This document shows, piece after piece, positions 1 to 64,000 of a stretch of DNA of 64,000 nt (position 1 is its first letter; each line of letters begins with the position of its first letter). The notes beneath the pieces are model-generated. The model made no database searches and was not told the origin of the DNA. It worked only from the letters and a program-made list of their open reading frames with translations. Made by a program: the position numbers and the translations under genes. The stretch covers positions 84,756 through 148,755 of the forward strand of contig CAVXLS010000009.1 of assembly GCA_963762675.1 (NCBI GenBank), in the 5' to 3' direction. This DNA comes from an uncultured Thermoleophilia bacterium. GTDB taxonomy: Bacteria > Actinomycetota > Thermoleophilia > Gaiellales > Gaiellaceae.

Positions 1-1153
1 CGCCGGCTCCTCGGCGAGCGAGGCCAGCGTGTCGAGGAACTCGGCACCGCGTGCGCCGTCGACGACGCGATGGTCGAAGGACACGGTCAAGGTCAGGACG
101 GGTCGCGCGACCACCTCGCCGGCGAGCGCGACCGGGCGCTCGGCGATCCGCCCCACGGCGAGGATCGCCGCCTGCGGCGCGTTGACGATCGCCTGGAAGG
201 CGTCGACGCCGTACATGCCGAGGTTGGAGACGGTGAAGGTGCCGCCCTCGACGTCGGCCAGGCGCAGCCGCCCGGCCCGGGCGGCCTCGGCGGCCTCGCG
301 CACGCGGGCCGAGATCGCGGCGAGGGGCAGCGTGTCCGCCTCGTGGACGACCGGCACCACGAGCCCGTCGTCCGTGGCGACTGCGACGCCGACGTTCACG
401 CCTGCACCGGGGAGGATCTTCCCCTCGCGCCACGACGCGTTCACGCGCGGATGGCGCCGGAGGGCCTCGGCGCAGAGCTTCACGAGCAGGTCGGTGACGC
501 TCACACGGTCGCAGCCGGGCTTGCGTCGTGCGGCGTCGCGCCAGCTCTGCAGGCGCGAGGCGACGACGTCGCGGCTGAGCACGAAGTGCGGCACCTCCTG
601 CCATGCGCGCGGCCGTCCGCTCGGCCATCACGCGCCAGACCGTCCCCACCTCGAACGTCTCGCCCGCCGCTCCGGCCGCCGGCTCCGCCCGCTCCACGTC
701 GGCCGCGACGACCGCGCCGCCGGGGCCGCTGCCGGCCACCGCCTCGAGGTCGATCCCGCGGTCGGCGGCGAGCCTGCGCGCCTTCGGCGAGGCGAGCCGC
801 CTCCGCGGCCGCCCGGCGCTCGGCGCCGGAGCCGCGACGGCGGCGTGCGGAGCGGCGCCGTCGCCGGCGGACGCGACCGCGACCGCCTCCCGCGCCGCAG
901 GCTCGGTGTCGGGCACGGCCGCGAGCGCCTCGCCCTCGGCCAGGACGAGCGCGATCACCGTCCCGACCGGGACCTCGACGCCGTCGGCGGCCGAGACGCC
1001 GGCGAGCGTGCCGTCGGCCGGAGCCTCGATCTCGACCGTGACCTTGTCGGTCTCCACCTCGAGCAGCGGCTCGCCCTTTGCGACCGTGTCGCCGTCCTCC
1101 TTGAGCCAGCGCAGCACCTTGCCGGTCTCCTGCGCCATCCCGAGCGCCGGCAT
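1..1153 (-). pseudogene. Dihydrolipoamide acyltransferase (E2) of a 2-oxoacid/acetoin dehydrogenase complex. The 3' end runs off the window. One +1 frame break near 604 as assembled.
   Basis: Hand translation of the minus strand gives a lipoyl domain (MPALGMAQETGKVLRWLKEDGDTVAKGEPLLEVETDKVTVEIEAPADG), a subunit-binding domain (RLASPKARRLAADRGIDLEAVAGSGPGG) and a catalytic domain with SFDHRVVDG. The frame changes between ...MAERTAAR and WQEVPHFVLSRD. Confidence 0.85.
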
Positions 1154-1160
1154 GATCACG

Positions 1161-2561
1161 TCAGCGGGCATCGACCTCCTGCGGGTCGCCCGAGGCGACC
1201 TCTCCCGGCCGGGCGACGGCGCCGCCGTCGCTTCCGGCCTCGTAGCGGGCGGACGCGACCACCTGGTCGGCGACGCGCGGGTTGTTGAGGTTCGACGTCA
1301 CCTCGCGCTCGCCCGGCACCCGGCCGGCGACGGTGTACTGGCCGCCGGCGGTGACGAGCAGCTCCTCGGCGGGGAAGCGCGTGATCACCTGGGCGCCCGT
1401 CGCGGTGACGACGAGCTCCTCCTCGATCCGCGCCGCCGACCAGCCGTCGGTCGACGGCCAGAAGGTCTCGAGCGCGAAGACCATCCCCTCCTCGATCGTC
1501 TCGGGGTAGTCGAAGGAGACGAGCCGGCTGAAGATCGGCTTCTCCCAGATCGAGAGGCCGATCCCGTGCCCGTACTGGAGCGCGAACGCCGCCTCCTCGT
1601 CCGGGAAGCCGAACTCCTCGGCGCGCGGGAAGACCTCGACCACCTCGGCGGTGGTCACGCCGGGGCGGATCATGGCGATCGCCCGGTCGAGGATGTCGCG
1701 GCAGCGCGCGTAGGCGTCGATCAGCGCGCGGGACGCGGAGCCGACGGCGAACGTGCGGTAGTAGCAGGTGCGATAGCCGTTGTAGGCGTGGAGGATGTCG
1801 AAGTACGCCGGGTCGCCCGGGCGCAGCATCCGGTCGGTGAAGACGTGCGGGTGGGGCGAGCAGCGCTCGCCCGAGATCGCGTTCACGCCCTCGACGTGCT
1901 CCGAGCCGAGCTCGAACAGCACCTTGTTGACGAGCGCCACGCAGTCGTTCTCGCGGAAGCCGGGCCGCATGGCGCGGTAGAGCTCGTCGTAGGCGGCGTC
2001 GACCATCGCGCAGGCCGTGTTGAGGAGCGTGATCTCGTCCGCCGTCTTGATCTTGCGGACGTCCTGCAGCAGCGCCTGGCCGTCCACGACCTCGATCCCC
2101 TCCGCCTGCAGGGCGAAGAGCACCGGCAGCTCGATCATGTCGACGCCGAGCGGCGCGTCCATGAGGTCGTGCTCCTCGAGCTCGGCGCGGATCTTCGCCG
2201 CCACCGACTCGGCGCGGCCCTTCACCGACCCGCGCAGGGTCGAGATCCCGGGCCGCGAGCGCTCCTCGCCGAGCCACGGGTTGTAGAGCTTGTGGTGGCG
2301 CGCGGCCGAGCCGAAGTCCCACATGATCGGCTCGCCGCCGCGGGGCAGCAGGCAGAAGCGGTTGAGCTTGTCCATGGCCCACGTGCCGATGTGGGTCGCG
2401 GTGATGTAGCGGATGTTCGCCATGTCGAAGCAGAGCAGCGCGCCGATCTCCGACTGCTCCAGATGCTCCTTCGCGCGGCCGAGGCGCTCCCGGCGGAGCC
2501 GCTCCATGTCCGCCCGCTGCTCCCAGTCGACCACGTTGGTGCCGTACGTGTGCAGCGCCAT
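1161..2561 (-). CDS. M24-family metallopeptidase-like protein (creatinase/DddP-like subfamily), 466 aa
   Basis: Intact ORF with a pita-bread fold signature (FDILHAYNGYRTCYYRTF, YGHGIGLSIWE, FALETFW, IEEELVVT). The N-terminal domain resembles DddP/creatinase N-domains. The ORF sits 7 nt upstream of the E2 start. Confidence 0.8.
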   Translation of the reverse strand: MALHTYGTNVVDWEQRADMERLRRERLGRAKEHLEQSEIGALLCFDMANIRYITATHIGTWAMDKLNRFCLLPRGGEPIMWDFGSAARHHKLYNPWLGEERSRPGISTLRGSVKGRAESVAAKIRAELEEHDLMDAPLGVDMIELPVLFALQAEGIEVVDGQALLQDVRKIKTADEITLLNTACAMVDAAYDELYRAMRPGFRENDCVALVNKVLFELGSEHVEGVNAISGERCSPHPHVFTDRMLRPGDPAYFDILHAYNGYRTCYYRTFAVGSASRALIDAYARCRDILDRAIAMIRPGVTTAEVVEVFPRAEEFGFPDEEAAFALQYGHGIGLSIWEKPIFSRLVSFDYPETIEEGMVFALETFWPSTDGWSAARIEEELVVTATGAQVITRFPAEELLVTAGGQYTVAGRVPGEREVTSNLNNPRVADQVVASARYEAGSDGGAVARPGEVASGDPQEVDAR

Positions 2562-2570
2562 CTCTCTCCT

Positions 2571-3548
2571 CTACCTGTTGCAGAGCTCGCGCGCGGTCCG
2601 CACGACGAGATCGGGGGTGGGAACGGTCACGTCCTCGAGCGGCGGCGAGAACGGGACGGGAACGTCCAGCGCTGCGAGCCGTCGAACCGGCGCGTCGAGA
2701 CTCCAGAACGCGCCCTCGGCGATCACGGCCGCCAGCTCGGCGCCGGCGCCGTAGCTGCGATGCCCCTCGTCGACGACGATCGCCCGGCCGGTCTTCTGAG
2801 CGCTCGAGACGAGGGCGTCGCGGTCGAGGGGAACGAGCGTGCGGGGGTCGACCACCTCCGCAGAGATCCCGTCAGCCTCGAGCTGCTCGGCGGCGGCGAG
2901 CGCGACACGGATCATCGAGCTCGTCGCCACGATCGTCACGTCGTCGCCCTCCCGCTTCACGTCCGCCACGCCGAAGGGGATCGTGTACTCGCCTTCCGCC
3001 ACCTCGCCCTTCACCGCGTAGTCCATCTTGTCCTCGATGAAGACGACCGGATTGTCGTCCCGGATCGCCGTCTTCAGCAGGCCCTTCGCGTCGGCCGGCG
3101 TCGAGGGCAGGACGACCTTGAGGCCCGGCACGTGCGCCACCCAGGCGTGCAGGCTCTGGCTGTGCTGGGCGGCCGAGCGGCGCGTGGCGCCCATCGTCGT
3201 GCGCAGCGTCAGCGGCACCTTCAGCTTCCCACCCGACATGTAGTGCGTCTTCGCCGCCTGGTTGGCGAGCTGGTCCATGACGAGCGTCAGGAAGTCGCCG
3301 AACATGATGTCGACCACCGGGCGCATGCCGGTCATCGCCGCGCCCACGCCGAGACCGGTGATCCCCGCCTCGGAGATCGGCGAGTCGAGCACCCGCTCGG
3401 GCCCGAACTCGTCCACCAGCCCCGCGAGGACCTTGAACGGCGTACCGGCCTCGGCGACGTCCTCGCCGAGCACGAACACCGTCGGGTCGCGCCGCAGCTC
3501 TTCGGCAAGGGCCTCGTTGATCGCCTGCGCGAACGACAACGTCCGCAT
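2571..3548 (-). CDS. 2-oxoacid (pyruvate/acetoin/branched-chain) dehydrogenase E1 component, beta subunit
   Basis: MRTLSFAQAINEALAEELRRDPTVFVLGEDVAE...DSPISEAGITGLGVGAAMTGMRPVVDIMF is a typical transketolase-like E1-beta. Start taken at the internal ATG (residue 72 of the listed ORF), where homology begins. Confidence 0.9.
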   Translation of the reverse strand: MRTLSFAQAINEALAEELRRDPTVFVLGEDVAEAGTPFKVLAGLVDEFGPERVLDSPISEAGITGLGVGAAMTGMRPVVDIMFGDFLTLVMDQLANQAAKTHYMSGGKLKVPLTLRTTMGATRRSAAQHSQSLHAWVAHVPGLKVVLPSTPADAKGLLKTAIRDDNPVVFIEDKMDYAVKGEVAEGEYTIPFGVADVKREGDDVTIVATSSMIRVALAAAEQLEADGISAEVVDPRTLVPLDRDALVSSAQKTGRAIVVDEGHRSYGAGAELAAVIAEGAFWSLDAPVRRLAALDVPVPFSPPLEDVTVPTPDLVVRTARELCNR

Positions 3549-3574
3549 GGCGGCGCCGGTGACGGCCCCGGCGG

Positions 3575-4561
3575 TCACGCGTAGACGTCCTCGGTCACCT
3601 GGGAGGGATCGGGGAAGGGGGCGTCGAGCGCGAAGGCGAGACCGGCCTCGATCTCGGCACGGGCCTCGCTCTCGACGGCCTGGAGGTCTGCCTCGGTGGC
3701 GAGCTTCTCCGCTGCGAGCCACGTCCCGTGGAGCGCGAGCGGGTCGCGCTCGCTCCGCCACAGCTCCTCCTCCTCCTTCGCGCGGTAGTAGGCGCGGTCG
3801 ACGTCGCCGACGTGGTGGCCGTGGTAGCGGTACGTGTTGGCGAGCAGGAAGGCGGGGCCGTCGCCGGCACGGGCGCGCTCGACGAGCGCCGAGGTCTCGG
3901 CGTACACGGCGCGAACGTCCTGGCCGTCCACCGCGCGCGCCTCGATCCCGAAAGCGCGGGGACGAGCGAGGATGTCGCCGGCGGTGGCCTCCCGGTAGTG
4001 CGTGTACTCGTTGTACAGGTTGTTCTCGCAGACGTAGACGACCGGCAGCGCCCAGAGGGCGGCCATGTTCATCACCTCGTAGACGAGGCCCTGCCCGAGC
4101 GCCCCCTCGCCGAAGAAGCAGATCGCCACCCCGCCGGTGCCGCGACGCTTGGCGGAGAAGGCCGCGCCCGTGGCGATGCCCGCCGAGCCGCCCACGATCG
4201 CGTTCGCCCCGAGGTTGCCGTTCTCGTGGTCCGCGATGTGCATCGAGCCGCCCTTGCCCCGGCAGTAGCCGGCCTCCTTGCCCAGCAGCTCCGCGAACAT
4301 CCGCCCCGGCTCGGCGCCCTTCGCGAGGCAGTGCCCGTGACCGCGGTGGGTCGACGTGATCCAGTCGTCGCGGCGCAGGGCCGAGCAGACGCCCACGGCA
4401 ACCGCCTCCTCGCCTACGTAGAGATGCGTCAGACCCGGCATCTTGGCGCTGCGGTACAGCGCATCCGCCTGCTCCTCGAACAGCCGGATCAGCGTCATCC
4501 GCCGGTACATCTCGAGCGCCAGCTCCGCGCCGATCTCCGTGTGGGGCGCGGTCGCCGTCAC
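3575..4561 (-). CDS. 2-oxoacid dehydrogenase E1 component, alpha subunit (ThDP-binding)
   Basis: 328-aa ORF with YRSAKMPGLTHLYVGEEAVAVG and the ThDP motif FFGEGALGQG...VCENNLY. The GTG start overlaps the upstream stop (GTGA). Confidence 0.9.
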   Translation of the reverse strand: MTATAPHTEIGAELALEMYRRMTLIRLFEEQADALYRSAKMPGLTHLYVGEEAVAVGVCSALRRDDWITSTHRGHGHCLAKGAEPGRMFAELLGKEAGYCRGKGGSMHIADHENGNLGANAIVGGSAGIATGAAFSAKRRGTGGVAICFFGEGALGQGLVYEVMNMAALWALPVVYVCENNLYNEYTHYREATAGDILARPRAFGIEARAVDGQDVRAVYAETSALVERARAGDGPAFLLANTYRYHGHHVGDVDRAYYRAKEEEELWRSERDPLALHGTWLAAEKLATEADLQAVESEARAEIEAGLAFALDAPFPDPSQVTEDVYA

Positions 4562-5463
4562 GCCGCCGCCTCCGCCAGCACGTCGGTCTCCACGCCCGCC
4601 AGCGACGCGAGCACGTCGAAGAGCACGGCGAAGTCGCGCTCGCCGATGCCCATGCCGTTGGCCGCCGTCAGCAGCTCGTTCGTGACCGCCGTCGTCGGCA
4701 GCGGCACCTCGAGCTTCCGGCCCAGCTCGAGGGCGAGGTTCATGTCCTTCTGCATCATCCGGCAGTCGAACCAGACCTCCTCCGGATGGCCGAGCACGAG
4801 CGGCCCGCGGTAGGCGACCATCGGCGAGGCGATCACCGACGCGAGCATCACCTCCACCGCCGTCTCACGCGGGATGCCGGTCTTCTCGGCGAGCAGCACG
4901 CCCTCGCTGAACGCGAGCATCTGCACCGCAAGCGAGAGGTTGACCGCGATCTTCATCGTCACGGCGGCCCCGTTCGGCCCGACGTGGATCACCCTGGGGC
5001 CGATCGCCTCGAGCACCGTCCGCGCCCGCTCGACGGTGTCCGCGTCGCCGCCGACCATGAGCGACGCCTTGCCCTGCTCGACCGTGATCGACGTGCCGGA
5101 GACGGGAGCGTCGAGCATCTCTGCGCCGGTCGCCGCGACCTGCCCGGCCAGCTCCCGCGTGTTGGCCGGGCTCGCCGTGGACATGTCGACGTAGACCTTG
5201 CCCGGGCCGAGCCCGGCGAGGATCCCGTTCGGCCCGTCGGCGACAGCCCGGACGGCGTCGGTGTTGGTGACCATCGTGAACACGATCTCGCCGCGCTCGG
5301 CCACCTCGCGCGGACTCTCCGCCCACCGCGCGCCCGCCTCGAGCAGCGGCTCCGCCTTCTCGCGGGTGCGGTTCCAGACGGTCACGTCGTGTCCGGCGTC
5401 GAGCAGCCGCCGCACGATCGAGCTCCCCATCACGCCGAGGCCGACGTACCCGAGCTCAGCCAT
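4558..5463 (-). CDS. NAD(P)-dependent beta-hydroxyacid dehydrogenase (3-hydroxyisobutyrate/6-phosphogluconate dehydrogenase-like)
   Basis: MAELGYVGLGVMGSSIVRRLLDAGHDVTVWNRT is a Rossmann fold, followed by the HIBADH-type helical domain (MKIAVNLSLAVQM...KDMNLALE). Start taken at the internal ATG at 5463. Confidence 0.85.
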   Translation of the reverse strand: MAELGYVGLGVMGSSIVRRLLDAGHDVTVWNRTREKAEPLLEAGARWAESPREVAERGEIVFTMVTNTDAVRAVADGPNGILAGLGPGKVYVDMSTASPANTRELAGQVAATGAEMLDAPVSGTSITVEQGKASLMVGGDADTVERARTVLEAIGPRVIHVGPNGAAVTMKIAVNLSLAVQMLAFSEGVLLAEKTGIPRETAVEVMLASVIASPMVAYRGPLVLGHPEEVWFDCRMMQKDMNLALELGRKLEVPLPTTAVTNELLTAANGMGIGERDFAVLFDVLASLAGVETDVLAEAAA

Positions 5464-6196
5464 GGGCCGATCCCTCCTGGACGTCCGTCTCGACCCGGGC
5501 CAGATGGGTGACCATCTCGCGCCGAGCGGCGTCGGCGTCGCCCGCCGCGACCGCCGCACGGATCGCGCGGTGCTCGCCGACGGCGCTCTCGGGGCTCTGC
5601 GGGATCGTGTAGACGGTCATCAGCGCGCGGCGGAGGACGTCGCGCACGGCGTGCATGCTGTGCAGGACGAGACGGTTGCCGGTCGCACCGGCGAGAGCGA
5701 GGTGGAAGCGGAGGTCGGCGTCGATGAACCGGTCGCCGTGGGCGTCACCGAGACCGCCGCTCATCTCCTCGATCGCAGCGTCCATCTCGCCCAGGTGCTC
5801 GTCGGTGCGCCGCTCCGCGGCGAGGGCTGCCGCCTCGCACTCGAGAATCCGTCGCAGCTCGAAGAGGTCGTGGAGGCCGGCGCGCTCGTCGAGCGCGAAG
5901 AGGAGACGCAGCGAGCTGTTGAGCGGGTTCGCCGCCTCGGCGACGACGAAGGCGCCGCCGTTGGCGCTCCGGATCACGCCCTGCGACTCGAGCATCCGGA
6001 GCGCCTCCCGCACGGACGAGCGGCCGACCTGGAAGCCGTCGGTCAGCTCGCGCTCGGTGGGCAACGGGTCGCCGGGGCGGAGCGCTCCCTCGCCGATCAT
6101 CCCGACGAGCTGCTCGGCGACGAGCGTGTACGTCTTCCGGCGGGCGATCGGCTGCGCCGAGATGCCGCGGCCCTGCGTGGGGGTCTCGTCACTCAT
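5456..6196 (-). CDS. GntR-family transcriptional regulator, FadR subfamily (FCD C-terminal domain)
   Basis: Winged-helix region LPTERELTDGFQVGRSSVREALRMLESQGVI plus an all-helical FCD-like C-terminus. Start and stop overlap the neighbouring genes (ATGA upstream, 8-nt overlap downstream). Confidence 0.85.
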   Translation of the reverse strand: MSDETPTQGRGISAQPIARRKTYTLVAEQLVGMIGEGALRPGDPLPTERELTDGFQVGRSSVREALRMLESQGVIRSANGGAFVVAEAANPLNSSLRLLFALDERAGLHDLFELRRILECEAAALAAERRTDEHLGEMDAAIEEMSGGLGDAHGDRFIDADLRFHLALAGATGNRLVLHSMHAVRDVLRRALMTVYTIPQSPESAVGEHRAIRAAVAAGDADAARREMVTHLARVETDVQEGSAHG

Positions 6197-7296
6197 GTCT
6201 GGTTGTCTGACAAGGGCTTCGAGGGTACCACCGCCCCGGGAGGCCGTTCAAGGACGGCGCCGAGCCGCTCGGCGACCCAGTCGGCGACGAGCGTCCGCGA
6301 GCGGTAGGGGACGTTGTTCGCGACGTGGACGCCCTCCTCGAACACGACGAGGTCGTTCGGGCCGGCGAGCGCCGCCGCGGTGCGCTCCGCCTGCTCGGGC
6401 GGCGAGGCCGGGTCGCAGCCGCCGTACACCTGCAGCACGGGGACGCGGACACGCTCCGCGTAGCCGGAGACGGTGATCGCGTCCTGCACCGCCCCCGGGT
6501 CGTCGCCGAGGTACTGGTGGAGCCCCGACTGCGAGAGCGGATCCTGCGTCGGGAAGCGGCCGGCGGGGCTGTACCAGCTGCTCATCGACACCGCGGCCCG
6601 CACCCGCTCGTCCACCGCCGCCGCACGGATCGCGAACAACCCGCCGTAGGAGATGCCGACGACGGCGACCCGCTCCGCGTCGAGGTCGGGCCGCGCGAGG
6701 AGGTGGTCGAGCACCGCCACGACGGCCGTCTCCTCGTCCGTGCGGAGCTTCAGGCGGAAGCTGACGAGCCCGTGCCCGGGGCCGTCGAACGCGAACGCGG
6801 CGACGCCACGCCGGACCATGTGCTCGGCGAGGTCGTACAGCTCCTCCTTCGTCGAGTCGGCCCCCGGCAGCAGCACCGCGAGCGGCGGCCGCTCGACGCC
6901 GTGCGGCTTCCGCAGGTAGCCGGGCAGCGTCGTCCCCTCGAACGGCACGTCGACGAGCTCGAGCGGCGGGTCGACGAGCGGCGCCGCCTTCGCCAGCGCC
7001 CGCTCGCCCGCCTCGAGCGCGGCGCGAAACGGGTCGACGTCCTCCACGGAGACGAACGTGGCCCAGTGGTAGAAGAGCGCGGCGCGGACGTACGCCTCGC
7101 CGGCCGTCAGCCGCCGGCCGCGGGCGAGCGCCTCGTCGCCGAGCTCCACGTGCCGCTCGGCCCACCGGCACCACGTGGGCAGCCAGTCCTCCCAGCGCTC
7201 GACCTCGCCGCGAATCTGCTCGAAGTCCCAGTACGGGACGTGCGACGCGATCCGCTGGGTGAACATGCGGTACATCGACTCCAGGAAATCCGTCAC
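6193..7296 (-). CDS. Alpha/beta-hydrolase (FrsA / 2,6-dihydroxypseudooxynicotine-hydrolase-like)
   Basis: Nucleophile elbow VVGISYGG and an overall alpha/beta-fold pattern. The GTG at 7296 overlaps the upstream stop (GTGA); an alternative ATG lies 8 codons downstream. Confidence 0.75.
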   Translation of the reverse strand: MTDFLESMYRMFTQRIASHVPYWDFEQIRGEVERWEDWLPTWCRWAERHVELGDEALARGRRLTAGEAYVRAALFYHWATFVSVEDVDPFRAALEAGERALAKAAPLVDPPLELVDVPFEGTTLPGYLRKPHGVERPPLAVLLPGADSTKEELYDLAEHMVRRGVAAFAFDGPGHGLVSFRLKLRTDEETAVVAVLDHLLARPDLDAERVAVVGISYGGLFAIRAAAVDERVRAAVSMSSWYSPAGRFPTQDPLSQSGLHQYLGDDPGAVQDAITVSGYAERVRVPVLQVYGGCDPASPPEQAERTAAALAGPNDLVVFEEGVHVANNVPYRSRTLVADWVAERLGAVLERPPGAVVPSKPLSDNQT

Positions 7297-8477
7297 GAGC
7301 CTTCCCCTCTCTCGCGCAGGCGGCGTTCCGCCTCGCGTGCTCCGACCTTGAGCAGCATCAGCGCGTTCGTGCCGTTCCCGTGCGTCAGCGTCAGCGCGTC
7401 GCGCGCGAGCTTCTCGGCGGGCCAGCCCGACATGACGCCGCGCCCGCCAAAGAGCGCCACGACGCGGCGCGTGATGTCGATCGCCGCCTCGGTCGCGTGC
7501 ACGCGTACGCCCCACGCGAGCGCCGGGTCGAAGTCGCCGCCGCGCGCCAGCTCGCGCGCGACGCGATAGACGTGGCTGCGCACCGCGTCGAGCTGCACGC
7601 GCAGCGAGCCGAGCTCGTGCGCGACGAGCTGGTGCTGCCAGATCGGCACGCCGCCCTGGACGCGGTCGAGCGAGAAGTCGAGCGCCGCTTCGTACGCCTC
7701 GCGCGCGACGCCGAGCGCCGTGGCCGCATTCGTCACGTTGGGACCGATCAGCACCGTGAGCTGGGCCGGCAGCCCCTTGCCGAGCTCGCCGACGACCTGG
7801 TCCTCGCCGACGCGGACGCCGTCGAGGATCACGTCCGCCTGCGGAGAGGCGCGCTGGCCGATCTTCTCGTAGAGCGGCCCGGTGGAGAGGCCCGGCGCAC
7901 CGGCCGGGACGATGAAATGCGTCAACCCCTCCGGCGCACGCGCGAGCACGAAGTAGACGGAGGCGAGGCCGGCGTTCGTGATCATCGCCTTGCGCCCGTC
8001 GAGCACCCAGCCGTCGCCGTCGCGGCAGGCGTTGACGGCGATCCCGTGCCCGTTCTCCTGGAAGGGGAGCGCGTTGTCGCTGCCGGCGGCCGGCTCGGTG
8101 ACGGCGCTGGCGGGCGCGAAGCGGTCGTCGTTCGCGATCCGATCGAGCACCCAGTCGCGCCAGCGCGGCGTGAGCCGGTCGATCAGCCGTCCGAACCGCC
8201 AGAAGTGGCGGAAGAAGTAACAGACACCGAGGTCGCCGGCCGCGAGCTCCTCGGCAACGGCGCAGAGCGTGACGGCGTCCGCTCCCGCGCCGCCGTACTC
8301 GGGACGGAGCGGCAGCGTCTTCAGGCCCAGGCGCGCGCCCGGCTCGATCACGTCCCAGGGGAACGCGTCGAGCGAGCGCATCCCGTCGAGCCGCGCCCGT
8401 TCCGGGACGACGCGCTCCCGCACGTACGCGCGCGTGGCGGCGACGAGGTCGGCCTGCTCTTCGACGAGCTCGCTCAT
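7293..8477 (-). CDS. Acyl-CoA dehydrogenase family protein
   Basis: MSELVEEQADLVAATRAYVRERV...TEPAAGSDNA...GRKAMITNAG...FGGRGVMSGWPAEKLARDA is the ACAD three-domain pattern. The usual YEGT catalytic-Glu position reads THGNGT. Confidence 0.85.
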   Translation of the reverse strand: MSELVEEQADLVAATRAYVRERVVPERARLDGMRSLDAFPWDVIEPGARLGLKTLPLRPEYGGAGADAVTLCAVAEELAAGDLGVCYFFRHFWRFGRLIDRLTPRWRDWVLDRIANDDRFAPASAVTEPAAGSDNALPFQENGHGIAVNACRDGDGWVLDGRKAMITNAGLASVYFVLARAPEGLTHFIVPAGAPGLSTGPLYEKIGQRASPQADVILDGVRVGEDQVVGELGKGLPAQLTVLIGPNVTNAATALGVAREAYEAALDFSLDRVQGGVPIWQHQLVAHELGSLRVQLDAVRSHVYRVARELARGGDFDPALAWGVRVHATEAAIDITRRVVALFGGRGVMSGWPAEKLARDALTLTHGNGTNALMLLKVGAREAERRLRERGEGS

Positions 8478-9514
8478 GGGACGAGGATCGGGCGCACCGC
8501 GGTGCGGTCGCGCATGGCGTCGAGCGCCGCGTCGATCTGCTCGAGCGGGTAGATGTCGCGGACGAGCTGCTCCGTGCGCACCGCTCCGCTCGCGAGCAGC
8601 GCGATCATCCCGGGGTAGGCGTTGGGGCTCGAACGGATGCCCATCAGGTCGATCTCGTCGAGGACGAGCGCGTCCGGGCTCAGCTCGGCGGTCTTGCCGG
8701 CGGTGAGGCCGAGCAGGGCGACCCGCCCGCCGCGGCCGGTGGCGCGCACGAGCTGCGGCAGGATGCGCGCGTCGCCCGTGCAGTCGTAGACGCGGTCGAC
8801 GCCGCGGCCGCCGGTCAGCTCCCGGATCGCCTCGGCCGGGTCGCCCGCCGTGTAATCGACGAGCTCGTCGGCGCCGAGCTCGCCCGCGAGCTCGAGCCTG
8901 AACCCGCGCCCGACCATGATCGCCCGACCGGCGCCGAGGGCGCGCGCGACCTGGAGCGTCAGCAGCCCGAGCAGGCCCGGCCCGAAGACGGCGACGGTCG
9001 AGCCCGGGTCGATCCCCGTGCGGCGAACGGCGTGGACGGAGAGCGCGCCCTGGTTGACGAGCGCGCCCGCCTCGTCGGAGACGCTCTCCGGCAGCCGGTG
9101 CAGCAGCCGCACCGGGCGGGCGGCGTACTCGGCCAGCGCCCCCTGGACGGTGTGGCCGTAGAGGCGGTAGCCGGGCGTGCCGACGCGCTCGCAGAGGTTG
9201 TAGCGGCCGGCTCGGCAACGGGAGCACTCGCCACAGCCGGCGTGGTTCTCCGCCGCCACGCGGTCGCCTGGACGCAGACCGGAGTGCTCCGTGCCGGGGC
9301 CGAGCTCGACGACCTCGCCGCACCACTCGTGCCCGATCACGAACGGGAGCGCCGGCGGCCAGCGTCCTTCGAAGCCGCCCGCGACGAGCTTGACGTCGGT
9401 GCCGCAGATGCCGCACGCGCGCACGCGGACGAGCGCCTCGCCGGGCGCGAGCGCCGGCCGCGGCACCGGCTCGACACCGATGTCGCCCCAGCCGCGCAAC
9501 ACCGCCGCGCGCAT
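8474..9514 (-). CDS. Zinc-dependent alcohol dehydrogenase (MDR family)
   Basis: MRAAVLRGWG...CGICGTDVK...GHEWCGEV...CGECSRCRAGRYNLC (catalytic and structural Zn motifs) and a GPGLLGL Rossmann fold. An alternative GTG start at 9529 overlaps the upstream stop. Confidence 0.9.
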   Translation of the reverse strand: MRAAVLRGWGDIGVEPVPRPALAPGEALVRVRACGICGTDVKLVAGGFEGRWPPALPFVIGHEWCGEVVELGPGTEHSGLRPGDRVAAENHAGCGECSRCRAGRYNLCERVGTPGYRLYGHTVQGALAEYAARPVRLLHRLPESVSDEAGALVNQGALSVHAVRRTGIDPGSTVAVFGPGLLGLLTLQVARALGAGRAIMVGRGFRLELAGELGADELVDYTAGDPAEAIRELTGGRGVDRVYDCTGDARILPQLVRATGRGGRVALLGLTAGKTAELSPDALVLDEIDLMGIRSSPNAYPGMIALLASGAVRTEQLVRDIYPLEQIDAALDAMRDRTAVRPILVP

Positions 9515-9525
9515 CGTCTCCGCGC

Positions 9526-10293
9526 TCACGCCTGCCTCCGCGCCTCGAGGGCCTCCCAGGCGTCGAGCGCACGCGCCGCGACGTGCTCGGCGACGCGTGC
9601 CATCAGCTCGTCGGAGCGCTCCTTCGTCACCTCGTCCGGATGGCCGTACCAGCCGGTCGGAGCCACGTCGTGGAAGTCGCGCAGGACCGGGAAGACGTCG
9701 CGGCGGCGGAAGAGCTCGTGCCCCTCGTCCCCGATGTCGTCGGGGGTGGCGTTCACGGCCAGCGCGACGTCGACGAGGCCCTCGTCCACCGCGAGCACCG
9801 CCGCCGTCTCGAGCGAGCCCGCGTGGGTCAGGGGCAGCTCGCCGCCGGAGAGGTCGCGCGCGGCGACGTGAGCCTCCGCGATCACGACCTGGAGGCTCTC
9901 GTGCCGGAGCTGTGCCTCCTGCGCGGCGAGGCGCAGGGTGGCCGTGTTGCCCTCGTGCCAGTTGACGACGAGCAGGCGCTCCACGCCGGCGGCGGCGAGC
10001 CCGTCCGAGACGTCCACGAAGAGCGCGACGAGCGTCTCGGGACGCAGGCTCAGCGACCCCGGCCAGGAACCGTGGTAGGGAGCGACGCCGACCGGGCTGA
10101 GCAGGGCGAGAGGCGCACCGAGGAGCTGCGCGACGCGCTCCCCGATCCCGAGCGCGGCGAGCCAGTCGGTGCCGAGCGGCAGGTGCGGGCCGTGCTGCTC
10201 GACGCTGCCGGCCACGACCACCGCCGTCCGCGTCTCGGCGAGGACGCGCTCCGCCTCCGGCTGCGGCAGCTCGTGGAGGTGAACGCGACGCAT
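9526..10293 (-). CDS. Creatininase-family amidohydrolase (creatinine amidohydrolase/MftE-like fold)
   Basis: 255-aa ORF with GSVEQHGPHLPLGTD and VNWHEGN motifs typical of the creatininase family. Confidence 0.8.
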   Translation of the reverse strand: MRRVHLHELPQPEAERVLAETRTAVVVAGSVEQHGPHLPLGTDWLAALGIGERVAQLLGAPLALLSPVGVAPYHGSWPGSLSLRPETLVALFVDVSDGLAAAGVERLLVVNWHEGNTATLRLAAQEAQLRHESLQVVIAEAHVAARDLSGGELPLTHAGSLETAAVLAVDEGLVDVALAVNATPDDIGDEGHELFRRRDVFPVLRDFHDVAPTGWYGHPDEVTKERSDELMARVAEHVAARALDAWEALEARRQA

Positions 10294-10310
10294 CTCTATG
10301 CTCCTCCCCG

Positions 10311-12038
10311 ATGTCGAGCGACGGCCACGGCGGGCTTCTCCTCACCGACCTGCTGCTCGCCTACGGCGTCGACGTCGTCTTCGGCGTGCCGGGCGGGCAG
10401 ACGGCGGCGCTGTACGACGGGATCCTCGAGCGCGCGCCGGCGATCCGGCACGTGCTCGTCCGCGACGAGCGCAGCGGCGCCTACGCCGCGGACGGATTCG
10501 CACGCGCGACCGGTCGCGTCGGCGTCTGCGACGCGACCGTGGGCCCCGGCGCGACCAAGCTGCCCTCCGGGCTCGGCGAGGCGCTCAACGCGTCCATCCC
10601 GGTGCTCGCGATCGTCAGCGACCTGCCGCGTGCGTGGCACGCCCACCGCTATCGCGGCGCAGCCTCCCAGGCGCTCGACCAGGCGGCGCTGCTCGCGCCG
10701 GTCACGAAATGGGTCGCGGAGGTCGCCGAGCAGGACCAGCTGCCGGCGCTCGTCGCCGAGGCCTTCCACCGGGCGACCTCGGGCCGGCCGGGCCCCGCCG
10801 CGCTCATCGTCCCGCAGGACGTGCTCGACGCGCCGTGGCAGGGCGCGGAGCCCCCTGCGCCCGGCTCGCGCGTCGCGGAGGGCCGGTTCCCGTCGGAGCG
10901 GCCGGCACCCGACCCGGCCCAGGTCGAGGCGGCCGTCCGCGTGCTCGACGAGGCCGAGCGGCCTGCGATCGTCGCCGGCGGCGGCGCCCTCGCAGCCGAC
11001 GCGGGAGCGGCGGTGGTCGCACTGGCCGAGCGCACCGGCGCCGCCGTGGCGACGACGCTCTCCGGCAAGGGTGTGATCTCCGAGGCACATCCGCAGGCGG
11101 TCGGGGTCGTCGGCTCGCTCGGGACCGCGGCTGCTGCTGCGGTGGTCGGCGCCGCCGACGTCGTGCTGCTCGTCGGAACGAAGGGTGGAAGCGGCGCGAC
11201 GTTCGGCTGGACGCTGCCGCGGCCCGACCAGCGGGTCGTGCAGCTGGACGTCGACCCCCTCGAGCTCGGCCGGGCCTTCCCCCTCGCCGCAGGCGTCCTC
11301 GCCGACGCGCGCAGCGGCGTCGAGGCGCTCGCGGCCGCCTGCGCGGCGACCCGCCGGCCGGAATGGCTCGAGCAGATCGGCATGGAGGTCGCGAGCTGGC
11401 GCGACCAGCGCGCACAGGAAGCGGCGTCGGATGCCCGGCCCGTCGCGCCGCAGCGCGTCGCGCTCGCGCTCGAGCGGCTCCTGGGCGACGACGACGTGCT
11501 CGTCTGCGACGCAAGCCTCTCGAGCGGCTGGGGCGGCGCCTACGTCGAGCAGCGCACGCCGGGGCGTCGCATCCTCAGCCCACGCGGGCTCGCCGGGCTG
11601 GGCTGGTCCGTGCCGGCCGCGATCGGCGTCGCGGCCGCGCGCCCGACCGGCCGCATCGTCGTGCTCGTCGGCGACGGCGGGCTCTCCTATGCGGTGGGCG
11701 AGCTCGCGACGCTCGCACAGCACGGGCTGCCGGTCGCGGTCGTCGTGCTCAACAACAGCTCGCTCGGCTGGATCCGCTGGTACCGGCGCATCACCTTCGG
11801 CCGCGGGCACGAGGCAGACGACTTCGCGCCGACGGACTTCGCGGCGGTCGCGGCCGCCTTCGGCCTCGAAAGCGTCCGCGTCGAGGATCCCGCCGAGCTC
11901 GACGCCGCCCTCGCCCGCGCGCACGCGGCCGACGGTCCCGCGCTCGTCGAGGTCGTCTCCGACGCCTGGCAGACGCCGATCGCCGGCCACCGGCGCGCGC
12001 TCTCCGGCACTGCTGCGGGCACGTCCTACGGCGGCTGA
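10311..12038 (+). CDS. Thiamine-diphosphate-dependent enzyme (acetolactate synthase large-subunit-like)
   Basis: 575-aa ORF with an N-terminal Pyr domain (GVDVVFGVPGGQTAALYDG...RDERSGAYAADGFAR) and a C-terminal PP domain (VGDGGLSY...LNNSSLGWI). Confidence 0.85.
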   Translation: MSSDGHGGLLLTDLLLAYGVDVVFGVPGGQTAALYDGILERAPAIRHVLVRDERSGAYAADGFARATGRVGVCDATVGPGATKLPSGLGEALNASIPVLAIVSDLPRAWHAHRYRGAASQALDQAALLAPVTKWVAEVAEQDQLPALVAEAFHRATSGRPGPAALIVPQDVLDAPWQGAEPPAPGSRVAEGRFPSERPAPDPAQVEAAVRVLDEAERPAIVAGGGALAADAGAAVVALAERTGAAVATTLSGKGVISEAHPQAVGVVGSLGTAAAAAVVGAADVVLLVGTKGGSGATFGWTLPRPDQRVVQLDVDPLELGRAFPLAAGVLADARSGVEALAAACAATRRPEWLEQIGMEVASWRDQRAQEAASDARPVAPQRVALALERLLGDDDVLVCDASLSSGWGGAYVEQRTPGRRILSPRGLAGLGWSVPAAIGVAAARPTGRIVVLVGDGGLSYAVGELATLAQHGLPVAVVVLNNSSLGWIRWYRRITFGRGHEADDFAPTDFAAVAAAFGLESVRVEDPAELDAALARAHAADGPALVEVVSDAWQTPIAGHRRALSGTAAGTSYGG

Positions 12039-12055
12039 GCGAACGGCCGCGCGCC

Positions 12056-12817
12056 TCATGCCGGCGCCGGCGCGAGCGTCCCTTCGCCGCCGGACCCGGT
12101 CTCGGGCGCACCGCCGAGGTAGAGCGCGGCGACGCGAGGGTCGTCGAGCAGCTTCGACGCCTCGTCGACGAGACGGACGACGCCCATGTCCATCACCGCA
12201 CCCACGTCCGAGATGGAGAGCCCGATGCGGGCGTTCTGCTCGACGAGGAGAATCGTCCGTCCGCCCTCGTTCAGCGAGCGCACGGTCTCGAAGACGAGGT
12301 GCCGCGCCTTCGCGTCGAGGCCCATCGTGGGCTCGTCGAGAAGGATCAGCTTCGGGTCGAGCATCAGCGAACGTGCGAGCTCGATGAGCTTCTGCTGGCC
12401 GCCGGAGAGCGTGCCGGCGCGCTCCGCCCGGCGCTCCTCGATCAGCGGGAAGCGCTCCGCGATCTCCTCCGCCCGCCGCCGCACGAGCGCACGGTCGCGC
12501 AGCGAGTGCCCGCCCATGAGCAGGTTGTCCCAGATCGTCATCAGCGGGAAGAGGCTGCGGTCCTGGGGGACGTGGACGATGCCGTGACGCAGGAGCGCCG
12601 CCGGGGAGAGTCCGCCGATCCCCTTCCCCTCGAGCTCGATCGACCCGACCCGCGGCTTCAGGAGCCCGCTCAACACCTTCAGCACCGTCGACTTGCCGGC
12701 CCCGTTCGGCCCGATCACGCACGTCACCGACTCGCGCTCGAGCACGAGGTCGACGCCGCGCAGGATGTCGGCCTGTCCGTACCCGGCGCGCAGCTCGCTG
12801 ATCGCCAGGAAGCTCAC
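12056..12817 (-). CDS. livF: Branched-chain amino-acid-type ABC transporter, ATP-binding protein (LivF-like)
   Basis: VSFLAISELRAGYG..., Walker A GPNGAGKST, signature LSGGQQK, Walker B LILLDEP. The GTG start at 12817 overlaps the expected LivG stop (GTGA). Confidence 0.85.
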   Translation of the reverse strand: MSFLAISELRAGYGQADILRGVDLVLERESVTCVIGPNGAGKSTVLKVLSGLLKPRVGSIELEGKGIGGLSPAALLRHGIVHVPQDRSLFPLMTIWDNLLMGGHSLRDRALVRRRAEEIAERFPLIEERRAERAGTLSGGQQKLIELARSLMLDPKLILLDEPTMGLDAKARHLVFETVRSLNEGGRTILLVEQNARIGLSISDVGAVMDMGVVRLVDEASKLLDDPRVAALYLGGAPETGSGGEGTLAPAPA

Positions 12818-13556
12818 GTGCCGAGGTAGGCGTCGAGGACGGCGGGGTCGTTCTGCACCTGCTGCGGGCGGGCCCTCGGCGATCTTGCGGCCGTGGTCGA
12901 GGACGACCACGGGATCGCAGAGACCCATCACGAGCGGCATGTTGTGCTCGACGACGAGGAACGTGAGGCCGCGCGCGTGCAGGGCGCGGATCCGCTCCTC
13001 GATCCGCTCCACCATCACCGGGTTGACACCGGCGGTGGGCTCGTCGAGCAGCACGAGCCGGGGGCGGCTCATCAGCACGGTCGCGAACTCGAGCAGCTTC
13101 TTCTGGCCGTACGAGAGCCGGTCGGCGCGGTCGTGCTCGAGGCGGTTGAGCCCGAACTCGGCGAGCAGCTCGCGCGCGAGCTCCCGGTCGGCGCGGCGGA
13201 CCGCCGGGTAGACGATCGCCCGCCACGGCTGGTGCACGGCGACCGTCATGTTCTCGATCAGGGTCAGCTCGGGGAAGATTCGCGCCTGCTGGAACGTGCG
13301 CGTGAGCCCGGCTCGATAGAGGGAGATCGGGTCGGGCCGCCGCACGATCCGTCCGTCGAAGCGGATGACGCCGCCGTCGGCGCGCGCGTAGCCGGTCAGC
13401 AGGTTGAACAACGTCGTCTTTCCCGACCCGTTCGGCCCGATCAGCGCCGTGAGGCTTCCGGGATCGGACCGAGAACGAGCACCCGTCGACGGCGGTGACG
13501 CCGCCGAAGCGCTTCGTGAGCCCTTCCCCCTCCAGCAGCAACGGAGCAGCGCTCAT
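12814..13556 (-). pseudogene. livG: Branched-chain amino-acid-type ABC transporter, ATP-binding protein (LivG-like). Two +1 frame breaks as assembled (about 13460 and about 12868).
   Basis: The N-terminus MSAAPLLLEGEGLTKRFGGVTAVDGCSFSV is in one frame. The Walker A region through the body (GSLTALIGPNGSGKTTLFNLLTGY...LSYGQKK...LLDEP) is in a second. The C-terminus PQQVQNDPAVLDAYLGT* is in a third. Each junction needs removal of one nucleotide. Confidence 0.8.
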
Positions 13557-14605
13557 GACGCGGGCACCTCCTCCGCCGGCGTGAGCCGGGCGCCGCGGTA
13601 GCGCCAGCGCTCGTACGCGTCGGCGAGCGAGGGCAGGATGCCCCGCGGCAGCACGAGCAGGATCACGACGAAGACGGCCGCGTAGCCGACGAGGTAGAAC
13701 TCGCTCGCCCCGAGTCGGTAGGCCATGTACTGCTGTGCGGGGACGAGGATGATGGCGCCGAGGACCGGGCCCCAGAGCGTGCCGCGGCCGCCGAGGAAGA
13801 CCGGCAGCACCGAGCCGATCATCACGAGCGGGTCGACCGCGTACTCCGGGTAGATGTACGTGAGGTAGTAGGCCCAGACGCCGCCGGCCATCGCGGTCAG
13901 CCCGGCGGAGGCCGCGAACGCGATCAGCTTCACGCCGGTCGTCCGCACACCGAGGCCGCGGGCCTTCTCCTCGTCCTCGCGGATCGAGAAGAGCATCAGG
14001 CCGAGCTTGCTGCCGCGCACGTGCCAGGAGATCGCGAGGCCGATCAGGAGCACGCCGAGCATCGCGTAGTAGAACGGCCGCTCGTAGACCGAGACGTCGA
14101 AGTTCGGGGTCGGCATGGAGAGCCCCGAGGAGCCGTTCGTCAGCCCGCGCAGGTTGAAGGCGAGGTTCTGGAAGACGAAGAGCAGCGTCAGGGTCACGAT
14201 CGCGAAGGTGATCGCGCGCGTCCGCAGCGCGATCCAGCCGATCGGGACCGCGAGCAGCGCGACCGCGAGGCCGACGAGCGGCAGCACGTAGAAGGGCCGG
14301 TAGCCGGCCCCGATCGACATGAACGCGTGGCTCTCGAGACTGGTCGCCGACCCGCGCAACGGACTGGCCGTGCTGAACGCGTTCGCGAGCGTGTACGCGC
14401 CGATGCCGAAGAAGGCGACGTGACCGAGCGAGATGTAGCCGCTGTAGCCGGCGAACAGGTTCCACGCGGTGGCGAGGGCCGCGTACATCAGCGTGAAGAT
14501 CGCGATGTTGACGACCCAGTGCTCGTTGAAGACGAGCGGGAAGGCAACGAGCGCGCCGGCGATCACGAGCCCGCGTACGGGCCCCACGAGCCTGCCCGGG
14601 CTCAC
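13553..14605 (-). CDS. livM: Branched-chain amino-acid-type ABC transporter permease (LivM-like)
   Basis: Polytopic membrane protein (…NLFAGYSGYISLGHVAFFGIGAY…) with a conserved REDEEKARGLG loop. The GTG start at 14605 overlaps the LivH stop (GTGA), and the stop overlaps the LivG ATG (ATGA). Confidence 0.85.
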   Translation of the reverse strand: MSPGRLVGPVRGLVIAGALVAFPLVFNEHWVVNIAIFTLMYAALATAWNLFAGYSGYISLGHVAFFGIGAYTLANAFSTASPLRGSATSLESHAFMSIGAGYRPFYVLPLVGLAVALLAVPIGWIALRTRAITFAIVTLTLLFVFQNLAFNLRGLTNGSSGLSMPTPNFDVSVYERPFYYAMLGVLLIGLAISWHVRGSKLGLMLFSIREDEEKARGLGVRTTGVKLIAFAASAGLTAMAGGVWAYYLTYIYPEYAVDPLVMIGSVLPVFLGGRGTLWGPVLGAIILVPAQQYMAYRLGASEFYLVGYAAVFVVILLVLPRGILPSLADAYERWRYRGARLTPAEEVPAS

Positions 14606-15477
14606 AGGACGCGTTCCCGGAGCCCGAAGAATCCCTGCGGCCGGACGAGCAGCACGGCGAGCAGGACGACGAAGAACGAGAGGGCGGCCCAGGTCGGCGA
14701 GTACTCGACCGCGACGACGGACTGCACCACGCCCATCACGAGGGCGGCCGCGATCGCGCCGCCGATGCTGCCGAGGCCGCCGAGGACGACGATCGAGAGG
14801 AGACGCGAGATCAGGTCGTAGTGGCTGCCCGGATTGAACGGGAAGACCACCCCGTACAGCGCACCGGCGGCCGCGGCCGTCGCGGCGCCGATCCCGAAGC
14901 CGCACGCCGACACGAGCTTGTCGTTGACGCCGAGCAGGCGCGCCGACATCGGGTTCTGGACGACGGCACGGATCGAGCGGCCGAACCGCGTGAAGCGGAG
15001 GATCGCGTAGAGCGCGGCGAGCACGACGACCGAGGTCGCGAACCCGTACACGCGCGGCTCGGAGAACTGGTAGCTCCCGATCGTCCACGACTTGTCCGCG
15101 TAGCTCGTGTTGGTGCTGCGGACGGTCGTCTGGTAGATGATGCTGAGCACTCCCTCGATGCCGAGGGCGAGCGCCCAGGTCACGAGCAGCGACATCTCCG
15201 GCGCATGCGTGCCCCGGAGCGAGCGGATGAAGACGAGTTGCACCGCGACCCCGGCGAGGAACATCGCCGGGATCAGGAGCAGGATCGAGAGGAACGGGTC
15301 GAGCCCGAAATGGGTGAAGAGGGTCTCGCTGACGTACGCGGCGAGGATCACGAACGCACCCTGCGCGACGTTGATCACGCGCATGATCCCGAACACGAGC
15401 GTCAAGCCGCTCGCCATCAGCGCGTAGACGCCACCCGTGAGCACGCCGAGAATCAGCGCTTGCACGACCGTTTGCAT
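14602..15477 (-). CDS. livH: Branched-chain amino-acid-type ABC transporter permease (LivH-like)
   Basis: 291-aa ORF MQTVVQALILGVLTGGVYALMASGLTLVFGIMRVINVAQGAF..., the typical LivH N-terminus, with multiple TM segments. Confidence 0.9.
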   Translation of the reverse strand: MQTVVQALILGVLTGGVYALMASGLTLVFGIMRVINVAQGAFVILAAYVSETLFTHFGLDPFLSILLLIPAMFLAGVAVQLVFIRSLRGTHAPEMSLLVTWALALGIEGVLSIIYQTTVRSTNTSYADKSWTIGSYQFSEPRVYGFATSVVVLAALYAILRFTRFGRSIRAVVQNPMSARLLGVNDKLVSACGFGIGAATAAAAGALYGVVFPFNPGSHYDLISRLLSIVVLGGLGSIGGAIAAALVMGVVQSVVAVEYSPTWAALSFFVVLLAVLLVRPQGFFGLRERVL

Positions 15478-15687
15478 CAGACCCCTTTCACGTTCGATTC
15501 ACGATGCAACCCTGTGCCGTCCGGGCGAACCGAACGGCGCGTGGACAGCGTCCACGGTCGTGCCCCCAGCGCTGCCTTGGACACTCCCTGCGTCGTTGCC
15601 ACGCACCGCCCGGTACGCCCGGTCGGTGAAGCGTCGTCCTCAACCACGCTCCCGGTCACCATCGGTGTCGCTCTGTTCCGCCCCCCG

Positions 15688-16932
15688 CTATCCGGGCCAG
15701 TTCGGCTTGGCGATGGGCTTGTGCAGCGCGACCTTCGGCGGGAAGACCGGCATCAGGTTGCCGCCGACCCACTGGACCAGGATCGACTCGCCCGTGGGGC
15801 TGCCGTACTTGTTCCAGTGGAAGTTCCCGTTGACGCCGTGCCAGACGCCCTTGTGGAGCGCGGCGATGATCTTCTTGTTGTCGAGGGACCGGGTCTTCCC
15901 GACGGCCTCCTTCAGGATCTGGCCGGCCGAGTAGGCCTCCGCGGACGTCGTGTCGATGTCCTGGCCGTTCTTACGGCCGCCGTACGCCTTGACGTAGGCC
16001 TTGACGAAGCCCGCGTTCCCCGTGAACTTCGCCTGCGGGAACCAGTCGCCCGACGAGAAGATCCCGGTCGTGTTCACCCGCCCGCCGATCTTGCTCGGGA
16101 ACTCGAGCGGACTGTTCGCGCCGTTCTCGATGTAGAGGAACTTCGGGTTGTACTTGAGCTGGATCAGACCCTTCGCCATCGCGTAGCCGTCGACGTTCTG
16201 CGTCCCGGCGGCGATCAGGTCGGGCTTGGCGTTCACGACCGCCTGGATGATCGGCGAGTAGTCGGTCGTCTCCGACGGGTAGATCTTCGAGTAGACCGTC
16301 TTGATCCCGTTCTTCTCGAGGATCTTCTGGAGCCGCTGGATCGGCGGCGCCGCGAACGGATCGTCGAGCATCGGATACGCGGCGGTCTTCGGCCGCTGCG
16401 CCTTCGGCAGCGAGAGGATGTACTTCGCGAGCACGTCGGCGTTCCTGACCGCAGGCGCGGGCTGGGCGAAGAACACGTTGTTGAGCTTCGCCTGGAAGAC
16501 GGCGGGGCCGCCGCCGGCCGGCTCGATGAACGCGTACCCGTAGCGGTGCGCCACGGTCGCCGAGGGCGCTGTGAGAAGCGTCGAGAACGGCCCCAGGACG
16601 AAGTCGACCTTGTCGTGCGTGATCAGGTTCTCGTAGTTCGTGACGGCCTGGTTCGGGCTGGAGGTGTCGTCGACGATCTTGAGCTGGACCTTGCGCCCGA
16701 GCAGGCCGCCGTGCGAGTTCGCGTAGGCCTGCCAGAGCTTGTAGCCGCGCATCGCGGCCTTGCCCTCGTCGGAGAAGTCGCCCGAGAGCGAAAGCGAGAT
16801 GCCGATCAGAACGGGGCTCGCCGAGCTTTGGCCTCGCGACGCCGTGGACGCGAGCGAGCTCGCGCTCCAGACGCCGAGCGCGAGGGCCACCGCAAAGACG
16901 AGCGCGCCGACGCGGAACCGACGCTGCCTCAT
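15688..16932 (-). CDS. ABC transporter substrate-binding protein (Leu/Ile/Val-binding, type I PBP family), secreted
   Basis: Signal-peptide-like N-terminus MRQRRFRVGALVFAVALALGVWSA, then IGISLSLSGDFSDEGKAAMRGYKLW...GRKVQLKIVDD. Lies upstream of livHMGF on the same strand. Confidence 0.85.
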   Translation of the reverse strand: MRQRRFRVGALVFAVALALGVWSASSLASTASRGQSSASPVLIGISLSLSGDFSDEGKAAMRGYKLWQAYANSHGGLLGRKVQLKIVDDTSSPNQAVTNYENLITHDKVDFVLGPFSTLLTAPSATVAHRYGYAFIEPAGGGPAVFQAKLNNVFFAQPAPAVRNADVLAKYILSLPKAQRPKTAAYPMLDDPFAAPPIQRLQKILEKNGIKTVYSKIYPSETTDYSPIIQAVVNAKPDLIAAGTQNVDGYAMAKGLIQLKYNPKFLYIENGANSPLEFPSKIGGRVNTTGIFSSGDWFPQAKFTGNAGFVKAYVKAYGGRKNGQDIDTTSAEAYSAGQILKEAVGKTRSLDNKKIIAALHKGVWHGVNGNFHWNKYGSPTGESILVQWVGGNLMPVFPPKVALHKPIAKPNWPG

Positions 16933-17068
16933 ACCTACCTCCTAGCCGTCGGAGAGATCAGACGATCAGACAAGCTGCCAACCGATATCACTTCCCGGTC
17001 AGAAAAGTCAATGCCGCGAGCGCGATCGTGCGCCGCCTGCGGACGGACCCGTCGACGAGAATCCGGCG

Positions 17069-18959
17069 GTGAGCGTCCAGGAAGGAAACCGCTTCGCCGG
17101 GCGAACCGCGTGGGCCCGCAGCATCGAGACACCGCTGCGCAGCTTCCTGCGAACGGAGACGGGCAGCGCCGTCGTCCTGCTCTCCGGCGACGGTCGCCGC
17201 ACTCGTCTGGGTGAACGCGCACTCCTCGTCCTACGAGTCGGTGTGGCAGACGCAGCTCTCGATCCGGCTCGGCGGCGCGCACATCTCGCAGGACCTGCGC
17301 GGCTGGCTGAACAGCGGCCTGATGGCGTTCTTCTTCTTCGTCGTCGGCCTCGAGGCGCGGCGCGAGTTCGACCGCGGGGAGCTGCGCGACAGGCGCCGGC
17401 TTGCGTTGCCGGTGGCGGCGGGGATCGGCGGGATGGTCGTGCCCGTGGCGATCTACCTGGCGGCGAACGCCGGCCGTCCCTCCGCGCACGGTTGGGGCAC
17501 GGCGATGTCGACGGACACGGCGTTCGCGCTCGGGACGCTCGCGCTCGTGGGGCCCCGCTTCCCCGACCGGCTGCGGGCGTTCATGCTCACCGTCGCCGTC
17601 GTCGACGACCTCGCGGCGCTGCTCGTCATCGCGACGGCGTACACGAGCGGCGTCTCCGTCGTCCCGCTCGTCTCGGCCGGCGGCCTGCTCGTGGTCGTCG
17701 TGGCGCTCGTGCGGGCCCGGGTACAGCGCGGCCCCGTCTACGCCGTGCTCGGCGTCTCGGTCTGGGTCGCCCTCTACAAGTCGGGCGTCGATCCGGTCGT
17801 GACCGGTCTCGTGCTCGGGCTGCTGACGGCCGCCCGGCCGGCCGCCCGGGGCGACCTCGAGCGGGCGAGCAACCTCTTCCGGCTCTTCCGCGAGCAGCCC
17901 ACGCCCGAGCTCGAGCGCTCGGCCCGGGAAGGACTCCGGCTCTCGATCTCGCCCAACGAGCGCCTGCAGCAGCTCTACCACCCGTGGACGAGCTACGTGA
18001 TCGTTCCGCTCTTCGCGCTCGCGAACGCGGGCGTCTCGCTGCGCGGCGGCTTCCTCGCGCACGCCTACGGATCGCCCATCACCCTGGGGATCCTCTTCGG
18101 CTACCTGGCCGGCAAGCCTGCGGGGATCGTCGGGGCGGCCGCTCTCGTCACCCGCCTCAGCCGGGGGCGCGTGCGACCGCCCGTCGGCTGGGTCGCCGTC
18201 GCGGGCGGCGGCACGATCGCGGGCATCGGCTTCACGGTCTCGCTCCTGATCGCGAGCCTCGCCTTCCGCGGCAACGGCCTCGAAGAGGCGAAGGTCGGCG
18301 TGCTCAGCGGCGCGCTCTGCTCGGCGCTCGTCACCTGGCTGGTCTTCCGGGCCACCTCGCTGCTGCCGGTGCGGTTCAGGCTCCGCGCGCTCGTCGGGAA
18401 GACGGAGCCGATCGTCGACCTCGCTGCGCCGGTCGATCCCGAGCGCGACCACGTCCGCGGGCCGGCGGACGCATCGGTGACGCTCGTCGAGTACGGCGAC
18501 TTCGAGTGCCCGTACTGCGGCCGGGCCGAGAGCGTCGTCCGCAAGCTCCTCGCCGAGGCCGGCGACGTGCGCTACGTCTGGCGCCACCTGCCCCTGACCG
18601 ACGTCCATCCGCGCGCCGAGCTCGCCGCCGAGGCCGCCGAGGCCGCGGCGGCGCAGGGCCGCTTCTGGGACTTCCACGACCTCCTGCTCGCCCACCAGGA
18701 CGAGCTCGCGCCGAAGCACCTGCTCGGGTACGCGGAGCAGCTCGGGCTCGACGTCGAGCGCTTCGAGAACGACCTGCGCTCGCACGTGGGCGCGGCGCGC
18801 GTCGCGGAGGACGTCGACAGCGCCGACCTCAGCGGCGTCTCCGGAACTCCGACCTTCTTCGTCAACGAACTGCGCCACTACGGCGCCTACGACATCGACT
18901 CGCTGACGAGGGCGGTACGCCTCGCGCGCGTCCGCGTGCTCGCCGCCGCGGCCAGATAG
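17069..18959 (+). pseudogene. nhaA: Na+/H+ antiporter NhaA fused to a C-terminal DsbA-like thioredoxin domain. One +1 frame break near 17186 as assembled.
   Basis: The NhaA N-terminus ([18 protein letters not shown]) is in the frame of the GTG at 17069. The rest ([22 protein letters not shown]...GLEARREF...) is in the 17211 frame. The C-terminal 190 aa carry a thioredoxin CPYC motif ([14 protein letters not shown]). Confidence 0.8.
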
Positions 18960-19000
18960 GGTTGCCAGCGCCGGAAGCGAGCGAGAACGGGAGCCCCACC

Positions 19001-20263
19001 GTGCCTGACGAGACCCTCAGCATTCGAGACAACCGCACCGGGAGCGAGTACGAGGTGCCGATCGTCGACGGCACGATCCGCGCCACCGACCTGCGCCAGA
19101 TCGCGCTCACGTCGTATGACCCGGCGTTTCTGAACACGGCGTCGTGCCGGAGCGCGATCACCTACATCGACGGCGACGCGGGCATCCTGCGCTACCGCGG
19201 CTACCCGATCGAGCAGGTGGCGGAGCGGGCGAGCTTCCTCGAGACGGCCTGGCTCCTGCTCGAGGGCGAGCTGCCGACCGTCGCCGAGCTCCGCGCCTGG
19301 GAGGAGGAGGTCAGGACGCACACGTACGTCCACCGGAACGTGACGAAGTTCCTGGAGGGCTTCCGCTACGACGCGCACCCGATGGGGATGCTGCTCGGCG
19401 CGGTCAGCGCGCTGTCGACCTTCTACCCCGACGCGAAGAACATCGCCGACCCGGAGAGCCGCCGCCTCCAGCGCGTGCGCCTGATCGCGAAGCTCCCGAC
19501 GATCGCGGCCTTCATCTTCCGCCACGCGCACGGGCTGCCGTACGTCTTCCCGCGGAACGACCTCGACTACATCGGCAACTTCGTGAACATGACCTTCGAG
19601 ATCGGCGGCCGGCACGAGCCGAATCCCGTGCTGCAGCGCGCGCTCGAGATCCTGCTCATCCTCCACGCCGACCACGAGCAGAACTGCTCGACGAACGCGG
19701 TTCGCGGCGTCGGCTCGTCGCACGTCGATCCGTTCTCGGCCGTGTCGGCGGGGATCGCGGCTCTCTACGGCCCGCTGCACGGCGGCGCGAACGAGGCGGT
19801 GCTGCGCATGCTCGACGAGATCGACCACGTCGAGAACGTGCCCGACTTCATCGAAGGCGTGAAGGCGGGCCGCGGCCTCCTGATGGGCTTCGGCCACCGC
19901 GTCTACAAGAGCTACGACCCGCGCGCGAAGCTGATCAAGCAAGTCGCCGACGACGTCTTCGAGCAGACCGGGCTCAACCCGAAGCTCCAGATCGCGCTCG
20001 AGCTGGAGCGCATCGCGCTCGAGGACGAGTACTTCGTCTCGCGCAGGCTCTACCCGAACGTCGACTTCTACTCCGGGCTCATCTACCAGGCGATGGGCTA
20101 TCCGACCGACTACTTCACGGTGCTGTTCGCGCTCGGGCGTCTGCCCGGCTGGATCGCACAGTGGGAAGAGATGCTCGGCGACTCCGAGCAGAAGATCGCC
20201 CGGCCGCGGCAGGTCTACGTCGGCTCGCCCGAGCGCGAGTTCGTCGCGCTCGAGCACCGCTAA
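19001..20263 (+). CDS. gltA: Citrate synthase
   Basis: VPDETLSIRDNRTGSEYEVPI...YRGYPIEQ...LILHADHEQNCSTN...GPLHGGANE...GFGHRVYK...NVDFYSG are classic type II citrate synthase motifs. The GTG at 19001 is preceded by GGGAG. Confidence 0.92.
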   Translation: MPDETLSIRDNRTGSEYEVPIVDGTIRATDLRQIALTSYDPAFLNTASCRSAITYIDGDAGILRYRGYPIEQVAERASFLETAWLLLEGELPTVAELRAWEEEVRTHTYVHRNVTKFLEGFRYDAHPMGMLLGAVSALSTFYPDAKNIADPESRRLQRVRLIAKLPTIAAFIFRHAHGLPYVFPRNDLDYIGNFVNMTFEIGGRHEPNPVLQRALEILLILHADHEQNCSTNAVRGVGSSHVDPFSAVSAGIAALYGPLHGGANEAVLRMLDEIDHVENVPDFIEGVKAGRGLLMGFGHRVYKSYDPRAKLIKQVADDVFEQTGLNPKLQIALELERIALEDEYFVSRRLYPNVDFYSGLIYQAMGYPTDYFTVLFALGRLPGWIAQWEEMLGDSEQKIARPRQVYVGSPEREFVALEHR

Positions 20264-20267
20264 CGAC

Positions 20268-20721
20268 GTGGGGGAACCCCTGGTTCCCCCACGTGCCCCC
20301 TCCTCTAGCACGGGGAAACCGTGGTTCCCCGTGGACCCCCTCCTTCCCGCTCGCCGAGTCGAGCTGCAGTGGGCGCTGCGGGGAGAGCGCGGTCTCCCCT
20401 GCGCGCGCGACCGCGGAGCCTCCTGCTTCCAGAGAGGAAGACGCGTCTCCTGCGAGAGGCGCTGCGTCAAAGCCGGAGGCGCCCTACGAGGCGTCCCCGC
20501 CGACGTTGGACCGCCTGCGGCCAACGTCGGCTGGGACGCATCTGGTTGCGCCTCCGGCTTTCGCAGCGCCTGGTGGCAAGAGAAGGTTTACCCCTCTCGG
20601 AGATCCGCAGCCTTCCGCCGCGCGGAGGGGAGACCGCGCTCTCCCCGGAGCGCCCACCAGACGGTCTACCTTACGGCCGAGCGCAGAGGAGGGGGCCCGG
20701 GGGAACCAGGGGTTCCCCGTG
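20268..20721. repeat. Nested-palindrome, MITE-like intergenic element (copy A) ending in hairpin-plus-C-tail units
   Basis: Units at 20268-20306 and 20309-20347 (direct) and 20685-20721 (inverted). Inner 31-nt inverted repeat 20369-20399 / 20627-20657 (30/31). Central hairpin 20469-20561 with perfect 14-, 7- and 10-bp stems. All symmetry levels centre near 20515. Confidence 0.8.
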
Positions 20722-20780
20722 CTCGTGGGATTGTGGTGTTCCCCGATTCGCGGGCGGGCGGCGCCTTGCAGCGTTGTGGG

Positions 20781-21956
20781 GTGCGCCGGCCAGCCCTCGA
20801 CCTCGACCGTCGGCCGATTCTCGTCTTCTGGGAGACGACGAAGGCGTGCGGGCTCGCGTGTCGTCACTGCCGGGCCGAGGCCGTCGCGGCATCCGCACCG
20901 GGGGAGCTCACCGACCCGGAGGCCGGGGCCTTCCTCGACTCGCTCGCCGGCTTCGGCTCCCCGCGCCCCGTGCTCGTCGCGACGGGAGGCGACGTGCTCG
21001 AGCGCCGCGACCTCGACGCGCTGCTCGACCGCGCGGCCACGCTGCGCATTCCGGTCGCGCTCGCGCCGAGCGTCACGCCCCTGCTCACCGACGAGCGGGT
21101 CGCGGCCATGCGCGCGGCCGGCGTGAAGGTGGCTTCGATCAGCCTCGACGGCGCGTCGGCGTCGACACACGAGCGGATCCGCGGCGTCGCCGGCCACCAC
21201 GCGGCGACGCTCGCCGCGATCCGGCGGCTGCGGCGCCACGGGATCGCAGTGCAGGTGAACACGGTCGTCATGCGGGAGACGGTCGACGAGTTGCCGACGA
21301 TCCTGCGCCTCGCACGCGATGCGGGCGCCTCGATCTGGGAGCTGTTCTTCCTCGTCCAGGTCGGCCGCGGGCGCGCGCTCGGGGAGCTCACGCCGGAGGA
21401 GAACGAGGACGTCTGCCACTTCCTCGCCGACGCGTCGCGCTACGGACTCGTCGTCCGCACGGTCGAGGCGCCCTTCTTCCGCCGGGTCGTGGCGCAGCAG
21501 GAGGACGGCGAGACCGCCCCGGCCGGGGCTCTCTACCGGCGCCTCAACGGCCGGCTGCGGCAGGAGCTCGGCGAGCCCTCCGGCCGCTCGAAAGCGCAGA
21601 CGAAGGGCACCCGCGACGGCCGAGGCATCGTCTTCGTCGCACACGACGGCGCCGTCCACCCCTCCGGCTTCCTGCCGCTCCCCCTCGGCAACGTGCGCGA
21701 CGAGACGCTCGTGCGGATCTACCGCGAGCACCCGCTCCTGCGCCGCATCCGCGCCGCCGAGTTCTCGGGAGCGTGTGGCGTCTGCCCGTACCGGGAGCTC
21801 TGCGGCGGCTCGCGAGCACGGGCGTTCGCGGCGACCGGCGACCCGCTCGCGGCCGACCCGGCGTGCGCCTTCAGGCCGCCCGCGCGCCGTGGCGGTGCTC
21901 GGCCGGCGGCGCCGTCGAGTCGCGCAGGACGAGCCGCGTCGCCAGCTCCACCCTGA
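20781..21956 (+). CDS. Radical SAM / SPASM-domain protein (NirJ/AhbD-like; possibly the TIGR04053 family, from memory)
   Basis: RPILVFWETTKACGLACRHCRAEA (CxxxCxxC cluster) and a C-terminal Cys-rich SPASM region (FSGACGVCPYRELCGGSRARAF). The start is uncertain: GTG at 20781 chosen, and the ORF stays open back into the repeat. Confidence 0.8.
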   Translation: MRRPALDLDRRPILVFWETTKACGLACRHCRAEAVAASAPGELTDPEAGAFLDSLAGFGSPRPVLVATGGDVLERRDLDALLDRAATLRIPVALAPSVTPLLTDERVAAMRAAGVKVASISLDGASASTHERIRGVAGHHAATLAAIRRLRRHGIAVQVNTVVMRETVDELPTILRLARDAGASIWELFFLVQVGRGRALGELTPEENEDVCHFLADASRYGLVVRTVEAPFFRRVVAQQEDGETAPAGALYRRLNGRLRQELGEPSGRSKAQTKGTRDGRGIVFVAHDGAVHPSGFLPLPLGNVRDETLVRIYREHPLLRRIRAAEFSGACGVCPYRELCGGSRARAFAATGDPLAADPACAFRPPARRGGARPAAPSSRAGRAASPAPP

Positions 21957-22927
21957 GCGCGTCGAGCGGGCGGCCGTCGAGCAGGCGGGTCAGCAGCCCG
22001 ACCGCGAGGCGGGCCATCTCGCCGAGGGGCTGGCGCACCGTCGTCAGCGCAGGCGTGACGAGAGGCGCGTGCTCGGCGTCGTCGAAGCCGACGACGGAGA
22101 TGTCCCGGGGAAGGGCGTATCCGAGCTCCCGTGCGCACTGACACGCGCCCACGGCCAGGTTGTCGTTGAAGGCGAGGACGGCGGTCGGCGGATCCGGCAG
22201 CGACAGCAGACGGGCTGCGCCTGTCCGGCCGCCCTCGACCTCGAAGTCCCCCTCGACGACGAGGGCGGGGTCGGGCCGGATGCCGGCCTCGACGAGCGCC
22301 GCGCGATAGCCGCCGAGGCGCTCCTCGGTCGCGCACCAGCCGGCAGGACCGGTGATCGCCCCGATGCGCCGGTGGCCGAGCCCGAGCAGATGCATGACCG
22401 CGGCTCCGGCCCCGGACGCGTTCGCCGGCGACACCGAGGGAATCCCCACGGGGACCGGCGTCTTCGGGTCGAGGACGACGAACGGGTAGCCACGCTTCTG
22501 CAGCGCCAGCAGCTCCGACTCCGACTCGGAGGGAAGGATGAGGACGGCGCCTTCCGTCGTCCCGTGCATCAGGCAGCTCCAGGAGGCTCACCTCCCGGTC
22601 GCGCTCGTGCCGGGTCGGACAGATGACCGCGCGGAGGTCGTGGTCGTACAGCGTGTCGATGATCGCGTCGGCCAGCACGGCGAAGTACGACGACTGGACC
22701 TTCGGGAGCGTGACCCCGACGAGGCCGGTGCGGCCGCCGGACAGGGCACGCGCGCTGCGGTTCGTCGAGTACCCCAGATCCCGGATCGCCCGGAGAGCCC
22801 GCTCGCGGGTCGCGGGGGCGACGACGGCCGGCCGGTTGAGCACGCGCGAGATCGTCGCCGCCGACACGCCGGCCGCGCGGGCGACGTCGCGCATCGTCGG
22901 AGAGCGCGCCTGCAACCGGTTACCCAT
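21871..22927 (-). pseudogene. LacI-family transcriptional regulator. One +1 frame break near 22572 as assembled.
   Basis: The HTH N-terminus (PTMRDVARAAGVSAATISRVLN...YSTNRSARALS) is in one frame. The sugar-binding core (LMHGTTEGAVLILPSE...VLAFNDNLAVGA...SVVGFDD...TTVRQP) is in the next. Confidence 0.85.
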
Positions 22928-23012
22928 CGGCTCGGATCTGTGCACGTTCCACGACCGCGGAGATCAGGGATTTCCCGCATGGGGAGCCCTCGTCGGCCGC
23001 TGCAACTGATGG

Positions 23013-23026
23013 TGGTAGCGGTTTCA
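23013..23026. promoter_or_regulatory. Candidate LacI-family operator half-palindrome (TGGTAGCGGTTTCA) in the lacI / GH5-like divergent intergenic region
   Basis: The reverse complement TGAAACCGCTACCA has a good left half-site for the LacI consensus (TGAAANCG). The right half is weak. Lies 17 nt upstream of the hydrolase start. Confidence 0.2.
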
Positions 23027-23042
23027 CTGCAAGCGGGGAGGC

Positions 23043-24955
23043 TTGGCCCTGGACACCTGGGTAGGCGTGAACTACTGGTCGCGAGCCGGCGGCCCGCGGA
23101 TGTGGCGGCGGTACGACGCCGCGATCGTGCGCGCGGAGCTCGGAACGCTCGCCGACCACGGTTGCGCCGTCACGCGCTCGTTCTGCTTCTGGCCCGACTT
23201 CGTGCCCGAGCCCGGCGTGCTCGACGAGGAGGTCGCGGCGAACTTCGCCGACTTCCTCGACGCGAGCGCGGACGCGGGCCTCGGCACGATCCCGACCTTT
23301 CTCGTCGGCCACATGTCCGGGGAGAACTGGGATCCGGCGTGGCGCCGTGGACGCGACCTCTATCGAGACGTCGAGCCTCGTCGCCGAGGAAGCGTGGTTC
23401 GCAGCAGAGATCGCGCGCCGCTTCGGCGCGCATCCGGCCGTCGTCGGCTGGCTCGTCTCGAACGAGATGCCGCTCTACGGCGGGCCTGCCGCGAGTGACG
23501 AGATCACCGCCTGGGCCCGGATCCTCGTCCAGGCCGTGCGCTCGACGGGCGCGACTCAGCCGATCTCGCTCGGCGACGGCGCGTGGGGCGCCGAAGCCGG
23601 CGGAGAGGACAACGGCTTCTCTCTGCGCGCACTGGCTCCGCTCGTCGACTTCGTCGGCCCGCACGTCTACCCGATGCAGGACGATCCGGTTCGCCAGTCC
23701 CTCGCCGCCGCCTTCGCGTGCGAGCTCGCGAGAGGCTTCGGAGGACCCGTCGTCCTCGAGGAGTTCGGCGCGACCTCCGACTTCGCCTCGGACGAGCACA
23801 TCGCGGGCTACTACAGCCGGGTGCTGGCGACGACGCTGCTCGCGGGCGCCCGGGGGTGGCTCGCCTGGTGCAACACCGACTTCGACGACCTCGCCGGCGA
23901 GGATCCGTACCGGCACCATCCGTTCGAGCTCCACTTCGGGGTCACCGACCGCTTCGGTGCACCGAAGCTGCAGCTCGGAGCGCTCGCCGAGTTCGCCTCC
24001 GCTCGTGCGCGAGCTCGACGGGGACGGCTGGGAGCCGGTCGCGGGAGACGTCGCGATCGTCGTGCCCGAGCACCTCGAGGGGTCGATTCCGTTCACGACG
24101 CCCGCCTACCGCGCCGACCTCCGCGACGACCTCTTCCAGGCGTACGTGGCGGCCCGCGAGGCCGATCTGCCGGTGGCGCTCGTCCGCGAACGGGACGGGA
24201 TCCCCGCGAACGCGCGCCTCTACGTCGCCCCGTGCGCGAAGCTCCTGACGGCGCCGGGGGTGGAACAGCTCGCAGAGCTGGCGCGCGGCGGCGCGACCCT
24301 CTACCTCTCCTTCTTCGCCGGAAGCACGCCGAACCAGCGGGGCCCCTGGCTGCCGTGGCTCGACGAGCTGTTCGGCGTCCGGCACGAGCTGCAGTACGGG
24401 CTCGTCGATCCCATCCTCGAGGACGAGGTCTCGCTCGAGCTCGTCGTGCCGCTCGGCGACCTGCCGGCGGGCGAGCGCCTCTCGTTCCGCGTCCCTCGCG
24501 ACGAGGGCGCCCGCGCATACCTGCCGGTCGAGCCCGACGGCGCCGAGGTCGTCGCAGTCGACGGCCACGGACGCCCGGCCCTCCTCCGGAACCGCCTGGG
24601 TGCCGGCGCCGCCTATCTGTGCACCTATCCCCTCGAGCACATGGCCGCCCGCACGCCTCACGTGAATCCGGAGGACACGTGGCGGCTCTATTCCGCCCTC
24701 GCGGACGCAGCCGGCGTCTCGCGGCCGGTCCGGGTCGAGGATCCGAGGATCCTCGTCGGCCGGCTCCGCACCGGCGGCGGCGAGCGCACGATATTCGTCA
24801 ACTGCTCGCTCGACGCGGTCGGCGTCACGCCGATCGTCGAGCCTGGACACGAGCTGCCGGCCCAGGGCCCGCTGATGCTCGAGCCTTCCGGCTTCGCGGT
24901 GCTCGGGGCGGCTTCACCGGTGGCCGTCGGCGAAGGGAGTGATGCCCGGGTCTGA
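23043..24955 (+). pseudogene. Glycoside hydrolase, clan GH-A TIM barrel (GH5/cellulase-mannanase-like) with a C-terminal beta-rich domain. Two +1 frame breaks (about 23376 and about 23998).
   Basis: Three consecutive frames read GVNYWSRAGGPRMW...FCFWPDF; then LVAEEAWFAAE...WLVSNEMPLYG...VVLEEFG (NE acid/base and EFG nucleophile-like motifs); then LVRELDGDGWEPV...LMLEPSGFAVL. Confidence 0.7.
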
Positions 24956-25003
24956 GCCGCTGTCGTCGTCGAATTCGCACCTGAGATGAGGAGAGTGCAA
25001 GTC

Positions 25004-26749
25004 ATGAAACGCGTGTGGAAACGGACGACTCTCGGCCTCGCCCTCGCAGCGTTGGCCGCGGTCGTCTTCTCCGCCGGAGGAGCCGGCGCGAGCCCTGCCT
25101 CGAAGCAGAGCGCGCTGATCGGCTACCCGCGCGGCCAGACACTGATCACCAGCGGGACGCAGTGGGGCAACATCGCCGGGACGAACCCCTACGTCGGCAA
25201 CTACGCAGCCGGCATGATCGGGCTCGACCTCGAGACCCTGCTCCGCTTCGACCCGATCAAGGGCAAGTACATCAACTGGCTGGCGAAGTCCGCCACGTGG
25301 ACGGGCCCGAAGCAGTTCACGATCGTGGTCCGGTCCGGCGTGAAGTGGGGTGACGGCAAGACCTTCACGGCCAGCGACGTCGCGTTCAACCTGAACCTCC
25401 TTCGGTTCAAGACGTCGCAGTGGAACAACCTCTACCTGAACGTCAAGAAACCGATCAAGGCTCTGGGCAACACGATCGTCGTCAACTTCAAGTCGACGCC
25501 GAACTACGTGCAGTGGCAGAACGCGATGTGGAACATCCCGATGATCAGCCCGGTGCAGGCGAGGAACGCGATCGTGAACGCCGCGAGCCTGACCACCTAC
25601 AGCCCGGGCAACCCGATCGGCACCGGCCCTTACAGGATGGATCCGAAGGGCTTCGATCCGACCACGAGGGTCGTCTGGGTCAAGAAGGCGCACTGGTGGG
25701 CTGCAGACCAGAATCTCTTGCCGTCGCCGCAGCCGAAATACATCATCGACCTCGTCAACACGTCGAACACGAACAGCCTCTCGGCCGTTCTGGCAGGCGT
25801 CGAGGACCTGAACAACAACTACCTCCCCGGCGTCAACCAGCTCGTCGACCAGGGCAAGGTCTCGACGTACTACAAGCAGGCGCCGTACATGCTGTCGGCG
25901 AACACGGCGTGGCTCGAGCCGAACACCACGCACAAGCCGTTGAACGACCCGGTGTTCCGTAGGGCACTGGCCGAGTCGATCAACGTCAACCAGATCGTCA
26001 CGCAGGACTACCAGAACCTCGTCCTGCCGGCGAGCCCGACCGGCCTCTTGCCGACCTGGTCGAAGTACGTCGACAAGACCGCGGTCGCGGAGAACGGCTT
26101 CAAGTACAACCCGACGAACGCCGTCAAGCTCCTGACCGATGCCGGCTACAAGAAGGACAGCTCCGGCATGTTCATGAACAAGGACGGCTCGAAGATCGAC
26201 CTCCAGATCGCAGTGCCGCAGGGCTGGTCGGACTGGGAGGCCGCCCGCGACATGATCATCTCGTCGGCGAAGGCATCCGGGATCCGGATCACCGCCAAGG
26301 TGAAGGACTTCAACACCTGGCAGAGCGACCGGAACACCGGCAACTTCGACCTGGTGGTCGACAACAACTACCAGATCAGCGACAACCCGTGGACGTACTG
26401 GAACGGCATCTTCCACCTGCCGATCCTCACGACGGGCACGGGACAGACCAACTTCAACTACGAGCGGTACTCGAACCCGACCGCGTGGGCACTCGTCCAG
26501 AAGCTGGACAAGACCCCGCTGTCCAACACCGCGGCGATCAAGGAGCTCAACAGCTCGTTGCAGACGACGCTGATGAAGGACCTCCCGCTGATCCCGCTCT
26601 GGTACAACGGCCAGTGGGCGCAGTTCACGTCCAAGTACTGGACGAACTGGCCCGGCGCGGGCACCAGCCGCCAGTACACCCCGGTCATGTGGGGCGGCTA
26701 CCTGCAGATGACCGGCATCGACATGTTCGCCCACCTCACGAAGAAGTGA
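25004..26749 (+). CDS. ABC transporter substrate-binding protein, family 5 (Opp/Dpp-type), probably oligosaccharide-binding
   Basis: MKRVWKRTTLGLALAALAAVVFSAGGAGA is a signal peptide, followed by a typical SBP_bac_5 core (VVRSGVKWGDGKTFTASDVAFN). The ATG at 25004 has AGGAGAG 8-9 nt upstream; the listed ORF starts 6 codons earlier. Confidence 0.85.
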   Translation: MKRVWKRTTLGLALAALAAVVFSAGGAGASPASKQSALIGYPRGQTLITSGTQWGNIAGTNPYVGNYAAGMIGLDLETLLRFDPIKGKYINWLAKSATWTGPKQFTIVVRSGVKWGDGKTFTASDVAFNLNLLRFKTSQWNNLYLNVKKPIKALGNTIVVNFKSTPNYVQWQNAMWNIPMISPVQARNAIVNAASLTTYSPGNPIGTGPYRMDPKGFDPTTRVVWVKKAHWWAADQNLLPSPQPKYIIDLVNTSNTNSLSAVLAGVEDLNNNYLPGVNQLVDQGKVSTYYKQAPYMLSANTAWLEPNTTHKPLNDPVFRRALAESINVNQIVTQDYQNLVLPASPTGLLPTWSKYVDKTAVAENGFKYNPTNAVKLLTDAGYKKDSSGMFMNKDGSKIDLQIAVPQGWSDWEAARDMIISSAKASGIRITAKVKDFNTWQSDRNTGNFDLVVDNNYQISDNPWTYWNGIFHLPILTTGTGQTNFNYERYSNPTAWALVQKLDKTPLSNTAAIKELNSSLQTTLMKDLPLIPLWYNGQWAQFTSKYWTNWPGAGTSRQYTPVMWGGYLQMTGIDMFAHLTKK

Positions 26750-26858
26750 GGCGCGGCAACTCCGACTGAAGCGACATGTCCGCAAGAGACCACCGCCCCT
26801 CCTCGCCGAGGCGGGAAGGGGCGGTGGCTCGACCGGGCGACGCCGGCAAGGAGAGCGT

Positions 26859-27854
26859 GTGCTCCGCTACTTCGTGAGAAAGCTCTTCGTCTACACCATG
26901 ACGTTCATCGTCGCGGTGACGGTGGACTGGGCGATCCCGCACCTGATGCCGGGCAACCCGGTGCTCTCGCTCGTGGCGAGGATCCAGATCCAGGATCCGA
27001 AAGTCGCCCAGCAGCTCTACGACCACTACATGCGGGCCTTCAACCTCGACCTGCCGCTCTGGAAGCAGTACTGGTACTTCTGGGTCTCGCTCTTCCACGG
27101 CGACCTCGGCACCAGCATCGTGCAGTTCCCGAGCTCGGTGACCTCGATCATCGTGCAAGCGGCCCCCTACACGCTCGGGCTGCTGATCCCGGCGATCCTG
27201 CTCAGCTGGTACGCCGGCAACAAGGTCGGCGCCATGGCCGCCAGGCGGAAGGTGCTCGACAACACCGCGCTACCGCTCGGCTACGCGCTCACCGCAACGC
27301 CGTACATGTGGCTCGCGATCCTCCTCTCCTGGACGCTCGCGGTCACCTGGCAGGTGTTCCCGGTCGGCTTCGCCTACGACCCGACCGCGGCGCGCGGATG
27401 GACGTGGGCCTTCATCTCCAACCTGCTCTACCACTGGTTCCTGCCGTTCATGTCCCTGTTCCTCGTCGCCTTCGGCGGCTGGGCGATCGGCATGCGGAAC
27501 ATGATCATCTACGAGCTCGAGTCCGACTACGCCCACTATCTCGAGGCGCTCGGAGCGCCGCAGCGGCTCGTCCGCAAGTACGCCTTCCGCAACGCGATGC
27601 TGCCGCAGATCACCGGCCTCGCGCTCGCGCTCGGAGCCGTCATCGCCGGCGCGCTGGTCACCGAGATCGTCTTCTCCTACCCGGGCCTCGGCTACCAGAT
27701 CTACCGGGCAATCACGAACGAGGACTACTTCGTGATCCAGGGGATCTTCCTCTTCATCATCGTCGGCGTCCTGGTCGCCAACTTCATCGTCGACCTCGTC
27801 TACGTCCTCGTCGACCCGCGCACGAGGATCGGGATGGAAGGAGGCAGGACGTGA
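26859..27854 (+). CDS. Opp/Dpp-type ABC transporter permease (DppB/OppB-like)
   Basis: MLRYFVRKLFVYTMTFIVAVTVDWAIPHLMPGNPV is the canonical OppB-type N-terminus. An EAA-loop region (YLEALGAPQRLVRKYAFRNAMLP) is present. Confidence 0.9.
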   Translation: MLRYFVRKLFVYTMTFIVAVTVDWAIPHLMPGNPVLSLVARIQIQDPKVAQQLYDHYMRAFNLDLPLWKQYWYFWVSLFHGDLGTSIVQFPSSVTSIIVQAAPYTLGLLIPAILLSWYAGNKVGAMAARRKVLDNTALPLGYALTATPYMWLAILLSWTLAVTWQVFPVGFAYDPTAARGWTWAFISNLLYHWFLPFMSLFLVAFGGWAIGMRNMIIYELESDYAHYLEALGAPQRLVRKYAFRNAMLPQITGLALALGAVIAGALVTEIVFSYPGLGYQIYRAITNEDYFVIQGIFLFIIVGVLVANFIVDLVYVLVDPRTRIGMEGGRT

Positions 27855-27880
27855 GCGTCGCTCGCGTACGGCTCGCTCCC

Positions 27881-27915
27881 GTGGGGGCACCTCCCGGTTC
27901 CCCCACGCCCCCTCC
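27881..27915 (+). repeat. Solo hairpin-plus-C-tail repeat unit (degenerate) between the two permease genes
   Basis: gtgggggcacctcccggttcccccacgccccctcc has the same GTGGGGG...GGTTCCCCCAC arms and CCCCCTCC tail as the units at 20268 and 51681. It starts 27 nt after the permease stop codon. Confidence 0.65.
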
Positions 27916-27945
27916 ACACGCTCACAGGTCACCGGAGGTCGACCC

Positions 27946-28842
27946 GTGAGCGCGGTCGCGGTCGCGGGACCGGCCCCGGCGAAGCGCATGAGCGGGTTGC
28001 GCGAGATGCTCCACTTCGCGTTCGGGAACCGAAAGCTCGTGTTCGGCCTCGGCGTCACCCTCTTCATGCTCCTCTTCGCGATCTTCGGCCCCTTCCTCGC
28101 ACACCACCCGGCGCTCGAGTACGGCGGCAAGCTCTCCCTGGCGCCGACGACGAAGGACGGCTACTGGTTCGGAACGACGATGCTCGGCCAGGACGTCTAC
28201 GCCCAGTTCGTCAACGGCCTCCGGCTCGCGTTCATCGTCGGGGCGCTCGGCGGCGGCATCGCGGCGGGCATCGGGATGCTCGTCGGCTTCACCGCCGGCT
28301 ACCGCAGCGGCATCGTCGACGAGGTCCTCAACATGCTCACGAACGTCGTGCTCGTCATCCCGACGTTCGCGCTCCTGCTCGTGATCGCCGCCTATCTGAA
28401 GGTGCGCGGGATCATGATGGAGTCGGTCTTCATCGGGCTCACGTCGTGGCCGTGGGCGGCGCGGGCGCTGCGGTCGCAGACGTTCTCGCTCGTCTCGCGC
28501 GACTTCGTCGACATGGCGCGGCTCAGCGGGCGATCGAGCTGGCAGATCATCTGGCGGGAGATCGCGCCGAACATGAGCTCCTACCTGTTCATGATGTTCA
28601 TCCTCCTCTTCGGCGGCTCGATCCTGATCGCCGCCACCCTCGACTTCATCGGCCTCGGCCCGTCGAACACGATCTCGCTGGGGATGATGATGCAGCTGTC
28701 GGTCCAGAATGCGGCGCTGCAGTTGCACCTGTGGTGGTGGTTCCTGCCACCCGGCCTTGCGATCGTGGCGATCGTCGGCTCCCTCTACGTCATGAACGTC
28801 GGGCTCGACGAGGTCTTCAACCCCAAGCTGCGGGCGATGTGA
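27946..28842 (+). CDS. Opp/Dpp-type ABC transporter permease (DppC/OppC-like)
   Basis: 298-aa polytopic ORF with the OppC-type core (GTTMLGQDVYAQFVNG...SWPWAARALRSQTFSLVSRDFVDMARLSG). The GTG start has GGAGG 8 nt upstream. Confidence 0.88.
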   Translation: MSAVAVAGPAPAKRMSGLREMLHFAFGNRKLVFGLGVTLFMLLFAIFGPFLAHHPALEYGGKLSLAPTTKDGYWFGTTMLGQDVYAQFVNGLRLAFIVGALGGGIAAGIGMLVGFTAGYRSGIVDEVLNMLTNVVLVIPTFALLLVIAAYLKVRGIMMESVFIGLTSWPWAARALRSQTFSLVSRDFVDMARLSGRSSWQIIWREIAPNMSSYLFMMFILLFGGSILIAATLDFIGLGPSNTISLGMMMQLSVQNAALQLHLWWWFLPPGLAIVAIVGSLYVMNVGLDEVFNPKLRAM

Positions 28843-28843
28843 G

Positions 28844-29839
28844 ATGGCCCTCCGCGTCGACGACCTGCGTGTCTACTACCGGACGCTCGCCGGCGACGTG
28901 CAGGCGCTCGACGGCGTCTCCTTCGAGGTCGCCGACGGCGAGATCATGGGCCTCGCGGGCGAGTCCGGCTGCGGCAAGTCGACGCTCGGCAAGAGCCTGA
29001 TCCGCCTGGACGGGCGCATGCGCTACGTCGGCGGCCACGTCACGCTCGACGACGAGGAGCTGCCGGTCTGGGACGACGCGCAGATGAACCCGTTCCGCTT
29101 CCGGCACGTCTCGATCGTCCCGCAGTACGCGATGAGCGCTCTCAACCCGACGCGGAAGATCGGGCGGATGATCCGCGAGCTGCTCCACTCGCGCGGCGTC
29201 GACTTCGGCCCGGTCGAGCCGGAGCTGGAGCGGCGGCTCGACCTGGTCGGGCTCTCGCACGACGTGCTCGGCATGTATCCGATCGAGCTCTCGGGCGGCA
29301 TGAAGCAGCGCGTCGTCATGGTCATCTCGACGCTCCTCGACCCGTCGCTCCTGATCGCCGACGAGATCACCTCCGCGCTCGACGTCTCGACGCAGAAGGC
29401 GGTTGCGACGACGCTGGCCGGCTTCCGTGACCGCGGCTTCGTCAAGAGCATGATCGTGATCACGCACGACCTCTCGGTGCTCTACCAGATCGCCGACACG
29501 ATCCTCGTCATGTACGCCGGCAAGCTGGCCGAGAAGGCGTCCGCGGACGAGATCGTCGCCGCGCCACGCCACCCGTACACGCGGCTCCTGATCTCCTCGC
29601 TGCCGGAGGTGGGCGTCCGCTACGCCGAGCAGCGGCTCTCGGGGATCGCCGGCCGGCCGCCGTCGCTGCTCGGGCCGCCCGCGGGCTGCCGCTTCCGCGA
29701 CCGCTGCCCGCTCGCCTCCGAGCGGTGCGTGCAGGAGCCACCCTTCGTCGACGTCGGCGGGGGCCACACCGTCGCCTGCTGGAACGTGAGCGCGCAGGCC
29801 GAGCCGGAGACGGTACTGCAGGGCACCGAGGCACGCTGA
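28844..29839 (+). CDS. Opp/Dpp-type ABC transporter ATP-binding protein (DppD/OppD-like)
   Basis: Walker A GESGCGKST, signature LSGGMKQR, Walker B LLIADEITSALD, and the oligopeptide-type C-terminal extension (PRHPYTRLL...GCRFRDRCP). Confidence 0.9.
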   Translation: MALRVDDLRVYYRTLAGDVQALDGVSFEVADGEIMGLAGESGCGKSTLGKSLIRLDGRMRYVGGHVTLDDEELPVWDDAQMNPFRFRHVSIVPQYAMSALNPTRKIGRMIRELLHSRGVDFGPVEPELERRLDLVGLSHDVLGMYPIELSGGMKQRVVMVISTLLDPSLLIADEITSALDVSTQKAVATTLAGFRDRGFVKSMIVITHDLSVLYQIADTILVMYAGKLAEKASADEIVAAPRHPYTRLLISSLPEVGVRYAEQRLSGIAGRPPSLLGPPAGCRFRDRCPLASERCVQEPPFVDVGGGHTVACWNVSAQAEPETVLQGTEAR

Positions 29840-30723
29840 TGCTCCGCGTCGAGCGCATCTCGAAGACGTATCGCATCGGCGCCTTCGGCGGCACCGACCT
29901 GCAGGCGGTGCGCGACGTGAGCTTCGACGTGCGACCCGGCGAGGTGATGTCCCTGATCGGGGAGAGCGGCAGCGGCAAGTCGACGATCGGGCGGATGATC
30001 CTCCGTCTGGTGTCGCCGACAACAGGGACGATCTCGCTGGACGGCGAGGACATCGCGGCGCTGCACCGGCGGAAGCTGAAGGAGTACTACCGCTGGGTGC
30101 AGGGGGTCTTCCAGGATCCGTTCAGCTCGTACAACCCGATCTTCAAGGTCGACCGGGTCTTCTCGATGATCCGCTCCGAGTTCTTCCCGGAGCTCGACGG
30201 TCGGGGCTGGACCGCGAAGCTCGACGCCTCGCTCGAGGCGGTCAGCCTCACGCCCGACGACGTGCTCGGCAAGTACCCACACCAGCTGAGCGGCGGGCAG
30301 CTGCAGCGGCTGCTCGTCGCCCGCGCGCTGCTGCTCGACATCCGCTACCTCGTCGCCGACGAGATCATCAGCATGCTCGACGCATCGACCCGGATCGACG
30401 TCCTCAACCTGCTCGCGGACCTGAAGCAGCGAGGGCTCGGGATCGTGTTCATCACGCACGACCTCTCCCTCGGCAACTACATCAGCGACACGACCGTGAT
30501 CCTGCGCCGCGGCTCGATCGTCGAGATGGGCGCGACAGCGAAGGTCTTCGGCGACCCGCGACACCCCTACACGCGCAGCCTGCTCGCCTCCGTTCCCCTG
30601 CTCAGCTCGAAGTGGAGCTCCGGCGAGCCGCTGCACACCGCGAACGGAAGCGAGCCGGCCACGCCGGCACAGGAGTCGCGGCTCGTCGCCGTCGAGGACG
30701 ACCACCTCGTCGCTGCAACCTGA
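29839..30723 (+). CDS. Opp/Dpp-type ABC transporter ATP-binding protein (DppF/OppF-like)
   Basis: MLRVERISKTY..., GESGSGKST, LSGGQLQR, YLVADEIISMLD, PRHPYTRSLL. The ATG overlaps the upstream stop (TGATG). Confidence 0.9.
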   Translation: MLRVERISKTYRIGAFGGTDLQAVRDVSFDVRPGEVMSLIGESGSGKSTIGRMILRLVSPTTGTISLDGEDIAALHRRKLKEYYRWVQGVFQDPFSSYNPIFKVDRVFSMIRSEFFPELDGRGWTAKLDASLEAVSLTPDDVLGKYPHQLSGGQLQRLLVARALLLDIRYLVADEIISMLDASTRIDVLNLLADLKQRGLGIVFITHDLSLGNYISDTTVILRRGSIVEMGATAKVFGDPRHPYTRSLLASVPLLSSKWSSGEPLHTANGSEPATPAQESRLVAVEDDHLVAAT

Positions 30724-30743
30724 TCCGAGAGGAGTGACAACTG

Positions 30744-32111
30744 ATGCATGCGCAACGCCCCGCGGACTTCCCGCCGGACTTCGTCTGGGGAGCGGCGGCC
30801 GCCGCCTTCCAGATCGAGGGGGCCGCGAGCGAGGACGGACGCGGCGAGAGCATCTGGGACCGCTTCTGCACGGTGCCGGGCGCCGTGCGGGCCGGCGACA
30901 CGGGCGCCGTCGCCTGCGACTTCTACCACCGCTTCCCCGAGGACATCGAGCTGATGCGCGAGCTCGGGCTCGACGCGTTCCGCTTCTCGATCTCGTGGCC
31001 GCGCGTGCTCCCAGAGGGGCGCGGTCGAGTCGAGCCGCGGGGCCTCGACTTCTACGACCGCCTCGTCGACTCGCTCCTCGAGGCGGGCATCCGCCCCTTC
31101 CCGACGCTCTACCACTGGGACCTGCCGCAGGCGCTCGAGGTCGAGGGAGGCTGGACCGCGCGCTCGACGACGGAGGCGTTCGCCGAGTACGTCGAGGTCG
31201 TGGCGGAGAGGCTCGGCGACCGCGTGCGCGACTGGACGACCCACAACGAGCCGTTCTGCACGGCCTGGCTCGGCTACGGGTACGGCCGGCACGCGCCCGG
31301 CCGGGCGAGCGTGCCCGACGCGCTCGCCGCCGCCCATCACGTGCTCCTCTCGCACGGCCGGGCGGTCGAGGTGCTGCGCCGCGTGTCGCCGGAGGCGGAG
31401 GTCGGCATCGTGCTCGACTCGTGGCCGGTCCATCCCGCGAGCGACACGCCCGAGGACGCGGCCGCGGCGCGGCAGTGGGACGGCGTCGCCAACCGCTGGT
31501 TCTTCGACCCGCTGTTCCGCGGGTCGTATCCCGAGGACGCGCTCGAGCGCTTCGCCGACGCGGCGCCGCCCGTTCTCGACGGCGACCTCGCGGCGATCTC
31601 GGCCCCGCTCGACTTCGTCGGCGTCAACAACTACTCGCGGCGGGTCGTCCGTGCCGATCCGGCCGGCGGCGCCCCGCTCGACGTGCCGCCCTCGGGTCCC
31701 CATCTGACCGACATGGGCTGGGAGGTGTACCCGTCGGCGCTCGCAGAGGTGCTCCACCGACTGCACGAGGAGTACGGCGTGACCTCGCTGTACGTCACCG
31801 AGAACGGCGCCGCCTTCGCCGACGTCCGCACCCACGACGGGCACGTGCACGACGTCGAGCGGGTCGCCTACCTGAGCGCCTACGTCGACGCGGTCGGCGA
31901 CGCCGCAGCCGCGGGCGTCCCGATTCGCGGCTACTTCGTGTGGTCGCTGCTCGACAACTTCGAGTGGTCGTACGGCTACTCGAAGCGGTTCGGGGTCGTC
32001 TACGTCGACTACCCGACGCTCGAGCGCGTGCCGAAGGACAGCTTCTACTGGTACCGGGACGCGATCGCGCGGACGCGGCAGGTCGCGGCGCCGTCCGCGG
32101 CTCGATCGTGA
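30744..32111 (+). CDS. bglB: Beta-glucosidase, glycoside hydrolase family 1
   Basis: FPPDFVWGAAAAAFQIEGA, FRFSISWPRV, the acid/base motif THNEP and the nucleophile motif YVTENGAAF. RBS GAGGAG lies about 9 nt upstream. Confidence 0.93.
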   Translation: MHAQRPADFPPDFVWGAAAAAFQIEGAASEDGRGESIWDRFCTVPGAVRAGDTGAVACDFYHRFPEDIELMRELGLDAFRFSISWPRVLPEGRGRVEPRGLDFYDRLVDSLLEAGIRPFPTLYHWDLPQALEVEGGWTARSTTEAFAEYVEVVAERLGDRVRDWTTHNEPFCTAWLGYGYGRHAPGRASVPDALAAAHHVLLSHGRAVEVLRRVSPEAEVGIVLDSWPVHPASDTPEDAAAARQWDGVANRWFFDPLFRGSYPEDALERFADAAPPVLDGDLAAISAPLDFVGVNNYSRRVVRADPAGGAPLDVPPSGPHLTDMGWEVYPSALAEVLHRLHEEYGVTSLYVTENGAAFADVRTHDGHVHDVERVAYLSAYVDAVGDAAAAGVPIRGYFVWSLLDNFEWSYGYSKRFGVVYVDYPTLERVPKDSFYWYRDAIARTRQVAAPSAARS

Positions 32112-33229
32112 CCGGCTCGCCTCCGCTCGAGCGCACGGGCCCTCGCCGGCCCCGCGCTGCGCCGTCCCTCGTCGGCGAGCCGTTCGGCAGGACGCCGGAC
32201 GGGCGAGAGGTCGAGCGCTTCACGCTCACCGCGGGGGGCGACCTCACGGTCAGGGTCGCCACCTACGGGGCGATCGTGCAGGAGCTCCTGGCGCCAGACC
32301 GGACGGGCGCGACCGCGAGCGTCGTGCTCGGCTTCCCTCGCCTGGACGACTACGTGGAGCGGAACACGCCGTACCTCGGCGCGATCGTGGGCCGCTACGC
32401 CAACCGGATCGCCGGCGCCGCCTTCACCCTGGACGGCGTCCGCCACCGCCTCGAGGCGAACGAGGGGCCGCACTGCCTCCACGGCGGCAGGCGAGGCTTC
32501 GACAAGCGCCTGTGGCGGGTCGCGAGGACGCACCGGACGCGCGACGAGGCCACCCTCGTCCTCCGCCACGCGAGCCCCGACGGCGAGGAGGGGTTCCCGG
32601 GCGCGGTCGTCGTCGAGGTCGCGTACACGCTCTCCCGTGCCGACTCGCTGCGGATCGACTACCGGGCGACCACCGACCGGCCGACCGTCCTGAACCTGAC
32701 GAGTCACGTCTACTGGCAGCTCGCCGGCGAGGGCTCGGGCTCGATCGACGACCAGCGGCTCACGGTCGCCGCCTCCCGGTATCTCCCCGTCGACCGCGCC
32801 ATGATCCCGACCGGAGAGGTGGCTCCGGTCGCCGGGACGCCGTTCGACTTCACGACGCCGGCCCGGATAGGCGGCCGGCTGCGCGACCGGTCGGAGCAGC
32901 TCGCGACGGCGCACGGCTACGACCACCACTTCGTCCTCGACCGGGCCGACCCGGTCTCGCGCCCGCCGGCCGTCCGCCTCGACGACCCCGGGAGCGGCCG
33001 CCGGCTCGAGCTCGCGACGACGGAGCCCGGCGTCCAGGTGTACACCGGCAACCACCTCGACGGGTCGCTCGCGGGGACGAGCGGCCGCCTCTACCGGCAG
33101 GGCGACGGGATCGCGCTGGAGACGCAGCACTGCCCGGACTCCCCGAATCGCCCCGAGCTCCCGTCGACCGTGCTCCGGCCGGGCCGCGTGTTCGCGTCGA
33201 CCACCGCGTACCGGCTCTCGGTCTTCTGA
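32108..33229 (+). CDS. galM: Aldose 1-epimerase (galactose mutarotase family)
   Basis: ...GAIVGRYANRIAGAAFTLDG...EANEGPHCLHGG..GFDKRLW...EEGFPG...NLTSHVYW...GYDHHFVL...ETQHCPDSPN. The GTG at 32108 overlaps the bglB stop (GTGA). Confidence 0.88.
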   Translation: MTGSPPLERTGPRRPRAAPSLVGEPFGRTPDGREVERFTLTAGGDLTVRVATYGAIVQELLAPDRTGATASVVLGFPRLDDYVERNTPYLGAIVGRYANRIAGAAFTLDGVRHRLEANEGPHCLHGGRRGFDKRLWRVARTHRTRDEATLVLRHASPDGEEGFPGAVVVEVAYTLSRADSLRIDYRATTDRPTVLNLTSHVYWQLAGEGSGSIDDQRLTVAASRYLPVDRAMIPTGEVAPVAGTPFDFTTPARIGGRLRDRSEQLATAHGYDHHFVLDRADPVSRPPAVRLDDPGSGRRLELATTEPGVQVYTGNHLDGSLAGTSGRLYRQGDGIALETQHCPDSPNRPELPSTVLRPGRVFASTTAYRLSVF

Positions 33230-33230
33230 C

Positions 33231-33265
33231 GTGGGCGATCCATGGTTCCCCCACGGACCCCCTCC
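33231..33265 (+). repeat. Solo hairpin-plus-C-tail repeat unit (degenerate) immediately after the mutarotase stop codon
   Basis: gtgggcgatccatggttcccccacggaccccctcc shares the right arm GGTTCCCCCAC and the CCCCCTCC tail with the other units. It starts 2 nt after the TGA and ends 12 nt before the GH94 ATG. Confidence 0.6.
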
Positions 33266-33277
33266 CAGGAAGCGCCC

Positions 33278-35848
33278 ATGAACCCGTACGGACACTTCGA
33301 CGACGCGGCCCGCGAGTACGTCGTGACGCGCCCCGACACGCCGCTGCCGTGGCTCAACTACCTCGGCCAGGACGAGCTCTTCGGCCTCTGCACGAACACG
33401 GGCGGCGGCTACACGTTCTGGCGCGACGCACGCCTGCGCCGCCTGACCCGCTACCGCTACAACGACGCCCCGTACGACTCGGTCGGACGCTACCTCTACG
33501 TCCGCGACGGCACGACGGTCTGGAACCCCGGCTGGAAGCCGTGCAAGACGCCGCTCGACCGGTACGAGTGCCGTCACGGGCTGGGCTACACGCGAATCGT
33601 CGGCGCGAAGGACGACGTCGAGGTCGAGCTGCTGTTCTTCGTCCCGCCCGGCGAGAACGCCGAGCTCTGGAAGACGACGGTCCGAAACACAAGTGAGCTC
33701 ACGAAGGAGCTGACGCTCTTCTCGTACGTCGAGTTCTGCCTCTACGAGGCTCTGGGCGACATGACGAACTTCCAGCGCACGTACTCGATCGGCGAGGTCG
33801 AGGTCGAGGGCCCGGCGATCTACCACACGACCGAGTACCGCGAGCGCCGCGACCACTACACGCTCTTCGGCTGCACGCGGGAGATCGCCGGCTTCGACAC
33901 CTCCCGCGACGCCTTCGTCGGCGTCCACAACGGGCTGCACGAGGCCACCGTCCCGTTCGTCGGCGCGTCCCGGTCGAGCGTCGCCCACGGCTGGAACCCG
34001 ATCGGCTCGCACCAGATCGACGTCGTGCTCGAGCCGGGGGCCGAGGAGAGCTTCGCGTTCGTCCTCGCCTACGTCGAGCAGGACGAGCTGCCGAAGCACG
34101 AGCGGCCGGGCGTCGCGAACAAGGAGCGTGGCCGTGCGCTCCTCGCGAAGTACAGCCGGAGCGACGCGGTCGACGTCGCCTTCGAGGCGGTGCGCTCGTC
34201 CTGGCGCGACCTGCTCTCGGGGTTCCAGGCGGAGTGCCCCGACGCGCACGCGACCCGGATGCTGAACACGTGGAACCAGGCCCAGTGCATGGCGACGTTC
34301 AACCTGTCGCGCTCCGCGAGCTTCTACGAGACCGGGATCGGTCGCGGCATGGGTTTCCGCGACTCGAACCAGGACCTGCTCGGCTTCGTCCACCTCGTCC
34401 CCGGCCGGGCCCGGCAACGGATCCTCGACCTGGCGGCAACCCAGCTCTCCGACGGGACGTGCTTCCACCAGTACCAGCCGCTGACGAAGAAGGGGAACGA
34501 CGAGATCGGCGGCGGCTTCGGCGACGACCCGCTGTGGCTCGTCCTCTCGACGTGCGCGTACGTGAAGGAGACCGGGGACGTGCCGATCCTCGACGAGCCC
34601 GTCGGCTATGCCGACGCCCCGGGCAGCCGCGAGAGCCTGCTCCACCATCTCGAGACGAGCGTCGCGTACACGCTCGCCCGCCGCGGCCCGCACGGACTGC
34701 CGCTGATCGGCCACGCGGACTGGAACGACTGCCTCAACCTCAACTGCTTCTCGACCGAGCCCGACGAGTCGTTCCAGACGGCCGGCGACGTCGAGGGATC
34801 GCGTGCCGAGTCGGTGATGATCGCCGGGCTCTTCCTCCACGCCTGCCGCGAGCTCGCCGACCTCTACCGCCATCTCCGGCGAGAGGACGAGGCCGAACGG
34901 CTCGACCGCGCACACGCGGAGATGCTCGCCGCCGTCGAGGAGCACGCCTGGGACGGCGCCTGGTACCTGCGGGCGTACGACGCGGCAGGCGCCCCCGTGG
35001 GCTCGAGCGCGTGCGAGGAGGGCCGGATCTTCGTCGAGAGCCAGGGCTGGTGCGTGCTCGGCGGCGCCGGCCGCGAGAACGGGCGGGCGCGGAGAGCCCT
35101 CGCGAGCGTCGACGAGCACCTCCTGACCGACTACGGCATCGTCCTCCACCAGCCCGCGTACACGCGCTACCAGCCGGAGCTCGGGGAGATCTCGAGCTAC
35201 CCGCCCGGCTACAAGGAGAACGCCGGCGTCTTCTCCCACTCGAACACGTGGATCACGCTCGCCTGGTGCGCGCTCGGCGAGGGCGAACGCGCGCTGGAGA
35301 CGTACCTCGCGATCTGCCCGGCCGCGCAGGAGGAGCGGATCGAGACCTACCGCGGGGAGCCGTACGTCTACGCGCAGATGATCGCGGGCCCGGACTCGGC
35401 CACGCCCGGCGAGGCGAAGAACTCGTGGCTCACAGGCACCGCTGCGTGGGCGTTCGTGTCGCTCTCGCAGGGCATCCTCGGCATCAAGCCGGACTACGGC
35501 GGGCTGCGCATCGACCCGTGCATCCCCCGCGGCTGGGGCTCGTACCGCGTGACGCGCCGCTTCCGCGGCGTCGTCTACGAGATCGCCGTCTCCAATCCCG
35601 ACGGCGTCTGCGGCGGCGTCCGCTCGCTGAAGGTGGACGGGCGAGAGGTGGAGGGGAACGTCGTCCCCCTCTCGACAGGCGTCGAGCGGGTCGTGGTCGA
35701 GGTCGTGCTCGGTCAGCCCAGGGACGCGCGGACGACGACCGGGCCGCCGCCGCGCACGAGCGGCACGACGTCCCCGGAGACCGGCGCTCCGTCGACCACG
35801 AGCGAGACGGAATCGCCGGTGCCGGCGCGCTCCACCTCGATCTCGTAG
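33278..35848 (+). CDS. GH94 glycoside phosphorylase (cellobiose/chitobiose/cellodextrin phosphorylase family)
   Basis: MNPYGHFDDAAREYVVTRPDTPLPWLNYLG...RGMGFRDSNQD...HADWNDCLN...PPGYKENAGVFSHSN. Homology to the paralog ends at ...VVEVVLG (about 35715), but the ORF continues 45 codons into the convergent gene. Confidence 0.88.
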   Translation: MNPYGHFDDAAREYVVTRPDTPLPWLNYLGQDELFGLCTNTGGGYTFWRDARLRRLTRYRYNDAPYDSVGRYLYVRDGTTVWNPGWKPCKTPLDRYECRHGLGYTRIVGAKDDVEVELLFFVPPGENAELWKTTVRNTSELTKELTLFSYVEFCLYEALGDMTNFQRTYSIGEVEVEGPAIYHTTEYRERRDHYTLFGCTREIAGFDTSRDAFVGVHNGLHEATVPFVGASRSSVAHGWNPIGSHQIDVVLEPGAEESFAFVLAYVEQDELPKHERPGVANKERGRALLAKYSRSDAVDVAFEAVRSSWRDLLSGFQAECPDAHATRMLNTWNQAQCMATFNLSRSASFYETGIGRGMGFRDSNQDLLGFVHLVPGRARQRILDLAATQLSDGTCFHQYQPLTKKGNDEIGGGFGDDPLWLVLSTCAYVKETGDVPILDEPVGYADAPGSRESLLHHLETSVAYTLARRGPHGLPLIGHADWNDCLNLNCFSTEPDESFQTAGDVEGSRAESVMIAGLFLHACRELADLYRHLRREDEAERLDRAHAEMLAAVEEHAWDGAWYLRAYDAAGAPVGSSACEEGRIFVESQGWCVLGGAGRENGRARRALASVDEHLLTDYGIVLHQPAYTRYQPELGEISSYPPGYKENAGVFSHSNTWITLAWCALGEGERALETYLAICPAAQEERIETYRGEPYVYAQMIAGPDSATPGEAKNSWLTGTAAWAFVSLSQGILGIKPDYGGLRIDPCIPRGWGSYRVTRRFRGVVYEIAVSNPDGVCGGVRSLKVDGREVEGNVVPLSTGVERVVVEVVLGQPRDARTTTGPPPRTSGTTSPETGAPSTTSETESPVPARSTSIS

Positions 35849-38099
35849 ACGACGCCGCGGAACAGGCGCCGTGCCCGGAAGCCGGGCCACGCCTCCGGGA
35901 GCGCCGGCGCGATCCGCAGGCCGCGATACGTGGGCCGGATGCCGAGGATCCACTGCGTGGCGGCGACGTACGTCCAGGCCGCGGTGCCGGTGAGCCAGGC
36001 GTTCCGTCCCATCCCGAACTGCGGATGGGTCGGGCCGCAGACGTTCTGGCAGTACACGTACGGCTCGACGAGGTAGAGGTCGGAGTCCGTCCGCTCGAGC
36101 GGCAGGATCCGGCGGTAGTAGTCGTACGCCCGGTCGCCCCGGCCGAGCGCCGCCGCGGCGACGACCGCCCACGCGTTCGCGTGGCAGAAGATGCCACCGT
36201 TCTCCTTCGCGCCCGGCGGGTAGGTCGACGTGCCGCGGACGCGCTCCGTCCCGCCCTCGTAGGGGGGCGCGAGCAGTGCGATCCCGAACTCGGTCGCGAG
36301 GTGCTCGTGCATCGACTCCATCGCCTGCTCCGCCCGTGCGCGCGGCGCGACCTCGCCGATCACGGACCACGTCTGCGGGTTCAGGTCGATCCGGCGGACG
36401 GTCTCCGCGGCGACGCCGATCGGCTCGCCTGCGTCGTCGAAGGCCCGCCCGTACCAGGCGCCGTCCCACGCGTGCTCGTTCACCGCCGCGGCCATCACGC
36501 GCGCGTCCGTCCGCAGGCGCTCCGCCTCGTCGGTCGTCCCGAGCTCGTCGGCGAGCTCCGCGAGGTCGAGCGCGGCACGGCAGAACTGCATCGCGCACCA
36601 GACCGACTCGGCCTTGCCCGAGCCGTGGTCGACGTTCATCGTGTCGTCCCAGTCGGCGAAGCCGACGCGCGGCAGTCCGTGCGGGCCCCGGTGCTCGAGC
36701 GTGAAGGCGATCGCGCGCTCCATGTGCTCCCACACGGTCTCGGCGGGGCCGTCCGCGTAGGCGACCGCCTGCTCGACGTAGCCGAGGTCGCCGGTCTCCC
36801 GGAGATACGCGCAGACGGCGAGCACGAGCCAGAGGTGGTCGTCGCAGAACCACTGCGGCCATTCGGGGATCTCCGCCGCCAGCCCTGTCGAGCCCTCCCC
36901 GGTGAGCGGGAAGAACTGGTGCCAGGCGTGGCCGTCGAGGAACTGCAGCCGCCAGAGCCGCGTCAGCGTCTCCCGGGCGCGGTCCGGCACCGCGTGCACG
37001 GTTCCCAGCGTGTCCTGGGCCGAGTCGCGCGTCCCCATCCCGCGTCCGAGCCCCGACTCGTAGCCCGAGGCGAAGCGCGACCAGTGGAGCGTCGTCCGGC
37101 ACTGCACCTGGTTCCAGACGTTCACCATGGCGTCGAGCGCGGGGTCCGGCGTCTCGACGACGAAGCGGGAGAGGTAGGCGTCCCAGTCGGCGCGCAGGGC
37201 CGCGAACGACGCGTCGGCGGCAGCGGAGTCGCGGAAGGCACGGCGCACGCGCGCGATCTCGGCGGGCTCGTCGGCGACCCCGAGCACGTAGACGATCCGA
37301 GCCTCCTCGCCCGGCTCGAGCGCGAGATCGTGGCAGAGCGAGCCGATGCTGTTCCCCCTCGGCGACTCGCTGCCGGTCGGCTCGCCCGCGCTCGACGACG
37401 ACCGGCTGCGCAAGGTCGCGGCAACGGCCGACGAACGCCTCCCGGTCGGAGTCGAAGCCGTACGGCGGGACGCTCGACGCGAAGAAGGTCGTCTCCGGAC
37501 GGAAGACCGTTCCGGTGAGGATCGCGCCGTCCTCGAAACGGCTGCGGACGACGTGCTGTGCCCAGTCGAGGTTCTGCTGGTCGACGAGCGCGTCGAGGTA
37601 GCCGAGCTCGACGTAGCTGAAGCTGCGGAGCCGCCGCGGGCGCACGTCCCCGTTGCGGACGCGCAGAAGCCACAGCTCGCACGGCCAGGCTCTCGCCGCC
37701 CGCCGCCGGCGGCACGAAGTAGAGGAGCTCGGCGGCGATCGCGTCGCGGACGGTCGAGATCCGCGTGTACCCCGCCCCGTGGCGGCACTCGTAGGCGTCG
37801 AGGTCGCCCCGGACCGGCTGCCAGGTGACGCTCCAGTAGGCGCCGGTGTCGGTGTCGCGCAGGTAGACGTAGCGGCCCGGCTGATCGGCCGGGATCGCGT
37901 TGTAGCGGTAGCGGCTGACGCGGCGGTCGCGCGGATCGCGGTCGAAGGAGTAGCCGCCGCCGGTGTTCGAGACGATGCCGCCGTAGCCGCCCTCGCCGAG
38001 GTAGTTGAGCCACGGCGTCGGCGTGTCGGGGCGGGTGATCACGTACTCCCGCGCCGACGCGTCGTAGTAGCCGTACGCGTTGGCGCCGACGGTCGCCAT
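35713..38099 (-). pseudogene. Second GH94 glycoside phosphorylase paralog. Two +1 frame breaks (about 37685 and about 37386) as assembled.
   Basis: Three consecutive frames read MATVGANAYGYYDASAREYVITRPDTPTPWLNYLG...PPAAGGESL; then CELWLLRVRNGDVRPRRLRSFSYVELG...VVVERG; then EPTGSESPRGNSIGSLCHDLALEPGEE...RGMGTRDSAQD...FADWDDTMN...PPGAKENGGIFCHAN...VVVRASLG*. Confidence 0.85.
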
Positions 38100-38158
38100 G
38101 CCTCGATCCTCCCGCGGGAGGGCGGCGAAGACATCCGCACCCGGCACGGATCCGGAGC

Positions 38159-39170
38159 TCAGGGGAACAGGGCGCCGACCGTCTCCCGCCCGGCTGCATC
38201 GAGCGGCGAGTCGAGAGCCGCGAGGGCCGGAGCGAGCTGCTCGGGCCGGCGCGGACCGACGACGACGGCGGTGACACGCGGATCGGCGAGCAGCCAGGCG
38301 AACGCGAGCTCGGCGGGATCGCCCAGCTCCGCCAGGCGCTCGAGGCCGTCGAAGACCGGGTCGGTCCGGAGGTGCTCGTAGGACTCGGGACGCGTCGTCA
38401 TCCGCGAGCCGGCCGGGCGGCGGCTCGTTCCGGCGGTACTTGCCGGTCAGCCAGCCGCCGGCGAGCGGGCCGAAGGGCGTGAAGCCCAGGCCGTGCTCCT
38501 CGCAGAGCGGCAGCACCTCGCGCTCGGCCTCGCGGTCGAGCAGCGAGTAGGAGTTCTGCACCCAGCCGAAGCGACCGGCCGCGAGCGCTGCGCGGACCTG
38601 ACCGCCGTCGACGTTCGAGAGGCCGTAGGCGCCGATCTTCCCGGCGGCGACGAGCTCGTCGAGCGCCCCCGCCGTCTCCGCGATCGGAACCTCGGGGTCC
38701 CAGTCGTGGGTGAGGAACATGTCGACCCGCTCGACACCGAGCCGTTGCAGGCTGGACTCGACCTGGCGCTTCACGCGTGCCGGCGCCAGCCCGTGGTCGG
38801 CGCCCTCGCTCATCGGGTTGAACGTCTTCGTCGAGAGGACGAGCGAGTCGCGAACGTCCGGCCCCTGCGTGCGCAGCCAGTCGCCGATGGTGGTCTCGCT
38901 GCGCCCACCACCGTAGGCGTCGGCGGTGTCGAACGTCGTGATTCCGGCCTCCCAGGCCGCATCCATGAGCGCGAACGCCTGCTCGCGCGTCTCGCCCTTG
39001 CCGAAGAAGGCGGGCGACGAGCCGACGCCGCCGAAGTTGCCGCAGCCGAGGATCAGACGCGAGACGCGGATGCCGGTCGCGCCCAGGGCCGCCTTCGGCG
39101 GCCCGGTCTCCGGCCGGGCGCCGGCGGCTTCGCCGCCGGCGCTTCCAGCCCCGAGGTAGGCTCGTTCCAT
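38159..39170 (-). pseudogene. Aldo/keto reductase. One +1 frame break near 38411 as assembled.
   Basis: GIRVSRLILGCGNFGG...FDTADAYGGGRSE...LSTKTF...VDMFLTHDWD...VQNSYSLLDR...GPLAGGWLTGKYRRNEPPPG is in one frame. GSRMTTRPESYEHL...AFAWLLADPRVTAVVVGPRRPEQL is in the next. Confidence 0.85.
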
Positions 39171-40342
39171 GACGACGACGCTACTCGACGTCGAAGCCGT
39201 CCGTCGCCGCTTCTCGTCGCTGCGGGGCGGCTTCGCGTTCCTCGACGCGCCGGGCGGCTCGCAGGTGCCGGACGAGGTCGGCGAGGCGATCGCCCGCGCG
39301 CTCCGCGAGGCGAGCGCCAACCTCGGGGCGCCGTACGAGACCGGGCGACGGGTCGAGGAGATCCTCGTGCGGGCGCGCGCCGACGCGGGCCGGCTCCTCA
39401 ACTGCTCGGCCGACGACGTGATCTTCGGGACGAACATGACGACGCTCGACTTCATGCTCTCGCGGACGGCGTCGCGGGACTGGCGGGAAGGAGACCGCAT
39501 CCTCGTCTCGCGGCTCGACCACGACGGCGGCGTCGCGCCGTGGATCGAGCTCGCCGCCGACCGCGGGTTCGAGGTCGACTGGGTGGACGTGACGCGAGGA
39601 TCTCCGTCTCGACCTCGACGATCTCGAGCGCAAGCTGGACGAGCGGGTGCGCGTCGTCGCCTGCGTCGCCGCCTCGAATGCGGTCGGCACGGTCACCGAC
39701 GTCCGGCGCGTCGCCGAGCTGGCACGGGAGGCGGGCGCACTCTCGTGGGTCGACGCCGTCCACTATGCCGCGCACGAGCCGCTGGACGTCCAGGCGCTCG
39801 GCTGCGACGTGCTGATCTGCTCGCCGTACAAGTTCTGCGGCCCTCACCTCGGCCTCGCCTACGGCCGGCACGAGCTGCTCGAGTCGTGGCGCGCCTACAA
39901 GGCGCGCCCGGCCGGCTCGACCCCTGTCGGTCGCAAGTTCGAGACGGGAACCGCTCCCTACGAGCTGCTCGCGGGCTTCTCGGCGACGATCGCGTATCTC
40001 GAGTCGCTCGGCGGAATGGGCGTGCTGCGCGAGTACGAGCGTGGGCTCGGGCGACGATTTCTCGACGCCCTGCCCGACTCGGTCACCGTCTACGGGCTGC
40101 CGACGATGGAGGGCCGGGTACCCACGTTCCTGCTGAACGTCGAGGGCGTCGAGGCGACGACGGTGGCGGAGACGATGGCGGAGCGCGGCTACGGCGTCTG
40201 GGCGCACGACAACTGGTACTCGCTCGGCCTGCGCGAGAAGCTCCCGTATCCGCGCGACGCGGTGCGGGTCGGCTTCATCCACTACAACACCGAGACCGAG
40301 GTCGACGGCTTCGTCCGAGAGCTCGCTTCGCTGTCTGTCTGA
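39169..40342 (+). pseudogene. Class V aminotransferase / cysteine-desulfurase-like PLP enzyme. One +1 frame break near 39598 as assembled.
   Basis: MTTTLLDVEAVRRRFSSLRGGFAFLDAPGGSQVP...ILVSRLDHDGGVAPW is in frame 1. DLRLDLDDLERKLDERVRVVACVAASNAVGTV...ICSPYKFCGPHLG (PLP-Lys motif SPYKF) is in the +1 frame. Confidence 0.82.
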
Positions 40343-40450
40343 GCTGCGCACCGCTTCGCGCCCGCGCATGTCGGTCGCGGCGGCCGGGTTGCTTCGCCGA
40401 CGCCATTCGACCGCAGGAGCCGCGTCAGCCAAGAACACTGTGTTACTTGC

Positions 40451-40660
40451 TCAGCGACGGCGACGGCCGTTGAGCAGGCGCTCGTAGTACGCGCCGCCCG
40501 ACCGCGTCAGCACGCCGCCCCCGACCACCGCCCCGGCCGTGACGATCCCGGCCACTCCGAAGAAGAAGCCGAGAATCACGGCGGCCCGCCATCCCCAGGC
40601 GACGATCGCCGCGACCGAGAGAGCGACGAGAGCGAGCACGACGACTACGCGCCACCGCAT
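40451..40660 (-). CDS. Small hypothetical membrane protein (69 aa, two predicted TM helices)
   Basis: MRWRVVVVLALVALSVAAIVAWGWRAAVILGFFFGVAGIVTAGAVVGGGVL... Strong GC3 bias, same strand as the IlvA-like gene and 75 nt downstream of it. No recognisable family. Confidence 0.45.
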   Translation of the reverse strand: MRWRVVVVLALVALSVAAIVAWGWRAAVILGFFFGVAGIVTAGAVVGGGVLTRSGGAYYERLLNGRRRR

Positions 40661-40735
40661 CGTCTCCCAGTCTATGCCCGCCTACCGGTGCGGCTTACGG
40701 CGTCTCGCTCTCGAAAAGGGAGAGGCCGAGATCGG

Positions 40736-41684
40736 CTAGGTGAGCGTCTCGCCCGCGAGGATACGTGCCAGGATGCCGGGATCGATGTTGCCGCCGCTGA
40801 CGATGCAGACGACGCGACCCTCGCCGGCGGCGCCGGAGAGCGCCGCCGCCACCGCCAGCGCGCCGGCGCCTTCGGCGACGACACGGGCACGCGACGCGAG
40901 CAGTCGCATCGCGGCCGCGACCTCGGCGAGCGGCACGGGAAGCGCGGCGTCGACGAGCTCACGGGCGCGCTCCCACACCCCCGGGAGCAGCAGCGGGCCG
41001 CCCGCGCCGTCCACGAACGACGGCACGTGCTCGACCTCGACCTGCTCGCCGGCGGCGAACGAGGCGGCGAGCGGCGCTCCGGTCTCGGGCTCGACCGAGA
41101 CGACGCGGGCCCCCGGACGGAGCGCCGTGACGGCGCTCGCGATGCCGAGGGTGAGCCCACCTCCACCCCACGGCACGACGACCGCGTCGAAGGCCGCCAG
41201 CTCCTCCACGAGCTCCAGACCGATCGTGCCGTTGCCGGCCATCACGGCCGGATCGTCGGAGGGATGGACGAACAGGCCGTCGACGCCCTCGTATGCCGCG
41301 GTCGACCATCGCCTGCCACCACGCGTCGTACGACACCGGGATCAGCTCGCCGCCGAGACGCTCGACCGCGTCGAGCTTCGCCCGCGACGCGCCCTCCGGC
41401 ACGACGATCCGCGCCCGCACACCGGCCTCGCGGGCGGCCCAGGCGACGCCCTGCGCCATGTTCCCGACGCTCGCCGTGACCACGCCGCCGGCCAGCTCGC
41501 CGGTCGACGCCGCACGAACCGCCGAGAGGGCTCCGCGCAGCTTGAACGAGCCGATCGGCTGCAGGTTCTCGAGCTTGAGCCAGACCTCGCACGGAGCGTC
41601 CGCGTCGAGCCGGACGAGCGGAGTCGACACGACCGCGTCGGCGATCCGCTCCCGGGCACGCCGGATCTCGTCGAGCGGGATCAC
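40736..41684 (-). pseudogene. PLP-dependent threonine/serine dehydratase-like enzyme (IlvA/TdcB/serine racemase fold). One +1 frame break near 41293.
   Basis: STPLVRLDADAPCEVWLKLENLQPIGSFKLRGA (PLP-Lys motif SFKxRG)...VTASVGNMAQG is in one frame. YEGVDGLFVHPSDDPAVMAGNGTIGLELVEE...VVPWGGGGL...VSGGN is in the next. The GTG start overlaps the TDO stop (GTGA). Confidence 0.82.
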
Positions 41685-42412
41685 TCGCGCGAGGCGTCCG
41701 GGTCGCTCTGCCTGGCGAGCTCGGTCAGCTCGGTGCGGACGCGCCAGAGCTCCGGGTAGAGCTTGTTCTTGATCAGCCCGGCCAGGAGCTCGACCGGCGT
41801 CCCCTGCGTGCCGACGACGTCCTCGCCGATGATGCGCGCCACGACCTTGAAGTGGCGGTAGCGCCACACCCCGACTCGCTCGTCCCACTCGGTCAGGAGC
41901 TCGGCCAGCTGGTACAGATCCTCGTGCTCTCTGCCGCGGGTGTACACCTCGAGCAGCGACAGCCCCCGCTCCTGCCGCACCGCGTCGAACGCCGCATAGA
42001 GCGGCGGCGAGACCCGCCGGATCTCGCGAAAGCCCGGCGAGTCGAAGCCGGAGCCGTGCCCGAGCACCCGCCGCACCTCCTGGTACTCCCACGGCGACAT
42101 CTGCTCGAGGTGCCCGAGGAAGCCCTCGACGTACGCGACGGCCGCGCATGCGCGCCGCAGGAGCCGAGCCGCACCGGCGAGATCGCGAGTCTCGACGAGA
42201 CGCGTCGCCTCCTCGACCTCCGTCCACGCGTGCTTCAGCCACAGCTCCGAGGCCTGGTGCACCGTCTGGAAGAGCAGCTCGTCGCGGTGCACCCACTCGT
42301 CCGGGGTCTTCTGGAGCGAGAGCAGCTCGTCGGTTCGCAGATAGCGCTCGTAATCCGACCCCCCGGCGCCCTCGAGGATCGGGGCGAACTCGTCCGCGTC
42401 GGTCGCCGCCAT
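41681..42412 (-). CDS. Tryptophan 2,3-dioxygenase-family haem protein (short, 243 aa)
   Basis: SDYERYLRTDELLSLQ...HRDELLFQTVHQASELWLKH and WRYRHFKVVARIIG match the TDO distal and proximal His regions. The GTGGSSG-like segment after the proximal His is divergent. Confidence 0.75.
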   Translation of the reverse strand: MAATDADEFAPILEGAGGSDYERYLRTDELLSLQKTPDEWVHRDELLFQTVHQASELWLKHAWTEVEEATRLVETRDLAGAARLLRRACAAVAYVEGFLGHLEQMSPWEYQEVRRVLGHGSGFDSPGFREIRRVSPPLYAAFDAVRQERGLSLLEVYTRGREHEDLYQLAELLTEWDERVGVWRYRHFKVVARIIGEDVVGTQGTPVELLAGLIKNKLYPELWRVRTELTELARQSDPDASRE

Positions 42413-42421
42413 GCCCGGACC

Positions 42422-43573
42422 CTAGCGCGTCCCGACGCCGTCGAAGATCCGCATGGGCAGCCCCGCGAGCGGGACACCGCCCTCGTCGGTGACGAGCCAC
42501 GTGTCCTGCATGTAGAGGCACGCCTGCCCGTCGTCGGAGATCGCGTGCGGGTGCATCGAGAGCACCATCCCGGCGCGCAGCTCGGTCTCGTCGCCCTCGC
42601 CGATCTTCGGGAACTCGATCATCGTCATCCCGATCGAGTGGCCGGTGACGTGACCGAGCCGGTAGCCGCGCTCGGTGAAGCCGCGGGCGACCGCCCGGTG
42701 CGCGTCGTGCGCGGTCGCGCCCGTGCGCAGCACCTCCTTCGCAGCGGCGAAGTACTCCTCGTACGCCTCGAGCATGCGCTTCGTGTCGTCACCGGGCTCG
42801 GCCGGGCAGATCGCACGCGAGACCTCCACCCAGTGGCCGCCCGGTCCCGCCACCTCCAGCGACGGCAGGACGAGATCCGTCGGCCCGATCCTCCGCCTAC
42901 CGGCGATCTTGAACTCGGGCAGCGCCGAGCCGCCGGGGCCGTCGAGCACCATGTCCATCGTCCAACGCCCGCAGCCCTGGGAGACGAAGTACTCCTCGCA
43001 CGGCGCGAGGATCTCGCGCTCCGTCCTCCCCGGCGCGAACGCATCGCAGAAGATGCGGAAGCCCTCTGCGTTGATCCGCACGGACTCGCGCACCGACGCG
43101 AGCTCGAGCTCCGACTTGACCATCCGCGCGTGGTCGAAGCCGACGTCCCAGCCGACCACCTCGCAGGACCCCTCGAGCGCGCGGAAGTCGCGGACCGTCA
43201 TGACGTAGTCCAGCCCGTAGACGCCGACGCGCATCCCGCGCACCCGGTCGGCGAGCCAGTCCCCCGGCCGGTCGACGAACACCTGCTCCTCCAGCCACGT
43301 CGTCCCGTGCTCGCCGACGTACCGCGCCTCGCTCGGGAAGACGATCGCCGGCTCGCCGTCGACCGGGAGCAGGACGTACGCGTAGCGGTGGACGATGTTG
43401 AACCCGGAGAGGTAGGTGACCGCGCCCTCGAAGCCCGTGTACTCGTTGCCGCAGACGATCACCGCGTCGAGGCCGTCGCGGCCGGCCGCCTCCCGCACCA
43501 GCCCGTGGCGACGCTCGACCTCGTCCCGCGGCAAGCCCGTATACGAGATCTCGTTCACACTCACACCTGCCAT
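42422..43573 (-). CDS. M24-family (creatinase/Xaa-Pro peptidase fold) protein with divergent metal-ligand positions
   Basis: MAGVSVNEISYTGLPRDEVERRHGLVREAAGRDGLDAVIV is a creatinase-type N-domain. The pita-bread C-domain has GHWVEVSRAI, HVTGHSIGM, VLSMHPH and LYMQDTWLVT. Confidence 0.75.
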   Translation of the reverse strand: MAGVSVNEISYTGLPRDEVERRHGLVREAAGRDGLDAVIVCGNEYTGFEGAVTYLSGFNIVHRYAYVLLPVDGEPAIVFPSEARYVGEHGTTWLEEQVFVDRPGDWLADRVRGMRVGVYGLDYVMTVRDFRALEGSCEVVGWDVGFDHARMVKSELELASVRESVRINAEGFRIFCDAFAPGRTEREILAPCEEYFVSQGCGRWTMDMVLDGPGGSALPEFKIAGRRRIGPTDLVLPSLEVAGPGGHWVEVSRAICPAEPGDDTKRMLEAYEEYFAAAKEVLRTGATAHDAHRAVARGFTERGYRLGHVTGHSIGMTMIEFPKIGEGDETELRAGMVLSMHPHAISDDGQACLYMQDTWLVTDEGGVPLAGLPMRIFDGVGTR

Positions 43574-44478
43574 GACTGCTCCACCCCTTTCACGAGCGCC
43601 CAGATCGCCTCGTTCAGCGGCGTCGGGACCCCGTGCTGGCGTCCGAAGCGGACGATACCGCCGTTGAGATAGTCGATCTCGGTCGTGCGGCGAGCGTCGA
43701 CGTCCTGGAGCATCGAGGCTCTGTGGTCGTACGCGACCTCCGGGCGCGCCGCGTGGTCGATCAGCTCCTCCGGGTCGGTGTCGAGGACGATCCCCTGCGC
43801 GGCGGCGACCGCCTTCCCCTCGTCGACGAGTCCGGAGACGAGTGCACGAAGGTCGGGCCGCTCGCAGACGCGGCCGTGCGTAAGCCCGGTCAGCGCCCCG
43901 ATCGGGTTCGTCGCCGCGTTGAAGATCACCTTGCGCCACTGCGGCCCACGGGCATCGGCGACGGCGCGTGTCGGCATGCCGGCGCGGGTGCAGGCCTCGG
44001 CGAGCCGCTCCACCTGCTCCAGGGACACACGCTCGTCGTAGGGGCCGAGCGTCGTGTCGCCCTTGACGTCCCAGCGGACGTGCCCCGGCTCGAGAATCCT
44101 GCCCGCGGGGAAGGTCGTGCCCCGGATCACGCGCTCGACGTGCGCCGCGATCGTCTCCTCGTTGCCGAGACCGTTCTGGACGGTCGCGACGCAGCCGTCT
44201 GCGAAGGCGTGGGCGGTGGCGGCGATCGCGGCCTCGGTGTGCATCGCCTTGGTCGCCACGATCCCGAAGTCGCACGCCGGCAGCTCGCCGGGGTCGGCGG
44301 TCGCTCGCGGGCGCCCGACGACCTCGCCGGCGCCGGAGAGACGCAGCCCGCCGGCGTTGATCGCGTCGACGTGCTCGCGCGAGAGGTCGTATGCCCAGAC
44401 CGCGACGTCCTCCAGCAGGGAGAGGTTCGCCGCGAACAGGGAGCCCACGGCGCCGCACCCCACGATGCACACTCTCAT
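43561..44478 (-). CDS. 2-dehydropantoate 2-reductase-like (ApbA/PanE family) oxidoreductase, copy 2
   Basis: MRVCIVGCGAVGSLFAANL is a Rossmann fold; also ...KAMHTEAA..., QNGLGNEE, ...SMLQDVDARRTTEIDYLNG. AAGGAGG lies 11 nt upstream of the ATG. Confidence 0.85.
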   Translation of the reverse strand: MRVCIVGCGAVGSLFAANLSLLEDVAVWAYDLSREHVDAINAGGLRLSGAGEVVGRPRATADPGELPACDFGIVATKAMHTEAAIAATAHAFADGCVATVQNGLGNEETIAAHVERVIRGTTFPAGRILEPGHVRWDVKGDTTLGPYDERVSLEQVERLAEACTRAGMPTRAVADARGPQWRKVIFNAATNPIGALTGLTHGRVCERPDLRALVSGLVDEGKAVAAAQGIVLDTDPEELIDHAARPEVAYDHRASMLQDVDARRTTEIDYLNGGIVRFGRQHGVPTPLNEAIWALVKGVEQSWQV

Positions 44479-45393
44479 CGAGTAGCTTGCCTCCTTCGCC
44501 TTGACGAGCCGGTAGAGCGCCGTCTGCAGCGGGGCCGCGACCCCGAGCCGTTGCGCCTCGCGCACGAGCGCGCCGTTGATCAGCTCGAGCTCGGTCGGGC
44601 GGTGCGCCTCGACGTCCTCCAGCATCGACGGGTAGTGCCGGTAGCCGCGACGGGTCGCGAGCACGTTCATCTCCCACGGGTCGTCGTGCAGGTCGACGCC
44701 CGCCGCCGCGGCGACCGCCTTGCCCTCGTCCACGAGGTCGCGGACGAGGTGCCCGAGGTCCGAGAGCGTCCCGGTCTCGGCGAAGTGGGGATCGTGCGGC
44801 AGCTCCGTCAGCGCGGCGACGCCGTTCACGGTCGCGTTGAAGATCAGCTTCGACCACTGCGCCGGGCGCAGGTCGGCGAACGCCTGCGCCTTCAGGCCGG
44901 ACGACACGATCAGCTCTGCGACCCGGCGCGCGTCCGCCTCCGTCGTGCCGCGGTTCGGGCCGATCCACGTCTCCGTGTCGAGTACGTACTCGACGTGCGC
45001 GTCGTCGTGACGCGTCCCGCTCATGAACGTGACCGACGAGAGCAGCGGCCACTCGCCGTGCGAGGCGACGAGCTCCTCCGCGCCGAGCCCGTTCTGCACC
45101 GTCATCACCGTGGCCCCCGCCAGCCGGCCCTCGAGCGCCTCGGCGAGCGGCTCGACGTCCGTGCCCTTGCAGGCGACGATCGCGAGGTCGGCGTCCGGCA
45201 GCGCCGCGGGATCCGCCGTCGCGGCGACGGAGACGGTGAAGTCGGCGCGGCCGGAGATCCGCAGCCCCCGCTCCTCGAGCGCCCGCGCGTGCTCGCCGCG
45301 CCGCGTCAGAACGGTGACGTCGGCCACCCTGGCGAGGTGTCCGGCGAACAGGCTGCCGATCGCGCCCGCGCCCGCGACGCACACGCGTGTCAC
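44479..45393 (-). CDS. 2-dehydropantoate 2-reductase-like (ApbA/PanE family) oxidoreductase, copy 1. No stop codon before copy 2 as assembled.
   Basis: VTRVCVAGAGAIGSLFAGHL..., ACKGTDVEP, QNGLGAEE, SMLEDVEAHRPTELELING, ...LYRLVKAKEASYS, running in frame straight into MRVCIVG. The GTG start overlaps the LivM stop (GTGA). Confidence 0.8.
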
Positions 45394-46425
45394 GCGGCGG
45401 GCTCCGGCGTGCCCGGCGGCGCGGGAGGCCGGCGGCGGGGCAACGACAGCTCGCGCCCGCCGCTGAGTCCGCTCGGCCGGAGGACGAGGACGACCGCCAT
45501 CAGAACGCCGACCACGATCAAGGCGGTTCCCGCTCGGCAGGTCGAGATGCCAGCCGAAGACGCCTATGCCGTTCTCCGCCGCGGCGAGGAACGAGTCGAG
45601 CCCGCTGACGAAGAGCGCGCCGACAACGGCGCCGAGGAGGCTGCCGGAACCGCCGACGACGAGCATCGCGAGCGTGATGAAGGTCAGGTCGAGCGAGAGC
45701 GAGTCGATGTTGAGCGGCAGCAGGTGGACGTAGAGGCCGCCGGCGAAGCCGGCGAGAGCGCCCGAGAGCGCGAAGGCGACGAGCCGCTGCCGGTAGACGG
45801 AGATCCCGGCCGCCGACGCTGCCGCGGGATCCTCGCGCGTCGCCCGCAGCATCCGCCCGAAGCGGCTGCGCTGGTAGACGAAGGCGAGAGCGACGCAGAC
45901 GAGCGCGCCGATCGCCGCCTGCCAGATTCCCGTCGTCTGCGGCACCGACGAGAACGCATTCAGCCCGGGCCCGATCTTCTCGTAGTAGCGGAGCATGTTG
46001 TTCGTGATCTCGAGCACGCCGAAGGTGGCGATGCCGGCCGCGAGGCCGGAGAGGCGCATCAGCGGCAGCCCGACGACGAAGGCGAACACGAGTCCGGCGA
46101 GCGCGGCCAGCAGGAGCGAGGGCACGTTGCCGACGTGCGCGGTGTGCAGGAAGTGCGCGAGGTTCGGCATGATCGCCGACTTCTCGCTGGCAGGCACCGA
46201 GAGGACACCCGCTGTCCAGACGCCGAGCGCGACGAAGCTGACGTGTCCGAAGGAGAGGACGCCGGAGTTGCCGATGAAGACGTAGAGCGCGACGACGATC
46301 GAGGTCTTGACGAGCGTGTCGAGGAAGTACGTCTGCAGGGACGTCGACACGGCGAGGCCGAGCAACGCCGCAGCGAGGACGAGGGCGGCCGGCGCCAGCA
46401 ACTCGGGCACGTGGCGCACTCTCAT
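45390..46425 (-). pseudogene. Branched-chain amino-acid-type ABC permease (LivM-like), second system. One +1 frame break near 45530.
   Basis: MRVRHVPELLAPAALVL...GNSGVLSFGHVSFVALG...REDPAAASAAGISV...WHLDLPS is in one frame. The C-terminus GTALIVVGVLMAVVLVLRPSGLSGG...* is in the +1 frame and ends in a GTGA overlap with PanE copy 1. Confidence 0.82.
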
Positions 46426-47330
46426 ACGCGCTCCACTGCACCGCCGCCGCGCGTGAACAGCCCACCGGGACGCACGAGGAGGACTCCGATCACGGCCGCG
46501 AACAGGAACGTCGGCAGGTACTGACTCTGGTTGGTCGGCAGGGCGCCGCCGAGGAGGCCGCTCGCGAAGCCGATCGCAAAGCCGCCGAGCGTCGCGGGGA
46601 CGGGACGGTTGAGGCCACCGAGCACGACCCCGGCGAGCACGACGATCGTGTTGTCGAGGGCGAAGTTGGGGGTGACGAGCGGGCTCTGCACCGTCAGCAT
46701 CACCGAGACGACCGCGGCGAGCAGCCCGGAGACGAGAACTGCGCCGCCGATGACGCGGTTCGCCCGCACGCCGAGCAGCCGGGCGGTGTCGAAGTCCATC
46801 GCGGCCGCGCGCATCTGCAGTCCGACCGACGTCCGCGTCAGCAAGAGCTGCAGCAGGAGCAGGCAGCCGGCCGCGACGACGATCGAGACGACCGCGATCT
46901 TGCGGATGTCGACACCGGAGATGTCCCACGGCCGGTTCAGAGGCGCGAGCGAGCTGGCGATCTTCCCGAGCGGCCCGAACGCAAGGAGGGCGATGCTCTG
47001 CAGGAGAAAGGCGACCGCGAACGTCGCGACGAGCATCACGGCGGGCGACTGGGTCCGCAGTGGCCGGAAGACCAGCCGGTCCATCGCAACCGAGAGCGCC
47101 AGCACGATCGCGAAGCAGAGGAGGATTCCGGCCCAGCTCGGCCAGTCCCACTGGGAGGCGAAGGCGAGCGCGTAGGCGCCGGCCATGATCAGCTGGCCGT
47201 AGGCGAAGTTGACGAGGCGGAGGACGCCGAAGACGAGCCCGATCCCGACCGCCATCAGCGCGTAGACGCCGCCGAGCGCGAGCGCGTCCGCGAGCGTCTG
47301 CCACGAGATGTTGACGATCGCGAGCATCAT
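46422..47330 (-). CDS. Branched-chain amino-acid-type ABC permease (LivH-like), second system
   Basis: 302-aa ORF ...LALGGVYALMAVGIGLVFGVLRLVNFAYGQLIMAGAY... The stop overlaps the LivM ATG (ATGA). Confidence 0.88.
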   Translation of the reverse strand: MMLAIVNISWQTLADALALGGVYALMAVGIGLVFGVLRLVNFAYGQLIMAGAYALAFASQWDWPSWAGILLCFAIVLALSVAMDRLVFRPLRTQSPAVMLVATFAVAFLLQSIALLAFGPLGKIASSLAPLNRPWDISGVDIRKIAVVSIVVAAGCLLLLQLLLTRTSVGLQMRAAAMDFDTARLLGVRANRVIGGAVLVSGLLAAVVSVMLTVQSPLVTPNFALDNTIVVLAGVVLGGLNRPVPATLGGFAIGFASGLLGGALPTNQSQYLPTFLFAAVIGVLLVRPGGLFTRGGGAVERV

Positions 47331-48034
47331 GCGAGATACGCGGCGACGAGCCGGTCGGTGTCGCCCGCGTCGTCGGGCCCGAGGGTGAGGCGCAGCTCGC
47401 CGTTGGCGAGCACGTGCGAGCGGTCGGCGAGCTCGACTGTCCGCTGCGCACGCTGCTCGACGAGCAGGACGGCGAGACCGCGCTCGCGGATCGCGGCGAG
47501 CGCGTCGAAGACGACGTCGACGATCCGGGGCGCGAGCCCGAGCGACGGCTCGTCGAGCAGGAGCACGTCCGGCTCGGCGACGAGAGCGCGAGCGATCGCG
47601 AGCTGCTGCTGCTGGCCGCCGGAGAGCGCACCCGCGGGACGGCGGCGGAAGTCCCGGATCACCTGGAAGAGGTCGTAGGCGCCCTCGATCGCGGCCGCCG
47701 CGTCGCCGCCGGGCCGCCGCCCCGCGAGCCCGAGCCGGAGGTTCTCCTCCACGGTCAGCTCGCCGAAGATCCGCCGCCCCTCGGGCACTAGCGCGATCCC
47801 GCTCCGCGCGACCTCCTCGGAGCGCCGCCCGACGAGCGAGACGTCGTCGAGGCGCACGTCGCCTCCGGCGACGGGAGCAGCGCCCATGATCGCGTGCAGC
47901 GTCGAGGACTTCCCGGCGCCGTTCGGGCCGATCAGCCCCACGATCTCGCCCGGCCGCACCTCGAGCGAAAGGCCGCGCACGGCCGCCACGGCGCCGTATC
48001 GAACCTCGAGCCCGTCGAGCACGAGCACGCTCAT
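47327..48034 (-). CDS. Branched-chain amino-acid-type ABC ATP-binding protein (LivF-like), second system
   Basis: MSVLVLDGLEVRYG..., GPNGAGKSS, LSGGQQQQ, VLLLDEPSLGL. Confidence 0.9.
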   Translation of the reverse strand: MSVLVLDGLEVRYGAVAAVRGLSLEVRPGEIVGLIGPNGAGKSSTLHAIMGAAPVAGGDVRLDDVSLVGRRSEEVARSGIALVPEGRRIFGELTVEENLRLGLAGRRPGGDAAAAIEGAYDLFQVIRDFRRRPAGALSGGQQQQLAIARALVAEPDVLLLDEPSLGLAPRIVDVVFDALAAIRERGLAVLLVEQRAQRTVELADRSHVLANGELRLTLGPDDAGDTDRLVAAYLA

Positions 48035-48816
48035 AGGCCGTCCTCCGGAGACTCCCGTACGGCGCTCTCGCCCAGGTAGGCCGCGGCGACGTCGAGGTTG
48101 GCGCGAATCTCGTCCGGCGTCCCCTCGGCGAGCGTCTCGCCCCGGTCGAGGACCTGGATGCGGTCGCAGACGTCCATGATCAGCGCCATGTTGTGGTCGA
48201 TGAGCAGGACGCCTGCGCCGTGCTCGTCACGAACCGAGCGCACCGCCGCGGCGAAGCTCGGGACCTCCGCCTCGGGTAGGCCGGCGGCGGGCTCGTCGAG
48301 GAGGACGAAGCTCGGCCTGCCGGCGAGCGCGCGGGCGACCCCCAGGCGTCGCTCGTTGCCGTGCGCGAGACCCGCCGCGGGTGCGTCCGCGTAGGCGGCG
48401 AGACCGAGCAGCTCGAGCAGCGCGGCTGCGCGCCGAGCCGCCTCGCGCGGGGAGGCGCCGATGCCGATTGCGGACACCTCGACGTTCTCGCGCACCGAGA
48501 GCGAGCGAAACGCGTGGCTGTGCTGGAACGTCCGTGCGAGCCCGTGCCGGCCGCGCCTGTGCGCCGGCCAGCGGGTCACGTCCCGGTCCCCGAGCAGCAC
48601 CTGGCCGCTGCTCGGACGGTCGAAGCCGCTGAGCACGTTGACGAGCGTCGACTTGCCCGCCCCGTTCGGGCCGATGAGGCCGACGACCTCGCCGGAATGC
48701 AGCTCGAGCGAGACGCCGCTGAGCGCCTGAACGCCCTGGAACGAACGGGACACGGAGGAGGCCCGGAGCGATCCTCCGGGCCTCCTCTCCGCATCACGCA
48801 TCGCGACTGCCGTCAC
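48031..48816 (-). CDS. Branched-chain amino-acid-type ABC ATP-binding protein (LivG-like), second system
   Basis: GPNGAGKSTLVNVLSG, LAHGNERRLGVARAL, FVLLDEPAAGL, LIDHNMALIMDVCDRIQVL. The start is uncertain: GTG at 48816 or ATG at 48801. Confidence 0.85.
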   Translation of the reverse strand: MTAVAMRDAERRPGGSLRASSVSRSFQGVQALSGVSLELHSGEVVGLIGPNGAGKSTLVNVLSGFDRPSSGQVLLGDRDVTRWPAHRRGRHGLARTFQHSHAFRSLSVRENVEVSAIGIGASPREAARRAAALLELLGLAAYADAPAAGLAHGNERRLGVARALAGRPSFVLLDEPAAGLPEAEVPSFAAAVRSVRDEHGAGVLLIDHNMALIMDVCDRIQVLDRGETLAEGTPDEIRANLDVAAAYLGESAVRESPEDGL

Positions 48817-48821
48817 GGCTC

Positions 48822-50009
48822 CTAGATATTGGGAACGACCTTGGCTCGAACCGTCCCGACCTCGCGCGGCTTGTTGTTCTGGATCTCGATCACGCGGTAC
48901 TTCCGCCCGAAGACCGTGTGCAGCTTCTTCGAGAAGCTGACCCACCCGGACAGGGTCGGAACGTTGTGGAACTTCTGCATCACCGCCGCGAGCGTGGCGC
49001 CGTTGGTCGAGCCGTGCGCCCGCCGGATCGCCGTCGCGACGCCGTCGATCGCGGCCGGGCCGGCGATGAACCCGCCCGTCGCCGCGTGCACCTGCTTCGC
49101 GAGCTTGTTGACCGCCTGGCTCGGATCCTGGCCGAACGCGTTCGCGAACGTGACGAACCAGTAGTTCGTCACGGGCGGGTTCTTCGGCAGCCAGTACGTG
49201 CCGTCACCGGCCCACGAGTTGAGGATCGGCGTGTCGTTGCCGAGCGAGCGCAGCCCCGAGACGAGCGTCGAGAGGGCGCCGAAGGCACCTGCCGTCGACG
49301 TGACGATCACGTCGGCGCTCTTGCCGTTCAGGCGGCTGACGACGTTCTGGACGTTGTTGCCGCCGAGCGACTGGTACGTCTCGGAGTCCACGATCTTGCC
49401 GCCGAGCTGCTTCCAGCGGGCCTGGAAGGCGGCCGTCACGTCCTTGAAGTAGACGATCACGGTGTCGGTCGCGATCGCGGCCGTCCGCCAGCCCTTGCTC
49501 CAGGCGAACTGCGCCATCGCCGACCCCTCGTCCTGGGCCACGTTGCCGAAGCTGAAGGCGAGCTTGCCCTTCGCTCCGAAGCGCTTCGGGCCCATCTGGT
49601 CGGTGCCGATGCACGGCGCGATCGTGAGCAGGCCGCGGTTGAGCGCCTCCTGCACGACCGGCGCGGCGAGGTCGACGTCGCACGTCGTGAAGATGACGTT
49701 CGCGCCCTGCCCGATCAGCTTGTCGGCGCAGGCCTTGGCGACCGCCGGCTTGTTGTTCTGCGTGTCGCACGTCTTGATCTCGAGCGGGCGGCCCATGACA
49801 CCGCCGTGCACGTTGATCTGTTTCACGCGGATCTGCGCCGCCGCGAGCGCGGGGCCGTCGAAGGGTGCCATCGCTCCCTTCGCATCGAACGCCCAGCCGA
49901 TCACGATCGGCTTCGCCGCCTGGACCGCCGCCGCTGCGGTCGCGGCGAGGACGAGCGCCGCAGCGGCAGCAATGACGAGCGCGATCCGCGCCCGTGTGCT
50001 TCCCGTCAT
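48822..50009 (-). CDS. ABC transporter substrate-binding protein (Leu/Ile/Val-binding type I PBP family), second system
   Basis: Signal peptide MTGSTRARIALVIAAAAALVLAATAAAAVQA, then IVIGWAFDAKGAMAPFDGPAL...GRPLEIKTCDTQNN. Confidence 0.88.
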   Translation of the reverse strand: MTGSTRARIALVIAAAAALVLAATAAAAVQAAKPIVIGWAFDAKGAMAPFDGPALAAAQIRVKQINVHGGVMGRPLEIKTCDTQNNKPAVAKACADKLIGQGANVIFTTCDVDLAAPVVQEALNRGLLTIAPCIGTDQMGPKRFGAKGKLAFSFGNVAQDEGSAMAQFAWSKGWRTAAIATDTVIVYFKDVTAAFQARWKQLGGKIVDSETYQSLGGNNVQNVVSRLNGKSADVIVTSTAGAFGALSTLVSGLRSLGNDTPILNSWAGDGTYWLPKNPPVTNYWFVTFANAFGQDPSQAVNKLAKQVHAATGGFIAGPAAIDGVATAIRRAHGSTNGATLAAVMQKFHNVPTLSGWVSFSKKLHTVFGRKYRVIEIQNNKPREVGTVRAKVVPNI

Positions 50010-50918
50010 GTTTCTCCTCTCTGGGCCGCAGGTGCCGCGACCCTCCGTTCATGCCAACAGCCGACGAAGCCCATCCGGCCCCGTCGCACGAGCTCACCTG
50101 GTTCGACGTCCCAGAGCGAGTCTGGATAGGCGCTCCCGAAGACGCCGTTGTCCGAGAAGACCTCGAGGTCGTAGAAGCCGTCCCAGCCCGCGCGCTCGAG
50201 CGCACCGAGGATCGCGGGCAGGTCGGCGGCGCCGTCACCGGGGAGGGCGCGGTCGGCCCAGCCGCGGGTCGGCTCTCGCCAGTCGTTCACGTGGACGCCG
50301 GCGATCAGGTCGCGCGTGACGGCCGATCTCCTCCGACAGCTCCGGCGTGTTCCAGAGGTGCCAGACGTCGAACTGGACACCGATCGAGTCGCTGCCGACC
50401 TCCTCGATCAGCTCGGCCGCGTCCGTCAGCGTGTTCACGAGCGACCAGTCCTCGATTCCCTCGCGCTGGAACGGCTCGAGCGCAAGCCGGACGCCCGCGC
50501 CTTCCGCCTCCACCGCCACCGTGCGGAGCCCGTCCACGACGACCGCCCGCGCCTGGTCGGGGTCGCGGTCGCCGGCGGGCCCCGTGAGGCACACGACCGC
50601 GGTGGGCGAGAAGGCTGCGAGACGGTGCAGCGACGCGCACAGCGCGTCGATCCGCGCCTGCGGGTCGTCCGGTCCCGGAAGCAGCGGTAGCGGCAGGATC
50701 GAGGGCACCGCCGGCACCGCGGACGCCGACCCGAGCCCGCTCGCCGCAAGCTGCTCGAGCGCGGCGGCGTCCGGGCCGTCGCCGAGCTTCTGCTCCCAGA
50801 CCCCGATCCCGTCGACTCCCGCGGCCGCGTAGGCACGCACGTCGTCGGCGAAGCTGGCAGCGAACGTGCTCACCTGAGAGACCGAGAAGAGTGGGAGGCT
50901 CTGGGTTCCGCTCGACAC
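50006..50918 (-). pseudogene. Sugar-phosphate isomerase/epimerase (xylose-isomerase-like TIM barrel). One +1 frame break near 50323.
   Basis: LFSVSQVSTFAASFADDVRAYAAAGVDGIGVWEQKL...LALEPFQREG...GVQFDVWHLWNTPELSEEI is in one frame. AVTRDLIAGVHVNDW...GWDGFYDLEVFSD is in the next. The start is uncertain (GTG at 50918 chosen). Confidence 0.75.
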
Positions 50919-50932
50919 GCGAGGTGAGATCG

Positions 50933-50948
50933 TGTCACGCGTTTGACA
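50933..50948. promoter_or_regulatory. Candidate GntR-type operator (TGTCA-N6-TGACA) in the isomerase / GntR divergent intergenic region
   Basis: An inverted repeat TGTCACGCGTTTGACA fits the GT-Nx-AC core used by GntR/FadR regulators. Its right arm also forms a perfect TTGACA hexamer on the plus strand. I saw no convincing -10 element. Confidence 0.25.
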
Positions 50949-51027
50949 TCTGATCAAGTGTGGTTCACGCTCGATCTTCGTGGAGCCGACGCTGCGACCG
51001 GGTGGCGCCGCCGTCCGCCACCGGACG

Positions 51028-51738
51028 ATGGCCGAAGCGGCACTCGAGCGCCTGCGAGAGGCGATCATCCTCGGCGAGCTGACGCCGGGAACGCCGCTCC
51101 GGCTGGAGGATCTCGCACGCTCGCTCGGGATGAGCATCTCGCCGATCCGGGAGGCGGTCCGGCAGCTCGAGGCGCTCGGGCTCGCGGAGCACGTCCCGCA
51201 CCACGGCGCGAAGGTGATGGGGCTCGAGGTGGAGGAGCTGCGAGAGCTGTTCTCGATCCGCCTGGCGCTCGAGACGATGGCCGTGCGGCGCGCCGCGGGG
51301 CTGTTCGAGGCTGCAGACGAGGCACGCGGCCGGGAGGAGCTGGCCGCGTTCGACGCCGCACGACGCGGCGGCGACATGCGGGCGGCCGTCCGCTCGCACA
51401 CGTCGTTCCACTTCACCCTCTACGAGGCGGCGCGCTCCGCCTGGCTGCTACGCCTGATCCGGCCGTCGTGGGACAGCTGCGAGCGCTACCGCCCGGTTCT
51501 GCTCGGGGCAACCGGCGCGTTGCAGGATCGACACGCCGAGCTCGACGTCGAGCTCCTGGAGGCGTGCGTCGCGCGCGACCCCGAGCGTGCGGCGGCAGCT
51601 CTGCACGCCCATCTCGAGCTCGCGACCGACATCTACACGGTCGAGCTCGCGGGGCGCAGCGATCTTCGCATTCTGAGAGCGTGGGGGAACCCCTGGTTCC
51701 CCCACGTGCCCCCTCCTCTGCGTCGGCGACGAGGTTGA
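51028..51738 (+). CDS. GntR-family transcriptional regulator (FadR/FCD type). The last 18 codons are encoded by the repeat unit.
   Basis: MAEAALERLREAIILGELTPGTPLRLEDLARSLGMSISPIREAVRQLEALGL is a winged helix-turn-helix, followed by an FCD-like helical domain. The ORF reads through 51681-51719 (WGNPWFPHVPPPL...). Confidence 0.82.
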   Translation: MAEAALERLREAIILGELTPGTPLRLEDLARSLGMSISPIREAVRQLEALGLAEHVPHHGAKVMGLEVEELRELFSIRLALETMAVRRAAGLFEAADEARGREELAAFDAARRGGDMRAAVRSHTSFHFTLYEAARSAWLLRLIRPSWDSCERYRPVLLGATGALQDRHAELDVELLEACVARDPERAAAALHAHLELATDIYTVELAGRSDLRILRAWGNPWFPHVPPPLRRRRG

Positions 51739-51980
51739 TCGTTGGTGGGCGCTCCGGGGAGAGCGCGGTCTCCCCTGCGCGCGCGACCGTCTGCGTCTCC
51801 CAGAAGGACGCGGGGCGAAGGAAGGCGCTGCGTCGCCGGTGGCGCCCTACGGGCGTCTCCGCCGACGTGGGTCCGCCTGCGGCCAACGTCGCTGACGCAT
51901 CTGGTTGGCCTCCGGCTGTTGGGTCTGTGGCGGGCGACGGTCTACCCCTCAGGGAATCGCGGGCCTTCCGTCGCGCGGAG
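51681..51980. repeat. Second, right-truncated copy (copy B) of the nested-palindrome element
   Basis: 51681-51719 is identical (39/39) to 20268-20306. 51745-51775 is identical to the reverse complement of 20627-20657. The central hairpin region (about 51835-51917) aligns to 20469-20561 with substitutions. Similarity ends near 51980, with no right inverted arms. Confidence 0.8.
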
Positions 51981-52001
51981 TCCCCCGTGCGAACGAGGCG
52001 C

Positions 52002-53613
52002 CTATCGCCCCGCCAGAGCGCGCGCTCGGGCCAGCGCCCGTTGCGGAAGCGGCGGCCTGAGCAGCTCCTCCGCGACAAGCGTCCCCGACCCGGCGCCGAG
52101 CCCGGGACCCGGGCCAGGTGCTCGCGCCGATCTGCCAGAGACGCTCCACCGGCGTCGCGTGGCCCGGGCTACCCGGAAACGGCCGCCACAGGAAGTTCTG
52201 GTCGAGCGAGAGGGCTCCCCCGTACGGATCGCCATGGCGAAGGTTGACGTTCGCCCGTTCGAGATCGTGCGGTCCAAGCGCAACGCGTTGCAGGATCGAC
52301 GACTCGAGGTTCGGGACGTGCTGGGCGAGCCGCGCCTGGATGCGGTCCGCGTAGCGCTCGCGCAGCTCGTCCGTCCACTCGCCCGAGCCGGTGTCGATCG
52401 CCCCGGCGGCGTCGCCCTTGACCCGCCACGGCAGCTCCTGGAGCTGGATCCAGAGGATGCCTCGACCCTCGGGCGCACGCGACGGGTCGAGCGTCGAGGG
52501 CTGCCCGCAGACGATCGTCGCCTCGGCGGGAAGCAGACCGCGGTCCGCCTCGTTCACGGCGCGCGAGACGCCGTCGAGGCCGGGTGTCACGTGCACGATC
52601 GCCGTCCGCCCGAGGCGCTCGTCCCCCGCCCAGCGGACCGGCTCCGACAGCGCGTAGTGGATCTGCATCTCGGCCCGCCCGTAACGGAAGCTCATCGCCC
52701 CGTCGCGCGCCATGGACGGAACGTCGGTCTCGGCGAGCAGCCGCTCGTACAGCTGGGTCGGAGTCACGCTCGCCACCACGGCCCGCTCGGCCGTGACGGT
52801 CTCGTCGCCCACCAGACGAACGCCGACGGCGCGGCCCGAACGGACGAGCACCGCTTCGACGTCGCTGCCGGTCTCGCAGACGCCTCCGTGGTCGCGAATC
52901 AGCCGCACGAGCGCGTCCGCGAGCTTCGCGCCGCCGCCGCGCGGCACGGGCATCCCACCCTCCTGGACGGCCACGGCGATCACCTGCGTCATGAAGCCGG
53001 ACGCAGCCTGGTCGGGCCCGAGCCCGGTGTGCAGCACCCACGGCGCGAGCAGCGCATGCGCGCGCTCCGCGGCGAACGTCGTCTCCAGCCAGTCCCGGCT
53101 CGTCTGCAGCACCTCGCCGAGGAAGGCGAGCGACCCGGCGCGCCCGAAGCGGCGAAGCGCCTTTCCGGCGAGGGCGAGGCCCGCCGCCGACCAGAGCTCG
53201 GTGCCGAGCACGCCGAAGGCGAGGTCGGCGTTCGGGAAGAACCGCTCGAGCACGCGCGGCCACTCCGGCCCGAGCTCCACGGTGTTCTCCTCGGCCGTCC
53301 GGAGGAGGAAGGTCGCGCCGCCGTCGGGGAGCGCGGTGGCGGTCGGCAGCTCGGTGTTCAGGTACTCGAGGCCGCGCGCCGCGAGCTCGTCCCCGAGCCG
53401 GGCGTGTGCGGCGCCGCCGACCCAGAGCGGGTGCCAGGCGCTGAAGACGTCGTGCAGGAACCCGGGCTCGGTCAGCTCCTCGGTCTTGATCGCACCGCCG
53501 AGCCAGTCGTTCCGCTCGAGCACGCACACCCGCCACCCCGCGCGCGCGAGCAGGGCGCCGCAGGCAAGCGAGTTGACGCCGCCGCCGACAAGGACTGCGT
53601 CGAAGTCGGCCAC
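52002..53613 (-). pseudogene. FAD-dependent oxidoreductase, phytoene desaturase (CrtI)-like family. One +1 frame break near 52108.
   Basis: MADFDAVLVGGGVNSLACGALLARAGWRVCVLERNDWLGG is the dinucleotide-binding motif. The C-terminal LWQIGASTWPG continues in the +1 frame as PGLGAGSGTLVAEELL...*. Confidence 0.82.
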
Positions 53614-53678
53614 CGCCGAGAACTACCCGCCGATCCGATACGTGCAGCTCGGCGAGCCGGTCCAGATGAGGTCGTCGC

Positions 53679-54836
53679 TCATACGGTCACGATCCCGTCC
53701 GGGAACGGCGAGAGCTTCTCGGCCCCGTCCTTGCCGATCAGGAAGTTGTCCTCGACGCGCAACCCGCCGCCGCCCTCCCAGTAGACGCCCGGCTCGATCG
53801 CCAGCACCATGCCCTCCTCGAAGACGCCGCCGCCCGCCTGGTGCGGATACGGCGGCTCGTGCGCCCGTGCGCCGACGCCGTGGCAGATCGGGTGCGACGG
53901 CTGGCCCGGATACCCGATCTCGGCGAGCCCGTCGCGGACGAGCCGATCGAGCTCCGCCATCGAGGCGCCGGGCCGAACGAACTCCACCGCCCGTCGGTAG
54001 ACGCCCATGAGCCCGCGTTCGAGCTCTTCATAGTCCTTTCGCAGCTGCGAAAGGACCAGGTTCTTGGTGTGGTCGGCCCAGTAGCCGTCCGCGCACACCC
54101 AGATCTCGAAGAGAACGGGCTCGCCCTCGACCACGGGCAGCTCACCGGTCGCGGTGAAGGTCTTGATCCCCTTCCCGGCCCAGACGAGCGAGAACGGCAG
54201 CGCGAGCTCGACCTTGCCGCGCCAGCCGGTACCGGCCCCGTGGACGTAGCCCTGCCACAGCGCGGCCGCCTCCGACTCCTTCATGAAGGGGCGCAGGTGT
54301 TCCCGGACGTGATCCATCGCGGCGGCGGCGATCTCGTTCGCGATCCGCAGGCGCTCGACCTCCTGCGCCGTCTTGATCGCGCGCGCCGGCACCAGCACCG
54401 AGGCCACGTCGGCCGCGCCGGGGAAGGCGTCGAACCACGCCTTCGTGAACGTCGTCGGCTCGCCGGCCATCCGGTCGGACGCCTGTGTCCCGAGCGAGAG
54501 CTCGACGCCGACACGCCCGTAGCCGTTTGCCGCCTCGACGACGGCGTCGAGCGTGCGCGAGAGCGGCGGCCGGGGGTCGTCGGGCGCGTAGCCGCGGATC
54601 AGGCGCACCTCGCCGGTCCACGCCATCCGCTCCGCATCCTCGGCGGACGCCTCGAGGCAGATCAGCACCGGCTCGCCGTCGCGCGGGAAGACACACGCCT
54701 CGTAGCCCTTCATGCCCCAGAAGTTCGTCAGGTAGAGGACGTTGTCGGGCGCGCGGACGACGAGCGCGTCGAGCCCGGCCTCCTCCATGAGCGCTCGCAC
54801 GCGGGCGAGCTTCGCGTCGTCGCGGGGCCAGGGCAT
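53679..54836 (-). CDS. M24-family Xaa-Pro dipeptidase/aminopeptidase-like protein
   Basis: Creatinase-type N-domain (LARVRALMEEAGLDALVV) and a C-domain with FEIWVCADGYWADHTKN, ICHGVGARAHE, VLAIEPGVY and LRVEDNFLI. Confidence 0.85.
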   Translation of the reverse strand: MPWPRDDAKLARVRALMEEAGLDALVVRAPDNVLYLTNFWGMKGYEACVFPRDGEPVLICLEASAEDAERMAWTGEVRLIRGYAPDDPRPPLSRTLDAVVEAANGYGRVGVELSLGTQASDRMAGEPTTFTKAWFDAFPGAADVASVLVPARAIKTAQEVERLRIANEIAAAAMDHVREHLRPFMKESEAAALWQGYVHGAGTGWRGKVELALPFSLVWAGKGIKTFTATGELPVVEGEPVLFEIWVCADGYWADHTKNLVLSQLRKDYEELERGLMGVYRRAVEFVRPGASMAELDRLVRDGLAEIGYPGQPSHPICHGVGARAHEPPYPHQAGGGVFEEGMVLAIEPGVYWEGGGGLRVEDNFLIGKDGAEKLSPFPDGIVTV

Positions 54837-54837
54837 C

Positions 54838-55821
54838 TCAGACGTAGTGCTCTTCGGAGTGCCGCCGCTCGCGATCGTGGTCGACCATCATCCTCACGAG
54901 CTCCGGGAAGCGCACGCTCGGCTCCCAGCCGAGCTTCTCCTTCGCCTTCGAGTAGTCGCCGATCAGCACGTCGACCTCGGCGGGACGGAAGTAGCGCGGG
55001 TCGATCTTCACGTGCTGCTGCCAGTCGAGGCCGGCATAGCCGAAGGCCTCTTCGAGGAACTCGCGCACCGAGTGGGTCTCGCCGGTCGCCAGCACGTAGT
55101 CGTCGGGCTCCTCGGCCTGCAGCATCCGCCAGGCCCCGTCCATGTAGTCGCGCGCGAAGCCCCAGTCGCGCTTCGCCTCGAGGTTGCCGAGCAGCAGCTC
55201 ATCCTGCTCGCCGCGCAGGATCGCTCCGACCGCCCGCGTGATCTTGCGGGTGACGAAGGTCGGGCCGCGGCGCGGCGACTCGTGGTTGAAGAGGATCCCG
55301 TTGACCGCGTACATGCCGTACGCCTCGCGGTAGTTGCGCGTGATCCAGTACCCGAACGCCTTCGCGGCGCCGTACGGGCTGCGCGGGTGGAACGGCGTCT
55401 CCTCGGTCTGCGGCGTCTCGCGCACCTGGCCGAACATCTCGCTCGAGCCCGCCTGGTAGAAGCGGCAGCGAACGCCCTCCTCGCGGATCGCGTCGAGGAG
55501 CCGAAGCGTGCCGAGCGCGGCGATGTCGGCCGTGTACTCGGGAATGTCGAAGCTGACCCGCACGTGGCTCTGGGCGCCGAGGTTGTAGACCTCGTCCGGG
55601 CGGATCGTGCGCATCAGCTGGTTCATCACCGAGCCGTCTGCGAGGTCGCCGAAGACGAGCTCGACCTCCTTGAAGACGTGGTCGATCCGCGCGGTGTTGA
55701 ACGAGCTCGAGCGGCGGATCATCCCGTAGACCTCGTAGTCGCGCTCGAGCAGGATCTCGACGAGGTACGAGCCGTCCTGGCCCGTGATGCCGGTGATGAA
55801 CGCCTTGCGCTTCGCGGCCAT
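54838..55821 (-). CDS. gmd: GDP-mannose 4,6-dehydratase
   Basis: [38 protein letters not shown]...NLGAQSHV...SSEMFG...SPYGAAKAF...[13 protein letters not shown]...[16 protein letters not shown] are hallmark Gmd motifs. Confidence 0.93.
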
Positions 55822-55833
55822 CGGCTTCCCCTT

Positions 55834-56058
55834 CTACCAGCGGACGCGCGGCGATGCGGGCTCGCCGTGCGCCTCCTGCCAGGAGACGAACGGATTGCGC
55901 AGGACGCCGAACCGCTCGATCTCCGCCTCGATCACGTCGCCCGGCTCGAGGTACAGCGAGGCCGGATCCTCGCTGAAGCCGGCCACGCCCGAGACCGTGC
56001 CGGGCGAGAGCGCCGAGTAGTGGGCCGGCACCTCGCAGTCGCAGGAGACGAGCTTCAA
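55834..56058 (-). pseudogene. C-terminal remnant (about 74 codons) of a fumarylacetoacetate-hydrolase (FAH)-family gene
   Basis: SPGTVSGVAGFSEDPASLYLEPGDVIEAEIERFGVLRNPFV matches the last strands of FAH-family enzymes (GTPxGVG...L.PGDvvevEIeglG.LrNpv). No upstream FAH sequence is present, because Bcp ends at 56055. Confidence 0.5.
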
Positions 56059-56603
56059 CGCCGTCCCCGCAGCCAGTCGAGGACGTCGCCGGCGTTCGCA
56101 TCCGGCGGGAACACGGGATAGAACACCTTCACGATCCGTGCATTCTCCGCCACGAGCGTGATGCGCCTGTAAAGAGTCAGGTCGGCGATCTCGAAGGTCG
56201 GCAGGCCGAGCGCGACGCCGAGACGCCGCTCGGGGTCTGCGATCACGGGAAACGGCATGCGGTTCCGCTCGGCGAACTCGTGCTGGTCGTCGAGGCTCTG
56301 GGCGGAGAGCCCGGCGACGCGGACGCCGACGGCTGTCAGCTCGCCGTGCAGGTCGCGAAAGGCGCACGACTGCGGCGTGCACCCGCGGGCGCCCGGCGTC
56401 TCGTCCCAACCGGGCAGCAGCGGCCGGCCGGGCCTGCCGGCTCGCGGGTAAAGGTAGAGCACGTCGACGTCGTGCACGTTCACCGGTCCGGACGACGAAT
56501 CGAGGACGAGGTCGGGCAGCTCGAGCCCCGGCAGGTGGTCGGCGGCGCCGTCGTCCTCCGGCGCCGGCAGGTTCGGCGGCAGCGGGTAGAGCGCCCCGCT
56601 CAC
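56055..56603 (-). CDS. bcp: Peroxiredoxin, Bcp/AhpC-TSA (redoxin) family
   Basis: LYLYPRAGRPG...PGARGCTPQSCAFRD is a Bcp-type CxxxxC motif; also ...VAGLSAQSLDDQHEFAERNRMPFPVIAD. GTG start. Confidence 0.8.
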   Translation of the reverse strand: MSGALYPLPPNLPAPEDDGAADHLPGLELPDLVLDSSSGPVNVHDVDVLYLYPRAGRPGRPLLPGWDETPGARGCTPQSCAFRDLHGELTAVGVRVAGLSAQSLDDQHEFAERNRMPFPVIADPERRLGVALGLPTFEIADLTLYRRITLVAENARIVKVFYPVFPPDANAGDVLDWLRGRR

Positions 56604-56640
56604 CGATCCGACCCGCAGGCCCGGAGACCACGCGGCTCCC

Positions 56641-57870
56641 TCACGCGACGCCGCAGACCTTCATGGCAACCCGCGCGTAGGTCTCGGCCGTCTTGACGAG
56701 GCCGTCGATCTCGAGGTTCTCGCCCAGCTCGACGTCCATGAGGCCGGTCGAGGTTCCGTAGTTCACGGTCGGGACCCCGTACCGCGTGAGCGCGGACGCG
56801 TCGCTGAACCAGCGCGTCACGTCCCGCTCCGGCGGAGCTCCGAAGACCTCGGCGTGGGCGTCGTCGATCGCACGCACCAGCTCGTGACCGTCTTCGATCT
56901 CGGCGCCGGGCGCCGTCACGTACACCTCGGCCTCGATGCCGTACCCGGGGAAGCGCCCGGCGAGCCCGCGCACCATGTCCAGCACCTCGCGCCGCGCGAC
57001 CGCCATGGGCTTCGTCGGCGGAACGCGCACGTCGAGGAAGACGTCGGTGTGGTGCGGCGTCCGCGAGACACGCCAGCCGAACCCGCCCTCGATCGCGCCG
57101 ACCGAGACGATCGCCCTCGCTCCGCGATACGCGTTCGCCGGGTCTCCTTCCCAGGCCGGGATCCACTCCTGCACGGCCGCCAGTACCTCCTGCATGCGCA
57201 GGATGGAGTTCTCGCTGCGACGGCCCTCGCTGAAGGCGGTGTGGACGAAGTTCCCGTGGGCGCGGATGCGCAGCCAGAGAGCACCGAAGTGACCGAGCAC
57301 CACCTTGCCCTCCGTCGGCTCGCCGAGCAGGCACATGTCGGCGACGCCGCCGTGCGAGACGAGGTAGCGCGTCCCGGCTGCGTAGCCGCGGTACTGCGCC
57401 CCGCGAGCGTCGCCGTGCTGCGTCTTCTCGATCTCGCCGCAGACCGCTGCGACGAGCAGGTCGCCGCGCAGGTGCACGCCCGTGTCGCGCAGCGCGTGCA
57501 CCGCCTCGACGTAGCACGCGAGCGCGCCCTTCATGTTGGAGATCCCCAGTCCGTAGAGGCGGCCGTCCCGCTCGAACGCCTCGGGCTGGAACCCTGGGAC
57601 GTCGCGCAGCCACGGCTCCCGTCCGGAGTACGAGGTGTCCATGTGCCCGTTGAACATGAGCGACCGCCCGCCGCCGGCGCCCTCGAGGATCCCGAGCACG
57701 TTCGGGCGCCCGTCCTCCACCTGTTGCCACTGCACCCGCAGGCCGAGCTCCTCGTAGAGCTCGACCATCAGCTCGCCCATCGCCTGCTCGTCGCCGGTGA
57801 AGCTGTGCACGCCGATCATGCGGCTCGCCGTCTCGACGAGCCGGGTCGGGTCGATCCGGAGCTCCGTCAC
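56641..57870 (-). CDS. M20-family metallohydrolase (ArgE/DapE/acetylornithine deacetylase-like)
   Basis: VTELRIDPTRLVETASRMIGVHSFTGDEQ...MFNGHMDTS...GLGISNMKGA...VCGEIEKT...dimerisation domain...SDAS. The GTG start overlaps the rhodanese stop (GTGA). Confidence 0.85.
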   Translation of the reverse strand: MTELRIDPTRLVETASRMIGVHSFTGDEQAMGELMVELYEELGLRVQWQQVEDGRPNVLGILEGAGGGRSLMFNGHMDTSYSGREPWLRDVPGFQPEAFERDGRLYGLGISNMKGALACYVEAVHALRDTGVHLRGDLLVAAVCGEIEKTQHGDARGAQYRGYAAGTRYLVSHGGVADMCLLGEPTEGKVVLGHFGALWLRIRAHGNFVHTAFSEGRRSENSILRMQEVLAAVQEWIPAWEGDPANAYRGARAIVSVGAIEGGFGWRVSRTPHHTDVFLDVRVPPTKPMAVARREVLDMVRGLAGRFPGYGIEAEVYVTAPGAEIEDGHELVRAIDDAHAEVFGAPPERDVTRWFSDASALTRYGVPTVNYGTSTGLMDVELGENLEIDGLVKTAETYARVAMKVCGVA

Positions 57871-58277
57871 GCGTCCGGCCCCCCCATCCCGGGGAGCCCG
57901 TCGCCCGGAGGCGGCGCCGGCGACACGGGGAGCCCCGCCTCGCGCCAGGCCTCGAACCCGCCCTCGAGGTCTCCCGCCCGCTCGAAGCCGAGGTCGACGA
58001 GAGAGGCCGCCGCGAGGCTGGACGAGTAGCCGTGCTCGCAGACGAGCACGAGCCGCAGGGAGCGGTCGGCGACGTGCGGGTTGGGCCAGGGCGAGTCGGG
58101 GTCGCAGCGCCACTCGAGCACCGATCTCGGCACGTGCACGGACCGGGGGATGATCCCGTCTCGCTCCCGCGCGTCGCGCGGACGGAGGTCGACGAGCAGC
58201 ACGTCCGCGTCAGCCGCCTCCGCCGGCGTGTAGCGGGCGATCCGCGAGCGCGCGCGGGCGAGCACCTGCTCGATCAC
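57867..58277 (-). CDS. Rhodanese-domain sulfurtransferase
   Basis: 136-aa ORF with LLVDLRPRDARERDGIIPRSVHVP and the active-site loop VLVCEHGYSS. Confidence 0.85.
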   Translation of the reverse strand: MIEQVLARARSRIARYTPAEAADADVLLVDLRPRDARERDGIIPRSVHVPRSVLEWRCDPDSPWPNPHVADRSLRLVLVCEHGYSSSLAAASLVDLGFERAGDLEGGFEAWREAGLPVSPAPPPGDGLPGMGGPDA

Positions 58278-58398
58278 GGGCGAATGTGTCGCAGATGCGT
58301 CTGGCTCGGGGTCATGCCCGCATCGACCGGGAGGACGCTACCGACCACTGCCACCGACCGTCCTTCGACACTCGAGCTCCTCTCCATGAACGAATCCG

Positions 58399-59487
58399 CT
58401 AGGAGCGGAAGTGCGGCAGCACTTCCGCGCCGAAGAGGCGGACCTGCTCGTGGCGGTCCGCGCCCCACAGCTCGAGCATGACGTGCGTGCAGCCGGCGTC
58501 GCGGTACTCCTCGATCGCGGCGATGCAGTCGCCGGGCGTACCGGCGATCGGGCGGCACTTGTCGAGGAGCTCGTCCGAGACCTGCGCCTTCGCGGCGAGC
58601 CGCCCGCCGCGCTCCATCGCCTCCGCGACCGGCCGAATCTCGTCCTGGGAGATCCCGGCCAGCTCGAGCAGAGTGTCCGCCGAGCCCTGGATGTTCTGCA
58701 CCTTGTTCGCGAGATACATGCCCGCGATCTCGCGCGCGCCGTCACGGCCGGCGTCGCGGTCGGTCGGATGGATCGACGCGACAACGGTGCAGCCGATGTC
58801 GACGTCGGCCGCCCCCCTGGTTTCCCGCCCGGGCGTCGGCGGCTTCGCCGCCGACGCTCCCAGCCGCACGTTCTCGCGCGTGTAGCGGACGAACGCGGGG
58901 GTCGTGATCGACGGGGTCAGGCAGCCGTCGCCGATCTCGCCCGCGAGCGCCTGCATCTTCGGCGCGGTCGCGGCGACGTAGACGGGCGGCACCTCGCGCG
59001 GCGAGTGCGCCTCCGGAGCGAGCGCCGGCACCGACGCGCTCCAGGTCTCGCCCTCGTACTCGAACGCGTCACCGCCCAGTACGCCGCGCACGATCGCGAC
59101 CGCGTCACGCATCGGCCCCAGCGTCTTCGACGTCTGCATCCGCGCGTTGCGGAGGAAGATCTTCGAGGTGCCGAAACCGAGGAGGAACCGCCCCGGTCCG
59201 GCCGCCTCCTGCACGACACGGGCGTCCATCGCCACCTGCACGGGATGCCGCGTGAACGGGGAGATGATCCCCCAGCCGATCGTGAGCCGCTCCGTCTCCC
59301 GCGCCATCAGCGCCGAGACCACCGTCGACGAGCGCGCCTCCATCCCGTGCTTGCGCCACCACGGGTAGGCCTCGGCCAGCCAGATCGTGTCCATGCCCGC
59401 CGCGTCCATGACGCGCGCCGACGCGAGCATCTCGTCGAGCGGCTCCATCGTCAACTGCATGACGCCGATGCGGAACCGGGGCGCCAT
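58399..59487 (-). CDS. Luciferase-like monooxygenase (LLM) class flavin/F420-dependent oxidoreductase
   Basis: MAPRFRIGVMQLT...MDTIWLAEAYPWW...TIGWGIISPFTRHP...FLLGFGTS...VYVAATAPKM...GTPGDCIAAIEEYRDAGCTHVML. The ATG lies 2 nt after the CoxG stop. Confidence 0.85.
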   Translation of the reverse strand: MAPRFRIGVMQLTMEPLDEMLASARVMDAAGMDTIWLAEAYPWWRKHGMEARSSTVVSALMARETERLTIGWGIISPFTRHPVQVAMDARVVQEAAGPGRFLLGFGTSKIFLRNARMQTSKTLGPMRDAVAIVRGVLGGDAFEYEGETWSASVPALAPEAHSPREVPPVYVAATAPKMQALAGEIGDGCLTPSITTPAFVRYTRENVRLGASAAKPPTPGRETRGAADVDIGCTVVASIHPTDRDAGRDGAREIAGMYLANKVQNIQGSADTLLELAGISQDEIRPVAEAMERGGRLAAKAQVSDELLDKCRPIAGTPGDCIAAIEEYRDAGCTHVMLELWGADRHEQVRLFGAEVLPHFRS

Positions 59488-59489
59488 CG

Positions 59490-59951
59490 TCAGTCGGAGC
59501 TGCTTCCGAGCGCCTCCTGCACCTGCGCCTCGAGGGCGGAGAGCACGTGCTCGACCTGCTGGTTCACGATCGGCTGCAGCACGCGCTGGCCCATCGAGCC
59601 GACCGGCCCGGCGATGCGGACGTCCGCCTCCCAGTTCATCGTCGTGCCTCCGTCCGGCGCGTCGGCGAGACGGAACGAGGTCTGCATGCTCATCATCGCG
59701 CCGACTCCGGTGCCCTTCGCAGAGAGCCGGGCGAACTCGGCCTCGCGCTCCTCGACCTTCTCCATGTCGACCTTCATCTTCAGGCCGCCCAGCCCCAGCG
59801 GGATCTTCACGTTCGCCGTCCACCGGCGCTCGTCGTGGATGTCGAAGCTCTCGACGCCGGGCATCGTCTTCGCCATCGACGCGGGGTCGTTGAGAACGCT
59901 CCAGACGACGTCGCGCGGCCCCGCGAACACCCGCTCTCCGGAGACGTTCAC
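59490..59951 (-). CDS. coxG: CoxG-like SRPBCC-fold protein (carbon monoxide dehydrogenase subunit G family)
   Basis: VNVSGERVFAGPRDVVWSVLNDPASMAKTMPGVESF...GGLKMKVDMEKVE...ADVRIAGPVGSMGQRVL. The GTG overlaps the large-subunit stop (GTGA). Confidence 0.8.
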   Translation of the reverse strand: MNVSGERVFAGPRDVVWSVLNDPASMAKTMPGVESFDIHDERRWTANVKIPLGLGGLKMKVDMEKVEEREAEFARLSAKGTGVGAMMSMQTSFRLADAPDGGTTMNWEADVRIAGPVGSMGQRVLQPIVNQQVEHVLSALEAQVQEALGSSSD

Positions 59952-62422
59952 GCGCTCACCACCTCCACGAGCGCCCTGCTGCGCTCGGGCTCGCGGAGCA
60001 TCTCCCAGACGCGCCGGTAGGGGTTGCAGGAGTCCCAGACGATCGCGTCGCCGTGCCCGCGCAGCGCGTCCTGCACCGCCGCGCAGACGGCGTGGATGCC
60101 GGCGCCGCCGCCCTCGCCCATGCCCTTGGTGCCGAGCGGGGTGAACGGCGACGGACTCTCGATCGCGCCGGTCGCGAGCGGCGGCATGTCGAGCGCGTGC
60201 GGCACGTGGTAGTCGTAGAAGTTGGGAGTGAGCAGGTTGCCCTCCTCGTCGTATTCGTAGATCTCGTGCATCGCGGCGCCGATCGCCTGTGCGGTCGCGC
60301 CCATCACCTGGCCCTCCACGATCTGCGGGTTGATCCGCTTGCCGCAGTCGTCGACGGCGGCGTAGTCGACGATCTCGTAGACGCCCGTCTCCGGGTCGAC
60401 CTCGATCACGGCCGCGTGGATCTGGGCCGCGTAGGTGAGCGTGAGATTGCCGAACTTCCGCTCGACGTCCGGCACCTCGAACGGCGGCCGGTAGACGTAG
60501 CGGCAGTTGAGCGTCACATCGAGATCGTCCGGGAGCCCTGCGTTGTTCGCGTTGATGATCGCGCCGCAGGCCATGAACGGGAGCGCCGCCTCGGGGTTGT
60601 CCTTGATCCGGACGCTGCCCTCCGCAAGCTCGAGCGCCTCCTCCGGCACCCCGCCGAGGATCACCGACCCGAGCTTGCGGATCTCCGCCGCCAGCATGTC
60701 GGTCGCGCCCTTGACGGCTCCCAGGCCGGTGACCGCGAACTGGCTCGCGTACGTGCCCGAGAAGCCGGCGTGCGAGTTCCAGTAGCTGTCGTGGCCGGCC
60801 CGGACGTGGACGTCGTCGACGGAGCAGCCGAGGATGTCGGCGACGACCTGCGCGGCGGTCGTCTCGTGCCCCTGCCCCTGCGGTGTCGTTCCGAGCGTGA
60901 CGACGATCTCGCCGAAGATGTCGAGCTTGACCGTAGCGACCTCGTTGTTGCCGGAGAACTGCAGCTCCGGGTTGATCATGCGCGACTGGCCGAAGTTGTT
61001 CGTGCCCGAGTCGAGCGTCGAGCCGATGCCGAAGCCGAGCAGCCGTCCGCGAGCGGCCGCCTCGGCGCGCCGCTCCTCGATCCGGTCGTAGCCGATCAGG
61101 CCGAGCGCGACGTCGAGCATCGCGGCGTAGTCGCCGGAGTCGTAGACGCAGCCGTTCGGCGTCTCGTACGGCATCTCGTCGGCCCGAACGTAGTTCCGCT
61201 TGCGCACCTCGACCGGATCGAGCCCGAGCTCGTGCGCGACGATGTCGATCACCCGCTCGGTGAACCAGAGGTGCTGCATGCGCGAGTAGCCCCGGTTCGG
61301 GGAGACGGGCGCCTTGTTCGTCGCCACCTGCGTGAACTCGAGCCGGATGTTGCGCCAGCGGTACATGCCGGGCGTCACCTGCGCCCAGATCACGCCGCCG
61401 AGCGGCTCGTACCGGAGCCACGCGCCGGCGTCGTCGAGTGCCTTCGTCCGGAACCCGAGCAGCGTCCCGTCGGCCGCCACCGCGACCTCGGTCTCGTGGA
61501 ACCAGCGCTCGTTCCCGTGCGACATCGAGAGGTGGAAGTCGGTGCGCCACTCCGTCCACTGCACGGGGCGCCTGAGCTTGCGCGAGAGCAAGCAGCAGGC
61601 GACGAGCTGCGGGTGCGAGGTGATCTTGTTGCCGAAGCCGCCGCCGATGTCCTGGGTGACGAAGCGCAGCTTGTCGAGGCCGCAGCGCATCGCCGGCCCC
61701 ATCATGATCGCGGCGAAGCCGGGGAACTGGTTGTTCGTGTGGATCGTCCACTGCCCGGTGCCGCGGTTGTACTCGACGAGCGCGCCGTCGCACTCGAGGG
61801 GCGTCGAGTTGAAGCGGTGGAAGTGGAGCTCGTCGATCTTGACGATCTTGTCGGCCTCGGCGAAGGCGGCGTCGACGTCGCCCCACTCGTAGAGGCCGGT
61901 CCACATCAGGTTCGAGGCGGCGTCCTCGTGCAGGATCGGCGCGTCGTCGTCCTGGGCTCGCCGCGCGTCGACGAGGGCCGGCAGCGGCTCGTAGTCGACC
62001 TCGACGAGCTCCGAGGCATCGCGCGCGAGCTCCCGCGTCTCGGCGACGACCGCGACGACCGGCTCGCCGACGTAGCGCACCTTCCCGACCGCCAGCGCGT
62101 AGTCCTTGAGGTGCGCCCCGGGCGGCGTCGAGAGCTGGAAGAAGGGATCGGTGAGGGAGGCAACCTCCTCGCCCGTCAGCGTGCCGTAGACGCCGTCGAT
62201 CGCCTCCGCCTGCGAGACGTCGACGCGCGTGATGTGCGCGTGCGCGTACGGCGAGCGGACGAAGTGGAGGTAGCCCATCCCGTGCCGCTTGACATCGTCG
62301 ACGAAGACACCCTCGCCCTCGACGAGCCGCCTGTCCTCCTTGCGGGGGATGCTCTGGCCGGCCCAGCCCTTCTGCGGAGCGTCGACCCGCTCGGGGGCGA
62401 CCGTGGTGCTGCTCGCACTCAT
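59948..62422 (-). CDS. coxL: Molybdopterin-binding large subunit of an aerobic CO-dehydrogenase/xanthine-dehydrogenase-family enzyme (CoxL-like, atypical active-site loop)
   Basis: 824-aa product with GQSIPRKEDRRLVEGEGVFVDD, QDIGGGFGNK and TKGMGEGG. The loop that is AYRCSFR (form I) or AYRGAGR (form II) reads PNRGYSR here. Confidence 0.88.
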   Translation of the reverse strand: MSASSTTVAPERVDAPQKGWAGQSIPRKEDRRLVEGEGVFVDDVKRHGMGYLHFVRSPYAHAHITRVDVSQAEAIDGVYGTLTGEEVASLTDPFFQLSTPPGAHLKDYALAVGKVRYVGEPVVAVVAETRELARDASELVEVDYEPLPALVDARRAQDDDAPILHEDAASNLMWTGLYEWGDVDAAFAEADKIVKIDELHFHRFNSTPLECDGALVEYNRGTGQWTIHTNNQFPGFAAIMMGPAMRCGLDKLRFVTQDIGGGFGNKITSHPQLVACCLLSRKLRRPVQWTEWRTDFHLSMSHGNERWFHETEVAVAADGTLLGFRTKALDDAGAWLRYEPLGGVIWAQVTPGMYRWRNIRLEFTQVATNKAPVSPNRGYSRMQHLWFTERVIDIVAHELGLDPVEVRKRNYVRADEMPYETPNGCVYDSGDYAAMLDVALGLIGYDRIEERRAEAAARGRLLGFGIGSTLDSGTNNFGQSRMINPELQFSGNNEVATVKLDIFGEIVVTLGTTPQGQGHETTAAQVVADILGCSVDDVHVRAGHDSYWNSHAGFSGTYASQFAVTGLGAVKGATDMLAAEIRKLGSVILGGVPEEALELAEGSVRIKDNPEAALPFMACGAIINANNAGLPDDLDVTLNCRYVYRPPFEVPDVERKFGNLTLTYAAQIHAAVIEVDPETGVYEIVDYAAVDDCGKRINPQIVEGQVMGATAQAIGAAMHEIYEYDEEGNLLTPNFYDYHVPHALDMPPLATGAIESPSPFTPLGTKGMGEGGGAGIHAVCAAVQDALRGHGDAIVWDSCNPYRRVWEMLREPERSRALVEVVSA

Positions 62423-62895
62423 GCGCCGGCCGCCGCCTTGACCGCCTCGAAGATGTTCCAGTAGCCGGTGCAGCGGCAGATGTTCCCCTGCAGCGCCTTG
62501 CGGATCTCCGCCTCCGAAGGGCTCGGGTTGGCGCGCAGCAGGGCGGTCGCGCTCATCAGCATCCCCGGCGTGCAATAGCCGCACTGGAGCGCGTGGTGGT
62601 CCGAGAACGCCTGCTGGAGCGGCGTCAGCTCGCCGCCCTCGGCCAGCCCCTCGACGGTCTCGATCGTCGCCCCGTCGGTCTGGACGGCGAGCATCATGCA
62701 GCTCTTCACGAGGGTGCCGTCGACGATCACCGAGCAGGCGCCGCAGTTGCCCGTGTCGCAGCCGACGTGGCTGCCGGTGAGATCGAGGTCGTCCCGCAGG
62801 AAGTGGATCAGGAGCTTCCGCGCCTCGACCTCGCGCTCGTAGGTCGTGCCGTTGATCGTGACCGCGATCGCCTTGGAGGAGGTCGTCTCCGCCAT
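62419..62895 (-). CDS. coxS: [2Fe-2S]-binding small subunit (CoxS-like)
   Basis: GCDTGNCGACSV and CGYCTPGM...CRCTGY are the two ferredoxin-type cluster motifs. The stop overlaps the coxL ATG (ATGA). Confidence 0.93.
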   Translation of the reverse strand: MAETTSSKAIAVTINGTTYEREVEARKLLIHFLRDDLDLTGSHVGCDTGNCGACSVIVDGTLVKSCMMLAVQTDGATIETVEGLAEGGELTPLQQAFSDHHALQCGYCTPGMLMSATALLRANPSPSEAEIRKALQGNICRCTGYWNIFEAVKAAAGA

Positions 62896-63704
62896 CAGCG
62901 TGCTCCCCGCTCGACGGCCTCGGCGGCGGCCCGCACCGCAAGCACCTCGGCCAGATGGCTCCGGTAGTCACTCGACGCGTGCACGTCCGAGGGAGGGTCG
63001 AGAGCCGCGGCGCGAACGGCTCGGCGCACGGCTTCCGCATCCCCGGACTCCGGCTCCAGGAGGACGGGAACCGCGTCGACGCAGCCGAGCGCGATCCGCA
63101 CGGACCCGTTCACGCTCGCCGCCGCGTTGGCGATGCACGTCCCGTCCACGCCGAGCGTGACGGCCGCGAACGCGTCGCCCTTCCCCGCCGGAATCGAGAT
63201 CCGCGTCAGGAGCTCCCCGAGCCCGACCGCGGTCATGTACACCCCGAGGAAGAACTCCTCCGCCGGCACGATCCGCTCTCCGGACACGCCGACGATCGTC
63301 ATCTGCGCGCCGACCGCGGCCATCAGCGGCGGCAGGTGGTTCGTCGGATCGTTCGAGCAGAGGTTGCCGCCGATCGTGCCGCGATTGCGCACCTGCACGT
63401 CCGCGATCTGGCTGCAGACCTCGCCGAGGATCGGACGCGCCTTCGCCTCGGCGGACGCGACGATCTCGCTGTAGGTCGCCATCGCGCCGATCGTGAGCGT
63501 GCCGTCGGCTGCGAGCTCGATCCCCTTCAGCTCCGCGATCCCGTTCAGATCGACGAGTGCGTCCGGCGACGCCGCGCGCGCCTTCATCACGTTGATCAGC
63601 GTCTGCCCTCCGGCAAGGGCGCGGGCCCCGTCGTTCGCAGCGAGGAGCTCGAGCGCCTCGACGACCGAGGCAGGCTTCGCGTACTCGACCTCACGCAGGA
63701 GCAC
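62895..63704 (-). CDS. coxM: FAD-binding medium subunit (CoxM-like)
   Basis: LAGGQTLINVMK...RNRGTIGGNLC...ASSDYRSHLA are CO dehydrogenase flavoprotein motifs. The GTG start has GGGAGG 5-6 nt upstream. Confidence 0.9.
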   Translation of the reverse strand: MLLREVEYAKPASVVEALELLAANDGARALAGGQTLINVMKARAASPDALVDLNGIAELKGIELAADGTLTIGAMATYSEIVASAEAKARPILGEVCSQIADVQVRNRGTIGGNLCSNDPTNHLPPLMAAVGAQMTIVGVSGERIVPAEEFFLGVYMTAVGLGELLTRISIPAGKGDAFAAVTLGVDGTCIANAAASVNGSVRIALGCVDAVPVLLEPESGDAEAVRRAVRAAALDPPSDVHASSDYRSHLAEVLAVRAAAEAVERGAR

Positions 63705-63843
63705 GTTTCCCTCCCGGCGCCGGCTAAGCCGGCACCTCCGCGCTGCGCCCGCTCCGACGCCGGCCGAGCCGGCACCTCCGCTCCCAGCGGGCTCCGTCGA
63801 GCCTACGCCCGCGCCGTGCTCCGTCCAGCCTACGCACGGTGCG

Positions 63844-63890
63844 ATCCTACGTACCCGGCGACCGGCTTTGCAAGCGGGATTTTATTTTTT
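63844..63890 (-). promoter_or_regulatory. Candidate sigma-70-type promoter with an AT-rich UP-like element for the coxMSLG operon
   Basis: The minus strand reads AAAAAATAAAAT (63890-63879), TTGCAA (63873-63868), an 18-nt spacer and TAGGAT (63849-63844). This is the only AT-rich patch in the window, about 140 nt upstream of the coxM GTG. Confidence 0.4.
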
Positions 63891-64000
63891 GCCAGATCGT
63901 GCCGGAGTCACCGCCACGCCGGCACCCCCGGGAGAGCAGCCGTGCGCCGCACGGCGCCGACGCGAGACGTCACGTCTCGGCGTGGATGCGCTCGCGAGAG

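Follow-up and report, generated by a model that had tools for sequence, protein, structure and literature searches.

The spacer between the citrate synthase gene (gltA) and a radical-SAM gene in the window (the whole stretch of 64,000 nucleotides of Gaiellaceae DNA analysed here) is very probably one copy of a dispersed, insertion-polymorphic, non-coding repeat family. It belongs to an apparently undescribed superfamily of repeats of the Gaiellales (Thermoleophilia, Actinomycetota). Taken as a whole, the properties of these repeats are best explained, in an assessment in which confidence and doubt are evenly balanced, by a non-autonomous, hairpin-dependent mobile element whose logic is nearer to that of the REPINs than to that of the classical MITEs.

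The palindromic spacer and its flanking genes

The nested palindrome spans positions 20266–20721 of the window. The upstream gene (19001–20263, + strand) is recognized as gltA from its translation, which is 100% identical to a 420-aa database protein with the PF00285 domain; its TAA stop codon occupies 20261–20263 and the first hairpin begins 2 nt further on. The downstream gene (20781–21956, + strand) is identified as a radical-SAM gene by Pfam PF04055 and by comparison with two relatives (L071 and L074), both flanks thus being as named in an earlier note on this DNA. The start of the radical-SAM gene is uncertain, GTG 20781 being more likely than a start at ~20733. The segment 20733–20752, upstream of this gene, is conserved in the same comparison and lies outside the element. 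The possibility that 20721–20745 is a fourth hairpin copy of the element was rejected, this segment being ancestral and kept upstream of the radical-SAM gene in element-free relatives.

The earlier note had described three concentric levels of inverted repeats, and all three are present where it placed them, with a common symmetry centre at ~20513–20515. The outer level is made of hairpins of the pattern GGGGAA(A)CC..GGTTCCCC at 20271–20289, 20312–20330 and 20700–20718, linked by inverted repeats I3–I6 and each accompanied by a C-rich tail, which is G-rich on the inverted side; four occurrences of this pattern are found in the window against 0.03 expected. From left to right, the inverted-repeat search identified first an extra tandem T1 unit (20266–20306), consisting of a perfect 13-bp palindromic hairpin ACGTGGGGGAACC-CCT-GGTTCCCCCACGT (20266–20294) and a C-rich tail GCCCCCTCCTCT, and identical at 40/40 positions to window 51680–51719. 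The left terminal module opens with the T1 hairpin CACGGGGAAACC-G-TGGTTCCCCGTG (20309–20333) and the C-rich tail GACCCCCTCCTTCC, together 20309–20347 and homologous to the left element ends in L016, L048, L004 and other loci, and continues with the H2 arm at 20369–20407 (inverted repeat I1), whose hairpin GGGGAGA-GCGCGG-TCTCCCC (20380–20399) is a 20-mer present exactly in 73 copies, loci and window together. The right terminal module comprises the inverted H2' arm at 20619–20657 (likewise I1), with the hairpin GGGGAGA-CCGCGC-TCTCCCC at 20627–20646, the stems of which covary in other copies, followed at 20685–20718 (I3–I6) by the G-rich tail AGAGGAGGGGGCCCG and the inverted T1' hairpin GGGGAACC-AGG-GGTTCCCC (20700–20718). 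None of these modules is assigned to a strand. The middle inverted repeat is longer than the 31 nt originally given, its subterminal arms (20369–20407 and 20619–20657) being 39 nt and 95% complementary, as compared with 38 nt and 82% for the outer arms (20302–20339 and 20691–20728).

The inner hairpin (20469–20561) has the three perfect stems that had been described and is lengthened by an additional stem of 10 bp (20457–20466 with 20562–20571); the entire central domain (20457–20571, I2 and I16, also without strand) contains stems of 10, 14, 7 and 11 bp with its apex at ~20515. This domain is specific to the window-type family, is 88% identical to window 51823–51917 and is also found in the metagenome contigs L098 and L090. 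The predicted RNA fold of 20264–20724 has an energy of −346.6 kcal/mol vs −226.9 ± 5.8 for shuffled sequences (z = −20.5).

The window copy is the most symmetrical example among the copies examined. The symmetry seen in the earlier note is genuine and far exceeds what chance would produce, but the spacer is not an indivisible unit: it is a composite in which the leftmost hairpin (20266–20306) repeats in tandem a small module also known to occur separately, and the position orthologous to the right terminal T1' hairpin already carries a lone T1 hairpin in the closest relative, L071.

A dispersed repeat family of the Gaiellales

The copy count proposed in the earlier note was positive both inside and outside the window. 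Self-comparison of the window yielded a second, right-truncated copy of the window-type family at 51680–51985 (+ strand), ~31 kb from the first and located between convergent GntR/FCD and amine-oxidase genes, which consists of T1 and its tail (51680–51719), the H2 arm (51745–51789) and the centre (51823–51917) without H2' and T1'. The unit formed by T1 and its C-rich tail is also solitary, as an isolated hairpin with a CCCCCTCC tail between tandem genes at 27880–27915 (+ strand), and as a degenerate version with the same type of tail at 33228–33265 (+ strand), which begins right behind a TGA stop codon and is followed by the next ATG 14 nt past its end. When a genome collection was scanned with the 20-nt H2 hairpin GGGGAGAGCGCGGTCTCCCC, 70 loci were found in ~20 species-level MAGs, a single MAG of 2.1 Mb accounting for 14 of these loci; all lineage-labelled MAGs containing this sequence are classified as Gaiellales, Gaiellaceae, Thermoleophilia or Actinomycetes. 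A metagenome scan with a 19-mer of the centre gave 33 matches, of which only L090 and L098 are true relatives, the others being due to chance.

Ten full-length copies of 470–530 nt in one MAG align from end to end, and their flanks are unique up to the terminal hairpin; a second family is built in the same way. The members of the superfamily are non-coding elements of 350–560 nt, and the lengths of the indels between their copies are not divisible by three. In all full-length copies a hairpin-rich centre, which differs from one family to the other, is enclosed by two inverted modules of ~100–130 bp, one at each end. Each end module has the perfect palindrome T1 at its terminus, then a C-rich tail and then the hairpin H2, in which the GCGCGG loop and the GAGA/TCTC upper stem are conserved and the lower stem covaries; the bases outside the GGGGGAACC core are variable and complementary to one another. 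The elements do not have equivalent left and right ends. The T1 units are solitary, tandem (as in L065, with three copies) or arranged in inverted pairs, and the homology between elements reaches no further than ~520 nt in any of the 70 loci, as judged from 8-kb pieces around the pattern matches.

The earlier note did not recognize the family, and no description of it has come to light. Neither plasmid nor phage records gave a blastn match to the element, and the H2 20-mer had none in viral contigs; at the gathering score Rfam 15 had no match in the window and, in 18 related loci, a sole match to an unrelated SRP RNA, and at a permissive E-value the spacer gave only sub-threshold miRNA-like hairpin matches. 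Literature searches retrieved no paper describing Gaiellales repeats or this element.

Insertion sites, junctions and the search for a partner

The elements are sharp-ended insertions. Empty sites, which the earlier note had suggested looking for, were found in orthologous positions at least six times (occupied/empty pairs L004/L010, L057/L034 and L003, L046/L045, L015/L030, L013/L063 and L063/L013), the insertions having occurred into spacers of 6–37 nt, a few bases from a stop codon. In the lineage of the window the element stands where the closest relatives have a Big_1-like gene: indeed, in L071 and L074, whose gltA genes are 94% and 90% identical, the interval from gltA to the radical-SAM gene contains this gene and no core element. 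In 45 of 67 cases the H2-invariant end is the one towards which the upstream gene is directed, with the stop codon 0–6 nt ahead of T1, and copies exist in either orientation relative to the neighbouring genes.

Flanking direct repeats above shuffled expectation were absent in 17 of the 18 elements searched, the only exception being the solo module of L034, and no duplication was visible by eye at four empty/occupied junctions, where the flanks of the genomes compared are only ~80% identical so that a 2–3-bp duplication could have decayed. Accordingly, of the non-autonomous, MITE-like reading put forward in the earlier note, dispersal, sharp ends and insertion hold, but not the target-site duplication that the note had named as a test, the lack of which precludes use of the term MITE in its strict sense. 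One type of end has the termini TA-GCTCGCG...CGCGAGC-TA, consistent with a TA duplication of the IS630/mariner type: these AGCTCGCG-type ends have TA on both sides, the left TA being that of the upstream TAG stop codon in 16 cases. One end reads TGA-GCTCGCG, which does not fit a TA target, and the window-type and CAVSIO-type ends have neither TA nor a conserved flank.

The search for a mobilising partner covered 557 kb of sampled DNA, made up of 8-kb pieces around matches to the pattern. None of the 70 loci contained a relative with a transposase, a sampling that a single-copy partner located elsewhere would escape, and no RAYT gene was found in these pieces; tblastn of the 557 kb with an IS200 TnpA sequence gave nothing. 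Ten neighbouring proteins were scanned against Pfam and had either domains of housekeeping type or no domain, with neither a transposase nor an integrase among them. L017 was not accepted as an autonomous element of 3 kb, since the two ends that point inwards there belong to two separate short elements; the 2.2-kb insert of L033, a lower-GC fragment that interrupts an element and that, from its sequence, we take to be IS1595/ISXO2-like, was rejected as a partner. The group II intron, retron, CRISPR and uptake-sequence readings were discarded, their defining features being absent. An integron attC site is an imperfect palindrome that follows a cassette ORF, has R''/R' core sites (RYYYAAC/GTTRRRY) and lies in an array beside the integrase; this reading was also rejected, as neither an integrase nor a cassette array was found among the neighbours scanned and GTTAC-type motifs are confined to the central hairpins.

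These data bear on the possibility that the elements are classical MITEs, i.e., internally deleted derivatives of a DDE transposon (for instance of the IS630/Tc1-mariner type) moved by a cut-and-paste reaction in which the parent transposase acts on double-stranded TIRs, the duplication being very short (TA) or eroded. The size, the non-coding nature and the multiple copies fit this explanation, as do the insertion polymorphism and the inverted modules of ~100 bp at the ends, and the TA-bounded AGCTCGCG-type ends display the pattern of a TA-targeting element in a genome of 72% GC. However, the lack of flanking repeats in 17/18 elements, the ends without TA or conserved flank together with the single TGA-bounded end, and the absence of a transposase-bearing relative from the 70 loci speak against it; furthermore, stems that covary within one arm and are unlike on the left and right (see below) are unexpected for a site recognized by a protein as double-stranded DNA. 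A classical MITE is considered unlikely.

Covariation and conservation of the hairpins

In 36 distinct H2' sequences 92.6% of the cells pair, vs 71.3% in shuffles and 40–47% in slid controls, and 10 of the 12 H2' pairs change on both sides. The left and right H2 stems of one and the same element differ, each being self-complementary. In the RNAalifold consensus the compensatory changes are found mainly in the local hairpins, with few in the long-range rod. The family-2-type stems are 96.6% Watson–Crick, with 2 G.T and 2 A.C in 264 cells, and a strand-specific wobble bias, looked for in both arm-to-arm pairing and local stems, gave no clear RNA signature, G.U being no more frequent than A.C. 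Where one arm of a hairpin is coding, its synonymous changes have counterparts in the non-coding arm. Template-switch correction of quasi-palindromes during replication can, even in the absence of selection, produce perfect stems that differ from one another by several “compensatory” bases.

Conservation above the synonymous rate is not general. The orthologous elements of L005 and L027 are 92.6% identical (96.7% if a swapped terminal hairpin is excluded) vs 81% at third codon positions, whereas for L006 and L047 the values are 73.9% and 78.5%, respectively. The terminal hairpin is exchangeable between orthologous copies.

The other reading contemplated in the earlier note was a long, highly structured RNA, and it is upheld only for the local hairpins, which covary strongly, but not for the long rod, which has little compensatory support; moreover, stems almost devoid of G.U pairs argue against selection on RNA alone. 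In its strongest form this explanation holds that the elements are primarily functional RNAs, either large non-coding RNAs or cis-acting 3'-UTR/intercistronic elements, present in duplicated copies, with hairpins kept for folding, processing (e.g., by RNase III) or protein binding, mobility being secondary. The extreme predicted folding (z = −20.5 and −11.8), the covariation just described, the orthologous pair conserved beyond the synonymous rate, the non-equivalence of the two ends and the preferred direction (45/67) and close stop codon of the upstream gene would all suit such an RNA. On the other hand, there is no Rfam family at either threshold, near-pure Watson–Crick stems are atypical for RNA selection and copies lie in both orientations relative to their neighbours. 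Furthermore, consensus scans found no sigma-70-type promoter-like site and no intrinsic terminator (0 sites in 20000–21000), the latter because the hairpins have no U-tract, the tract behind them being C-rich and not T-rich; hairpins lacking a U-tract might nevertheless act like terminators or as stabilisers. On balance, a primarily RNA-level identity of the elements appears quite improbable. Hardly credible, and already contradicted by the dispersed homologous copies, is the notion that terminator hairpins were copied and inverted on the spot by slippage during replication or by template switching, with neither mobility nor family, for which the tandem leftmost T1 unit, the T1 arrays elsewhere (three copies in L065) and the ability of template switching to produce perfect palindromes might be invoked, but which must face homologues with the same internal order at many unrelated loci of ~20 species, a second window copy 31 kb away and orthologous empty sites.

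A proposed hairpin-dependent mode of movement

According to the preferred explanation, the non-autonomous, hairpin-dependent mobile element would be mobilised by an enzyme supplied in trans, which would recognize hairpins of extruded or single-stranded DNA and not a double-stranded inverted repeat, following the logic of REPIN/RAYT or of the HUH-type IS200/IS605 systems, which likewise make no duplication. This hairpin-dependent, duplication-free mechanism is tentatively proposed, its chances falling somewhat short of even. After insertion, the terminal hairpins would be maintained through compensatory change and probably provide the adjacent genes with 3'-end stem-loops or with insulators; this service would account for some orthologous copies changing at a lower rate than synonymous sites do. 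Since the elements lie within operon spacers of only 6–37 nt, an effect on transcript ends and gene coupling is likely.

A more far-reaching version, which we regard as decidedly doubtful, is that the Gaiellales possess a hairpin-reading system of their own, HUH/RAYT-like or based on a wholly different enzyme, that moves a “giant REPIN” of ~500 bp without duplication, and that the elements have been domesticated as two-sided 3'-end cassettes. The parts of such a cassette would be the exchangeable terminal hairpin, an anti-Shine–Dalgarno-like tail and H2 as a putative protein-binding hairpin. Were this so, the cassettes would influence where transcripts end and how operons are organized in very compact genomes of high GC content, and the elements would form a novel class of structured mobile DNA with a function both as DNA and as RNA.

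Significance and comparison with known systems

The Gaiellales are abundant soil actinobacteria of which few have been cultured. The occurrence in this order of duplication-free elements of 350–560 bp with a conserved hairpin extends the range of REP/REPIN/MITE-like DNA past the Proteobacteria, and the invariant 20-mer with its GCGCGG loop offers a concrete handle for finding the mobilising enzyme. In practical terms, the elements are usable as markers in strain-level comparisons of MAGs. They also break short-read assemblies, many of the GGGGAGAGCGCGGTCTCCCC matches being located at contig ends, and give rise to spurious long ORFs in high-GC DNA.

The closest parallel is with the REP/REPIN–RAYT systems (HUH, Y1) of the Proteobacteria. 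These too are non-coding intergenic palindromes located directly behind genes; a REPIN moves as an inverted doublet, which is able to fold into a single long hairpin, and leaves no target-site duplication, and the small hairpin units of REPs and BIMEs are also found solitary, in tandem or in mosaics, with their hairpin structure maintained. The Gaiellales element differs in being 350–560 nt long as opposed to ~70–110 nt (5–10×), in having a conserved multi-hairpin centre and two distinct hairpin types per end, and in lacking both a GTAG/GTGG-type head and a fixed flanking tetranucleotide, TAGC preceding only the AGCTCGCG-type hairpins. Its host order is actinobacterial, and a full-text literature search found no paper on REPIN/RAYT in Actinobacteria.

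The PATEs derived from IS200/IS605 share with the present elements hairpin-defined ends, the absence of a target duplication and freedom from the inverted-repeat requirement of DDE enzymes, and their single-strand DNA logic would account for selection on hairpins. However, in IS200/IS605 elements the hairpins of both ends point the same way on one strand and insertion takes place 3' of a fixed tetra- or pentanucleotide, whereas in the Gaiellales H2 and H2' are inverted (on the top strand the left loop reads GCGCGG and the right one CCGCGC) and the flanks have no conserved motif.

Correia/CREE of Neisseria, ERIC/IRU, RUP and the Nezha MITEs are likewise small, non-coding, multi-copy intergenic elements with TIRs and insertion polymorphism; these MITEs are co-transcribed with their neighbours and can form long stem-loops in transcripts. 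They have short, defined TIRs, a target duplication (TA in Correia, RUP and Nezha) and, where known, a cognate IS. For the Gaiellales element no duplication was found, and no cognate IS in the 8-kb pieces around the 70 loci; its within-arm stems covary, and orthologous copies can swap the terminal hairpin. Finally, the HEARO, GOLLD, ROOL and OLE RNAs resemble the elements in their length of several hundred nucleotides, in their many conserved hairpins and, in some cases, in their multiple copies or association with mobile DNA, but the elements match no Rfam family, and their palindromic symmetry, insertion polymorphism and scarcity of G.U pairs point to constraints exerted at the level of DNA.

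The repeat element and its copies in the window

The nested palindrome (20266–20721) filling the spacer between the citrate-synthase gene gltA, whose stop codon is TAA 20261–20263, and a radical-SAM gene belongs to a superfamily of dispersed non-coding repeats that are insertion-polymorphic and have been seen in no MAGs other than those of Gaiellales and related Thermoleophilia. At the sequence level the spacer is built, as the earlier note had read it, of outer, middle and inner inverted repeats with a common symmetry centre near 20515: the outer hairpins, GGGGAA(A)CC..GGTTCCCC with a C-rich tail, lie at 20266–20306 and 20309–20347 and face an inverted unit at 20685–20718, the middle level pairs 20369–20407 with 20619–20657 (39 nt, 95% complementary) and the inner level is a central hairpin (20457–20571) containing the perfect stems already noted. 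The outer hairpin pattern has four occurrences in the window where 0.03 would be expected, and the spacer strand folds far more stably than its shuffles (−346.6 vs −226.9 ± 5.8 kcal/mol; z = −20.5).

The identities of the two flanking genes were upheld by translation, database homologues and Pfam; the citrate synthase is 84–94% identical to its best database homologues, the few of which with a lineage name are Gaiellaceae or Thermoleophilia. Since stop codons are rare at the ~72% G+C of the window, the very long spurious ORFs at 17069–22141, which cross both the spacer and real gene boundaries, are artefacts, and automatic gene callers could place false proteins over these elements. Outside the repeat, the sequence GTGGTGTTCCCCGATTCGCG (20733–20752), possibly a 5′-UTR or promoter-proximal motif, precedes the radical-SAM gene and is conserved there in two related loci, L071 and L074.

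A BLAST search with the spacer as query showed a second copy in the window (51680–51985), between convergent GntR/FCD and amine-oxidase genes, with first hairpin and tail identical to those of the first copy (40/40), middle arm matching at 44 of 45 positions and centre 88% identical, but with the right-hand arm and the terminal hairpin on that side missing. Hairpin-plus-tail units also stand alone at 27880–27915 and 33228–33265. The C-rich tail (CCCCCTCCT..; 20295–20306, 20334–20347, 27907–27915 and 33254–33262) resembles the anti-Shine-Dalgarno sequence; the isolated units have it 10–25 nt upstream of the ribosome-binding site of the next gene, with which it could pair, and its complement GAAGGAGGGGG is present at the opposite end of full elements. 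At another locus (L065, 2198–2377) the hairpin-plus-tail unit is repeated three times in tandem with a spacing of ~71 nt, showing this small unit to be capable of local amplification by itself.

Distribution and modular anatomy

A genome-collection scan with the middle-arm hairpin H2 (GGGGAGAGCGCGGTCTCCCC) returned 70 loci in ~20 species-level MAGs, all of those bearing a lineage label being Gaiellales, Gaiellaceae, Thermoleophilia or “Actinomycetes”; together with the second window copy, these loci establish the element as a dispersed repeat. One long-read MAG of 2.1 Mb accounts for fourteen loci and one short-read MAG, in which matches are often at contig ends, for 18. One 20-mer match in an unclassified “bacterium” MAG (L008, 1863–1882) has no flanking homology to the family and is therefore probably due to chance or unrelated. 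Besides the second window copy, only two metagenome contigs (L098 and L090) share the window-type centre, and plasmid, phage and viral-contig collections contained no relatives of the element.

The architecture is modular, with sharp ends. Ten copies in the long-read MAG, 470–530 nt long, are alignable over their whole length, with unique flanks that begin directly at the terminal hairpin, and a second family (family 2), found in other MAGs, follows the same plan with different linking sequence. Each end comprises a perfect terminal palindrome (T1) of interchangeable flavours (GGGGGAACC.., AGCTCGCG.. or GGGCGAAGAGC..), a short tail and the H2 hairpin; the two ends are mutually inverted and several further hairpins, such as CGTAAC..GTTACG, lie between them. 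Shorter versions and solo end modules also occur. The two ends are not equivalent: in one family (10/10 copies aligned) as well as in the alignment of family 2, the invariant H2 is on the same intrinsic side, the opposite hairpin (H2′) has a variable stem, and only the first window copy carries the exact 20-mer on both arms.

Occupied and empty sites

All-against-all comparison of the loci identified orthologous sites filled in one genome and vacant in another, which shows that the elements are insertions. The element of L004 corresponds to an 11-nt operon spacer in L010, and that of L057 to spacers between convergent genes of 37 nt in L034 and 86 nt in L003; opposite L046, L045 has a spacer of at most ~30 nt, an approximate length since the end of the convergent gene differs. 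The half element of L015 faces 13 nt in L030; L013 and L063 are each occupied where the other is empty, at different sites (14 nt in L063, 6–9 nt in L013). Insertions lie only a few nucleotides from a stop codon, and in 45/67 cases it is the H2-invariant end towards which the upstream gene is directed. With empty spacers as short as these, any insertion that survived would be near a stop codon even without targeting.

Four states are seen at one site 3′ of a conserved gene: empty (L013, 6433–6441), with either of two family-2 elements that differ in their terminal hairpins (L063, 6862–7272; L003, ~7260–7500) or with a window-type solo module (L034, 4795–4939). Such variety points to a hot spot or to replacement of one element by another. 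Directly beside the site there is a native palindrome, CTTTCGCGCGAAAG.

At the window's own site, the closest relatives (gltA 94% in L071 and L072, 90% in L074) have no core element; a Big_1-like gene of 264–267 aa separates their gltA from the radical-SAM gene. The window lineage is without this gene and the repeat element occupies its place. L071 has a single T1 hairpin exactly at the position of the window's right T1, and other relatives show different synteny and tiny spacers. The Big_1-like product is probably secreted; the stretches compared here are window 20264–20780, L071 3785–4790 and L074 3767–4991. Elsewhere, a lower-GC insert of ~2.2 kb (L033, 3020–5280), which looks from its sequence like it encodes an IS1595/ISXO2-type transposase fragment, splits an element that is intact at the orthologous L025 site.

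Search for target duplication and proposed mobilisation

The reading of the element as a MITE-like terminal-inverted-repeat element survives in part, inasmuch as the insertions are dispersed and have sharp inverted ends; the expected target-site duplication, on the other hand, was undetectable in 17 of the 18 elements whose flanks were searched for direct repeats, so that the element is not a strict MITE. The sole exception is the L034 solo module (4780–4960), where ~21 nt of the 3′ end of the upstream gene, including a new stop codon, are duplicated. No conserved motif was seen in the flanks. The rival that survives best is a MITE of the classical DDE type, with a duplication that is TA or eroded: ends of the AGCTCGCG type read TA|GCTCGCG...CGCGAGC|TA and, being TA-bounded, may reflect a TA duplication for that end type, the left TA belonging to the upstream TAG stop in 16 cases.

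No transposase-sized sequence was found attached to any copy, and the Pfam scan of the ten proteins adjoining the two window copies returned housekeeping-type domains or none, bearing out the first impression that no transposase is nearby; an IS200 TnpA query had no match in 557 kb of locus sequence. We favour mobilisation by a trans-acting enzyme that would read extruded or single-stranded hairpins, in the manner of REPIN/RAYT or IS200/IS605, the terminal hairpins having perhaps been used later as 3′-end stem-loops or insulators.

Hairpin covariation and constraint

In 36 distinct H2′ hairpins not selected by the search pattern, the filter fixing only the top three pairs, 92.6% of the cells are paired, compared with 71.3% in column shuffles and 40–47% with partners slid, and both sides change in 10 of 12 pairs. 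The left and right H2 stems of one element differ and yet are each self-complementary, indicating a constraint on hairpin formation within the arm and not on similarity of the double-stranded ends. RNAalifold, run on ten full-length copies, gives a consensus whose compensatory changes fall mainly in T1, H2′, T1′ (the right terminal hairpin) and two central hairpins. Of the long structured RNA envisaged in the earlier note, the local hairpins covary, but most of the long-range helices predicted either show no variation or are disrupted, although single sequences still fold as rods.

A primarily RNA-level element is the next rival, against which the composition of the stems speaks: these are Watson-Crick in 255/264 cells (2 G.T, 2 A.C), and arm-to-arm mismatches show no top-strand wobble excess (80 G.T vs 122 A.C). 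This pattern fits DNA-level constraints, both strands pairing, or template-switch correction of quasi-palindromes, and selection on RNA alone fits it less well. A purely local origin of the palindrome is excluded by the dispersed copies.

Constraint after insertion shows most clearly in the end module and does not hold generally. The orthologous elements of L005 and L027 are 92.6% identical vs 81% at third codon positions, and 96.7% without the right terminal hairpin, which has been swapped for another flavour (L005 4166–4215 versus L027 830–880; one has GCGCGAAGAGC..GCTCTTCGCGC, the other GCTCGCGAGGCC..GGCCTCGCGAGC) and behaves as an exchangeable cassette. In L006 (~630–660), L047 (~2590–2620) and L028 (~1645–1675) the upstream gene has its stop codon in the T1 loop, and where the coding 5′ arm has changed synonymously, the non-coding 3′ arm shows compensating substitutions; conservation of the rest of the L006/L047 element does not exceed that of third positions (73.9% vs 78.5%).

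Comparison with known systems

The premise of an undescribed family holds, insofar as no Rfam family matches the element and the literature search yielded no paper describing such repeats in Gaiella or Thermoleophilia; what emerges is a solid repeat family, unusual to some degree, from a lineage that has been little studied. A canonical terminator is ruled out by the absence of a U-tract. By their defining tests, all known families considered are distinct from the element: the conserved head of the REP/RAYT system is absent, and the element departs from IS200/IS605 derivatives in its inverted end hairpins and its lack of a target motif. In its way of working the element is closest to a REPIN or BIME, followed by co-transcribed MITEs such as Correia elements.
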